The position numbers and the translations under genes were made by a program. The notes beneath the pieces were generated by a model, which was given only the letters and a program-made list of their open reading frames with translations, ran no database searches and had not been told where the DNA came from. 64,000 bases of DNA. It comes from Catajapyx aquilonaris (Eukaryota). The stretch spans positions 1 to 64,000 of the forward strand of contig KZ538110.1 in NCBI GenBank assembly GCA_000934665.2. The letters are read 5' to 3'. Of the stretch, positions 1-64,000 are shown in pieces (the stretch's first letter is position 1; each line of letters begins with the position of its first letter).

Positions 1-337
1 AATTTTTTTCTTGTTATAATGGCCACCATCCTGAACCGGGTTGACCTACTTGCAATGTTGGACTTTTCCCGGAGGTTTGAAAGCAGGGCCTATTTTTGGG
101 GCCAAATTTGGTGCTTCCAGCATAGCTGGGAGTACCCGAACATTTCGGTCTTTCATTGCTCATTGTCTGTTCATTGTTTCTGGATGAAATCTGAATTTTT
201 TTCGTGTTATAATGGCCACCATCCTGGACCAGGATGACCTACCTGAAATATTGGAATTTTCCCGGAGGTTTGAAAACAGGGCCTATTTTTGTGCCAAGTT
301 TGGTGCTTCTAGCATAGCCGGAAGTACCAGAACATTT
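1..337. repeat. Diverged tandem repeat, period about 193 bp, truncated by window start
   Basis: tgttataatggccaccatcctg...ttttcccggaggtttgaaa occurs twice 193 bp apart. Confidence 0.85.
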
Positions 338-1429
338 GCGTCCCAATCCTATATTGTTACACCCAGGAAAATTGCCTTGTTTGGGCCCTTATAAACCGGA
401 GACCGTTTGACCAAATTTCACGATTATTTTTTTATGGGGTCCGTCCCGCTGTAAGACCAGGCCATGCAAATCTCTGACCTCCAGCCTTACCCAGTCCCGA
501 GTTACAAGGGGCTCGTGTGTAGAGTAACGAGGGGGTTCGTGTAAAGGTAGGGCAGTGCAGGTGGAGGGTGGAAGGAGGGTGGGTGGAGGGAGGAGGGAGG
601 GTGTGAGGAGGGCGGAGGGAGGGCGGAGGGAGGGTGGGAGGAGACTTGGCGGACGCACTGCCGTGCTACCCAATGGGCCCGCCTTGCTCTTGCATGTTGT
701 TCCATGTTGGAGTTTGGATTTCATCTTGAAAGCGGTAGGGTATAGTCAAAGTGGCCTTTGTTCTTGCGGCAGTAGGAGAATATTTATCAGGCTTTTCCCC
801 TATTGGAAATGGCAGGAAATGTAACTAATTTTTACGTCATCGTGTGTTTGAAAATGTGTTGTTTCATTGTTGATAAAATCCCGGTTTTACAATAATGTAA
901 AAAATATGCCCATGATTGCTCATGTTAGAGAAGGATGAAAAATACGAATAAGAACAAGTGTAGGTCACATTATATTTTGACCTACCAAGTGCTCCACATG
1001 CTTGCGTGTGGGTTTTTCAAATGGAATAATATCCTGGTATATGTTCCATTCTGTGCCTAAAAGCTTTTCTTGCGCTTCTTTGCGCTCTACGAGAAATGAC
1101 CATTTCTTTAGGAAGGTGCGCTACTACAGGGTGTATCAGAGTCATGGGTCAAGCGCGCGTGAGGAGGTGGGGGAAAATCGTAGGAGGCGATAACCCCGGT
1201 CAGTTTTATAAAACAATTAGAAATAAGGGAGTAATCGATTTTTTATTACGGCGTGACGTCACGTCCTTTCTGTTCGAATTGAGAGGTGCGGAAAGGCGAG
1301 TACGGTGCGTACAGCGGCTCTCTAGCCGTGCCGGTTGCACTGAACAAGGCGCTCTCATGCTCTCCTACCTTCCCACGCAAAGCATGGGGCCAGGCTTGGA
1401 CCTCGGCAACCCCTCTTCGCGACCTGCCC

Positions 1430-2215
1430 ATGCAATGGTACACCGAGAAATGGCGGAGGATGTCGAGCACCGATGTCTCTGTACAGGCAGGAATGACAGC
1501 ACGCATACCGCATAGACGTCATCCTCATCAAAAAATCGCGAAAAATGTTTCTTGCGGTGGACAGACTGCTGCGTGAGGCCGGTACCAGCAGGTACATTGC
1601 GAGGCAGGCGAGATATATCAGGTGTGTACAGTAGTACAGTGTGTTCTACACCTGTACTGTAGTACAGCACTGCACTGACTGGATAATGCCTGTGTACAGT
1701 AGTGTACAGTACTGTATCGCACATCATGACAGGTGCACCTCGGACCGCACGTACTATGGCAATGGAGGAAGACGTTCTGGATATGGTAGCCATGGACCCA
1801 TCGATCAGCACCCGTGAAGTCGGTCGTAGAGTGCACAGCATTCATTCCAATGTGTGAAGGATCATCCATGACAGCATCCAAGCGAATGGGCACCAGTTCC
1901 AGCATTTGCTGTAGTCACGGTATGCGTACTGCCAGTACGCATACCAACTTCATGGGTGCTGATCGATGGGTCCATGGCTACCATGTCCAGAACGTCTTCC
2001 TCCATTCCCATGGTATGTGCGGTCCGAGGTGCATTGTGCGATACAGAACTGCTACAGTACCGTACACTACTGTACACAGGCATTATCCAGTCAGTGCAGT
2101 GCTGTACTACAGTACAGGTGTACAACATACTGTACTACTGTACGTACCTGACGTATCTCGCCTGCCTCGCAATGTACCTGCTGGTACCAGCCTAACGCAG
2201 CAGTCTGTCCACTGC
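1430..2215. mobile_element. Degenerate Tc1/mariner (DUF4817/Tc3-like) transposase fragment, duplicated as a fold-back 1554..2215
   Basis: MFLAVDRLLREAGT and PRTART..EEDVLDMVAMDPSISTREV..V*RIIH remnants; inverted arms about 1554-1820 and 1947-2215. Confidence 0.7.
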
Positions 2216-2262
2216 GGCGATTGTAGTGACTAAGGAAAACGTTGCAATGTTTTCGTCACTAT

Positions 2263-2803
2263 GAGTACGTTTACATGGGACTAAAAATGGGCCTGACCCA
2301 GGCCTCCTAAGCAAGGCCTGTCCACCTGCTCCCACTTTTGCCACTGCTACATGGGACAGACTCTTTTGCTGCCGAGGGGTCGGTGAGCCGCCCGAAAATA
2401 GTGCCCACCATGCCAGGCCCTACCGCTCCTCACAGCAAAATGTGCAATATGTGTAGTTCTGCAGCTGCCGCATGGGCTGACCATGATAATTAGGCAGTCG
2501 AATTACATGTACCAGCACTGTTTATTCGAGAAAGCCACAGATACGGGGGTACTAATTTCGCGGCCGGTAGTCCACTCAGAAGCAAGTCTTCCCTCCTAGG
2601 CTGTCCCCCCTAAGAGCCAATCACCACCATCGACTTAGGTAGACCACCCGATCCAAAAGGCTTGGGCTGAGCCCGACACCGGCTCTGACAGGCTCAGATA
2701 AAGCAGGTCCATCGTAAGCCCAGCGGCTCCATGGGAGTAAACCGGTTCGCCTAGCATAGGCGGCTGTAGCTAAGCCGATTTTTAGTCCCACGTAAACGTA
2801 CTC
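2263..2803. mobile_element. MITE, Harbinger/ISL2EU-like
   Basis: 26-bp TIR GAGTACGTTTACATGGGACTAAAAAT (1 mismatch), AT on both flanks. Confidence 0.8.
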
Positions 2804-3540
2804 ATTGTCCGCATGCTTGAGTAACCCCCAAACACTAATTTTCACACTAATCCAATCATAAATTAATTTCGACCACGAATTTTGCAATTTCTCCCACTGT
2901 GCATAGGAAGCAGGTTAAGAGAGTGATAATCATGACTGTTTGGATTTTGCACAATCGCCTCTTTCACAGAAGTGATTATGATACTCTCATATCCTGCTCC
3001 TTAGACAACCACTGCAAGGCACGACAGTCCATCTGCCAGGAGATCTGCCTACAAAGAGGCGTCACATGCGTTCCCGCATGTGTCTAGGGGTAGGCCAATG
3101 TTTCTGGTCGTATACCTTATTACCCGTTGGTCCCTTGACATTTCTCCCCTCTACATTCTTGACTTGTTTTGGTCCAAGGAATATGCTGGCTGCCATTGGC
3201 CATACTAGTAAGAAAAATGCTTAAATTGACCTGGTGTTTGTGTCCAGTAATAGCTGAAGACCTGAGCCATCAAGTGGCTAAGTTAATTTTTGTGGGGAAT
3301 TTAATATTATTCAAATAACAGGGACACTGTAGTTACTTCTGAAACATGGTAACAGAATTGTGTCATATGCTACATGTAATATGCCACAGTATGTTGCCTC
3401 CAATAAACCAAACCAGGTTCTTCAGATGAAAATTTAGTCAAATATTCAAAATTCATCTCAGTAATGAAATATTTGCTAAACATTCACAGGTGACATAATC
3501 ATATGGAACTTACATAAAAGTCCAGCAATTAACGTCTTTC

Positions 3541-3712
3541 CTAGGTCGATGTGCCTGCCTCACCACTCTCAAAATAGTCTTGCTCTATGCGAGAGCACAG
3601 CTGCAGCAGATTCGGGCGATCACGCACCATATTTGCAAGACGATTGTCTGGCAGTGGTGTTGTCAATATGGCAAATAAGTGACCAAACACTAATGCATCC
3701 AATTCTGTCGGC
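3541..3712 (-). CDS. MTX2: Metaxin-2 last coding exon ([18 protein letters not shown]...[16 protein letters not shown])
   Basis: tttcag acceptor; [12 protein letters not shown] motif; TAG stop at 3541-3543; total CDS 798 nt = 265 aa. Confidence 0.95.
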
Positions 3713-4199
3713 CTGAAAAAAATAATACATGCTATTCAGTTCAACAGTAACCTTTATTATAAATGTGGCATGACTACTAGCTACTCATGATACCTCAAAT
3801 TCCTCATTTTAATGCTACCACTGGAGTAGCTTTCTACTAACACTAGCTTAACCCTTTGACGCCTAAGGACATCATATGATGTCCTCCCAATTTTTGAATC
3901 TGGCGGCAAAGTGGTCACACGCACAAGGCAAAGTTAGCTGGTCAAACTCCTCCTGCCATCTAGTGGATGGTGACTCAGCATCCACAAAGTCGGATTGCTA
4001 TATTTAGCCCCTCAAAGGTAAACAACCCCCCACCCTCCTGATAGTTAATGTAAAAATGCGGAGTAATTGCAGGGTGTCCCATAATTCTGCACTCTCAGGG
4101 ATTTCTTATAGAACAGTGTTTTAGTATTATTATGTAACCATAGTAACAATTTTATGATGACTTAACAAATTTGATTAAATTTCATTACATTTAAAGTTA

Positions 4200-4882
4200 C
4201 AGTAAAACTTCTATTAAGTCTAACTTCCCTAAGTCGAAGTTCTCTATAAGTCTGAGAAAATTATGAGTTTGGTTGGTCACAATGTCAAAGAATAGGAAAT
4301 AAACTTCCCTAACTCGAATTTCTATAACTCGAAGTGCAGGCAGGGCCTTACGATGGGATATCAATGCATTTTCAGTCTCCCTAAGTCAAAGTTCATGTTG
4401 GCGAGTACAGATATTTGCTGTTATTCCCTTGTGTGTGTGTCACCCCATAGGGGCCTATGGCCCCCTTACCGGGGTATGGAAATAAAATAAATAAATAAAA
4501 ATGAGTACAGAAAATTTTCTCATTTCCCAGCCGAAGGTTTGAGAGTAAGCAACATGCACAGAAAGGCTCAATTTCCTTATCTCCGTCTACCAGACGTACC
4601 GAAAAAAGGGTTTGACTCGATTGTGACAATTGAATCCTTGAATCTAAAAGTAGGCAAATGTCCATAACTGAGTTTTTTTTACACCAAAACAATGAGGAAC
4701 ATTGTAAGTGTGATAGTGACAGTTATTTTTAAGTTATTAACACCTTTTGTCGTTGGATATAAAGGTAGGCTTCCTTACAGAGTTATGTGCTTTAAAAAAG
4801 CCAAACTTCTCTAACTCGAATCTTCTATGACTGGAAGTTTTTTTCCTGTCCCATGGAGATTCGACTTATAAAAATTTTACTG
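4200..4882. mobile_element. Tc1/pogo-like MITE (family C)
   Basis: TA|CAGTAAAACTTCTAT ... ATAAAAATTTTACTG|TA; second copy at 32637..33171. Confidence 0.88.
4412..4502 (+). mobile_element. 5'-truncated retroposon 3' end
   Basis: 9-bp TSD gagtacaga; (AAAT)n tail; absent from the paralogous MITE copy at 32.8 kb. Confidence 0.8.
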
Positions 4883-5239
4883 TAATTGCATTTAAATTCT
4901 TTTTCTGGAACGCCCTGTAGATGAATTTTTTCGGCATTTTACATTCAAAAGGACCACCACAAGTTAAAATGATAAATATTGGAACATATTGTTTTTCATT
5001 AATATCCCTCCTACTACAAATTTTGGTCAATAAGAGAAGAAACCAGCCCAAAAAACTCAGGCGTCAAAGGGTTAATACTAGGTTTTTGGTCATTTGGGAG
5101 GGGGTCAGCAAAATAGAGCTGCCAGGCCAAATTGTTGACTTGAAATTTTCACAATTTTATTCCAAGTCCACAGCTACGGCTGTTCTGCATCGCTGTGGCA
5201 GTTTCATCCACAGTGGAAAAACACTCACAACTTAATTAA

Positions 5240-5718
5240 CTCTTTTTACCCTCCTATATTTTGAAATTTTTTTAATTTTCTATTTCTTCTGGGCCTATAG
5301 TGTTGTGCAAACATCACCTCTGCTGCTAATTTTCACATCAAAATACAAGGCAAAAAGCGATATTCCGAAACCACAACACTAGCAGCCGGTCACAGGTTGC
5401 AGGTCCCCTGTCGCCGCTACTGTAGTGCTCTCTAGGGTGGTGCGAACAAGTAGAATATAACCTCACAAGCTTCGAAATCAATTTTATATAGCAAGTCGTG
5501 AATCAAGTTTAATCAATCATTTACATATCACTGATATCAGTCGCGGCGACCTGCAACCGGATGCAGGTATTGTAGCTTCGGAATATTGCCTTTTGGCTTG
5601 TATTTTGACCCTGCTAACGTGAAAATTAGCAGCCGAGGTAATGTTTGCACAACATTATAAGCCAAGCAGAATTATTAGAAAATCCAAAAAATTTCACAAT
5701 TTAGGAGGGTAAAAAGAG
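5240..5718. mobile_element. Palindromic piggyBac-like MITE
   Basis: TTAA|CTCTTTTTACCCTCCTA ... TAGGAGGGTAAAAAGAG|TTAC with long imperfect inverted arms. Confidence 0.8.
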
Positions 5719-6285
5719 TTACTTTGGTTGTCAGTGCAGCATTAATTTTGAAGAGCATGCTCCACCAGAGATGTAGAAAACCAATGTACTTTCCAATTAT
5801 TATGCTATTCATAACTGACACCAACTGACTTTTTTTGCTCTCAAGGGATGAGGAAGCATGGTACCAACTGCTCAAGGACCAAGCTATCTTAACCTATGTG
5901 CTGCAAATCCAAGTAAAAATTATTTGCTCAAGATTCCAGCAAGAAAGCTGGATGGCATCGCACTCTCAATGCCCATATGAAGTGAGTAGCATGAGATGAA
6001 CTTAAGCCAATAGATGTGGTAGGGTAAAAAATTCATTGCCATATACTTTCAAATTATTATTTTTTGCTCGAACTCCTAACGTAGGCAGAAGAGTTTGCCA
6101 AATACCCCACGCCATACTTAAGTCAAGGATATCCAGGACACTGTAGTATTATTTTTAATGGGACCTATCAACATCTGAGAAGCAAGACTGTATAGTCCTT
6201 TTGGCATTCTACAAGAATCCAGCTCTAAATTCGTGGAACCCTCTTTATGGTTAAACATGGTGAAACTCATACTGTGGAGCCTCAC

Positions 6286-6362
6286 CTGTTGTTAAAAAAG
6301 TAGGTCTTCTCACCCAAGCGCTGTGAGAGTGCTTCACAACAGTGGTCAACATCTTTGTACAC
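6286..6362 (-). CDS. MTX2: Metaxin-2 coding exon 6 ([26 protein letters not shown])
   Basis: tttcag acceptor, AG|GTGAG donor; CCxALSQRLG..YFF motif. Confidence 0.95.
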
Positions 6363-6421
6363 CTGAAAAATGCACTTCTCAATCAATCTGTCACTCTACA
6401 TGAGCCAAAACCTTAGCTCAC

Positions 6422-6586
6422 CTCTTCTAGCGTTTTATCCATCCAATGCAGTGGTCTTAACTTATTAATCACCTGGCTTCTCTTCATCCATGGGAGAATC
6501 TTACTGAGAGGCCAAGAGTGCATAATTCCATATCGAGGCTTGGTTACTGTCTGAAGGGTCTCCTCATCAACCCATGACACATACAG
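6422..6586 (-). CDS. MTX2: Metaxin-2 coding exon 5 (LYVSWVDEET...RYG...WPL...KTLEE)
   Basis: ccag acceptor, GAG|GTGAG donor; LYxxWxDE, RYG and WPL motifs. Confidence 0.95.
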
Positions 6587-6647
6587 CTGGAGTCGAAGAA
6601 AGTCACATGTTAGCTTCCCACCTCTCCTAGCAACCATGCAATCTTAC

Positions 6648-6740
6648 CTCAGAATTAACCATCAAGTTGTTCACCAAAGCCATGTATGCATGCATGTCGG
6701 CTCTTTGCAAATTGTCTAGCTTCTCTGAAAGTGATAGTCC
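6648..6740 (-). CDS. MTX2: Metaxin-2 coding exon 4 (GLSLSEKLDNLQRADMHAYMALVNNLMVNSE)
   Basis: tttcag acceptor, GAG|GTAAG donor; ADMxAYMxLVNN motif. Confidence 0.95.
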
Positions 6741-7376
6741 CTGAAACAAATTCACCCATATTAGTATGCTGGTACTCTTGCTTATAAGTTAATTCTAAAA
6801 GATGAGAACATTAGCATTCTCTACTTCTTTAGTTTTGTTCTTAAACCCATGTCTGGAGAGACAGAGACCATGAAAAAATATGTACAATAGCTTTTCTGGT
6901 ATATGTCCCCAACATCATGATATTGTCTCTAGTCTTTTTGTTCAGATTATGTTCCAATAGCAGGTAAACATAGCACTGTAGTAATGATGACAGTGGATTC
7001 TTTGAGCCAAAGCTAGTTCAGAATGCAAGGGCATGAAATGTTATGGCATCAACAATAACCACAGAGGCAACCCCCATTTGGGTGAGCGGAAGATATGCTA
7101 ACCAAACCAACATTAAAGCACTGAAGCCTGTGGGAGACACTGATGCAAGGTTGCAATATGTATGGTAATCAGCAACACATTCATGTCCTGCTCCCTAGGC
7201 AAGTACTGTACAGACACAGGTCAATCTGACTGCCAATCTCGGTAAAAATAAGCCATAATGTGGGTTGCTGCATATGTCTTACGAGCACCTAAAAGTTCGG
7301 TATTGTCTATTTCGTTATGGGTAGGTGCCTTGAAATTTCAGGCCCCTACTTTTTTAACTTGTTTCGGCTGAAGGTG

Positions 7377-7750
7377 ATTATAGAAGGTCCTCCAAAACAT
7401 ATCCTCATCAACAGTTCAGATTGCTGCACTTAATGTTTTGGACCAATACAGTGACAGGCATCCTCCATTAGCAGAATAAAAAATGGAAGAGGTGAAGCAC
7501 AGGCTGCTGTCACCACCAAAAAAGTCACTACGACGTTTGCCACAAGAAACTTGGTATTCTATTTCCACCTACCAAAGAGCTTTACAACAATTTACAACAA
7601 TTAGCCTTGACATGAGAAGATTTTGAAAGCAACATCAGTGCAGCAATCCGGACTATTGATGAGGATATGCCTCGGAGGACCTTCTATAATATGGAGCATC
7701 ACATTTGAGTGTATCTGGATGTCAATAGAGGACAATTCCAGCATTTATTG
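7377..7750 (+). pseudogene. Internally deleted Tc1/mariner (Tc3-like) transposase remnant with inverted duplication
   Basis: PKKSLRRLPQET..S.STYQRA and LDVNRGQFQHLL remnants; 7377-7437 is inverted relative to 7631-7690. Confidence 0.65.
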
Positions 7751-7957
7751 GGAATTGTGCTACATTCCCATGAACTAGGGAAAGTTTAAAACCAAGCATC
7801 ATGGTTCTAGGTAGACTGGAAAGAAAAATACAGTTGGTTCTTTGGGGGGACTACCTAGTGAGACAACCTCCAAACATCCTAAATAATTAACATGCAGCCA
7901 TTTAAATCAACTTAAATGCAAATGCTGTTCCATATAATTTCAAGTTATCCCTCTATT

Positions 7958-8247
7958 AACTGAAGCAGGTTGGCATAGTGGATAAGGCATCCGACTGCTA
8001 ATTGGGAGGTCCTAGGATCAAATCCCGGGGCTGGCAACTCTGACCGTGGTTTTCTGTGGTTTCCCACGGTCCTTCCAGGAATATTCCGGAGTTGCTTCCG
8101 TAATTAATAGGCCACAGCCGCTTCCTTCCGTCCCTATCATATCCCAAAGAGCACAGTAAAATGAAAAGCAAGGAGTTCCAGGCAAAACAAACTTCCCCCC
8201 TAAAGAGCCGATGGCTGATAACGGGGTATGAATTATTAATTATTATT
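7958..8247 (+). mobile_element. tRNA-derived SINE, family 1
   Basis: A/B-box-like head; GTGGTTTTCTGTGGTTTCCC...GGCCACAGCCGCTTCCTTCC core; (ATT)n tail; 16-bp TSD aagttatccctctatt. Confidence 0.92.
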
Positions 8248-8316
8248 AAGTTATCCCTCTATTCTTGTAAAAATCATTCCAAAAGTCAGTTAAATATTAG
8301 TATGCTTTATATTTAA

Positions 8317-9164
8317 CCCTAATAAGACAGGCATCACATATGCTGTGACAGTGGCTTTTAAAAATTCTGCTGGCGAAACTAGAGCGTTTTCCCGCTATGT
8401 AACGTGGTTTCTGTGTGGCTTTTTAAAATTCTCTCGCGTAAAAAATCGCGCGTTTTGGACTACAAAATCGTGCATAAATAAACCGAATTAACCAGATTAA
8501 CTTGAATGAAATCATCTTTTTGCGGCCACTGAAAAAAAAAAAAAAACTTACCAAAAAAAAAAATCCGACCTTGACCGTCAAATTTTTGGCATACATAGTT
8601 GCCCCCAAACCTCCTCAAGAGATTCCACCCTAAAATTAGTGCAAATGATGATTCAATAGTTTTAAAATAAATAAATAATGTTCGTAAATGCCAATTACCT
8701 GCTGCCGGGAGTCTGCGCACTTCAATGCCGGCCTCAGGCTGGCTGGATGGCGCATGCTCCCAGTGCCTTTTGAATGGCTGAATGTTTACATTCGTGAGGG
8801 AGTGTGTTTGTGTATCACTTCTGCACGCCTGGCTGGCCTGTGCCGTAATGCATGCTATGTGTTTATGTACTGCTTTGTTCAGAGGTGCCAAGGCTACATA
8901 CCGATAATTTTTTTTCAAGCAGGCAGAGTAACAAAAAAATGGAGTAGGCGCGAAACATTCCCCTGCGCCACCTTGTTTGTGCGTTTAAGACTTTACATCT
9001 CCGTATCGTATGAGAGGAGGGTCACATAGATGGCCTCAGGATCAAGCCTGGACACTATACGATCTTATTGACTATTGTTTTCAAGTCTCGTCCCCCAAGT
9101 CCCAAAGAAAGAGAATTTTTTGCAGATACTTGCAAAAAGCAAAAAATCACCCATCTTATTAGGG
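8317..9164. mobile_element. piggyBac-like MITE (family A)
   Basis: TTAA|CCCTAATAAGA ... TCTTATTAGGG|TTAA; second copy at 31673..32460. Confidence 0.92.
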
Positions 9165-9173
9165 TTAACTTAC

Positions 9174-9250
9174 CTTGTTTTGAACAAAAGCAATAATAGG
9201 TTCCAATCCCGCTATGATAAAGGCACCACATCTCAAGAATGGGACTTTAC
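9174..9250 (-). CDS. MTX2: Metaxin-2 coding exon 3 (GKVPFLRCGAFIIAGLEPIIAFVQNK)
   Basis: tgacag acceptor, AAG|GTAAGT donor; GKVPF motif; phase consistent. Confidence 0.95.
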
Positions 9251-9474
9251 CTGTCAAGAAAGTCATGTTATTTCAGCAATCTTTCAAAAAGTGAAACAAT
9301 AAAGTGGTTAGTCCCTTCCATTTTCAAAACAGCCCAACCATCATCATCATTATTAGAAAAACCCAGTGCTTTCACCTATAAGCCCTAGTCATACAAGCAA
9401 GTAGAGTTATCATAATTGCCCTGCATAGACATGGCCTACAAATCAGCTGAAAATATAAAATGTGGGGACTGTAA

Positions 9475-10500
9475 GGGCCGGTTGCACGAACCGTTCCTAG
9501 GATGTGGGGGCGCTCCCAGGAAGGGATTTCATTGCACCAACCCCTCCTAGGTGGTGGGAGCGCTCCTAGCTGCTAGGAAGGCCCGGACCCACTCTTACCG
9601 GCTGGGAGCGCTCCCAGCAGTCCAAGGTCTTTCCTCCCTAATCCGTTGAGTCTTGTGTTTGATTAGAAACAACTCCTAGGCAGATGATCCAAAAAAATCG
9701 TGTTATATATCATTGAAAAGCTTGTTTAAATCCTCGTAGGATATGTGCAAGTTGTTTTCCTATGTTCTTTCTGTAATTTTTTATCCCAAAAAGAAGGTGG
9801 AAAGGTGTCATGTTTTGATACGTTGCCGGGCGTTACGCCAAAAAAGTCTTTTTATTCGACACTTATCGGAGGCCACAAAAGTTGTCCTGTGAACCTTGGA
9901 TAGTGCAAATCTTTGTGTATCTAACCATATATTTAAAATTTAGAAATTACCACTTGGGCAATCATAATTAAGTATATTGCACGCCTCTGCTATCTCGGCC
10001 GTTTTTCATCCGAATTACTTCGCGAATGTTTCGATGGCAAGCCAGAAATGTGGGTGATAAAATTAAACAGCACTACCAAAAATTAAAATTTTCTCAGCCT
10101 CACTAAAATTTGCAGCATCTTTTGCCTTGTTCGGGCCCCTTGCCTTGGCCCGCCTTGGCCCAAAACCTGCCTGCCTTGAATGCATCATGCACGACCACGT
10201 GCATCGCTAAATAAGCTAATTTATTATTTTAAGCGTATAAAACATATTCTCCAGCTGTGTAATATTATTTTAATGCATGTAAGGAACAGTTATTTTATTA
10301 ACAAATAACCAGTTCATATAGAACGGTGTTGAAGCCCGGCGCGACTGCCCGATAACAAGGGAAGGAAGACCCGTACGTAGGATGCCTCCGAGTTTGGGTT
10401 GGTGCAACCCTCAGCCACCTAGGAGCGCTCTTACCCGTAGGGGGCCCCTACGTAGGAGCGCTCCTAGGAGCGGGCTAGGAACGGTTCGTGCAACCGGCCC
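9475..10500. mobile_element. PIF/Harbinger-like non-autonomous element
   Basis: Perfect 26-bp TIR GGGCCGGTTGCACGAACCGTTCCTAG; TAA/TTA flanks; subterminal GGAGCGCTCC palindromes. Confidence 0.9.
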
Positions 10501-10834
10501 TTAGGCCTCACCCACAACACCCCCACTGACAGTCACAGCAATGAAAATTACCTGTGTCACTCAGCACACCACTCTTACAAGGTTCACTTGCTTTTACCAG
10601 TTTACTTGAATTAGGGCATTTCCCATTTCTACCTGGTAAGGCCTTTTGTACAGGGGATAAAATTAACTTTGATATGTAACAAAATCAGTGCAACTTAAAA
10701 TACGCACAGGGCTTTCCTTATGGTCTATACACATATTCATAAAAATTGTGCCTATGGGTGGAATTTTCGTCCCACTGATAGTTACTGGTAATGTAGCAGT
10801 ATCAGCATTGGCACTGGTACTGCTAAGACTAATA

Positions 10835-11259
10835 GGCGGTTTTCACTGTCCGCGTCGTGCCGTGAAGAGCACAAACCCGGCACTGTTAATATAGTGTTCG
10901 TTTCTCAGGTTGTTCCCTCCGCTCGGATGTAGACGCAAGGGTCTAGGGGGCCTCGTGTGTGAGTGAGCGGAGTGAGAAGGCCACACGGAAAGGCAGTCGA
11001 GCCATCTTTTTCATGTCATCCGCGTACGAAATCTGTGAGCAGCAGCCCCAGCCACCCCAACCTCCACACCACCACTCAAAAGCCCCCCAATTTCCACCCC
11101 ACCACCCAAAATTCCCCCGCCCTCCAGAGGGGTCAAAATGCCCAAGGCAAGGATCACTGTGCCTTCATCTGGCACTGAAGGGTGTACTCAAAAAGGCTGT
11201 CCAAACGAAGAATGCATGTCACACGAAATCGCCGCATGACGTGGGCAGTGAAAACCGCC
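10835..11259. mobile_element. MITE with Harbinger-like termini
   Basis: TA|GGCGGTTTTCACTG ... CAGTGAAAACCGCC|TA. Confidence 0.8.
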
Positions 11260-11573
11260 TACGAGTTAGCAGTAACTAGCAGTGGGACAAAAATTCGACC
11301 CTATGACTATAATTTCTTTTGCACGAAGGTGAGGAGCCAGATGGACGACCAGGTGGCTAGTGCTTTCACTTTTGAGAAAATGTTGCTCCTGCAAGACAGC
11401 ATGGCTGTTCCAAGATCCCATGGCCTGACCACCTCTCCCTCCCCTTTTGTTCATGAAGGAAATAGAACACATTCTATTTTCATGCACAATTATGTACCTG
11501 TGCTCTGGTTGTGGCTCCTCCATTTCCTCAAAGCATTGACAAAATATGTACTATTTTCACAAGTGGGCATTAA

Positions 11574-12372
11574 CCCCTTCGGCCCCAGATCGGCCCGAAC
11601 CACACAGTTTTTGGCTTATGCGTACTCCGAAGATACGGACAAGATATTTTGCAAATAATAACAGTTATACTTACGAGATCTGGGAAAACCCTATGAATGT
11701 GTCTGGAACCATTTTACTCGTCTAGAAGGCCCTAAATTAATTTCCAAAAAAGGGCTATAATAACTCAAAATTGGACTACTGCCGCCCAACTTTTCGGCTG
11801 ATTTTATTATGAAATGCGTGAAAATATGCGGAATAACAACTTTGAGAACTATACCAGAGGAATTTGCTGAAATCGTCGTCCTTTGCGAGAAATAAATTAA
11901 TACTTATTTGTGGCTTTCTGGCACTTTGGAAAACCTCGGAAAACCCCCAAATTTATTTGTTTCTCATGAAGTATGACGATTTCAGTCAATTCATCTCATA
12001 CTCATTTAGGAGTTTTCCTAAGTGCTAGAAAGCCGCAAATAAATATTAATTTATTTCTCGCAAAGTACGACGATTTCAGCAAATTCGTCTGGCATGGTTC
12101 TCATGGTTGTTATTCCGCATATTTTCACGCATTTCATAATCAAATCAGCCTAAAAGTTGGGCGGCAGTAGTCCAATTTCGAGTTATTATAGCCCTTTTTT
12201 GGAAATTAATTTAGGGACTTCTAGACGAGTAAAATGGTTCCAGACACATTCATAGGGTTTTCCCAGATCTCGTAAGTATAGCTATTATTATTTGCAAAAT
12301 ATCTTGTCCGTATCTTCGGAGTACGCGTAAGCCAAAAACTGTGTGGTTCGGGTCGATCTGGGGCCGAAGGGG
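11574..12372. mobile_element. Near-perfect palindromic piggyBac-like MITE (family B)
   Basis: TTAA|CCCCTTCGGCCCCAGATCG ... CGATCTGGGGCCGAAGGGG|TTAA; arms of roughly 350 bp. Confidence 0.93.
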
Positions 12373-13174
12373 TTAACATGGTACCATGTAGTGGTGGTGA
12401 TACACAGTAATTAGCCCTAGCTTCTATATTACCTACGGTGTGTTTCAGAATTAGCTATACCAGTCAAGATTTCTGGCTTTTCACCTCGGTAAACTTGCCT
12501 TGAAATTTCGCATAGAGTAATGTTTATGCTAGAAATCAAATTAAGTGATCTCTACAATGGTGTATGTCACTCCCCCACACTTGAAGATGAGGTGACTGGA
12601 TATGAATGTGACAGTGTCACCAATACAGATGTGAACTAAATTCTACAAGTAGTATAAGCTTTATGGTTCCCTGTGAAAATAATCCTAATACCTCAACCAG
12701 CTACCCATTCCTGGTTTCATGTACACCACACCTCCAGCAGTGTTTAAGTCCCTCTGCACTGTACCTGTTTCTTTAAAGTGCACCTGATAAACTAGTTGGG
12801 CTCTAACAATTGAGGGAAAATATAGATTCTGATATTGCAATCCATTTATCTCATAACTGAAAAGTAACCCAGGGTAACAAGTCAAAGTTGAGTAAATACA
12901 TCTGGTATAGTGTGGGTTCATCATATAACTTGTCAAAGTGTCCCGTTAATCCCACCTCTGGAGCTGGTGACGGCAGAACCAGTTCAGAGTGCGAATTGAA
13001 AGCCAAATGGATATTGTACTTAAGATATGTGAGAGTCCTCTTTATTATAAAAAGTGATGATTCAGACACTCACAGCTACTCAAGACTTCCAAATTGACAG
13101 GGAGGCTATAAAATTTTAAGATTACTAAGATACAATTTAATATTTACAATAAATTACAATAAATTTCAGAGTAC

Positions 13175-13342
13175 CTGATGGTGACATTTGCTCTGCATTG
13201 GATCGCATTTCCACTTTAAAACTGAGGCCACACATGTGAAGAAAAGCTTGTACAGCCAAGCAGCTGGAGTTTTCATGCAGCAATATCTGTTCGAGTTGGC
13301 AAGGCTGATACAGCTCGACATCATCAGGCCAGGGTTCATTCG
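13175..13342 (-). CDS. MTX2: Metaxin-2 coding exon 2 ([14 protein letters not shown]...AFLHMCGL...NAEQMSPSG)
   Basis: ttccag acceptor and G|GTAC donor; EPWP, QILL, LAVQAFL and NAExMSPSG motifs of metaxin-2. Confidence 0.95.
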
Positions 13343-13391
13343 CTGGAAGAATAAAAAATGACAATTATGGTAGTTGCAAGTGCATTAGTAC

Positions 13392-14480
13392 CAGTAGTGT
13401 CGCAGAAAAATTTCAGCAGGGTATAGCTCGAGGTGCAAATCCTCTTAGTAGCCTTTGCACCCGAGGGAAAAATTCGGGAGGGTGTAGAGAAGGGTTGAAT
13501 TGCAGCGGAAGGCAAGTGGCAAAAAGCCCGCCGCAGCCGCTTAATTTTTTTGTGGTTCCAGGTCACACAAGCTTATGTGAATGTAACTGACAATTTTTTC
13601 GTGAAGTTATTCAGGAAAGTAACAGTCGAAACTATCAAGTAAACCTGGCAGATGAACGTGAAACTACTTTATGATAGCTCCAGGTATGTCGGATTCTGGT
13701 TCTTCTTTAAATTCTTCACCCATTGTGAAGCTGTCTGTATATTTCGACTTTTCTTATCACATTTATGTTATTTTTCTTTCAAATCTCTTTGTGGAGAACA
13801 TGGGAGATGCTTTGTGGAGCACAGTGCGGGAACAGCTGCGCTGTACTCATGCAATAAGGGATAAAACAACGTGAAAAAATGCAGGAGGCTTACTGACCTT
13901 CACTCACCGCAGTTTTTCTATCTTTTTTTCGCTGCACTTTTGCAAACGACAGTGATACAAACCAATGTGTCCAGTGTTCAAACCTCAATTAACTCTTTTT
14001 TCCCTTTATTTTACCAGCAGAGCTGTTTTGAGCCATTAAAAACAGGATGTAGTACCCTCATTTGTCAAGTGTCCCAGCTAGGTAAAAAATTCTGGGACCC
14101 AATCTTTTGACCCGCAGCATTGACCGCCTGCTTTAGCAGACTCCATAAATTAGCCCACAACCCCCTCCCTATAGCAGGCCTCCGTTTCTCCAAATGGGAT
14201 GCATCTGGAGGATGGAGGACCCATCCCAATCACACCAGGAGGACCCGTGTCGAGAGGGATACCCCCCAACTCCCTTTCCCCGCCTCGCCGAAAATTCTAG
14301 CTGCTGATTGAGTCAAATTTCTTTCTAATTTTTATTTTAGAGGATAAACGAAATGAGCCTTATTGAGAGCCTTGCCAGGTATAAGATACAGGCATCGTAT
14401 AGCCGCGTATAGCCTCACATTTCGTGTTTTCTCGACTGGGTATACGCCGTCTACCCGTGTACCCCATCGCGACAGCACTT
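13392..14480. mobile_element. hAT-like non-autonomous element
   Basis: 8-bp TSD attagtac (13384-13391, 14481-14488); imperfect TIR CAGTAGTGTCGC / GCGACAGCACTT. Confidence 0.7.
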
Positions 14481-14913
14481 ATTAGTACCACTTATTATGT
14501 AACTTCTACTGTTTCTACATGCAATGCCAAATTCCTCCAATAATTTACTTTCTGTTTGTTTTTTTTGTCCCAAAATTTCATTTGCCACATGCCCACACTG
14601 GGTCTCCAATGTAGTCTCCTTCCTAGTAAAACATGTAGGTTTTGTATAATAAATGGTATATATTTCTCACAATCACCTCACAGTAGCAAGATCCATGAAC
14701 CTCAAGTTAAAGCTGGGTTTCATTTTAGCAGCCACATCTGTTCTACACAACTTACTCAAATTACATGCGCTGGCCAAACAGCACGCAAAATATCGAGCAA
14801 TAAGGCATATTCCTTGACGGCAACTTCTTGGTGCAATACTTACAGTAGTAGTAAGGACTTTCATATCGGCTCACCGGATTTGGAAGGGATCGGGGTACGC
14901 TGTACCGACATAA

Positions 14914-16274
14914 CCCACACAACAGAAGGACGTACCTAGGACGTCCCAGGGATGACACATTGGGATAAAGGGACGTCCAAGGGTCGTCCAAGATCCGGAT
15001 GTGGAGGTCCCTGGGATGGTCCAGGGATCACGAACTGGAGAAGTTTCGACATCCCTGGAAAGTCCCTGGGATGGCCCAAAGGCTGCCCAAAGGACATCCC
15101 CCGGATCACATACGGACCAGATTGTGACATCCCGTGTACGTCCCGTGAACTTCCGCAGGATGACATGTGCACTGATTTGGTACGTCACCTGGATGACATG
15201 GGGACCGGAATCAGACATCACACACACGTCCCGTGGACCTTCGCGGGATGACATGTGCATTATTTGCCACTGCCCCCAGGTGATTTATTGGAGTGAATTC
15301 CACATAATTATGTCTCATACGTGACATAGTCATTTGGAATGGACTCCGAATCACCTGGGCTTTCCCAGGAGGAATCTATGGCCCATCAGCAAGCTAGATA
15401 TGGACCTAGCAGAGTTAGTGGGTCTTAATAAGTGCACGCAGGACGATCGATGATGGCAACCAAGCAGCAGCAGCTAGAGCAGTGTTATTGCGTAGAATAT
15501 AATAATAGTGCTCTGCGCTGCTGGCAGTCACAATATAATAACGGTCCACCAAAGAGATGACAGAGCAGTACTGCTGCCGTCTATATTATAAGCTCTGCAC
15601 AAGCGTCCACTGCACACGACCACTCTGCATCACTCGCCATGCATTGATATACACATTCTTACCCCATTCTCCCGACGTGCGTTCTAACAAGAATGGCCAG
15701 TCACCACTCCCCCCTGGGGGCGCGCGAAGCAGAGGTCGCAGGAGGGCAGGCGAGAGGAATCCAAAAATCACAAGGAATGAACCAATATATCCTATTTGCT
15801 GCTCAGATATGCCAAGCAGTTCTTAATCAGCAGCACCCTTATTATTATTATATTAGGTGGTACGTATACATATTCTCAGTGATGTCGAACGGGTGTACAA
15901 CGTATTTTGATTACATATGCCATTTACATATACAACCCGCCCATTCGAATGGGCAGGTATATGTAGCCTCTCTGTAGATGTCCTCGAGACGTTCCGATCG
16001 TTCGGCGGGATGAGAATGGGACTTGCGGTATGGTCCTGGGATACCCTGTGGGGGACGTCCACAGTATGTCGTAGGGATGAAAGACTGTGACGTCCCTATC
16101 GTCCGGGACGAGAACAGGACTTTAGGGATGGCCCAGGGACACCTTGTGGGGGACGTCCCTAGGATGTCAGTCATTCATCCCTAGGACGTACTGCAGATGT
16201 CCCGATTATCCGGGATGAACGTGGGATTTAAGTGACGTCCGCGGGCGGTTCCGGAGGCATTTGTATTGTGTGGG
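14914..16274. mobile_element. EnSpm/CACTA (CMC)-like non-autonomous element
   Basis: AA|CCCACACAA ... TTGTGTGGG|AA, 2-bp TSD; many subterminal GGACGTCC-type repeats at both ends. Confidence 0.82.
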
Positions 16275-16555
16275 AACCCATGACCTAACTTTCCTTCCCA
16301 GCGGATACTGACTCATTTTCAGGAGATACAGGCCTAGGAAAGTAGGTAAGTGCTGCATCAGCCAATATGAAAGTCTGGCCCAGAAGTATACCTGTTAGTT
16401 AGGTTACTTAAATAACCTGTATGCCAACCTGTAAAATTTGCCAATTTGCTGTGCAATCCAATCTGACGATAGCATGGATCCTGCCCCTTGCAATTTCACC
16501 CAGAACACTGAACACTCAACCCATAATATTCTACAAATTTTTGAAAATTTCATAC

Positions 16556-16601
16556 CACCCAGCTCCAGGGCCACCGATTCAGTAAGGAGAACGGATGGCA
16601 T
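16556..16601 (-). CDS. MTX2: Metaxin-2 coding exon 1 (MPSVLLTESVALELG-)
   Basis: ATG at 16601; donor G|GTATG in phase 1 joins in frame to exon 2; resembles the short metaxin-2 N-terminus. Confidence 0.8.
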
Positions 16602-16776
16602 GATGACCGAGCCCTGGGGCAAACACCGTTTCTGGCTGCGAGTGCTGAGCCCTAGCTGGGGCAGGCTGGTCCACGGGGTTTGTCACCCCGACCCCGTCAA
16701 TCTCCTCTTCCAAGTTCCAAGTTCCAATTCCAAAATTATTTACTGGGCGAGTGGGCGCACACGAGCCGGAGCCTAT

Positions 16777-16825
16777 CACGCATGCGCCGCGCGTTCGGCT
16801 CTCCGCGCTGCTCAGCGCATGCTCT
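16777..16825. promoter_or_regulatory. Putative metaxin-2 promoter with two NRF-1/Ewg-like motifs
   Basis: CACGCATGCGCC and AGCGCATGCTCT in a CpG-rich patch about 180-220 bp upstream of the ATG. Confidence 0.4.
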
Positions 16826-17529
16826 GCGGTAGTGGTGCCAGGTGTAGGAACTAGGAAGGATTTCAAATGTGTGTAATAAGCAGTAATAAGCATAGATACA
16901 AACAATCGAAATAATTATCCTTTCACCCCAGCACGCCCCAGCAATAGTAGGCTGAAGAGGTCAATATGAATATCCAGTTCGAAAATACCGAGGTCTACAT
17001 GCATGTATCTCTTTGGTTTATTCCAGGTGAATTGTAAAAATAATATACCACAATAAAAGTACTTAGTGTGTTTGTGACTGTTGAAACGCAAATGAATATA
17101 CACATTAATATACAGTATAATAAATAATACAGAGAGGGTGTTCCAAGTATTTAGGTCCTTTGAGTTATAGGTTCGCTCTTGCTCAAAGCTGTTATTTTTT
17201 TTGTAGCTTCTCGTGCCCCCAGTCTCAATTATACAGTACAGTGTAGCAACTGCTACTTTCGCCCATTTGACAAGGTTTTTTTTATATATTTGTCCTCGCT
17301 TCTTGAAAAAAATAACATTCAAAAAGGAAATGGCCCAAGCCAAACTATTATTTTACATTACAAAGTGAACCTAATTTGCCTAGGGATTATTTAATGTTAT
17401 AACAGTTGCACTATAAGAACTTGTACTAATTTTGGAGCCTAATTAATTATTCTCTTGAGATGTAATATGGCATTCCTTAATTAATATTGAGCTGGCCTGT
17501 AGCACATGCAGGTGAAAGACGACCTTATA

Positions 17530-17790
17530 CAGCTGGTGATTCTCGCGAAACCGAACCCAAACATTCATCAATAATTTTTTTAATTCTTGTATGGTTCTCA
17601 ATGAAAATCGACATGCACTTACCTAGTATGATGCCAAACAAGATCTGCCTAGAAAACAAGATGTATAAACAGGGTACGGTACAGTACGGTACCCTGTTTA
17701 TACATCTTGCTAGAAAATAAGCAGAAAATGGTCCCCTCCATCATCAAAACGTTTTTGAATGCGAGTCTGCATATTGGCTTTTCTCATTCA
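17530..17790. mobile_element. Diverged partial copy of Tc1/mariner MITE family F
   Basis: Similar to the left arm of 18986..19894 (ggtgattctc...aaacatt...atgaaaatcgacatg). Confidence 0.7.
17657..17709. mobile_element. 53-bp hairpin mini-element
   Basis: Perfect 21-bp TIR CAAGATGTATAAACAGGGTAC and perfect 8-bp TSD ctagaaaa. Confidence 0.85.
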
Positions 17791-18305
17791 TATTTTCATA
17801 ATTTTCTCCTCCATTGTCGAAACCTGGAAAGGTTACAGAGATGACCGTTGCTGATTTTTGAAGCTCTGTCGATGTATATTTACAGACATGAAGATGACAC
17901 AGAGATCACAAGAGGAGGGGAAGAAACAAAAGACGAACGCTACCTCCCAGCCCCATTTTTGACCCTCTTCATTTGAAATCGAAAACAGTTACAGATATTA
18001 ACTTTACTGGGTTTTGATCTTTTGAAGCTCTATCGATATAATTATGCCTTATTGATGTCTCGCCCCAACATCGCTCTTCTATATGCCTCCTTAGCATATA
18101 AGTTGGGCGATTAAATCCATTCTCTACTAAATTACATTTGTCACATCAACATGCTGGTGATTTTCATTCTAGGTGAACTTCACTGGTGTTGGGGTAAATG
18201 CACAACTTGTGCTTAATACACATTATTCATATATACAAGTAGGATTAGGCACTTGGTCTGGATTTACTATCAATCATGCAACAGCGGGGCTTAGAACAAA
18301 TACTA

Positions 18306-18614
18306 ATAATAATAATTAATAATTTGATACCCCATTATCAGCCTACGGGCTTTCCTAGGGGGGGATTTCTCCCAATTTTTTGTCTGGAACTCTTCCATTT
18401 TTACTATTTTTCTCATCACCGGAATGAAGCAGGGAAAGGGTAGGAAGGAGGCGGCTGTGGCCTATATTACGGTAACGACCCCGGAATTATCCTGCAAGGA
18501 CCATGGGAAACCACAGAAAACCATGGTCAGGGTCACCGGCCTCCGGGATTCGAACCCAGGACCTCCCGATTAGCAGTCGGTCACCATACCACTACACCAC
18601 TACTGCTTCGGTTA
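18306..18614 (-). mobile_element. tRNA-derived SINE, family 1
   Basis: GGTTCGAATCC B box; same core as the 7958 copy; 16-bp TSD cttagaacaaatacta. Confidence 0.92.
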
Positions 18615-18985
18615 CTTAGAACAAATACTAGTAATACTAACCTGAGCCACGCAAATCAGATCCAGCTCAGACTAGAGGTATGTACGTATTCTGCTTAAAA
18701 CTTGCACCCTTGTTACCTCTGCTTGTTACAGGAATGCAATGCCATCGGCATCAAGTACACACATTCTCTGTTACCCTCTATAACGTTGATTCCCTCTGCT
18801 TTGGAGGCTCACATAAGTGAGAGTCAGCAAGACCCAGAATGGCCACCATCCATGTTTTTGCAGGAACTAAAGGTTTTTAGAAATATTCTGAGGGATTCTG
18901 TGAAAAATCATTAAAATCTAATGACCTGGTGCACCTGAGATTGTCCCTTGATTAGGAAAATGTACACTGCAACTATTAGCTTCTA

Positions 18986-19894
18986 CAGGGTGATTCTCCC
19001 GAATGGAAACACAAACATTCCTCAATAACTTTTTAACTATGGCATGGTTCCCGATGAAAATTGACATGGACTTTTTTTTTTTTTCACTACCCCTTGCTCA
19101 GTACATTACGTCCTGCTTCAGGGGGTGGCATACTACCATCAGTTTTTCTATATATATATTTTCCACTTCATTCACCAGTGCAAGGAAACAAGGACAATGG
19201 GAAAGGATAGGGATTTTTGGGGAGGGAACATGGGTGCAAGGTGCAATGTCGTAGCTAATGGGTCATGTGCTGTTCCCCAGGAGGTTAGGTTGCCAGACAC
19301 CTCCTGGGTGCAGGTCAGAGACCCTCCTGACGCAGGTGAAAGGAAAGTTCCCCAGGCGGGGATCGAACCTGGGGCCTTTCACTCAGCAAGCCGAGACGTT
19401 ACCATCACGGCCACCACACCTCCCCATGAAAATTGACATGGACTTACCTTGTATCATGCCAAACAAGGTCTGACTAAAGAATATACCAAAAGTGGTCCCC
19501 TCCAGCATCCAAGAATTTTTTAATGGGAGTTTGCATATTGGCAAAGACTCCTGCAGATTGCCGGCAGGGATTGCACCCATCCCCCGCCGGCCCACCTGCT
19601 TGACAAGAGGGCATCTCAAGGCAACGGGTACAGTCCGATTCGTTTTGGGGTATGATGGGCCTACGGCGGCGCGCGCCGGGAAGGAGATGGATTCCATCCC
19701 CCGCCTCCAATCTGCAAGTCTTCGGCAATATGCAGACTCGCATTAAAAATTCTAGGATGCTTTTGGTACATTCTTTAGTCAGACCTTCTTTGGCATGATA
19801 TAAGGTAAGTACATGTCAATTTTCATTGGGAACCATACCATAGTTAAAAAGTTATTGAGGAATGTTTGGGTTTCCATTCGGGAGAATCATCCTG
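18986..19894. mobile_element. Palindromic Tc1/mariner-like MITE (family F) interrupted by a SINE
   Basis: TA|CAGGGTGATTCTCCCGAATGGAAAC ... GTTTCCATTCGGGAGAATCATCCTG|TA. Confidence 0.9.
19074..19425 (-). mobile_element. tRNA-derived SINE, family 2
   Basis: GGTTCGATCCC B box; A-rich tail; 20-bp TSD atgaaaattgacatggactt; near-identical copy at 28766. Confidence 0.92.
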
Positions 19895-20339
19895 TATAAT
19901 ACCTTATTGTTCCAGTAGGAAGATTCCATAGCCAGTCAGACAAGCATCACTATGTACTCTACAGCACAATTAACAAGAAAGAATCCACACCAAGACACAT
20001 CATGATTCTATTTCACATGATGCCACCGACCCTCAAACTGCACAATTTGGAAATCACAAGTAGCCATTAGAAGCCACCCAGGCAGCCCACAATAGAACAG
20101 ACACTGAATTGCTGATCCAAAGCAGTGATCGTGCTGAATAACTAGCTTACAACTGGTTATGGAACATTATGGGCTGAGCAGCCTGTGAAAGGTCCTACAG
20201 CCCCTTTAGTCCCGTTTATTCAAATCAAAGAATTTACAGTTTGCAATAAACCCAAGAGCAGTCCTCATCGGTCCCGAATGTCACATCTCCAGTCAAGGAC
20301 AGTCAGTCAAGAGAACCCAGCTCATCAGGATACCCCAGT

Positions 20340-20960
20340 AGGAGCGGCTTAATATTGTTCATCTCTGAAAGGAACTTGTTCACCTCCAGAGAGAAGTCGT
20401 TCAAGGCCTCTCACATCTGGCTGGTCAATGTCTTCAATGAGCAGGACCAGCCAAAACCCATCATCACTACAGCCAGCCAGAGACTTTGGTGGGGAGACTG
20501 CATCACCATAGGATGTGGGGAGGGTGCTGTGTAATACCATCTCAGCAAGGACACCCATCACTCCAGTTATCCTTCAAGAGCTTAAATCTCGCCAGATATG
20601 GCTGCAAGGTTCTAGCTTCGACCATACTCTGTGGAAAACCACTATGGGCTATGAGGGATCAAAATGGGTATGTATACCTGGTGTGGTGACGGGAGAGGAG
20701 AGGCAAATGCTAGTGTGGACGTGTGGGTTGCGTAGGAAAGTGGCGGTCGCGAATTTTACACGACTGTTTTCTGGGGTTGCCAACAAAAATTTTTGGGAAT
20801 CACTGCCCTACACAACTCAGAAGCCAGCAAGCCACCTACAGGGACCTAGGCAGCCCCAAACTGATTTCACTTCATTCGAAGACTTCATCCCCTAACAACA
20901 CAACTCGGCTCATGGGTTTCCAAAGAAAGAGCCAACCCCACACCGAAGCTTGGAACACCT
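20340..20960 (-). pseudogene. Degenerate non-LTR retrotransposon ORF2 C-terminus
   Basis: YLARFKL...CPC*DG...HILW*C resembles the terminal CCHC knuckle of LINE ORF2; several stops; boundaries approximate. Confidence 0.45.
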
Positions 20961-22240
20961 CCATCAGTAAGGCAACTGATATATAAAATACATATTATAA
21001 AATTATTATTATGACTCCTGTTCCATTTTAGTCTGTGCAGTCTGTGCAGTCCAGATCCCATATTTCACGGCCAATTAATGGTTCTCAGAGAGAAAGGTGG
21101 GAGTCAGTCCCATGAAAATTTGTTCTACACGATGCATGTTGAATTGTTATTCATCATACCTCCCATTTCACTCGCTATTTGATTAAAATAAAACTATATC
21201 CCTTGAAAAGTACATTTATTGGGAGCAGTAAAAAACTACCAAATGCAAACACTATATACAAGAACTGGCTTGGAACAAGTTCTCAATGCTGTATCACTTG
21301 CGTGTGCATACTTGCAATTTTTTCACTTGTTTCTTGCTTGTTGATCTTGCATGCAAGGGAGAAAGACGCTTTTCTTGCCTGCATGCAGACATTTTAGCAC
21401 CCAATTTGAATTGCCTGGTCATTTCAATTGTAATTATCATGCTACAGGCTTTCTTTGCTAACAACTAAGAGCTTAACCACCACAACACATCCATATTAGT
21501 ATTTTGTGATTATATGCTGTGGAAAAATCAATAACCACAAAAACATTACTTATCTACAGAGGTTACATACATATGAAAAAATGGGAAAGGGCTTAACAGT
21601 TCCCCCTTTGGTGTAACGTCACCAGAAGCAACAACTGTTCTCTTGCAACATGTGGTCCCTTTATTGGGGATGCAATTTTCAAAAACCAAAAACACAACCT
21701 GCTTGTCCAAGCGCAAAGCAACCTATCCACAAAATAAAATGATTGTCTCAATATTCTTATGATAGTCCTTGCAAGTTGTGTGATCCTTAAACGGTCTCAG
21801 AATTACTGTCATCATTGACTGCAGTTCATATGGAACAAGTTTACAAACAACTGTAACTGACTTGATGTGCTTGCATATTAATTTTTTTTTATTTAAAAGA
21901 AAAAAAAAACAATGAAACGTAGGCATCGGTTATTTATGATCTTAAGGGAAGTCACAACTTTTCATTATGCTAAAATGAATAAAACGTTGCGCATGCGCGC
22001 AGCATGATAATCTCTTACACATATCAGACACATAACCTTGTTGACCAACAGGCCCATACCCAACACAGAATAATATCTGAATTGATCCAGTTAACAAGTG
22101 AGCCAAGCTAAGCTTAACAACTTACAAGCTTAATGGCAACAACAAAAAAAAGAAAAATTTCCACTCTCCATACATTGTACAAGACTTGAGGTTCAGCTAC
22201 TAGTCTTTGTTCATGACACCTGTTTGTTCTGTTGCAACTT

Positions 22241-22417
22241 TTAATTTAGTGGCTCCACGTAGTTGGCAGGCAGCATCCCAGTGTGCCCCGTCCGCTGAAC
22301 CATACCAGTCATCCAGCCATCATCAATAGGAACGCAATTAATGATGACATCGCCATCCGAGAAAGAGACTTCATCATGGTCCTGCGCTTCATAGTCATAC
22401 ATGGCACGATATGCACG
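22241..22417 (-). CDS. LASP1: Lasp last coding exon, SH3 domain ([19 protein letters not shown]...GWMTG...[12 protein letters not shown])
   Basis: ctccag acceptor; LASP/nebulin-type SH3; TAA stop; total CDS 999 nt = 332 aa. Confidence 0.97.
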
Positions 22418-22833
22418 CTGGAGAGGAAGAAAGTAGAAAATGTTAACACATCATATCTCACCCCAAAAATGAGGAAATATTAAACTTAGTCCACCACATT
22501 GGTCAATTTGTACTCCTAAATTAACAGGACACCAATAATTTTCATTTGCATGTGGTATAACTTGATCAGTCAATTCAGTACTCAGACAGTGCATGACTTG
22601 CTGGATGACTTCTCCCAACTCACCTCATATGAGTATAATAATAATAATGGATACCCCGTGATAGGCTTCCTTGGGCCTCTTAGGGGATCATCTTTTCGTG
22701 GACCTTCTTTAATCATTGCCTGCGCTGTGATGAATTTTGATTGTGGGAGGAAATGGGAGGACCCTAGAAAACTATGCAAACACAGAGAGAACCCACCGAA
22801 ACTCTATCCACATAAGTAATCCATATAAGTAAG

Positions 22834-22872
22834 GGAGAGGGAGAGAGAGGGAGAGAGAGGGAGAGAGGGAGA

Positions 22873-22927
<55 letters not shown>
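22834..22927. repeat. (GA)n microsatellite
   Basis: Direct reading. Confidence 0.95.
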
Positions 22928-22929
<2 letters not shown>

Positions 22930-23436
22930 CCAGAAAAGAAGTAGGAACAGATATACTGTACTTTGCCCGGGGAATGGCAGCGGGGGGCGAAGATAAGCAT
23001 ACTTCAAGCATGGGCGAGCAAGATTCCTTCTTCTGCCGCTTCGGAAAATGTCGCTGGCAGTTGCCTCGATATATGACCAGAACTGTACAGTAGGTTCTTG
23101 CTATTATCATGCCATGCAGAAGTGAATATCAGCTTTTTTCTTTAGAGTGTTTCATTGTAAATATTTATGTTCATAAGTTACAATATTGCACTTTTTTCCA
23201 TTTCAGAGAGGGACGTGATGATTGTATGATGACATTTCATAAAAGCACCAATCAGAGGTACGATCCGATGGGAAACTTGGAAGTTCATTGGGCAGGAGGG
23301 AGGGGAGGTGTCCCTTTCTGAAAATTGTCAGACCATAACATTTTACAAGTGCCGAAAAAAAAAAATTATTCTCGTATTGGTGTGAAGACTCCCCCTACAT
23401 GGGTAATAGCACAGTTAGCATGAACTTAAATTTTAA

Positions 23437-23888
23437 CTAGAAAAACCCTCGCTTCGCTCGCATTTTTATAAGGCCCAGACCTAGAGAGCCACCCGCTCCG
23501 CGCGCTCTTTTCTAGGCCTGCGGCCTGGGGTACTGATTCGGCACGCCATCGCCTGGGGAGGGGGTAACGACATTCGCCCTCCAGCAGTTTTCAAATGGCC
23601 CGATAAGTGACAACACGTCTGTCTTGTGCCTGTCTTTCCATAAAGTGAACTGTTTACCGACTCTGTAAATAACTTCACAGTAGTGCCAACTGGGCAACAA
23701 TACAGAGAAGGAATGGACAGTTTCCCAGGAAACTCACAAGTGGTGTTGTTTACACCCCATAGCGCATGCATAGAACGCGGGCCAATGGGAAAGTGGCGGA
23801 AACAACATGGCGGCAGACCAATCAGAGGGCTTATACACAGTCCACAAGCATTTCAATAATTATTATCAGGGTCCCTGATTATTATAGA
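23437..23888 (-). mobile_element. Non-autonomous Helitron-like element
   Basis: Minus strand A|TCTATAAT ... CGAGCGAAGCGAGG..CTAG|T: TC start, GCGAAGC mini-hairpin, CTAG end, AT target without TSD. Confidence 0.75.
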
Positions 23889-24044
23889 TGACATAGAGGA
23901 AGTTGCTGGTTTATGAATGACCCGACTTACAGCGATCCATACTTACGAACGGGCTCCCAAGGCTCCCCAGAAGGATAATTTATAATTATCCCTCTTCTTT
24001 CAATCACTTCTGCTTACATTGGCTGACACCAAGTTCAACATTAA

Positions 24045-24830
24045 ACCTTTGCTGCCAGCTAGGCCAGCGGTTCTCAACCTATGCCACATCGGGGGCTTCT
24101 GGAGAGTAATTTCAGATATCCCATATCCCCTCCGCTACCACTGCTTCGGTAAGATAAAGACAGTATGATATTTTACAAATAATAACAGCTATATTAACCC
24201 CGTTCAGGGAAAACACTATGAATGTGTTGCGAACAATTTTACTCCTCTAGAAATCCCTCAATTCATTTCCAAAAAGATCGCCTTATAAACTGGAAATTAG
24301 AGTACTACCGGCCAACTGTTAGGCTGATTTTATAATGAAATACGCTAAAATAAACCAACATCAACCTTGAGAACCGGGCGAGACGAATTTTCTAAAATCG
24401 TTGTGCCTTGCAAGAAATAAATTAATACTTATTTGCTGCTTTTTGACACTTCGCGAGAAGTAAATCAACTTGGGAGTTTTTCGAAGCATCAAAAAGGCTC
24501 AAGTATTTATTTCTTTCTCGCAAAGTAGGACAATTTCAGCAAATTCGTATGGCACAGTTCTCAAGGTTGTTCCGTATATTTGAGCATATTTCACAATTAA
24601 ATCAGCCTAGCAGTTGACCTGTGGTACTTGAATATCGAGTTTTTAAGGCGGTATTTTTGGAAATTAATATAGGGACCTCTAGAGGAGTAAAATTGTTTGC
24701 AACACATTCATAGTGTTTTCCATGAAAGGGTAAATATAGCTGTTATAATTTTTTTTAAATCTTGTCTTTATCTTTAGAGGAGGCGTAAGCTGAAATCTTG
24801 GCATTTGTGGCCTAGCTGGTAGCAAAGGGG
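24045..24830. mobile_element. piggyBac-like palindromic MITE (family B, diverged)
   Basis: TTAA flanks; CCTTTGCTGCCAGCTAGGCC / GGCCTAGCTGGTAGCAAAGG; internal similarity to the 11574 copy. Confidence 0.85.
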
Positions 24831-24844
24831 TTAATACTATACTA

Positions 24845-24975
24845 TAATAATAATAATCTTGGGTAGAGCTTTCGCCCTGTCGGGTTTATCGCACATACAT
24901 TTATTCTGGCTGGACATGTCGGGTGAAAAGCAGAAAAAGCCCCGACCAAGCAGAGGCGACGGGGATGGGATTTGG
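24845..24975 (-). mobile_element. SINE family 4 fragment
   Basis: ctctgcttggtcggg...gcttttcacccgacatg shared with 34877..34990; (ATT)n tail. Confidence 0.6.
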
Positions 24976-26524
24976 CTGGCCAGTAGCATAACCACTAGNC
25001 CAGACCCCCCCCCCCCCCCAAGAGATTAATACTGTATAATGAACCCTTTGTCTCCCACCCGATTCTGCACTCTTTGGGTGGGGGTATAAAAATAGCACTG
25101 TAGGTGAAAATGACTGGATCTGGCACCATTGGTTTCACTCTCGATTCATGCACAAGATGGGGCTGAAGCATCCGAGACCTACAAACCCAAGTTGCTTCTT
25201 GAGAGAGCCATGTACCGCCTCACATGCTATGCACGAGAAGGTGACATCATTCTATTGTGATGTCTACGTGGTTTCCACCCCTCGAAAAAATCCAAGATAA
25301 TTCTATATGATTGCCCCGCTCCCTCTAATAAATTATGAAGATATTAAGAGTCCGTTTAAAAAATTTTAAAGGTCTGGTTTAAACAGAGGTAATGTGAGCC
25401 ACCAGGTGCAAAAAAAAGCAGCCCAGGTGGCAAGTGAACACCGCCTAGAGCTCGGAACAGTCAGTCCAGCCAATTAGGAGCGAGGCCACTTTCACGGCCT
25501 CAATGGTGCCGGGGGGGAGTTTGCCTACCCTTCACAGATCATTCTGATTTTTCTCCGGGGAAAAGTCACTCGCAGAATTTCAGGAATTTTTTAATGGTTT
25601 TCAGCTACATGTCCACTAACCGGGAAATATGCGGCAGGGAGCTGTGTGTATTTAAATTCGTGCAGTAAATGTTTGTTTACAATAAGACCTTTGGCCTATG
25701 ATGTCGTGCCATTAAAAATATCACATGAGTGAGTGGCGTAAATACTCATGAACATCATCTTTACACTGCATATACGCGCTGTTCCTCATGGATCCGAGTT
25801 ATGTACAAATCTGACTCATGGACATTTTCAGGAACATAATCCCATTCGTAGATCAGAGACTTCCTGCATTCTATTGACGTATGGTGAACCATTGAGCTCA
25901 CCGCACGTAGCGTTTTGGACTTAACAAAAATGCCAAAATGCTAATTTCGTGCCGGGATTGGTTCAGAAAATGCCCATAAGCTCTGGCTGCTTCTGGTTTT
26001 CCACTCTGCGATGTAGGCTACATGCTAGTAATAACCTTATTGCTGTTTGGCAAATTGTTGAAAGGAAGAGCAGAAATGATTTTTTGTGCTCATGCACAGC
26101 CCCTGGGCAGAGAGATATGATGGTTATGGGGTGATAGATGGAGACCTTTGAGTTGGTGTTTCTGTGGGGCTTTTGGATGACCGCACCAGTACTGTGGTAC
26201 AGTACTTTGTTCTGGCCCTGCCAGGCATGGTCCGTCACAATTCCTGATAATTCAAGTCAGTTATGAGGGTAGCAAGCTGAGGGCTAATTGTGGGTTATCC
26301 GACCAACAATGCTGCCCCTCTTGTGCAGGTCAACCAAGTTATTGTGGCTTTGCCAAATCGCTGGTTCCTGATTGGCTAAGTCACATATGTTTGTTGGGCT
26401 GCAGCGGCACAAGACGGACAGCATTGTCGATCGGATAACAACCCACAGTAAGCCCTCATCCCGCTAAGCTTGCAACTATAACTTATATCACCAGGCAATA
26501 CGACGTACAATGTCTGGCAGCTAA

Positions 26525-27116
26525 CAAGGGAAGTGTAAGTGTTGTCCGTGGAGTTTCTGAATGCAACTTGGCACAATAATATAGGCAGGTAAGTTATTGA
26601 AGAAAATGGAAACAATTTAGGCAGATGCCCACAAGGTCAAAAGTTATGACCTCTTGAACCCACAAGGGATACTTTCCAAGGTCTCACCGATTTTCTTGAA
26701 ATTCGGTACATTGGTAGGCCACCCAAAGGGATGAAAAACACACCTAAAGTGACCTGCTCAAAATGACCCGGTGACCCCTTTTTGGGGGCTACCAATGCAC
26801 CAAATTTCAAGAAAATCGATGAGTTTTCGGCATTTAAGAGTTGACCTCTGCCCCTCCAAAAGGGATCAACCGGGTCATTTTGAGCAGGTCACTTTAGGTG
26901 GGTTTTTCATCCCTTGGGGTGGCCTACCAATGTACTGAATTTCAAGAAAATCAGTGAGACCTTGTAAAGTGTCCCTTGTGAGTTCGAGAGGTCATAACTT
27001 TTGACCTTGTGGGCATCCGCCTAAATTGTTTGCATTGTCTTTAATAACTTACCTGCCTATATTATTGTGCCAAGTTGCATTCAGAAATTCCACGGACAAC
27101 ACTTACACTTCCCTTG
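26525..27116. mobile_element. Fold-back element with long inverted arms
   Basis: TAA|CAAGGGAAGTGTAAGTGTTGTCCGTGGA ... TCCACGGACAACACTTACACTTCCCTTG|TAA; arms of about 250 bp. Confidence 0.88.
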
Positions 27117-27749
27117 TAAGCCACAAAGACGTACAGTATCACTGCAGTCACTCCAAGGCCACATAGATGCCACCAACACAAAGATGAGGTCAAATCTGAA
27201 ACTACTGTTACCTTTCCCATTGAAAGTTACCCCTAGCAGACCAACATTCCAAATTTTTCTAGGGTGCGTCATATTCATTTGCATCGAGAAGGGAACATAC
27301 ATACACATATTCATCCATCCGCATAGTCTAGCCCGCCACCCCCACGTTCTGCAGTTTCATATCCCCCATTCCGTCCCGCTATAGCAAAAAGTGACCTACA
27401 ATGCCTACAGAAAACGAATATGCGGGGAAACTTCCCACTTTGCATAGTGGGAAATGAAAACCAGCCACTACACAATTGTTGCGTTTCGGCCCTTTAGAGA
27501 CGACCAGAAGTCCAGAACACATTCCTGTTTCCCCCCGCTCGATGAGCGTTTATGTTTGATCTTAACGTGTCAGTAGCCATGGCTACTTCTGGGACGGTTC
27601 CAAAGACTATGGTGGTTACAGGATGGTGTGAGTTTTATATGAAACAAGGCCGAGAAAAAATCGTAGTTCGAATGAAATCTGAAGACATTATTATAATTTT
27701 AAAGAGTCTTAGGCTGATTTTGGGGGGAGGGAGGGAGGAGGATGCCCCG

Positions 27750-27753
<4 letters not shown>

Positions 27754-27823
<70 letters not shown>
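27754..27823. repeat. (CT)n microsatellite
   Basis: Direct reading. Confidence 0.95.
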
Positions 27824-27825
<2 letters not shown>

Positions 27826-28276
27826 CCCCCCCTCACCCCCTAGTGGATCTGCCTGACTGCAGGACAGAGGAGGTCCATGTTTTACTTGTCAGTTCAGAAC
27901 ACAAGTAACAGAAAAAATCCAGACTGTTCGACATAAGAACCAGAAATTTACCTAAAAATCTTTAAAACCCCACGCGGTTGTTTCTACAACAGCTGGGGGG
28001 ACCATGGGGTTCACTGGACATAGAATGCCAAGTTTTCACAAATATCAATCCTAGCCCTATACCTGCATGCTTGGCTCGGGTTCACATTTTTCGTGATTGT
28101 CTTCTCTGGTTTTTAAAAACTGAAGCAAAGAGGTATTTTCTGCAGCAGTTTGGCAGAGACTTGATTTCTTTCTTTTTTGGGAGGTAGGGCCCTTCTGGGG
28201 TGTCAGAAAAAAAACTGTTAGTGGCAGCATGTCATCTGAGGGATGAAGCATTAGCTAGCCCCCGTCCCATCAGTTA

Positions 28277-28466
28277 GGCCACCTTTAGTGTCAACTTTGT
28301 AGAGGTGACTGTCTGCAGTGGGCGGGGAATCCCAGTCAAACGCAAATTAGAGCTTGCTCTAATTCCTTTCAACTGGGAAGCTCTCCACTCAGGGCAGCCG
28401 ACTGATCGAGCGCCTGTGCACACTGCAGACAGTCACCTCTACTAAGTTGGCAATGTAAACGGGGCC
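28277..28466. mobile_element. Harbinger/Tourist-like MITE
   Basis: TTA|GGCC ... GGCC|TTA; inverted gtagaggtgactgtctgcagtg. Confidence 0.75.
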
Positions 28467-28765
28467 TTATTCCTGCAGTCAATGGGTCAGCCTGTTCACG
28501 TTTCTACCCCACTTCCATAAGACAGCCTAGCCCGGGACCAGTAAATGACTTATTTTCCAGCTATATTGTATGCAAGTTGAGAGACTTATGACCGAGATGA
28601 ATGAGATCATGTGACTGATCCAGTGTGTGAGGAGCATCAATATTCCAAATAATATCAATATTACATTCTGAATGCATTATTGGACCAATCATACTTATTG
28701 ACATTAGTGCTTGATGCTGGTGCCCCTGAACATACTCATCAATATCATTAAAATTAAGGTTACTA

Positions 28766-29145
28766 TTTTTATTGTTATTTTTATTATTTTTATTATTTTT
28801 TATTTTTTTTACGTTACCCTGTGCTAGGGCCATGGGCCCTTTTGGGGGGGTGGGATACCACCATTTGCTTCAATTTTCTATTTTTTCTTCTTCACTCCGG
28901 TGCAAGGATGAAAGGACATGGGGAAGGGATAGGGAATTTTTGGGGAGGGAACATGGGTGCAAGGTGCATGTCTGCAAACGGGTCATGTGCTGTTCCCCAG
29001 GAGGTTAGGTTGCCAGACACCTCCTTGGTGCAGGTCAGAGACCCTCCTGACGCAGGTGAAAGGAAAGTTCCCCAGGCGGGGATCGAACCTGGGGCCTTTC
29101 ACACAGCAAGGCGTGACGTTACCATCACGGCCACCACACCTCCCC
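28766..29145 (-). mobile_element. tRNA-derived SINE, family 2
   Basis: 14-bp TSD aattaaggttacta; A-rich tail; near identical to the 19074 copy. Confidence 0.92.
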
Positions 29146-30493
29146 AATTAAGGTTACTAATCAATATACTTATCTAAAAATTGTGCCTCATCTACTGTTA
29201 CCATATAAATTAAATCTGAAATTCTTGGCTATCATCTGTTGTGGTCATTCTAAATGTGAGAATATTGCAAATTCCTGACTTTCAAGATTTTCATAACTGA
29301 AAGGACAGATTCGTAAAAATTGAGTCAATTTCACTTTTTTATGCTTCCTCTTGCCAGAAACAATTTCCTCAATTATTGTGGTACACAACAAAATCAATCT
29401 GTCAACAAATCCCAGTCATTCGCAAACTGGTTTTACTAAATCAGGTAAATCGGTTTCATTCTGAACAAGAGAAGTTACTCGGGATTTGTAATTATTGAAT
29501 AAATTCAGGGCAGTAAATGTTATTATATTGATGACTCATGATTATATGAATAGCTGCTATCATTTTCTCAGTGTCATGTTGAATTATGTACCTTACACAT
29601 GTAAAGTTACATGTAGCTTATTGCAGTCATTACATTTTAATTGTGATTAAATATTAATGTCATCTATAATATTAAAATCCTACAGTGTTTGACTGAGCCC
29701 TCTGATTGGTCCACTGCATATTATTGTTACCGCCGCTACCCATAGGCCTCCAATCCACGCATGCACCATGGGGTGTAAACAATGTCTCTCTAACTTATCA
29801 TTCCGTCTGTCGGCCATAGGGTCAACACTTCACCCTCTCCCCACCCACCCAACAACAACCATGCATCTGTGCCCGACTCCGCCATACTCACGATGTTCCA
29901 TTCTACACCCTCCCCACCCCCCTGTTCCATCCACCCATTCCTGTATTATTGGGTGGTTGGCACCACTGACAATCAATAAGCAGGGTGTTCTTGGAACGTC
30001 GCGTCAGAGGATATGTTCTGATAGCCGGGCTGTTCCAAGGCCAAAGGTGGGGTTTCAGATGGTTCGCAAGGTAGTTTGGAATCACGGATATCACTACAGA
30101 ATCACAGACGGAGGAACGGGTGGGGGTGGGGAGTACGCATATGACTGGAGGAGGATCACTGGCTATAAGTCCAAACCGATTAAAAATGCGGTGTCCACTG
30201 CAGGGTTAGAAAAACCTGTGCGAAGCAAGCAGTTTTCTACGCCTGCACCATAGAAAATTTTGAGTGTAGCGAAGGTTTTTCTAGTTGTTATTGAAATCTT
30301 TCTTAGCAGACCATAAAATTGCTACACTGAGTAATTGCTTGTAAAATAGGGTGGGGGCAGTGGGTATAAGCTACGTAACCAAGGGGGTGCTGGTCAAAGT
30401 TAGGGAACCATTGCTCTAAATTAAGAGGAAGTTGATTCACAAAATTCATGGAAAAATAATCAGAATTCACAAAATAGTGACAAGGCATCTTAC

Positions 30494-30699
30494 CCCCATC
30501 ATCTGGCGTGTGGTGGGTGCTTGCATGGGTGGGTGTCCCTGTGGTGGTAGGTGGTGGTGCATGGCGCCATCTCGTCCACCTGAGGTAGGGTAGTGCTGGT
30601 TCAGGCTTCCCTTAGCACCCTCAGCTAGTGACCCATAGCAATCATTGAGAGGGTCATAATCAGCAATGGAACCAATTCGGCGATTAGGTGGCACAGTCA
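30494..30699 (-). CDS. LASP1: Lasp coding exon 7 (VTVPPNRRIGSIADYDPLNDCYGSLA...RQMMG)
   Basis: ctgcag acceptor, GGG|GTAAGA donor; GSIADYDP linker motif; restores phase 0. Confidence 0.88.
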
Positions 30700-31672
30700 C
30701 TGCAGGACAAGACAAATCCTCAATTGGAAGCTACTGCTGTGTTTAAAGTACTTTCCTTTGTCCACAAGTTCACCAAAAAATTTTAAAATGCACAGCATAA
30801 ACCTGAGTTGGGAAATAACTCGTTACTCTTGAGTTACTAGTGTTGCAAGTATGTTGGAATGTCTTTGAGGAGTCCATATAAGCACCTTTGTGCAAGAAGT
30901 GAAAGGCAGGAAGTCCCCGGTTTATGAATGCCCTGACTGTACCAGTGTTCCCAAACTTACTTCGCCGCGACCCTATGGACAACTTTTCCTTGACCTTTCC
31001 CGACCCGTATGACCCCTCCCCCACATCCTTATCTTTTTCAAAAAAATATATATATATTACTAAATTGTTCGACCAGGTACAATGCTTATGTAGATTTGAG
31101 ACAATTTCCACCCTAAATTTTCCTTCTTTCCTTTGTTTTTTATTTCTCTTTTTTCTTTATTTTAATTCCCTTTTCCCGGCCTTCCCCATGACCATTAAAA
31201 ACATGCTGGTAATCCAGGGATTAGACCAGGATAAACATTTCGTCCATAGAGTTGTACCATTGTCTATGAGCGGTACTGCATTCAGGAGTGTAACCCACTT
31301 CGTAGACCAGGGACTTCCTGTACAACTAAAAATGCAAGCAATAGTGCAGGTTGGCTAATCCACCTGTAAGTCACCTTGCTATGGTAAAATTTAAGGTCAG
31401 GGAATACTATTAGCCATACCACTGTCAAAACAGTGTTCCTACTACTCATTTTCACAATATAGATATGGGTCAATATTGACTACAGGGACAGATTGAGTGC
31501 AGTAACAAAAGTTGCTCTTTTCCAACCACAATTTAATTCCTGTATTCTCTTCCTTTGTATGTTATCCCCTTCGCTACCAGCTAGGCCGAAAACACCTAGA
31601 TTTTCCCTTACGCCTACTCTCAAGATATTTTACTAATAACAGCAGCTATTTTACTCCTCTAGAAGTCCTTAA

Positions 31673-32460
31673 CCCTAATAAGACGGTTGTCACATATGCT
31701 GTGACAGTGGCTTTAAAAAATTCTGCTGGCGAAACTATAGCGTTTTCCCACTATGTAACGAGGTTTCTGTGTGGCTTTTTAAATTTTCTCTCGCGAGTTT
31801 TGGACTACAAAATCGTGAATAAATAAACCGGATTAACCAGATTAACTTGAATAAAATCACCTTTTTGCGGTCGCTGAAAAAAAACTTCAAAAAAAAATCC
31901 GACCTTGACCGGCAAATTTTTGGCATACATAGTTGCCCCCAAACCTCCTCAAGAGATTCCACCCTAAAATTAGTGCAAGAGATGATTTAATCGTTTTAAA
32001 GTACATAAATAATGTTCGTAAATGTCAATTACCTGATGCCGGGAGTCTGCGCACTTCAACCCCGGCCTCAGGCTCACTGGACGGGGCATGCTCCCCGCCC
32101 CTTTTGAATGGCTGAATGTTTACATTCGTGAGGGAGTGCAGTTAGTTTATGTTATGTGTTTATGTTCTGCTTAGTTCAGAGTGCCAAGGCTACATACCGA
32201 TCATTTTTTCTCAAGCAGGCAGAGTGACAAAAAATTGGAGTAGGCCAGAAACAGATGCCTTTGCGCCATCTCGTTGTACATATGCGAGTTTCCACTGCGT
32301 ACGCCTGAGAGTAGGGCCACATAGATGGCCTCAGGATCAAGCCTGGACACTATACGATCGTATTCACTAGTATTTTGAAGTCCCGTCCCCCAAATCCCAA
32401 AAAAGCGAATTTTTTTGCAGATACTTGCAAAAACGCGAAAAACCACTTGTCTTATTAGGG
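31673..32460. mobile_element. piggyBac-like MITE (family A), nested
   Basis: TTAA|CCCTAATAAGAC ... GTCTTATTAGGG|TTAA. Confidence 0.92.
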
Positions 32461-32636
32461 TTAAATTGATTTCCAAAAAGGCCACCTTAAAAACTCGAAA
32501 TTCGAGTACTACCGGCCAACTGTCAGGCTGATTTAATTATGAAATATGCTAAAATATAGGGAACAACCACCTTGAGAACCGTGCCAGACGAATTTGCTGA
32601 AATCGTTGTACTTCGCGAGAAATAAATTAATACTTA

Positions 32637-33171
32637 CAGTAAAACAGTGAGCGTGGTTGGTCACAATGTAAAATAATAGCACATAAACTTCCCTAACTCT
32701 ATAACTCGAAGTTCTCCATAACTCGAAGTGCTGGCAGGGCCTTACGATGGGATATCAATGCATTTTCAGTCGCCCTAAGTCGAAGTTCATGTTGGCGAGT
32801 ACGAAAATTTTTCTAATTTTCCAGGCAAAGGGTCTAGAGTAGCCACATGTACAGAAAGGCTATTTCCTGAATATCCTGATCTCCGTCTACCAGTAATGAC
32901 TCATGCAATCTGGACCGGGTCCCATAGGCCCAGACATTCCCATCTGCGTTTGATTAAATAACGGAGTTTTTTTTACAACAAAACAATGAAGAACATTGTA
33001 GTGTGATAATGACAGTTATTTTTAAGTTGTGTACACCTTTCGTGGCTAGATATAAAGGTAGGCTTCCAATGAGTCATGCTTAAAAAATTCCAAACTTCTC
33101 TAACTTGAATCTTCTATAACTCAAAGTTTTTTCCCAGTACCATGGAGATTTGACTTATAGAAGTTTTACTG
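32637..33171. mobile_element. Tc1/pogo-like MITE (family C), nested
   Basis: TA|CAGTAAAAC ... GTTTTACTG|TA; empty site visible in the family B copy at about 11900. Confidence 0.88.
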
Positions 33172-33971
33172 TATTTGCAGACTGACACTGGTTTGACATT
33201 GGACTTTGGAAAACTCCCGCGAAGTGGCAAAAATCCGCAGATGTATCAATTTATTTCTTGCAAAGTATGACTATTTCAGCAAATTCGTCTGGCACGGTTC
33301 TCAAGGTTGTTGTTCCGTATATTTTACCATATTTCATAATTAAATCAGCCTAACAGTTGGCCGGTAGCACTGGAATTTCGAGTTTTTAAGGCGGCCTTTT
33401 TGGAAATCAATTTAGGGACTTCTGGAGGAGTAAAATTGTTCGCAACACATTCATAGTGTTTTCCATGAATGGGTAAATAGAGCTGTTATTATTTGTAAAA
33501 TATCTTGTCCATATCTTCAGGGTAGGCGTAAGAGGAAATCGAGGCATTTTCAGCCTAGCTGGTAGCGAAGGGCTTAATACTCTTGAAATAGAGAAGCATT
33601 TCATCATAAACAATAAGAGGAAACAATCTGATGTTCACATTTCGAATTACTAGGAATAACAGCATTATCCACTTTGACAATGTCAATTTCTTTTCACACC
33701 TTTCTGATATACACTGCAACAGCGTTTTGTAAGTAACCCAAAAGTAACTGATTATACTCAGGTACTCATTCAACCAAATAGTAATAGTTACTTTTTACCA
33801 ATGAGTGACTATAAGTAATTACTTTTGAAAATAATCTTAATCAACTCGAATCAAAACTGGAACTGTACAGAGTGCATAGCAATATCACTGTAAGAACTGA
33901 GGCAGTGTCATGCACCACAACATACAACATAACACACAACAGAGTGCTCTGAAAGGGTCCCAACACCATAC

Positions 33972-34154
33972 CTGGTCCTCTGTCAGACGTGAAGATGACT
34001 GTAGAGCTCTGCCCTATGCGGGCGGAGTATGGGGTCCCCCCCATTGGAGGAGGCATGCCATGTGGCTGCTCGGCAGATGGGGATGGCTCACTTGCTGGCT
34101 TGATGGGAGACACACTTCGCTGAGATCCATCAGGGGAAGCACTCCCACTACCCA
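33972..34154 (-). CDS. LASP1: Lasp coding exon 6 (S/P-rich linker ...TPYSARIGQSSTVIFTSDRGP)
   Basis: tttcag acceptor, G|GTATG donor; phase 1-1, open frame. Confidence 0.85.
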
Positions 34155-34216
34155 CTGAAACAAGAATGACTGTCACACTGCCCATATTACACTTCCACAC
34201 CACTTTTTTGTCATAC

Positions 34217-34299
34217 CTTTGCCATTTTCACTGCCACTCAGGGATCGCTTTTGTTCCATCATTGCCTTCTTCTCCAGTTCACCATGGTACTGTACATTG
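34217..34299 (-). CDS. LASP1: Lasp coding exon 5 (NVQYHGELEKKAMMEQKRSLSGSENGK)
   Basis: ttttcag acceptor, G|GTATG donor; SNVxYH end of second nebulin repeat. Confidence 0.92.
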
Positions 34300-34876
34300 C
34301 TGAAAAGAATGCAAATCAAATCAAAGACTACACATCCCTCACCAACCAAGAAAACATGCACTATCACCACAATAGTATTGCATACACACACTCATGACAA
34401 AAGTGAAAGTGTCCACAATAATACTGTGCTGAGAGTACCAAGAAAGCAGCACAAAATCTACAAGCTCAATAAACATACAAAACCAATAATATTGCAATCT
34501 ATGTAGGTCATTTCAAAGTCAAAATCAACTCTGTTGCAAACTCATATTGTGGACAAGGGGTCACACAATCAGGTGATTCTTGGGTGATCTCATATGCTTA
34601 CTGGGTGAATCCCTCATGTAAATCATACTGGATCTTGGGTGAATCTCATACACTTTTATTCTAATGTCTGACTCCTTGATTGTGGGTAATTTCACATTGT
34701 AATGTTTTACATTACAATGCATGTGTGTCCACTTTAGATGACAATGCAATGACCCCACATTTGTAACGACTATCACACCAAAACAGTCGAATCCATTGTT
34801 TAACAAACTCTGCTTCAACCAAGTTCTTAAATTAGCACATGGCATAAGCATTATTCAAAGTTTGGAAAGAGACTAG

Positions 34877-34990
34877 GGCTATGCTGCTGGCTAGATAAGC
34901 AGGAGGTCCGGGGTTCAAGTACCGTCCCCATAACTCTGCTTGGTTGGGTCTTTACCCGCTTTTCACCCGACATGACTGGGTAGAATTGCA
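34877..34990 (+). mobile_element. SINE family 4 fragment with tRNA-like B box
   Basis: ggtccggggttcaagtacc followed by sequence shared with the 24845 copy. Confidence 0.55.
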
Positions 34991-35193
34991 TTCCCTGCTC
35001 TGCCTACGGCCAAGAGAAAAAGTCAGCATATCTGTTTGTTCTAGAAGTCACATGCCAAACATTTCCCAGCATTACAAAATATGTAAAATATCTCAATATC
35101 ACCTATATTGATGTCAAAAGCAAGATACAGTAGAGTACATACATTCTTATTATCACTCTAATTCTGAATTTCCCTTGTATCAACAGTTCAAAA

Positions 35194-35347
35194 GCAGTTT
35201 TTTTCTAGCAATGTATCAACAGTTCAAAAAGAATTGTCCCGTCGCGTCGAGCGGGCAGCCACGCGTCAGGATGAAAGGAACCAGTTAACTGGTTCCTTTC
35301 ATCCTGACGCGTGGCTGAACTGTTGATACATTGCTAGAAAAAACTGC
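35194..35347. repeat. Palindrome with a spacer-less 62-bp perfect core (35256..35317)
   Basis: cagccacgcgtcaggatgaaaggaaccagtt|aactggttcctttcatcctgacgcgtggctg plus outer arms. Confidence 0.92.
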
Positions 35348-37559
35348 CTGGGGGGCTGGGTGTTACAAACAGTGCCAAATGTGGGTGCAGGTGGAAGCAT
35401 TAATGAATAAACCTGGCAACCAACTTGCCCTGTGGCATTTCTGAACTGCACTCATGGAAGGAGGTTGCCAGGTTAATTTATGCATGCTTCCACCTGCATC
35501 CACATTTGGTGCTGCTGGCAACACCCCCCCCCCCTCCCTCCCTCCCAAGACAGTTTCTTACAGTAATGTACGTACTTTATGAGGAAAGAGTAACCCTTAC
35601 TGGCATGCGGGAGGCGGCAGGGTGCGTGGTGGCTGGGGGCAGCTTGGCTGTGTCGCAAAGGCAAGGATGCAAGGATTGATTTTTTGGATTTTGGCAGGGG
35701 TACGCTGTACCAACCTAACCTAACCAAGCCTAACCTTCCTTCCTTGCGGATACAGACCCATCTTCAGCCATACAGACCTATCTTCAGCGGATACACGCCT
35801 ATCCTTCGTCCTTACCTTTGCGACACAGCCCGCCGCCCCCACCGACTACTACCCTCCCGCACGCCAGTAAGGTCAACTCTATCCCTTTATGATGCAATTC
35901 ACAAGCCTTCAACAAGAATCTGTGTGACCAAAAACTCCTTGCATGACTTTCAGTAATACAAAGTAAGTTCTACAAAAACTCAACCTAGTCAAAGATCACT
36001 GTAGGTCACAGGATATAAAATTATTGGTTAGTCCCAAACTCCCAACTCAAAGTTCTACATGTTCTCCATATACCTCCAGCTTCGAGCAAAAATTTGTGAC
36101 AGAAACTTCGGCATTTTCACTTTCCTGGACCTTCAGGAGTGACTTTGTGCACTGGATGACTATATTAAATTGGCAGCCCGCTTTGGAAGCTGACCCAACT
36201 GCTACCAATACAAAAGGCACCTAGCGGAGGCACAGCAGCAGCATGACCAGGGAATTAGCACTCGCAAATCTCCCCAGATTATCTGTGAATGGTGTGGAGG
36301 AACTTCCTGATCCTCCCTCTGCAGTATTAACAGCTGGACCAGTCAGATTGATATTATCAGTGCTGCAGTACCATCATATTTTATCCACTCAGGGACTGGA
36401 GCCCAACAAATTGAGTGAAGATCCACTATAATGTTCCCTTGTTTGCCATAACTCATTGATATATGCCCAGTTCATGCCTTTGACTTTTGGAAATACAAAG
36501 GCATTAGGAACCTTCCAGAAGGTTTATTTGTATTTATATTGCATGACTCCCCACAAAATCAACCCTGAAATACATCCTGCGTTTTACAAATTTTTATACC
36601 ATATCATGTGTCTTTTGTAATCAGCATCTATAGGAAAAGCTGAAACCACCAAGAACTTGTGTAGTACTGTGACTAACAGTATGACACTTTGACCAGTTCA
36701 ATTTCTTGCAGTCTAGTGGAATAACTTCCAGCAATCAAATGGCACTGTCACAACAACAGATAATGTAACAGATGAAATATCAGCCTGCTTTTAATGCACA
36801 TACTATAGTTTCTGAATTACCTACATAACTCTGCCACCTTGCCTTTTTCCCAACTGCAAAAGTAACTTCCCCCGTCTGTTATCTACTCTTCATTATATAC
36901 CCCTACTAAAAATAGCAACAAGTCATTGCACTTCTTGCAATTTTCTTGCAAATGTGTGTTACACTCATGTGACCTTGACCATACTTGCTGTACAAATAGG
37001 TCATGTAATTGAATAATGAACCACACTACTCACAAGCCATATATTAACTCAATTGAAATAGGATTTCCCAACATACTTGGTTGTATAACTGTCAAGTTTG
37101 TTAAAGAAGGAATCAACTGTTTATGTTGAAGACTCTTCTAATAACAAAGCATCACAACTCACTCCGTTGTAATAACAAAACACAAAATATCACCACTAAC
37201 AACAACTTCTTCAAACTGTCCAAGCAAACAGTATTACCTGCACAGATTTCACTATGAAGAAAATTCCTTCCTTAAGGATAGTCATAAGCTGCAGAAAGGG
37301 GAAAGCAGAGTATACTGCAATGCACACAGTTTTGAACAATATCATGCTCTCAGTCTCAGTGTGCATAACCTTTACACATTACAATCCATAAAAATTTATT
37401 TTGCTATATTAAAAATTCTCTCATTAATACTGCACAGTCCATATGAAGTGCCTTACCCTGCTGACTCACCCTGCATGCTTGTAAATCATAATGTGCCAGG
37501 GAAATGAACTGTGGCATAAAACTCCTATTCTCCCCATTAAAATTACATTTCAGCAGTCA

Positions 37560-37633
37560 TGCCCCGACCAGGATTCGAACCCGGGACCTTACCCTAAACC
37601 AGGGTCTGCTCTTACCAACTGAGCTATCGAGGC
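37560..37633 (-). pseudogene. tRNA-like cloverleaf (pseudo-tRNA or SINE head)
   Basis: GCCTCGA acceptor stem, GCTC/GAGC D stem, CCGGG-TTCGAAT-CCTGG T arm; anticodon loop TGGTTTA lacks U33. Confidence 0.6.
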
Positions 37634-37760
37634 TGCTATGTCACTTCCCTTCATCTGCCACAAGCAATCATTCCCTTTTCAAGGCACAGGATTGACACTA
37701 AATGAACATAACTGACACTAGAACCCCTCTCCTACATGCTCCCTACAGAACGAAGCCCAC

Positions 37761-37861
37761 CTGATGATCTTTGTGTTCTGCTTGATCCGCAGTGTCTCGG
37801 GGTCATCTGCCACTTGGGTGAACTTTCCTTTTGACCTTTCAAATTCAGCATGATAGATTGC
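37761..37861 (-). CDS. LASP1: Lasp coding exon 4 (AIYHAEFERSKGKFTQVADDPETLRIKQNTKIIS)
   Basis: tacag acceptor, AG|GTGGG donor; YHxEFExSKGK and VADDPE nebulin motifs. Confidence 0.95.
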
Positions 37862-37929
37862 CTGTATGGAGAGAAAATAACATTATTGAATGGCTCTTTG
37901 TAAGTGACTCTTTCTGTCAATGAAATTAC

Positions 37930-38014
37930 ATTTGACTGAAGCTTGGTGTTTTCCTGAATCCGCTTGAACTCAGGTGTCTCCACTACGGTTGTTGCTTTTG
38001 CTTTTGGTATATGC
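37930..38014 (-). CDS. LASP1: Lasp coding exon 3 (HIPKAKATTVVETPEFKRIQENTKLQSN)
   Basis: cccag acceptor, AAT|GTAAT donor; TPE..R...QS start of nebulin repeat. Confidence 0.95.
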
Positions 38015-38804
38015 CTGGGAAAGATGGAAAAATTAGGATAAGCATCACTACTTTTCCAAGAATATCCTATGCAGTAATAAATGTGCTGGAATAAATGATA
38101 TATTAATAAACAAATGGTGAATCCATACAATGCCCAATAATGACCAAGCAGAAAAAAAGGTCGCAAATTCCTTAGTGATTAAATTGTAGTCAATCAACTG
38201 TAGCTTTTAATATCCAAATGCAAATCCAATATATCCACTGCATTGTTGTATGTAATCCTTTCATGTAAAGAGGTACTTGCTTGTTGTAAGGAATTTTGTA
38301 AATTTTTCACCATGACTGTCTCACAGGATCCATCCACTATGGATCTCTTGCAAACTCATAACTCTAGGTCAAATACTATCATGAAAATGTGCCAACTCAT
38401 ATCTCAAAGTCCTTCAAACTTGGAAGGAGCTAGGTGTTTGAGGTACACCTTCCTACAACACTAACATTTGTCAAATGTAATGCCATTTTCATTAACTGCA
38501 ATACCGGCAGAAGCTGTTAAATTTTTTTTTTTTATTCGGCTACACATGTATCCTATCATATCATGTCAATTACGAATGAGGAGTCTTGTGTCAGGACACA
38601 TGGCTGCTGGGAAAGGCGGCTTGGCTATCACTGGGGTGAAGGAATTCCTAGCAAGTAATTCCTAGGAGTAAGCTGCAGGCCATATGAAGCAATGTCAAAG
38701 CTGATGATAAAGAAAACCAACATAAAAATTTGGAAGCTTTTCAATTTCCAAGACTATTGTACGAAGACAGTTTTTATGGCATGACTTTTCATGACAAAAT
38801 GATA

Positions 38805-39029
38805 CAGGTAGTCCCCAGTCTACGAACGGGGTTACGTTCCTGAAAATGTCCATATGTCGGATTTGTCGGATCCCTGAGGAACAGCGCATATATACAGTGA
38901 AAGAATCTGCTCCATCTAACCGCTTATATCACATGTGCTTGTTTTCATGCACAGAAGAACATAGTTTCCCAGTTATTTATTAATACGGATCACCGGAAGT
39001 TGGGTCGTTCGTACACCAGTGACTACCTG
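38805..39029. mobile_element. Tigger/pogo-like MITE
   Basis: TA|CAGGTAGTC..TACGAAC ... GTTCGTA..GACTACCTG|TA. Confidence 0.85.
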
Positions 39030-41756
39030 TACTTGCACAAATGTTTTGCAAACTCAAGACTTTCCATTACAGAAAGTTAAACAGATTAACACCTAACCAA
39101 GAAGTACTCCATCTTGAATGACTGTAATAAGTATTACTCCTCTCCATTACATTAGGCTACTCACTGATATCAGCACAGTTCCTGTACACTAAAACTAAGT
39201 CCATAATTTATTTGAAGTATCATGAGCAACAGCAGATTAATGCTTCTATGTACTGCCAGATTCCATCATGCAACACAATTTTCGAATTGACAAATTCGAA
39301 GAGACAGAAAGTATAAGAGATGTGGCTCATGGTGCTCGGAGCACTTGTTTACAGAAGAAAATGTGTCAGATGAGCAAGAGACTCTTTTGAGCATAGCACA
39401 CAGTTCCTGACACTTTCTCAGGAGGCTATTTGTAAACACTAGTTTACAGGCATTGCATACACACAACACAGGTGCTGAAATACACTATTCACACTGAAAT
39501 TGTTATCATCAAGATCAAAATAAATTCTAATGAGTTTTGAAGGGTTGAAGGAATGCTTTTATTTAACCTACTGCACATTGCATGAGTCTGTGAACCAGCA
39601 TGCTCCCCTCCAGGCAATATCTCCTGTTTCCTTATTTCAGATTCCCACCTTGCATTGCATTCCACGAACCTGCCATCCCAGCCGCCTTATGCATGTACCC
39701 TGCTTACTCCCTCACAATTGAGAATGACATCGTCCATCGGGAAGCTTGTCAGGTCACAGGCTCACGCAAAGTGCAGCAAGATGGACAGCAAAAATACTTC
39801 TCCTTAATAACTGCTTAATAATAAGCTGCTTAGTGACAAAAACTACTAACTGCTATGGACAATTCACCTTGTATACACTGTATTTTCAGTAGTAATGATA
39901 ATCCCACTAGTGCTTTCACCCCTCAGGGTTCATCAGTATAATATCGTCCAGTACTGTACCAGTAGAATAATGTTTGAGTGTTTACCAGTATATATTTCAG
40001 AATAACCCAGTGTAATTATGCAGCCAAAAATAAGCAATTTGGAAGGCCATTAGGAAAGCACCTTCTTGTGCATTAATGTATAGTAACATCTATCACATGG
40101 TTTTTAGCACCACCACACACCCCTCCCCTCCCTTGCCCACGCTCCAACATTAGGAGGCTGTCCTTCATACTTGACTATCAACGGAAGCAGACCTTTGAGG
40201 AAACTGTTTTCCCCTTGATAGCTCAACTGGCAGGTAGTCAATAATCCCCCCCCCCCACCCTCCCCTCCCCTTTCAAGCCACACCCAGTAATCTACTTGGG
40301 TGGTGCAAGTGTTGATTGCAACTGCCTTCCTGTCATTCCTCCTGAAATCTATTTACCAGTGGTCTCAAGCCTGGAGAAACAGTGTCACTCAAGTGAAGCC
40401 ACAGTAGCAGTATCAGCTATCAAAACCACTCACTTCAAATGAACTGATGAAGTGACAAGCTTGTGTTTGGTATCAATAGCCCTCTTGACAATGAGTATCT
40501 AAAAGTGACGTCCTCATTCCTCACCAGACCATTGGGATGTAAACCTACACTAACATCATCCTGATGACTGTTTAGGGCCACCTGTACCTCTCCTCTACTC
40601 TGGAGTATGATAAGCTGTCTTTCAGGATGTAAACTTGACTACCTCCCTCTAAGGCCTAAGCCATACCGAACAGAATTTATGAACCTAATATTTTCACTGC
40701 TTTTTTCGAACAGTACATTTTGCCAAGCCACACTGGTTGTAAACTGCCCAAATTGGGCTCCCTGCGATATCGCCGATTTATCACACCCACAAAAATAATG
40801 GACCACCAGCTGCGATAGTCGTATTTTAAATCGCCACGTTTGTCTGTAGATCGGGCTATTAGTTGAATCATCCCCGCCGTAATTTACGGACTTCTAAGCC
40901 CACCTGAATGTAACATCCCAATGCAATGTTGACGGCGCGCTCTTTACACAGCACAAGGTACCACACCCATTTACATGCACACGACTTGACGATGTTCCCC
41001 CGGCGCGGCGCCTTTAAAATACACCTCGATTATCACAATTTTTTTGTCGACAGTGAGGCTGGAATCACCCCCGGCAAAACGGACTTTCCCACCAAATCAT
41101 GCCCCGTCGCCTGGCATATTTTGCCCTCGTTTTGCCTGTTTGTCGCCTGTGCGTTTCAATTGGTTTGGCATGTTGGCTACATGCTGTGCCCTTTCCATGC
41201 TCCGAGGATGTTTGCACAGCTCGAGCCAATGATAAGCAACAATGTGACCGACATGCAAGTCCCCCTCCGACTCTGGATGCTACAGTCACCGACCCACATT
41301 CTTCCCGCCAAGGAATGCCGCTGCCGGCCCCATTGTTACTCACCTTCCTATCATCACCTACGGGCCTGGGTCATTGTTTTCCTCTCCGGCGGCATGGAAT
41401 CCCATGCAAGCACGCGCCATCCCGTCACATGACTAAAGACGCAACATACACACACGTTACCATTCACCGGCACCACTCGATTTCGAATGAGATCGAAATT
41501 CGTGGCTGCTGAATGGAAAGTCAATGGAATTGAACCGAATGAAATCGAATGGGCAGCGGGTGGAACCTGAGCGGAACCCGGTGCAGTCATGAATCTCATG
41601 ATATGCGAATTCACGTAAAAAGTGAATGGTGACCGTCACTGTCCGTTACACTCTTCCCGGCGCGGTTTTCTTTCGCATAAAAAAGCCTCCCTGGAGTGGT
41701 TCCAAAGTCTGGTGCGTGTAATACTTCAGTAAGCTTATTACTTTTGTCTTATGGAG

Positions 41757-41793
41757 CACGGCCGCTTGAAGAGCAACTCTTCAAGCGGCCGTG
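41757..41793. mobile_element. 37-bp hairpin mini-element
   Basis: Perfect 17-bp TIR CACGGCCGCTTGAAGAG, 3-nt loop, perfect 8-bp TSD ttatggag. Confidence 0.8.
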
Positions 41794-44109
41794 TTATGGA
41801 GCATGTGTCTCGGCATGGTGTTATGAAGGTCAGGTCAAATACATCTGACACATACCAAAAACTTTTAAGTGGATTGAAGGCCTAGGAGGAAAAAAAAAAA
41901 GTTCCTAATAGCCGCATAAAAAATCTTCCCATTGTCTGTACTGTCAAGCGTGTCAGCATTATTTTCTTTTCTTTTACAGGACCCACAAGCGAAATGGGGG
42001 TAACGGGAAGATTTTTGGTGCAAGACCAGCGCAAATTTTGCCAAATGAACCAAAAGGTAGATGGTTAAAACTGTCGGCGTGATTCTTGCATATATTGTTA
42101 TCGGATTAGATCATGCAGCAGAACTATTCGACACCTCAACATATAAGTGAAGGATACATTTTCTCAATAATACCGCAAGTAGAATCTTTTATGTTCTAGG
42201 AAGACGCCCAAACGTGACACCCGACAAGCCGCCCCCCAGTCTCCAGTACAGTATCATCAGAGACACTGGATACACTGCAATGTGGCCAGTACCAGTAATC
42301 AAATTATACCTGCATGGCCATGGCTAGTTGCATACAAGTATGCTAATGAATGCCCTTGCTCCTTCTCCACGAAACGCGCGCAAGGAATGCCATTAAAAAT
42401 TTTCCCAACATTTTACAACCCCCTTCCTCCATAACTCCGCATGTAAGTCTGCTGTGGGTCCTGAAATCTCCAGAACATCCAGAGGTCAACACTTCCTGTG
42501 TCCAAATAACCGAAACGCACCGCTTACTTCGGTCTGCCCCCCTTCTTTTAAAATATGAACCACCTGGAAGACGCAGTTGTCTCTCTTTGTCACATCTACC
42601 AACTGCAATCCCGATGAGCTCCTTTAAAATAGCACCATCGGCTGCAAAACGCAGCTTTCCCTCTGCCTCGTTCGTTGCTTTTCTATTAATCCTCGCCCCC
42701 ATTCATCAGGCTGCACAAGGTGGCCTTCATATCTTCCTTGATAACGAGGTCTCGCTCATATAGCCACTGTCGGCATATTGCCCCTCAGACCATTGGGCAA
42801 CGTGTGAAAACGACGTCACAAGCTGACCCGCACCTGCAGCAAGGTCACCATCCAAATCTATAGGCAACTCCACCCATATCTTAACAATTCATCACAAGGG
42901 GTGTCCTTAACTCCGCCTCCCCGCAAAAATCGCTATATATGAATGAAACACCGAAATTGGGATTAATCCAGTCCAGGAAAAAAAGTGCAATCCAAATTGC
43001 ACAAGTCCGGCCGTGGGCAACAATTAGGCCGACCCTGACCACAAAACCCACAACGTGACGCCGGAAGTGGCCAACTTGGCAGCTCTCGACCACCACATAT
43101 ACATGCATTTCCTGCAGAACAGGCGCCACATTGTTACCTCATTTCTAACGGCTCTTCATTCTCGGGGCCCCTTACGTCAAGCCCAATGTTTTAATGAGAA
43201 TCATTATTTTTAGTGGGATGTGGCGACAAGTGCCTAGCTCTTTTTTTCTTTTTTCTTTTTTTCTTTTTTGCGCCGACCACTGCATGGGGAGGACAATGCA
43301 CGAAGTCTCCGTGACTCATTAAATTTCATGCCTCCTCGATGTGGCGTCACTGAAGGTTCCCAAAGCCACTTCCGACTTGGCGGCATCATTTCATTCACTT
43401 ACTGTACCATCCCCTTCTGGTCTAAAGAATATTAATAAGGATCCGAATATTGCCTCTGGATGACCATTCCCTTTTCGTGGTCCTCATGTGCATAGGGAAC
43501 TGCGCTATGCCTGGAACTGTGTATTGTACTGTACAAGACTAACATGTATATGTAAAGTCTCACGCCCTTTCTTAGTTTTGTATTTGTTTTTTGAAATAGA
43601 TGCTTGGCTGCTTGAACCTCGCTGAAAGTCTAGACTGGAGTGATTTATTCTGGACGTAGAGTGTGGGCAATGCAGCTGTAGAATACGATAGCAGCCACCT
43701 ATGAACCCAGCTATCTTGACAGGTGATCTCCTTTCTCCACATATGCTATGCCAGCACACCACACTGGTTGGTTATTTTTAGTTTTACACTTCCTTGGTTG
43801 GGAGAAAAAGCTATACACATGTGACACCTCTTCCTGCTTATTCTCTTTCAAAGCGGTTGTGTTAGCGCAGTTATTCATCTGCAGGAGGGACAATACCGCA
43901 TTTTTAAATCTGTCACCGAGCTCCTAAGTACATTCGGACCCGTTAGGCCAATAATTGTCCTTCAGCTTCACCTTCGAGTCAAGGATTTTCTCACACTATC
44001 CCTCGGGTCATGGGCGTTTCAGTCATATACAATCGTACCGTATAAGCATAACTTGACATTTACTACATAACATTTCACGCATTTATGGAATGTGTAACAA
44101 TGTACTTAC

Positions 44110-44204
44110 GCCTCACAGTAGGGATGCTTGTTGAAGCCCTTGTAGTTGCGCATGTTGAGCGCCATGTTGCACACTTGGCACTTGAAACAGGCCTTGTGCC
44201 ATAC
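44110..44204 (-). CDS. LASP1: Lasp coding exon 2 ([32 protein letters not shown])
   Basis: tacag acceptor, GC|GTAAGT donor; WHKACFxC..C and YKG..PYC LIM motifs. Confidence 0.95.
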
Positions 44205-44782
44205 CTGTAACCAAAAAAAAACATTGATGTTTAAAATTCAAACACTTATTAACACATTGGCCGATATTTGCCCTGCGGAAGCAATTATACGCAGCTGACT
44301 CCGCCAAGTAGCTCAAGGTCTTTTCATAGCAGGTGTTTGCCATTGTTTCACTTCATACAAGGCTGACTTAAACAGAAGTGACAGTCGGATTCGCCGACGT
44401 GATTTCGAACGCCTTCCGAACCATTGTTGCGAAAGTCCCGCCATCAATTTCGACCAAACTCTGACCTTGCCCGCACTTGCATAACCGAGTATCACTTTGC
44501 AGTGGTTGACTGTGACGAAAACAAGAGTGCGTCCCATTCTTGTAAAATCATCTGTGAATTAGCCTCTAATGATGCTGAGAGGAACATATGGTGCCATGAC
44601 TCCAGAACCAATCTGGAATGCGATGTTATGCAGCAATGTCATGCTTTTACACCCTAACAGCGGAGCTTTAGAGAATTGTGGAATGGAACGTTTGCATATA
44701 ATTTATCCAAGACACGACGTTAAGTACGTTTCACTGGTGGCTATAACAAAAAATCATCAACATGAAAAAATTATACTCCATG

Positions 44783-45165
44783 TTGTCCTATCTATTGCGG
44801 TATTGCGGGAATCCGCAATAAAAATACGCAATTTTGCAATTTCCCCCGTTTAATATCGCCAATGAAGATGCCAGTAACCTGAGATTTTTTTCTTTTAATT
44901 CTACGAATTTATTGAATTAATGAAATACGGTTAGGCATTGCCATGCCCAATTTGAAGGGGACTTGTCATGTGTAACCAGCGTTTTAAAGTCGACTGTTAA
45001 ATATCACCTTCAATTAACATTACTCAACTCTAAAATGCGGGCATTATAAACATTGCCAGAAAAATAACAATTATCACTGGCTTCTGCAGCGATATGAAAT
45101 CGGAAAAAATTGCGAATTGCGAATTTCAAATGCGGATTTTCGCAATGCCACAATGGATCGGACAA
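44783..45165. mobile_element. Diverged MITE-like inverted repeat
   Basis: ttgtcctatctattgcggtattgcg... versus ...cgcaatgccacaatggatcggacaa; TSD not resolved. Confidence 0.5.
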
Positions 45166-48100
45166 AAGTGAGCTTCCGCGTCTCATCTTACATTAAGAAC
45201 AACTTCCACTAAAATTGTGGCGGGTATCTTTATTTCCTGCAATAATTGAAGGAAATAAAGATACCCGCCACAATTATACTTATATTATACTTATATATTA
45301 ATTCATTCGGATAATTATGATCCTAATGAATTAATATATAAGTTTGCTGTCAGCATATTACAATGATCTCCCAATAATTACAGGCACGTCAAACATAACC
45401 GCAAAAATTAAGAAAGGTGCGGTTATAAGGAAACAGTCAAGTCTGAAAACTCAATGACATGGGCAAGAAAAAACACCTCCGTCGAAAATGTCAAGTGAAA
45501 TACAACGCCACTTGGACCATTAACCGCAAGTCAATTCACGACATGCACACATTCCAACCATTATGGAGCAGATAACATTGCCTAGGAGCCAACTCCCATC
45601 TCGCCATATTAAATACACAATTCTTCCACCCCTCTCAACCACCATAACATTCACTTATCCCCAGAAACCTGGAAGTAGCCCGCTTTTCTGCAAAACGCAC
45701 TTCTATATGCGATTGTTCTCTGATGCAGTGACGTCTCCGCATCGCCACGTGCAGCAAACCATAACTCGAAAAACAAACCGGCATCCGCCAAGAACTACTC
45801 TGAAGAGGTTCGCTTTCATTGGCCTGCAACCTCGCAAAAACTGGACGGGGTAACATAATACAGATTACGGGCACACAAAGTGGCTCTTGTTGCACCTCGT
45901 CACGCCTCATCAATAGTATCGAATGTGAAAGTCCACCTCACTTTCTTCAGCCCTGAAAAAGCCAGCAAGGCACATCCAACGCACACACTGTCGCATCCGC
46001 CCAAGTGGGTCATCATTATTACTGTTCACCGCCAATGAATGGCTTTTCATTGGAATGTGCCCAGAGTAGTAACCCACCTCTATATGTGGGCCAGCAAGCA
46101 TGAAGAGAAAGCTTTTCCCCTCCCCACCTCCTCTCTCACCTTGCTCCCCGCATCGTACTGAGAACCACCCCCCTTTCACATTCATCCTTTTAGGGTAAAG
46201 GAGCCACCGGCTGGGTTCGCACTTGCAATAAGCAATCCCTCAAACAAGCACAAGGAAAACACCTTCATGCCCTTGCGATTGGTGCCTGCCTCGCGTGCCC
46301 TAATCATTTTGTACTAGGTCCGACGGTGGTCCTAGCCTGCTGGGGGCACAATATGCAGGAGCAATTGACCCCTCGAGTGCCATGTGTGAGCATCAAACGA
46401 CCTGCCCTCTGTATTATGGACCATTAGTGGATTTGCCAGTGGGCGGGAACAGGGGTCAGTGTATGAGGGACAAAACGGCACCACGTCACATCGCTTTTTT
46501 TCCCCCCCTTCCAAACCTCTAATAGCTCATTTCCGCAGTTGTTTGTCGCCACGCTTCTTTTGGCGCCAACATCGTTGACGTATTGCTATCGCCGCTATCA
46601 GTGACTGACCTCAACTGTGATTACGGATGAAACGTCTTTATTTATTTTTATAACGGCGCGAAACAATTTGGCCCTCCGCATTACCAAGCGTTATTTCGTC
46701 TGGAAATCTTGCATAACTGCCGGTTACCCTCACAAGCCTATCTTTAAACCCACAACCCTCTTCGAATACTGTGCACCGGAACGGGAAGTATAAATATCCG
46801 GAACGCCGGAAGCTTCTATATTTTCGGGTGCTGGAACACCCTTTTCTTCTCCCTCCCCTCCACCATCTTCTGGAGAGTGTCGGGGCTCATGGCCTTTTTG
46901 GGTATTTGGCTACATGCTGCCAAGATGACTCACTCCTTTCCCCCAACAGCCCCTATGTCTGGAAGCAATGGCCGTCGAGGAAGAGGAGGGGAGGAACACA
47001 CACAAAAAAAATAAAGAGTTCGCACAACACCGCCCAAGCCTCATACCATCTGTGTGCCATCCACTCACTCGTGGCTGCGCATCAATGCTTTCAGAATTAG
47101 CTCCATGTTGAATAATAGGCTGGTAGTCATAACATCCAACAGAAATGTGCTCAAGTGGCATAAGTGCAATGAGAGTAATTCTGCCACACATGTACTACCA
47201 CCCTGGCTGCAATTTATTGCATTCGTTTTGTCTACCAGAGCACATCCACTTTGGTGTCACCCCCAATGCATATTTTCGTACCCTTGGACAATCAGTGCAG
47301 TGACTCATCAATAAACAAAATGATCAACTTTTTTTCCCCTTGGGAACCAGGCAATGAATTCCGGACATGACTCATGTGGGAAGGGATGGCATTAACGGGC
47401 ATTAAATCTGAATTCTAGTGTCAGGCGAATCAGCATAAAATATGTCATCAAGGGTGACTACTGTGAACCTGTCAGCTTGCTAGATACGAGGTTGGACAGT
47501 TGGACACATCCCCAAATATTGCAATCAACCTTTGAACCTGTGCTAGAAAGCAGCGTCATAGCAAAGCCACTTCAATGTGCAATCATCCTACAAAATTAAT
47601 GTGCACGTTCAGCAAATGTACTTTCGTGCCAATGTGCACATGATATGGACACGCGATAGCAGATGTGAGGAGAGGTCAAGTCCATAAAAAGCTTCTGGGT
47701 GCAAAGGCATGTTGTTATCAAACAACTGAAAGCCACTTCCTCGTACAATTAGCTATCAGATGACCCAAACATCTGCCCATGCAAGACGCATAAAATACGT
47801 CCTGAAAGAAACCATTGTTATGCTTCTGAATGTTTTCAAAGCAATGCTGTCAGGCTATAAATTCTCTCGGCCTACAACATTCCAATTGTACCACGCAATC
47901 AGGTCCTGCTACAAGATCAGGTTCAGCACTGCTTACTTTTCCCCTGTCAAACATGCCAGACTCTACCAATTCCTGCACAATTTGTTCATGAAAAATAGCA
48001 CCCACACCAGTAGGGCAAACACTTCCAAGTGTTTATCTAGCAATAGCAATGCCGCTACAAAACAAGCATGATCTCAGATAAGATAAGCCTAGTCTACAAA

Positions 48101-48431
48101 AAAATGTCTCTTCCCAAGTACAGCAGCCAATGACACTTGTTGTACCTCTCTGCAACAGACATGTTGACACCCTGCATGAGGTACTGACACCTGTTCAATC
48201 TATTTCGAACATGCGCCGGGCTATTTCTGACCGGCTCATTACAGTAACAACCACCTGATGCACAAGTGCTTGCCAAAACCACGTTGCACCGGATGGGCCC
48301 AATGTTCGGGACAAAACCGTGTGGGCAAAAAAAAAAAAAAAAAAAANATGCCAGCACCATCTTTTCTTGCCATTTTTAATTTGTTCTTTCTCTCCCCCTC
48401 CCCTCCCCTCCCCCTCCTCCCGTCTACTGAC

Positions 48432-48500
48432 CTTGTCGAGGCACTTCAACTCTTCCAGCGGGTACACCGTCTTTTCACACCTCGCGCACTGCTTGTTCAT
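48432..48500 (-). CDS. LASP1: Lasp coding exon 1 (MNKQCARCEKTVYPLEELKCLDK)
   Basis: ATG at 48500, AAG|GTCAGT donor; start of the LIM domain typical of LASP. Confidence 0.95.
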
Positions 48501-49086
48501 GTCTGCGTCGTGGTCTTAGAAACGTCTACAACACCACACCGAGCCTATCTAACTCGATAGTCACATGAGACGGGGAGAGGGAAAGCTGCTCGTCCAACGC
48601 CCAGTCCACTCGCCCACCATCCGACACCGACTAGGAGGGGGGAAAAAATGCACTTCAAAAATGGAGGAGCCGCACGACTCACCTAGTCATCCACAATACT
48701 CTCATGTTTTCAAGTTGCGTGTACATACTTTTAGAGTGATGGTAAATTATTGATATATTTTATAAACGTAAAATTTGGTATGCATTTTATCCAAACCGGT
48801 GTTAAAACCTGAAAGTGATGATGTAGTTCTATATTTGACGCACAGATGGCAGCAAGAGACCATGAGTGTAAATTTGCAATGTCATGCAGTCAGAGCCATC
48901 TAGCTTTTATATTTAAAAAGAAGCGGCCGAAGCGCGGTTTTTCTGTGGTGCCTCGTCGTACTTCGAATTTAATTCGTTCCAGTAAGTCGTTTTCACTCCG
49001 AATTGTTCGAACTCCGAATCAGTTTTTCCCATAAGAAATAATTGAAAGTGAATTAATCCTTTCCCAGACCCGCCCAGTCCCTAAGT

Positions 49087-49315
49087 CAGTGGTTCCCAAC
49101 CTGGGGGCCATGGAGAAGGTTGAGGGGCCGCGGTTATTTTTATAAATTAAAAAATAACTAAAATGAAAAAAAAATTGAAAAAATTAGGAAATTTCATGAC
49201 GAATGTTTGTTTCAACATCTACTAACACTCGGGCGGGGGGAAGGGGGGGTGGTGTCGCAGGTTACTTGACTATCATAAAAGGGGGTCGCGACCCGAAAAA
49301 GGTTGGGAGCCCCTG
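49087..49315. mobile_element. hAT (Charlie-like) MITE
   Basis: CAGTGGTTCCCAACCT ... AGGTTGGGAGCCCCTG; TSD ccctaagt/ccctaagc. Confidence 0.82.
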
Positions 49316-49324
49316 CCCTAAGCA

Positions 49325-49584
49325 CATAGAGGCATAGACCTTACTAGTTTAGTTTAGTTTAGTTTATTCGGAAGAAGCCAAAGCAACTAGGCTATCTGGC
49401 TGTAAGAATGCAAAGGTTCGTGGGACAAATGGAGAGAGAAACGAAGAGGAAAAAGAAGAGAGGAAAGACTGTCTCGTGTCTCCTATCCCAAAGACCTGTC
49501 CGGCTTGGGTGGCCCTGCCCGTAGACGAAGCTACCGCCGCATAGCTCTTGGGGTCACGGGAGAAACGCAAACAAAAGGTCTATG
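49325..49584. mobile_element. P-like CATAGA-ended mini-element containing a retroposon fragment
   Basis: CATAGA..CATAGACCTT ... AAGGTCTATG; TSD cctaagca/cctaaaca; internal minus-strand insert with (TAAAC)n tail. Confidence 0.6.
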
Positions 49585-50234
49585 CCTAAACACTACCAAT
49601 TTTGATAAACTTAAACAGCAAATACCCACAATTTCAGAAAAACATAACACGATTAAATGCCCTTGAGCCTAGATAATAAATTAAAACACGGAAGCAATAA
49701 ATAAAATACTTAAATATACAGTCCAATAACATGGAAATTGCAATTACTATACAAGTGAGAAGTCGGGTGGCTGGTGGAGAGGAAGAGTCACCTTCCATTA
49801 TACAGTAGCCTATACTGTATATAACCTAACCCACCAACAATAAAGCGATAAAAACACTGAAAACACACGAGAGTAACGCAAGAAATGCTTTCACAGAGAG
49901 AGCGAGACACGACTTGGGCAGTTGGGCGCACAACAGATGATCTTTACGCAGCAGCGAGCATATTTTTTTCAACGCGAGTGCAGTTCGAACTTAGAAGCAT
50001 CGTTCGAACTCAGGAACAAATTTCTCTCGAAATGAGCGTTCGAACTCTGGAACGTTCGAAGTGAGGGGCGTTCGAAATACGAGGCATCGCTGTAATTGTG
50101 TCATAATGGTGAGGACTGCACAGTATTCTTTGTATCATAATATTCTGGTGTATAAAAGCGCAAGAGAAGATCTACTTTGCCACTTCGTTGCTAGTGGTAA
50201 TGGCCTGCCTATTATAGAGTATAATTATCATAGA

Positions 50235-50507
50235 TGTTAGGCTCAAACCCCGAAAACGGCCATTGGGCGAAAAAAAACGTCCATACCGCAGAATGCTCCT
50301 TGTCCAACCATCCATTCTGCAGAATGGGCGGTTTGACATGGAGCATTCTGCGGTCTGGACGTTTTAAACCGTCCATTCTGCAGAATGGACGTTTTAATGA
50401 AACGGCCAGACCGCGAAATGCTGCGGAATGGATGGTTTGGCATAGAGCATTTTGCAGTATGGACGTTTTTTTCACCCAATGGCCATTTTCCGGGTTTGAG
50501 CCTAACA
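50235..50507. mobile_element. Palindromic MITE with TGT...ACA ends and 4-bp TSD (Ginger-like)
   Basis: TAGA|TGTTAGGCTCAAACCC ... GGGTTTGAGCCTAACA|TAGA; internal CCATTCTGCAGAATGG palindromes. Confidence 0.82.
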
Positions 50508-50892
50508 TAGACACTGCGACTCTGCGTGTCATATTATAAATAATTTACAGATGCGATAGCTTAATTGGTGCAACTCAGATTACCATATTTCGACATTTGT
50601 TAGAAAAAATTATTCAATTTCGTGAATAGCCAGATTTATGAAGAAAAAAAAGCAGTAGAGTAGATATACGGTATATGATCACGCCACATGCTCATGGTGG
50701 GGTCTGCCCATCCTTGGTCAAAGACGGAAGAAAAAAAAATCGTCACAGTGATGGACACAATTCACTTCAAGGCTTGCTGACAGGAGGACTTATACGCACC
50801 TATCAGTGAGTCAGTGTTCATCTACATTGCTGATGGGAGTAACATTGGCATACATCATCAACAATAACGAAATATTAGCTGGCTGTATAGTA

Positions 50893-51120
50893 CAAGGTGA
50901 TTCTCTCGAATGGAAACCCAAACATTCCTCAATAACATTTTAACTATGGTATGGTTCCCGATGAAAATTGACATGTACTTATACCTTGTATCATGCCAAA
51001 CAAGGTCTGACTAAAGAATATACCAAAAGTGGTCCCCTCCAGCATCCAAGAATTTTTTAATGCGAGTCTGCATATTGCCGAAGACTCCTGCCGATTGCCG
51101 GCGGGGATGACTCAATCTCC
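50893..51120. mobile_element. Left arm of MITE family F
   Basis: Matches the 18986 copy but lacks its SINE insertion, so it shows the empty site. Confidence 0.85.
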
Positions 51121-51176
51121 GCATTTTTTTTTTTTTAGGCTTCAAACTTAAAGTGTGGGTAAACTAATATCAGCAA

Positions 51177-51475
51177 GGGGAGGCGAAGTGGCGCAACGGT
51201 CCCGGGTTCGATCCCAACCCGGGGACACCCCCTTCATCTCGTGCAGAGTAAAGTGTCGTCTCTGACTTCGTCTCGGGTGGAATTTCCACAGACTAATCCA
51301 CCCGGGGGAGCTCACAAAAACGACCACATGCGGACAAGGCACTGCACCTGCACATCCCCTCCTGTCATCCCTTCCAGCCCGTGGGCCCGGGCGCTGTATA
51401 TAAATAGGATCCAATATTGTATTCTGACGATTAATAAAGGTCCGGCAAGACCCCAATAGGACTACGCCTATACCC

Positions 51476-51539
<64 letters not shown>
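51177..51539 (+). mobile_element. tRNA-derived SINE, family 3
   Basis: GGTTCGATCCC B box; long (ATT)n tail; 15-bp TSD aactaatatcagcaa. Confidence 0.92.
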
Positions 51540-51543
<4 letters not shown>

Positions 51544-52941
51544 AATATCAGCAACAAATACTTTTGATAACCATTAACTCTGCAAAAACTGCTAAAACAG
51601 GCTGTTTTGTGCCAAAGTAGCCATATAAACCAGACATGTATTTTTGGATCACCATGCATATGGGATAAAGAAAATGAGATTCAATGAAAGGCTCAGATGA
51701 TCTACGAGATGATCTAGCGTACGTACTTAAAACATTAAAACTGTTCAAATTGGGGACGAAGAGGCTGCCTCTACATTTTTCCTATCATCAGTGAGCTGCA
51801 CACTTTTCTCGATTATCTCGAAAGAGTCAAAAGTGGAGTTGTTAAATATTCATTTTCATTTTTTTTTAAATGGTTTGGCTGTCCACCCCCATCTGTTCCT
51901 TACATTATTCATTGATGTGCAGTGTGTTAGATGAATCCTTATTTCTCAAATATTAGACCCTACAGGTTGGTACCCTGACAGGCGGTGCGTTTTCGTCAAA
52001 CAAATCAAATCAGCCCCTGTCTCTCACATGGTGCAGCCTACGCCTGAACTCGTGACAGTAGGTCCTAATAACCCGTATAGCAAACTGACCGCTAAATTGC
52101 CTGTCTTCCCTAGGGGTCCAGCTGGGTGAAACCTCTTAGTGCGCCACACACCTTTACATTGTTTTTGTCGGTAGCATTCCTTGGGGATGCCGTGTAAAGA
52201 CGCCTAAGCAGTTGATGCGCTTAGTGGGCAGCCAAGCGAACAACGAATCAAGATACTGCACCCACCCTTTTTAGAAAGACCACCCCCACCATGCCCCTAG
52301 GGTACACACCTCTTTCGGCTCAAAATTCTGAAAAGCAAGAGGGACCAGACCTGTCACCTGCATGAAAAGGCTTCAGGTCGGGTTCTATTTTCGAAACGAG
52401 GGTACGTGAGAGTCCAGAAGAAAGTTGTCAGCAGGGACAGAAACACCGCTACCTTGCCAGATGCAGCAAGCACCGCAAAACCGATCACTTTTCCTTTCCG
52501 AAAATCTCCAGAAATATTGAGAGTTGTTTACCTGCAGGACAGGTAAAAGCCCTCGGGTCTTATCGTGTGTAACACAGTGAGTGACCACCCCCCCCCCNCC
52601 CCCCCGCCTCTAGAACCGCCTCCATAAAGCTTCCTACAACACCAAACACCACTATCCTTCATCGGTGAGGAGGGCGGGGGGACTCCCAACTCCCCTCTAC
52701 CCCTCCAATATTCTGGAGTCGTCGGCCAGACAGTCAGTTCGTCAGCGTACCAGTCAGACGGACAAGCACCTGGGAGCTCTGTCTTGTCCCGATGAACAAC
52801 CCTCCTTCAAGGTCAGCCTCCTTATCGTGGAACTCAATGTGTTCTTACGCTAGATACCTCGGAGCTCACTGCAAGTAATAAGTGGTTGATGAGAAACAGT
52901 GGACAGTGTGACACACCGTGTTTGTCTGCTGTTGGAGCAAG

Positions 52942-53034
52942 ATGCAGTGCTGGTGGACCATCGTCTTCGGATGCTGGTGCTGGATAATAGTGGCTGACTC
53001 GGACTCCACTGCTGTCATACCCATTTCCGCGCCG
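52942..53034 (+). CDS. fog: Fog-like gene coding exon 1, signal peptide (MQCWWTIVFGCWCWIIVADSDSTAVIPISAP)
   Basis: ATG followed by a hydrophobic stretch; CCG|GTAAGT donor in phase 0 matches the phase-0 acceptor at 54848. Confidence 0.7.
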
Positions 53035-53644
53035 GTAAGTTATGAACATCATGGCCATACAGATATGTTTGTTTTGTTGATAGACGCCTGAAAGCCTTGC
53101 CTTGCATCTTGGGATTAGTGGGCTTATATTCTCCGGATAGCCTGCAGGTTATAACGCAACCTAGCCAATAGAAAGTAAAGCGCATTTGCCGCGTGTGGCG
53201 AGAAGGAAATTGACTTCATGTGGCATTGTCCATAAAGTACGTCACGCTTGTAATGGTTGATGCTGAGCTGGCGTGACAGACAGTGCTATATACCAAAGGC
53301 TAAGGTGGCACTAGAATATGCCCTGTTCATGCAACCTTTTAACCAGCCGTTAAGAGCTAACGGCAGTTTGGTAAAATGTCAACAAACTAACTTAAACTAC
53401 AGCAGTTACCTCCTATAACTACCGGTATATACCGGTATACATTTTAGAGTAGGTTATAGCCAGAGTGACTGCCAGATGTGGTTAGGAGGAAGAGAAAAAA
53501 AGCCGTATATCAAAGCCGTGACATACCGATACAGTATACTTTTGGGGAACCCAACACGGTTCACCATTTTTCGTTATTTATTTTGCGACTAGAGTTCTTT
53601 AAATAAACAATTAAAACACAACCTGTCTAAACAATATTTTCATA

Positions 53645-54233
53645 CGAGGGCCTTAATTCAATAAGAGTGCTCATGATTTTTTGTACTATCATGAATTCAT
53701 GATGTTGATATAATTATCCAAGTAGACTACTGCTGTCGAAGGTGGACGTGTAATGTGTATATGCTTATGAGCATCAGTCTGATAAGCACCATGTGGGTGT
53801 CTCAGCACAATCGCCCCCTCCTCCCTGAAATCACCTATTGAGTTATGGCTTTGGCACGTGAAAAGCACAAAGCGCGGAAATTCTGCTTTCGCAGTGTAAC
53901 TTTGATTGTCAAATCCGATTTGTCGCAAATATCTGTAGGTGGTGTTCACAGAATAATATGACCACCTGCACATGAGGCGTGTATCAGCTGCCGGAACGCC
54001 CTGCTTGCAGGTGGATTAGCGAGGCCTTCCTTGAACGTCGTAAACTAACGACTGCCGTACTGTAAGGTAGCGCATCTTCGGTTGAGAATCCTTTATCCTA
54101 AATTCCAATATCCTAAAACCTCCAACATCCAAAACATTCCGGATAAACGATTCTCAACAAGTATCACCAGGTCAAGATAGTACTTTTTATACTTTCTCAT
54201 AAATCACGATCATTCTTCATTGAAAGGCCCTCG
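53645..54233. mobile_element. mariner-like MITE in the fog-like intron
   Basis: TA|CGAGGGCCTT ... AAGGCCCTCG|TA. Confidence 0.82.
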
Positions 54234-54847
54234 TATTAATGGTGATCGGCAGTGGTAGGCTAGCTTTTTGTTGCTCTTTGAACATGTGTGCTATAGTATT
54301 CACTTCAGCATTTACATCATTTCGTGATCAACTGCCAGCAAATTTTTATGGTACGAGATGGTCGTCAATATTTTTTAGCCCGAGGGTTTAGAACTATTAG
54401 TGCGTAACATGACAAGGGGACGGTGCTGGAGGCCGGGGAATCAGTATACGGAAGGCCTAAACAACCATATCAGTTCATATCGTTGTTTGTTGAAAATTTG
54501 TTGAAAATGTAGGCCTAACATGGTGACATATTGGTAATTGCTTCCGCTTCAATAGCGCACGTAACATATCATCTCGCTAGTCATTTGTCGTTTCTTATGG
54601 GTGGGTAGGGATTTTTCACCAGGAAGAGGATAGGTCTGAATAGGATTTTAACGATGTAGAGTGCAATTAAGGCTTCTTGGCTAACATCCTCTGGATTTAA
54701 GTTACCAGTAACAAACAGTACAGTTCATTTAAATTGCAAAATGTTATTTTCCCCATTTTCATGACGGGCAGTAAAGAAGGGGTTACATTTCGAAAACCGA
54801 AAAACTTGCCATCTTACAAAATAATATAACTTAACACCATCTTACAG

Positions 54848-55981
54848 GTCACAACCGAAGATAGCATCGAATTGCCTCAATTATTGAGCCTGATAACCAA
54901 TGGCGTGGCCATGCTGTACAGCCAGGAGGAGAGAAAGGAGAGCGGCGTGCAGCGGTACGTGTCCGCCAGTGCAACATACTGGTATCCACGTGCAACTGGA
55001 AGCGAAAGGTACGAGTACAAAGCCGAGTACCCCAGGAAAAATGACCTGGCACCAAGAGGAAGGAAAGGTCGTGACAGCAGTAGCAGCGACTTCACAGACG
55101 TGATGATGCCACCAAGACAATCTCGCATAACACCGAAGGCCATCTTCATCGCTCCGAGGCTGCGTCTTTGCCCCGTGGGAGAAAAACAGGATCATGGTGG
55201 CACGTGTCGCAAGGACAGCGTCTCATCGCGTGATTTCCAAAACCAACTTATATTGGAAAAGCTGCAAAAGTTTCTGCAGAGAAGCCAGATTATCCAGGCG
55301 GAGCTGACAGGTGGCTTCGATACCACGACGCTCCAGACGACAACAGGGGACTTTTCGACCCCGGATGATTTGGCAGTGACTCAGAGGTCCCTGGGCGGGG
55401 AAGGGACCGGTGAGTCAGCAGCTCGTCTTGGATCAGAACTAGAAGATAATCTGCCCTTGTCAACTACAACAGAAGCCACTACTTATGCGCCGACAACTGC
55501 TACAGGGGGAGTAGTGTATGACACATCCACAACTGCTGCGGAGGTTGTTACCATACCAGTTGGCGAGGTACCGTCGACGACAGTGCGTGATGTGCCTTCG
55601 ACGGTTGTTACTGAGGTGCCTGCGTCTAACCAAGAAGTAGTGTCGGATGATCAAGAACAAGTGCCAGTGTACCAAGTGACGTTTGATGACCACCAACAGC
55701 CTACAGTGTTGCCACCAGGTCCTTTTACGCCCTGGCCAAATTTCCTTAATTACAACATTGACCGTTTTTATGGAAATCGCTTGCCGTTCCCAAACTGGAG
55801 GTTTCCACGACCCCGACGACCTTTGCCGCCCCACCTGTTGCCTCCAGGACACCCTCGCTTTTCACACGAATTTTGGGACTGGTGGCTAAGGGCTACGTTG
55901 AAGTTCGGAGTCAGCACCTCGTATTATATGAGCATGGGTGTTAAATCTAATTTCCCAAACGATTTTTTCCCTGGAGACTAA
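54848..55981 (+). CDS. fog: Fog-like secreted protein, coding exon 2 (FOG_N-like two-Cys motif, Thr/Ser-rich stalk, W/P-rich tail)
   Basis: cttacag acceptor; 1134-nt open frame; RITPKAIFIAPRLRLCPVGEKQDHGGTCRK resembles the Fog N-terminal motif as I recall it. The CDS is well supported; the orthology is inferred. Confidence 0.75.
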   Translation, partial: VTTEDSIELPQLLSLITNGVAMLYSQEERKESGVQRYVSASATYWYPRATGSERYEYKAEYPRKNDLAPRGRKGRDSSSSDFTDVMMPPRQSRITPKAIFIAPRLRLCPVGEKQDHGGTCRKDSVSSRDFQNQLILEKLQKFLQRSQIIQAELTGGFDTTTLQTTTGDFSTPDDLAVTQRSLGGEGTGESAARLGSELEDNLPLSTTTEATTYAPTTATGGVVYDTSTTAAEVVTIPVGEVPSTTVRDVPSTVVTEVPASNQEVVSDDQEQVPVYQVTFDDHQQPTVLPPGPFTPWPNFLNYNIDRFYGNRLPFPNWRFPRPRRPLPPHLLPPGHPRFSHEFWDWWLRATLKFGVSTSYYMSMGVKSNFPNDFFPGD

Positions 55982-56076
55982 CATGTCACACTTATTCCGG
56001 AGGAGAAAATAGTTTGAGAGCGTAAAATCTTTGTTGATAAAATGTACATAAAATACGACTTATCCCAGTGAAATTA

Positions 56077-56216
56077 CTATTGGGTTCAAATACTTTTGGC
56101 CACTTTATCCTGGTCTTGAAGAAACCCTTAACACACACACCTCGTTATCGTGGGGTCTGTGCGAACGGTTGCTTCAAGACCAGGATAAAGTGGCCAAAAG
56201 TATTCGAACCCGATAG
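56077..56216. mobile_element. 140-bp Tc1/mariner-like hairpin MITE
   Basis: TA|CTATTGGGTTCAAATACTTTTGGCCACTTTATCCTGGTCTTGAAG ... inverse|TA. Confidence 0.88.
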
Positions 56217-57099
56217 TACATGTGAATTATTTGCATTGTTGTACTGTATGTTATAGAATTTTGTGAGAAACTTGTCTCTCTTGCTAGGAAAGTATGTGTA
56301 GCTTTTTGTATATGGCATCGTTCTGGAGCTGTAAATAAAACTATAGCTGATGTTTGTAGATCGATCATTTTATTTCATTTTCTTTCGCCAGCTTGCACAA
56401 CAGGATTTACAGCAATAATTGTACATTATTCCTGAGCTCTACTGGAATTTACACTAATTAGGGTAATCGTTTACCGCACAATGAACAGGTATGGCTATTT
56501 TTATTCCTTGACCTATTCCAAGAACAAAATACGCGACGTAATTTTTGGCTGAGAGTCGTTTTTATGCCGCGGTATACGGAAGCATGTTACTTGTATTATG
56601 ATAGGTGTATTAGACCAAAAAGATCACATTAACTATATTGATCGGTATCCCAGATACAGGTAGCACAAGTTTGTGACATCTTCAAAAAACGTTTTATCCC
56701 CGTCTTAAAGGGAAAGCAAAAGTATATTATAATGCCTCTCATTAGCCTATCCGGAAGAGTAAGCACAAATATTATGAAAAGGGGTGCTGAAAGTTTTGAA
56801 TTTCAAGTCTCTCATGGAAATTACTTGTGTAGCCTGCAATGATTGATGAATGAAGGAAGGTTTTCACCAATAAGTAGTTTTCATGTAATTATAGAAAATC
56901 GTTTAATCAAGAACAAATACTGACAGAAAACTCACTAATAACTCACATTACTGCATTTCCAGCCCAAAGAAGAAGGGCACGAAATGCATAACGGAAAATA
57001 TTGCCCAATGAATTGCTTTTGATGGTCTGGAAATCATTCTAACAACACTTTAAAGCAATATTCTGACACTGCTGTGGACATATCTCTATACGTAACTTG

Positions 57100-57429
57100 G
57101 GAGACGGAGTGGCGCTGCGGTAACGTATGCGCCCACGGATGTTAAGGTCCCGGGTTCGATCCCAGCCCGGGGACACCCCCTTCATCTCGTGCAGAGTTCG
57201 GGGGTCATTTCTGGCTTCGTCTCGGGTGGTATTTCCAATAGACTAAACCACCCGGGGGAGTTCACAAAATGACCACAGCTACGACATTGCACTGCACCTT
57301 GCACATCCCCTCCTGTCATCCTGCCCGTGGGCCCGGGCTTTCATTAAATAGGCACCATGTACTTAACAACTTAAAATACAATAAAGGTCCATGCTATATA
57401 CCCCGGAAGGGGTGAAAGCATTACCCACA

Positions 57430-57493
<64 letters not shown>

Positions 57494-57510
57494 GTTATTA
57501 TTATTATTAT
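57100..57510 (+). mobile_element. tRNA-derived SINE, family 3
   Basis: Full A/B-box head; body shared with the 51177 copy; (ATT)n tail; imperfect TSD tatctctata(cg)taacttg. Confidence 0.9.
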
Positions 57511-58759
57511 TATCTCTATATAACTTGACGATATCCCCCGAATTTTGCGGCACAATTTACAAAAATAAATTATGTTACAATTTCTTTAACAATAATTCGA
57601 AGAGCATGTTCATTTTCCTATCACATTATTTGATCAATAATGCCTCGAGACTTCTACATAATTACATCACATCGCAATAATAATCTAGAAGTAGATATGC
57701 ATTTAATCGACTAGCCAGCATCATTTAAGTCATAGTTAATAGCAATAAGAATCCTAATTATAATGCTCGCGCCGGAATTCAGCGTCGTCAAAATGTCTAT
57801 AGTAGTTCAGTAGGTCGCGAACAATCGATGTGCGAGGGCTTTATTATTGATTACACTAGCGCAAGCGCTTACCTGGCCCTCTACAACAGCCAAGAGTGCT
57901 GTAGTCCTCAAGGGCAGTCTAGGATTGCACTGAGCTCCAAGTTAGACTCAAAAGAATGATCCACAATGTGGTCGGAGAGGAAGGTCGCCAAAATGTGACA
58001 CTGAAATTCAGCTTGGAGATATGTTAGAATAGACTGAGTGCTCGGCTAGGAGGGCATCATTATAGGTAAGACACCACACTCTGCATATGTTTTAAAAATA
58101 GGCCTATGTATACTGTTGAGATTCAACTGGATCCTTTTCGCACCATCGAGAAGCTTGTTTATGGTGTGTGCTATATTGTGCAATATTGTGACAAGTTCGT
58201 ATGGTAAGAGACCCTATAGCATTTGGTGGGATTCCCTTTGTGGCATTAAGTTAGAGGCACTACTCGAGAAGGTTTTGTTGTTGTTGTTGTTGTTGTTGAT
58301 AAAATCAACCTAAACCAAAACAGGGAACTGCTAATCTCATAAGGTCACTCTCAACATGCTAAGGTTCCCAAAGTAACGCATATTATCATTAGTTAATGCA
58401 ATCATTTACGTAACGGTGTACGTGATGTAAAATACAAACACGGTGTGCGTTGGGTCACTTTAAAAACAAAATTAGAATGACCTTTTAATGTAACGAAACA
58501 CGGCGGAAAAGCCTTATTCTGTTTTATACGATAACCTTTGCCTTTGCGTTGTGCAGCTCTGGGTAAAGTTCTTATTGAAAGTTCTGAAGCAGCATTATTA
58601 TGAATGATAAAACGTTATTCATATTCTGATGCGCTGTGGTAAATGCCATCCCATTTATGTTGATGTGCATTTAAAAATTGTTATACTGCAACCCTATCTG
58701 CTTGTTCTCATTTCTGACAATTTGCCTTTTCCGACCTTCGATTCGAACTAACAATGTCC

Positions 58760-58760
<1 letters not shown>

Positions 58761-58828
<68 letters not shown>
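58761..58828. repeat. (ATT)n microsatellite
   Basis: Direct reading. Confidence 0.95.
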
Positions 58829-59071
58829 GGCTTTTATATCTTCGCATTTTAATAAGCAACCTTGAAAATTCAACATCCTGCTAAATTGCAGCAATTCCTA
58901 GCATGTCCAAGCAAGCAGGTGGCAGGTCGTAAAAATATGTCCCATGTCGCACGCAGACATGTCTATGGATATATTGATCAACAAGGTGTGCGTCTAAGGC
59001 CTAGACATGGCGTGGAAACCATGCAAGTTTCTCTCAACTGTTTCCTTTCCTAAGGAAAAGCTGCTGCCACT

Positions 59072-59146
59072 ATGATTCTTGTGGATCGCTGCTGCATGTG
59101 CCTCAGTCTTCGGACTGGGGTCATCTTACTGGGCATTGTCGAATTG
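59072..59146 (+). CDS. Four-TM LAPTM/DUF4728-like protein exon 1 (MILVDRCCMCLSLRTGVILLGIVEL)
   Basis: ATG; CCxCxSLRTG motif typical of this family; TTG|GTGAGT donor. Confidence 0.88.
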
Positions 59147-59270
59147 GTGAGTATCTCATCCTTTTTCTTAGACATCTAGTTTTATTGGTCCTATAGTTTG
59201 GACAGGTTTATATTTTGCGTCCTCCAAATGAGGTGTATAAGGCTTTGACTTGTCTAATGCCTATTTACAG

Positions 59271-59472
59271 ACATGCTCAGTGTTCAGCTTGTTTCTGCTA
59301 GTCTTCAGCCTTTCATTCCTGAATGACCTGAATGACATGCTGATAGCCGACATGGAAAACAACCCATACTCGTACCCACCGCCAGATCGCAGCGACTCCA
59401 CCACTGCCGTGTCTTACGAGGAAACCAATCACAACTGGGAAATGAACATGCATGCCGCTAAGCGTATCAAAA
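59271..59472 (+). CDS. Four-TM protein exon 2 (end of TM1 and luminal loop)
   Basis: tttacag acceptor, A|GTAAGG donor, open frame. Confidence 0.85.
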
Positions 59473-59635
59473 GTAAGGCTAAGGTTGTCACCTTGTAGGC
59501 CTGTTTTAGTATCACTGCACTGTGCACAAATTTTTTATGTGCCATCGTTCTGTATTCCTCTTTCCCCCATTTCCCCTTTGATACTGCCAAAACTCTTTTG
59601 ACACATTAATTATTATAAGGGTAACTCAGACAAAT

Positions 59636-60180
59636 GTCAGCCAGTCAACGCAGTCAACTGTACGCAGACATGGTTACTAATAAGTTCTGGTAGAAATCTG
59701 TAAAAAAAATCGGGGCATGTCTTATCTACCAGTGTTCCCAATATTAGGTATTAATCATACAGTGGTAGCAGAGCCAGAGCCAGAAGATATTCTTATAGGG
59801 GTTCCCGCGCCGCAGACCTTATCGGGTCAAGGGCAGGTGATAAGCAGTGACATGGTAGAGTGGGAAGGCGACAGAAATATGATTGGAAAGCATGGTTTAT
59901 TCCAGTGTACTCACTAAGACTACTGAGACACCTGTCACACTGCTGGACCAAATGTCTGGTACCAGTGCCATAAAATTGCCACTGTTGCTGACGGAGAATT
60001 CCTCTGGCAACACCAGCAGCAGCAGAGGCCACACGACGTATCTTCAGGCTCTCCTTCTCCTATACCACTCTGATTAAAACCAAATTATGAACACTGATAG
60101 ATGAGACAAGTCCCGATTTTTCGCATATTTTTACCTGGACTTATTCGTAACCACGCCTGTCTACGACTGACTGGCTCACT
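59636..60180. mobile_element. Diverged DNA-transposon-like element with about 90-bp imperfect TIRs
   Basis: catggttactaataagttc..atcggggcatgtcttatcta is inverted relative to tagatgagacaagtcccgat..gacttattcgtaaccacg. Confidence 0.6.
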
Positions 60181-60277
60181 TTCACCACCTAAGGAACCTT
60201 GTACTGTACTACAAGTACCGGTACGTGTTCCTAATGATGTCATCCACAAATACTAATAATGGGTCCTCTTGTTTCAG

Positions 60278-60363
60278 TGGATCAGCACATACTTTATACC
60301 TGTGTCTTCTTTGTAACCATTCAAGCAGTTGGCTGTGCCATGCTACTTTATGGCGCGATTAAG
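60278..60363 (+). CDS. Four-TM protein exon 3 (TM2, ...AMLLYGAIK)
   Basis: tttcag acceptor, AAG|GTAAG donor; LLYGAxK motif. Confidence 0.88.
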
Positions 60364-60572
60364 GTAAGCCAACTTCACTGCAGGCTTTATGAGAAGTGCT
60401 GCTTGTTGCCAGGGCCAGTACCAGTATACACTAGATTATATTATAATATGCAGAAGTTCATTGGTCTTTAAGTTAGGCTTGCCCAAAGGGGTTCACGAAA
60501 ATATTTAGGACAATGCCTGAGTTAAGTGGGATAATTACGTATTATCACACTGCTAATTTCAAGTCCATTATA

Positions 60573-61344
60573 CGAGGTGCTACCCCAAAATTTCATAAAA
60601 TTTGCTCATAAAAACATTAATATTTACATTAAGTCCAGGGGGAAGAAACTCCATATAATTATGCACAATTCCTCAAATGTCAAAGAAAATGATCTGCATT
60701 GAGCTGATTTTGCTGCAAACTGGGTCCGCCATATTTGAAGCTCTTGAACAACTCTTACGTTATTGTTTGTCTTACAGCTTGTTCATCAAAGCCTTATTCA
60801 GCATTCGGTGGGTTGCAGACGAAGTTTTGTTGAGCTTGAAGCAACATTTGATGCAAATCCTTTGCTCCCTAACATCAGCAATTTCGAAAAATCGCAGAAA
60901 CATAAAAAAGCTGTGTAAAGAAAACTGTCGAAACTCGGAAACATGCGCACCTACAGTATGAAGATGCTATATTTCAGACCGTTTCAGACTAATTGCTGAA
61001 GGGTGCACCTAGCACCCCCTATAGAGCAGTGCTTCCCAATTTATTTCGTTGGCGACCCCAAAAAAGGTCTGGTGAAATTTGCGACCATTATATGTGCACA
61101 TTTCGATCCGCCAACATGAAAAGACATGATTGTAAACAGTGAAATGACCTTACCTTATGGTCATGATTTTCAAGAAAGATAGCATCATTTTGTGAAAATA
61201 ATTTGTTACCCTCCCTCGCGACCCAAATATTATTTTCGCGACCCCAAATGGAATTTGGGAAGCACTGCCCCAGAGTCACAAGTTCGTACCTCTACTGGTT
61301 TTCACGGTATATCCAAATTCTCGGAAATTTTGGGTAGCACCTCG
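60573..61344. mobile_element. mariner-like MITE with nested hAT MITE (61027..61267)
   Basis: TA|CGAGGTGCTACCC ... GGGTAGCACCTCG; inner CAGTGCTTCCCAA ... TTGGGAAGCACTG. Confidence 0.8.
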
Positions 61345-61676
61345 AATAGTCTTCTGCCAGAAAAGTAGAAAATTAGGAAAATCGGCATGTATATATTTAG
61401 ACTGCCGTGCTGACTATATAATATTACTATTGAAATTGTGTCAGTCAAGTTCCGCCAAAGTAGGCCTACTTGTTGAGAGCAACAGCAAGGCTACAACAAA
61501 GGGCTGCATATGTTCTAAATTCAACAATATCAACTTCTGTTTGCACAATCATGGGCTTTACCTGTTCATTTCTCCCTGAGAAACTTTGCCAAAAGCTATA
61601 GAAACAAGTGCTAAGGTGGTGTTTGGAATAGAAAACTCTTGTATAACTGGTATAACTCCAAATCGTTCAATTCCAG

Positions 61677-61812
61677 CGTCACAGCCAATTCCTTAAGCCG
61701 TGGTTAGCAATGGTGTCTGTGGGCCTAGTCTGCAATGTGATAGCATTTATGATCTACATGTTCATCTATGGCTTCTATCCTCCCATCTTCATCACTGGTG
61801 CATCTGAATTAG
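61677..61812 (+). CDS. Four-TM protein exon 4 (RHSQFLKPWL..., TM3)
   Basis: ttccag acceptor, G|GTAAG donor; FLxPW motif. Confidence 0.88.
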
Positions 61813-61872
61813 GTAAGGCTAGCCAAGTACTGTACAATTATGGACACTACTCTGAAACTCCTCTTGTTGCAG

Positions 61873-62015
61873 TTCTCATGGTGTACCTCTGGCTGTGTGT
61901 CTTCAGCTACTACCACCAACTGACCGAAGATGAGCAGCAAAGGATGCTGTGTCACTTGAGCAGTACAGGGATGTGGAAAGGGAAATACCGACGCGGCTTG
62001 CCCTACCGAGTGTAA
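61873..62015 (+). CDS. Four-TM protein last exon (TM4, YLWLCVFSYYHQL...LPYRV*)
   Basis: ttgcag acceptor; YxWLCVxSYY motif; TAA stop; total 642 nt = 213 aa. Confidence 0.88.
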
Positions 62016-64000
62016 ATAGTGTCTACATAGGGAGCAATGAAGAATTCCATGTGGAAAGCAGTATAAATTGACCTAACACATTGCCAATCCAAAAGCTCCC
62101 ATTTGCAAGTAACCTGCAGCAATTCTTGACAATTTTTCACAGACTTCGAACCATCTGAGTGATGGATTGCTTTTGGTGATAATTATATTGTTAGCTCTCA
62201 CGACATTGAGAAAGGTATGTCAAATTCAGTGCAGTAATTCCTTATGCATCCTGAGCATCGGAATGCCTCCCAAATATTTCGTGAGACTGGCCTGCCATTA
62301 CTGAAGAACATGGGCCAACATGTCGAATGCATGTCATTAATATTATTAATATGGTTCACTCTGATGTAAGGCACGCTCTACTTGTTCTAAGATGATTTAT
62401 GACTGTATAGATGTCAGTCTAAAGCCCTCCAACTCCTAAGCGACCTTCTTCAGTATAGGATGAATATAAACACTGGCTATTTGTTGAACCCTTCGACCCA
62501 ACTGCTGCTCAGCCATCTCAGGCTAATATAATTTACACGAATTCTTAGTCTGTTGGCATCGGACAGCGGAGGAAAGCACAGTATGCGAAAAGTCCGACCA
62601 TTCCCTGTCCAGTGCCTGTCTCATCTTCATAGCACGCCAACTCCCTACCATCCAATGCAATTTATTTATAATAATCTATTTATAATAAAAGATTTTTCTA
62701 CTAATCACGCTCCTTCATCTTCAAATAAATTGAAGGGGAATTATGATAGAGGCAAGGTGAACCTTTCTCTGAGATTGCCAGATCAAAGCAATAGTTGTGT
62801 ATTGGGTGTAGGGAGGAATGCAGGAGAAGCACTGTGACTTGGGCTTTGCAGAATACTAAGATCAGGGTCGCTATGGATCATACATCTCAGTGTGAACATA
62901 ACCAATGATTTTAAATGGGCAGAAGTGTGAAATTGAATAAGAAAAATCTAAAGTTACTCGAGCCCCTAACTATCACTAGTAAATAAAATTCGGGACTCTG
63001 TCAAAATCATAAATATTCTGACTGAGCATCACACAGCACATATGGAGCGCAATCTGAAAATGCACAAGGACCATGGCAAAAATGACATGCTAAAAGTATG
63101 CACTGTGTGCTAAACTTGAGGCTAAACATGTGCATGGCCAAAATCTGGCATATCTTGGAATGTTACTTGGAAGTGTTCAAGCCCCAACTTTTATGCATCT
63201 AACCACTTTGCCCTCCGAACCACCTGTAAATTGTCAGCATGGTGCTAAACATTTTCATCAGAATTTTATGGCAAGCAAGGAAGTTTAGCAGTCTTTACAT
63301 TCCACGGTTATTGCAATTTTGCATCAAATAACATATAGGAACTGAACAGGGGCTACCATAACAATGCTGGAAACACCACAGAGCATCCCTAGAACATTAC
63401 AATATCTTTCCAAGGCAAAATAATCATAAGGAAAAAAAGGGACAGGAGGTGTTAAGGGTTTAGATCAAATCAAAGGGGGCAGCATCTGAAAACGATCTGG
63501 AACCACTTCTATATTACACATGGAAATGGCCCCAAGCACCAGAGCTATCACTAAATTGCTCTTCCAGCAGTTCTACAAGCCAATGAAGCCACGCTAATCA
63601 GGATCAACACATCCTACATGTTTGCGAACGGTGTCAGTCAACATGTCCACATGTTGGAATGGCAATGTCCTGCTTGTAAAACACAAGATGCTTTCCAGTA
63701 ATGAGCTGAAAATGTGCATGGTGTATGTCACAATCCATCCATGTGTGACTTGCACATGTTGTGCTCATCAGTGTACTGTTTTGATCCCCATGCACTTGTC
63801 AATGTTAGGCAGTATTTAAAACAATTGGTAGTAGTTGAGATCTTAAAGTCACAAGTACTTACAACCCATAGGCACATTACTTTAATCTATGTATTTTGTT
63901 TTTTAAGTCAACATCTGGACAACTGGTTGAGGGAAGAAATGTAAGCCAGCATTAGGCTGTCTTGATTCATGCGTCAAAAGTGCTCAAAATTATCTACCAG

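Follow-up and report, generated by a model that had tools for sequence, protein, structure and literature searches.

The window, a stretch of 64,000 nucleotides, carries a gene whose predicted product is, judged by its sequence, a real, divergent homologue of the insect ligand Folded gastrulation (Fog) outside Insecta. Homology to Fog is highly probable. We further think it reasonably probable that the gene is a dipluran fog orthologue, encoding a short-range GPCR ligand that would drive epithelial cell-shape change. The closest known system is insect Fog (PF15888), exemplified by Gryllus bimaculatus QEQ91227.1 and Phymastichus coffea XP_058798930.1. An earlier note on this DNA had described a "divergent fog orthologue." The Fog homology in that description is well supported, but the match is confined to the core, the WxxW and GPLQ motifs are missing, and strict orthology and the ligand function are putative.

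Two coding exons joined in phase 0 give a predicted protein of 408 aa (Table 1). The coordinates, the phase, the donor, and the acceptor (...CATCTTACAG/GTC, with the slash at the start of exon 2) agree at the DNA level with the earlier note's model of 31 codons spliced to 1134 nt. The 53034/54848 splice itself is predicted. Among 68 open phase 0 first-exon candidates running from ATG to GT in positions 48600-54800, exon 1 alone has the complete GTAAGT donor, and its N-terminus is tied for the highest hydrophobicity. The signal peptide is predicted by hydropathy (KD11 peak of 2.5 at residues 7-17 in exon 1) and presupposes the predicted splice. GC content is 0.41 in the predicted intron, compared with 0.57 in exon 1 and 0.52 in exon 2. 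Of the 67 stop-to-stop frames in the window that reach at least 100 aa, the one with exon 2 (383 codons) is the longest. Contigs from one sequencing run covered part of exon 2 (267 nt, at 100%) and the downstream repeat and showed no joints; their coverage lies outside exon 1 and the junction. The initiator-like label in Table 1 follows the initiator consensus.

Table 1. Features of the candidate fog gene and its predicted product (window positions; a slash marks an exon boundary)
Feature	Position	Strand	Residues	Remarks
Initiator-like motif, TCAGTT	52734..52739	+		~200 nt 5' of the ATG, 3 ATGs between; weak
Coding exon 1	52942..53034	+		93 nt, 31 codons; donor CCG/GTAAGT, phase 0
Predicted signal peptide, then short linker (content of exon 1)	52942..53034	+		Hydrophobic residues ~4-18; by hydropathy
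Predicted GT-AG intron	53035..54847	+		1813 nt; GC 0.41
Coding exon 2	54848..55981	+		1134 nt, 377 aa + stop
RQSR, RxxR convertase-type site	55115..55126	+	121-124	Directly ahead of core; putative cleavage
Fog core	55118..55282	+	122-176	ITPK-x-IFIAP, Cys139-x11-Cys151, amphipathic helix
Thr/Ser/Val-rich mucin-like stalk	55310..55654	+	186-300	22% Thr
Pro/Phe/Arg/Trp-rich tail	55655..55978	+	301-408	Insect Fog C-terminal motifs not significant here
Candidate poly(A) signal	56334..56339	+		Sole AATAAA/ATTAAA within 1.2 kb past the stop

The protein features that the earlier note had picked out (its quoted motif, the LILEKLQKFL helix, the Thr-rich stalk, and the tail) are all present, the tail being rich in Pro, Phe, and Arg and also containing Trp. 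The LILEKLQKFL stretch has a hydrophobic moment of 0.80, the top value among all 11-mers of exon 2. The stalk is likely to be O-glycosylated. An AF2 model of the core has a short hairpin between and beside the two Cys residues, followed by a helix (pLDDT, 69; pTM, 0.27); it was built on an insect Fog alignment and is thus not independent evidence. A fold search of the PDB with this model (pTM, 0.27) returned nothing at an E value of ≤0.001, and a sequence search of the PDB with the candidate returned 0 matches. By the latter measure, Fog would be a ligand without a solved relative.

The earlier note had called for a scan against Pfam FOG_N (PF15888). FOG_N was the sole family matched in a Pfam scan to an E value of ≤1, but exon 2 scored 14.8 bits and a 71-aa piece scored 18.1 bits, both short of the 27-bit cutoff, and the match spanned only profile positions 1-44 of 111. 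The Pfam model performs poorly on many members: seven of 10 insect proteins scanned were also below the cutoff (20.6 to 26.1 bits), and Gryllus Fog scored only 30.1; in all ten, the alignment extended to position 79-97. In the ESM Atlas, all three clusters listed for exon 2 were FOG_N (0.84 to 0.85; 170 to 176 features), which we treat as a lead only; residues 80-160 gave no usable match.

A phmmer search covering 1.84 billion representatives gave three matches. The top one was a parasitoid-wasp protein named "mucin-2-like" (E value, 5e-5). We discarded the other two, P0004 and P0005, as chance matches caused by repeats. With the wasp protein as the query, we obtained 37 relatives from 182 candidates, among them the Gryllus bimaculatus protein annotated "folded gastrulation." In a direct blastp comparison, Gryllus Fog and the candidate were 38% identical over 58 aa (pairwise E value, 5e-8). 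We built four profiles from 37, 26, 9, and 7 insect proteins, leaving the candidate out of all of them. The candidate scored 43.1, 38.7, 26.2, and 17.9 bits, respectively, whereas 2000 shuffles peaked at 4.3, 2.6, 6.9, and 5.1 bits; across ~1900 decoy frames, the top score was 9.5 bits. Scaled arithmetically to the six-frame genome, the candidate's scores correspond to E values of ~4e-9, 8e-8, 5e-4, and 0.2, of which the first is the most favorable because the 37 proteins were collected with the candidate's own top match as the seed and are therefore not fully independent.

The candidate and insect Fogs have in common an N-terminal signal peptide (predicted in the candidate), a basic site followed by ITPK-x-(I/V)FIAP, a C-x11-C loop in which G and D occupy conserved positions, an amphipathic helix after it, and a variable, low-complexity, Ser/Thr-rich C-terminal part. 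Both appear to be single copy, with core to stop on one exon. The C-x11-C spacing holds in 37 of 37 insect Fogs and in the candidate, and nine alignment columns are invariant across 30 sequences, candidate included. Scored on the core alone, the candidate reached 46 to 48 bits, compared with 49.7 to 77.3 bits for five left-out insect members. Its core is 33 to 54% identical to those of insect Fogs; for the two members that diverge most within the set, identity to the rest is 35 to 53%. The candidate has A where the insect ITPKS motif has S. The pattern ITPKS[IV]FIA, with which we found five canonical insect-type loci (two of them identical) in metagenome contigs, does not fit the candidate and is thus blind to candidate-like genes. 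Pattern searches of viral contigs (30 matches) and of prokaryote contigs (12 matches) gave nothing that was confirmed. A word-seeded search with the candidate core gave 6 candidates, none at an E value of ≤0.1.

The shortness of the matched stretch leaves room for a convergent origin, in which the gene would encode an unrelated precursor from which a small disulfide-loop peptide of the secapin kind is released between the two basic sites that border the loop (RQSR at 121-124 and RK at 152-153). The loop resembles that of Secapin-like peptides (PF17521), with a short Cys-Pro-x-Gly segment, a second Cys closing it, and a secreted precursor. An RK pair directly after the second Cys, which this reading uses, occurs in 0 of 41 insect Fogs. 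However, the match to Fog continues through the helix beyond RK, and the candidate fits the invariant columns described above. Unlike Secapin, it begins its core with ITPK as Fogs do, continues into a helix, and ends in a C-terminal part of 250 aa. No Secapin match appeared in the Pfam scan at an E value of ≤1, and PF17521 searched against the genome gave two matches below the cutoff, both elsewhere and the better one antisense to another reading frame. The earlier note had named better matches to unrelated secreted peptides, together with a lack of FOG_N, as evidence against its proposal; FOG_N was matched below the cutoff, and no short peptide ranked above a Fog among the representatives searched with phmmer. 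We therefore consider a convergent peptide precursor quite improbable.

Outside the core, the candidate departs from insect Fogs. An upstream WxxW motif, present in 34 of 37 insect Fogs, is absent from the candidate protein, and six-frame inspection of positions 48600-54900 gave no convincing copy. A GPLQxNIP-like motif closes the Fog domain in 37 of 37 insect Fogs, whereas the candidate lacks it by pattern; a GPLQ profile, one of five small motif profiles used, gave a marginal 2.5 bits, equaled by 48 of 2000 shuffles. The other four (one upstream and three C-terminal) were null on the candidate, as was a longer profile of the insect Fog C-terminal part. By eye, FWDWW...LKFG in the candidate tail resembles insect WW...LRFW; the C-terminal profiles were not significant. 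At least one N-glycosylation sequon is found in 36 of 37 insect Fogs, compared with none in the 408-aa protein. In the five insect-type loci from metagenome contigs, the coding sequence is uninterrupted from signal peptide to stop, whereas in the candidate an intron follows the signal-peptide exon. Since flanking motifs, sequon, and exon structure all differ, we file the candidate as a Fog-core variant rather than a textbook member.

These differences bear on a second alternative, that the candidate is a true homologue but pre-Fog or paralogous. It would then be a secreted mucin-like protein in which the ancestral ITPK/disulfide/helix core does another job (in extracellular matrix, in cuticle or gland secretion, or with another receptor), and Mist-coupled signaling would have arisen only in insects as flanking motifs were added. 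The insect motifs tested outside the core are all absent or nonsignificant in the candidate, its intron is missing from the five insect loci, and according to one review (PMC4182926), the conservation of Mist does not extend beyond insects. On the other hand, WxxW is also missing from P0040 and P0041, two members with high FOG_N scores, and in a further study (10.1101/578526) insect Fog is described as a conserved Fog domain preceded by a signal peptide and followed by a highly variable C-terminus, a layout that, as given in a figure legend there, fits the candidate. Mthl1 is listed among the oldest Mth-like paralogues in PMC4768249, and our genome searches gave neither a paralogue nor a better candidate. 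A pre-Fog or paralogous protein is, in our judgment, unlikely, though clearly less so than a convergent one.

The genome assembly searched comprises 285.6 Mb. The N-terminus of Gryllus Fog matched the candidate locus alone (1 candidate; E value, 0.06), and those of two other insect Fogs gave 0 candidates. A search with PF15888 raised 1 candidate but yielded no match at an E value of ≤10, and the candidate core recovered only itself. With these single-sequence queries and PF15888, no second fog-like copy was found. On the receptor side, GPR158/Smog-type domains were found on 3 contigs, and class-B GPCR exons were numerous (58 matches). Both receptor types are ancient, so that their presence does not discriminate between readings.

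The earlier note had tied its evolutionary argument to a non-insect arthropod host, and mitochondrial ND5 identified such a host, a japygid dipluran. Among the best 120 of 8000 matches, ND5 was 84% identical to that of Japyx solifugus, 74% to that of Occasjapyx, 73% to a further protein, and 66% to that of Parajapyx, with named non-diplurans at ≤63%. Japyx belongs to Diplura (Japygidae), outside Insecta. In the mitochondrial contig, trnL lies between cox1 and cox2. Besides this japygid-type contig, a COX1 search brought up only a frameshifted copy (86% identical) on a nuclear-type contig and a single weak fragment. One repeat from the window had 2703 candidates genome-wide, and the 40 that were scored were 90 to 100% identical; repeats of the window also occurred in 4 of 40 other nuclear loci. 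By these repeats, the window is part of the bulk nuclear genome.

If the contig came from insect prey or contamination, or if the host were misidentified, the candidate would be an ordinary insect fog. The host was called from mitochondrial contigs, the flanks of the nuclear COX1 copy share no repeat with the window or the 40 other loci, and the nuclear genes of the window gave no taxonomic placement, all of which leave some room for this explanation. It fits poorly with the genome-wide repeat and the repeats common to 4 of 40 loci, and with a COX1 search that returned one japygid-type mitochondrial contig and no second mitochondrial lineage. The candidate also lacks motifs typical of insect Fogs. 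Moreover, matches to the odorant-receptor family numbered only 2, both weak, of 15 scored; diplurans are described as lacking odorant receptors in PMC6080948, and the two weak matches are in line with Diplura. We give contamination or a wrong host a very slim chance.

We return to the reading that we favor, a dipluran Fog ligand. Insect Fog is described in PMC4182926 as a secreted short-range ligand of Mist that acts via Cta, RhoGEF2, Rho1, and Rok on myosin. In the candidate, the signal peptide would direct the protein into the secretory route, and a convertase would cut after RQSR and expose ITPK as a new N-terminus. In 39 of 41 insect Fogs, a dibasic pair stands immediately ahead of the core, against a background of 1.5% per position; from this, together with the RxxR site (RQSR) in the candidate, we infer convertase cleavage. 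A limited literature search found no work on furin cleavage of the Fog ligand. The Cys139-Cys151 hairpin and the amphipathic helix would form a receptor-binding head, carried by an O-glycosylated Thr-rich stalk that may limit its spread. Only ~55 aa are common to the candidate and insect Fogs, and this stretch marks the likely receptor-binding unit and a possible processing site. By analogy with insects (PMC4182926 and PMC6794076), the ligand might activate Mist/Mthl1 and/or Smog, and the receptor might signal through G-alpha12/13, RhoGEF2, Rho1, and Rok to myosin II. Most plausibly, it would act as the blastoderm forms or as epithelia fold at a later stage.

Benton et al. (2019, PMC6794076) reported no detectable fog homolog in non-insect genomes. 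The gene was linked to winged insects by Urbansky et al. (2016, PMC5042651), and Fog signaling was classed as an insect-specific innovation in a 2022 review (PMC9574626). The search in PMC5042651 included a japygid dipluran genome at an E value cutoff of 0.001; from that text and the statement by Benton et al., we infer that Diplura were scored negative. Our single-query, genome-wide E value of ~0.06 with Gryllus Fog would miss such a cutoff. PMC5042651 was the only work found to mention both folded gastrulation and Diplura, and the main text of two dipluran genome papers (PMC6938034 and 10.64898/2026.07.16.716246) does not mention fog. Among the literature matches listed, whose scope lay outside subscription papers and InterPro/OrthoDB annotations, there was no report of a non-insect fog.

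A Fog core in a wingless, non-insect hexapod makes it likely that the signal arose before insects. A non-insect fog homolog would break the link between fog and wings. The placement of Diplura is debated, with a sister relation to insects in PMC6938034 and to springtails in PMC11441524; the origin of fog would move back by at least one node, and by two under the latter placement. A broader proposal, which we advance tentatively and rate slightly below an even chance, is that Fog signaling is older than insects, that the candidate is the first non-insect fog and shows the ancestral ligand in its minimal form (a mucin stalk carrying a single disulfide hairpin, a single amphipathic helix, and an ITPK N-terminus freed by a convertase), that the other insect motifs came later, and that insect Fogs are proproteins cut at the dibasic site. 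The suggestion of Benton et al. (PMC6794076) that a blastoderm role is ancestral becomes testable, and the candidate could serve as a bridging sequence for fog hunts in springtails, Protura, and crustaceans.

The surroundings of the gene were compared with those of insect fog loci by tblastx of their short flanks against the window, with no match. Downstream of the candidate lies a weak DUF4728 gene. Its upstream neighbors are metaxin-like and Lasp-like exons, both on the minus strand, with domains that agree with the names MTX2 and Lasp given in the earlier note.

Of 41 insect Fog sequences (the proteins P0003 and P0006 to P0041 and the insect-type fog loci L019 to L023, two of which are identical), 39 have a dibasic pair immediately N-terminal to the core. 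This sequence pattern suggests that insect Fogs undergo proprotein processing that has gone unreported. Four wasp and bee members of the family (P0003, P0012, P0019, and P0027) carry misleading automatic names; such names include mucin-2-like, FLO11-like, slender lobes-like, and HDP1-like.

The MITE-like element that follows the dipluran Fog-like gene is 86% self-complementary, with numerous divergent copies among the sequences of run X1, and a genome-wide search found 2,703 candidates for the flanking SINE-like repeat. The downstream neighbor gene has a weak DUF4728 match (E = 0.0055).

Features near the Fog-like gene and elsewhere in the host genome (G000)
Feature	Location	Strand	Remark
SINE-like dispersed repeat	window 51198-51539 and 57146-57493		one copy on each side of the Fog-like gene
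MITE-like palindromic element, 144 bp	window 56075-56218		close to the Fog-like stop codon, on its 3′ side
Multi-exon membrane-protein gene	window 59054-62015	+	3′ of the Fog-like gene, same strand
Nuclear copy of mitochondrial trnI-trnM-nad2-trnW/C/Y-cox1 (L004)	G000:C5905:579-3228		frameshifted
DUF1676 match (L008)	G000:C135:55329-55601	minus
7tm_6 match (L010)	G000:C453:69645-69911
7tm_6 match (L011)	G000:C742:1930-2187

Elsewhere in the genome, L008 matches DUF1676, the Osiris-family domain, above the cut-off (40.8 bits), in a reading frame that opens with a signal-peptide-like N terminus. Because the Osiris family is described as insect-specific, L008 may represent a second “insect-specific” family present in this dipluran. 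Weak 7tm_6 matches fall within long single frames at L010 (29 bits; 439 amino acids) and L011 (22 bits; 334 amino acids), which are possibly intronless gustatory-type receptors. Across 249 nt, the nuclear copy of mitochondrial DNA and the mitochondrial contig, C8523, share 86% identity.
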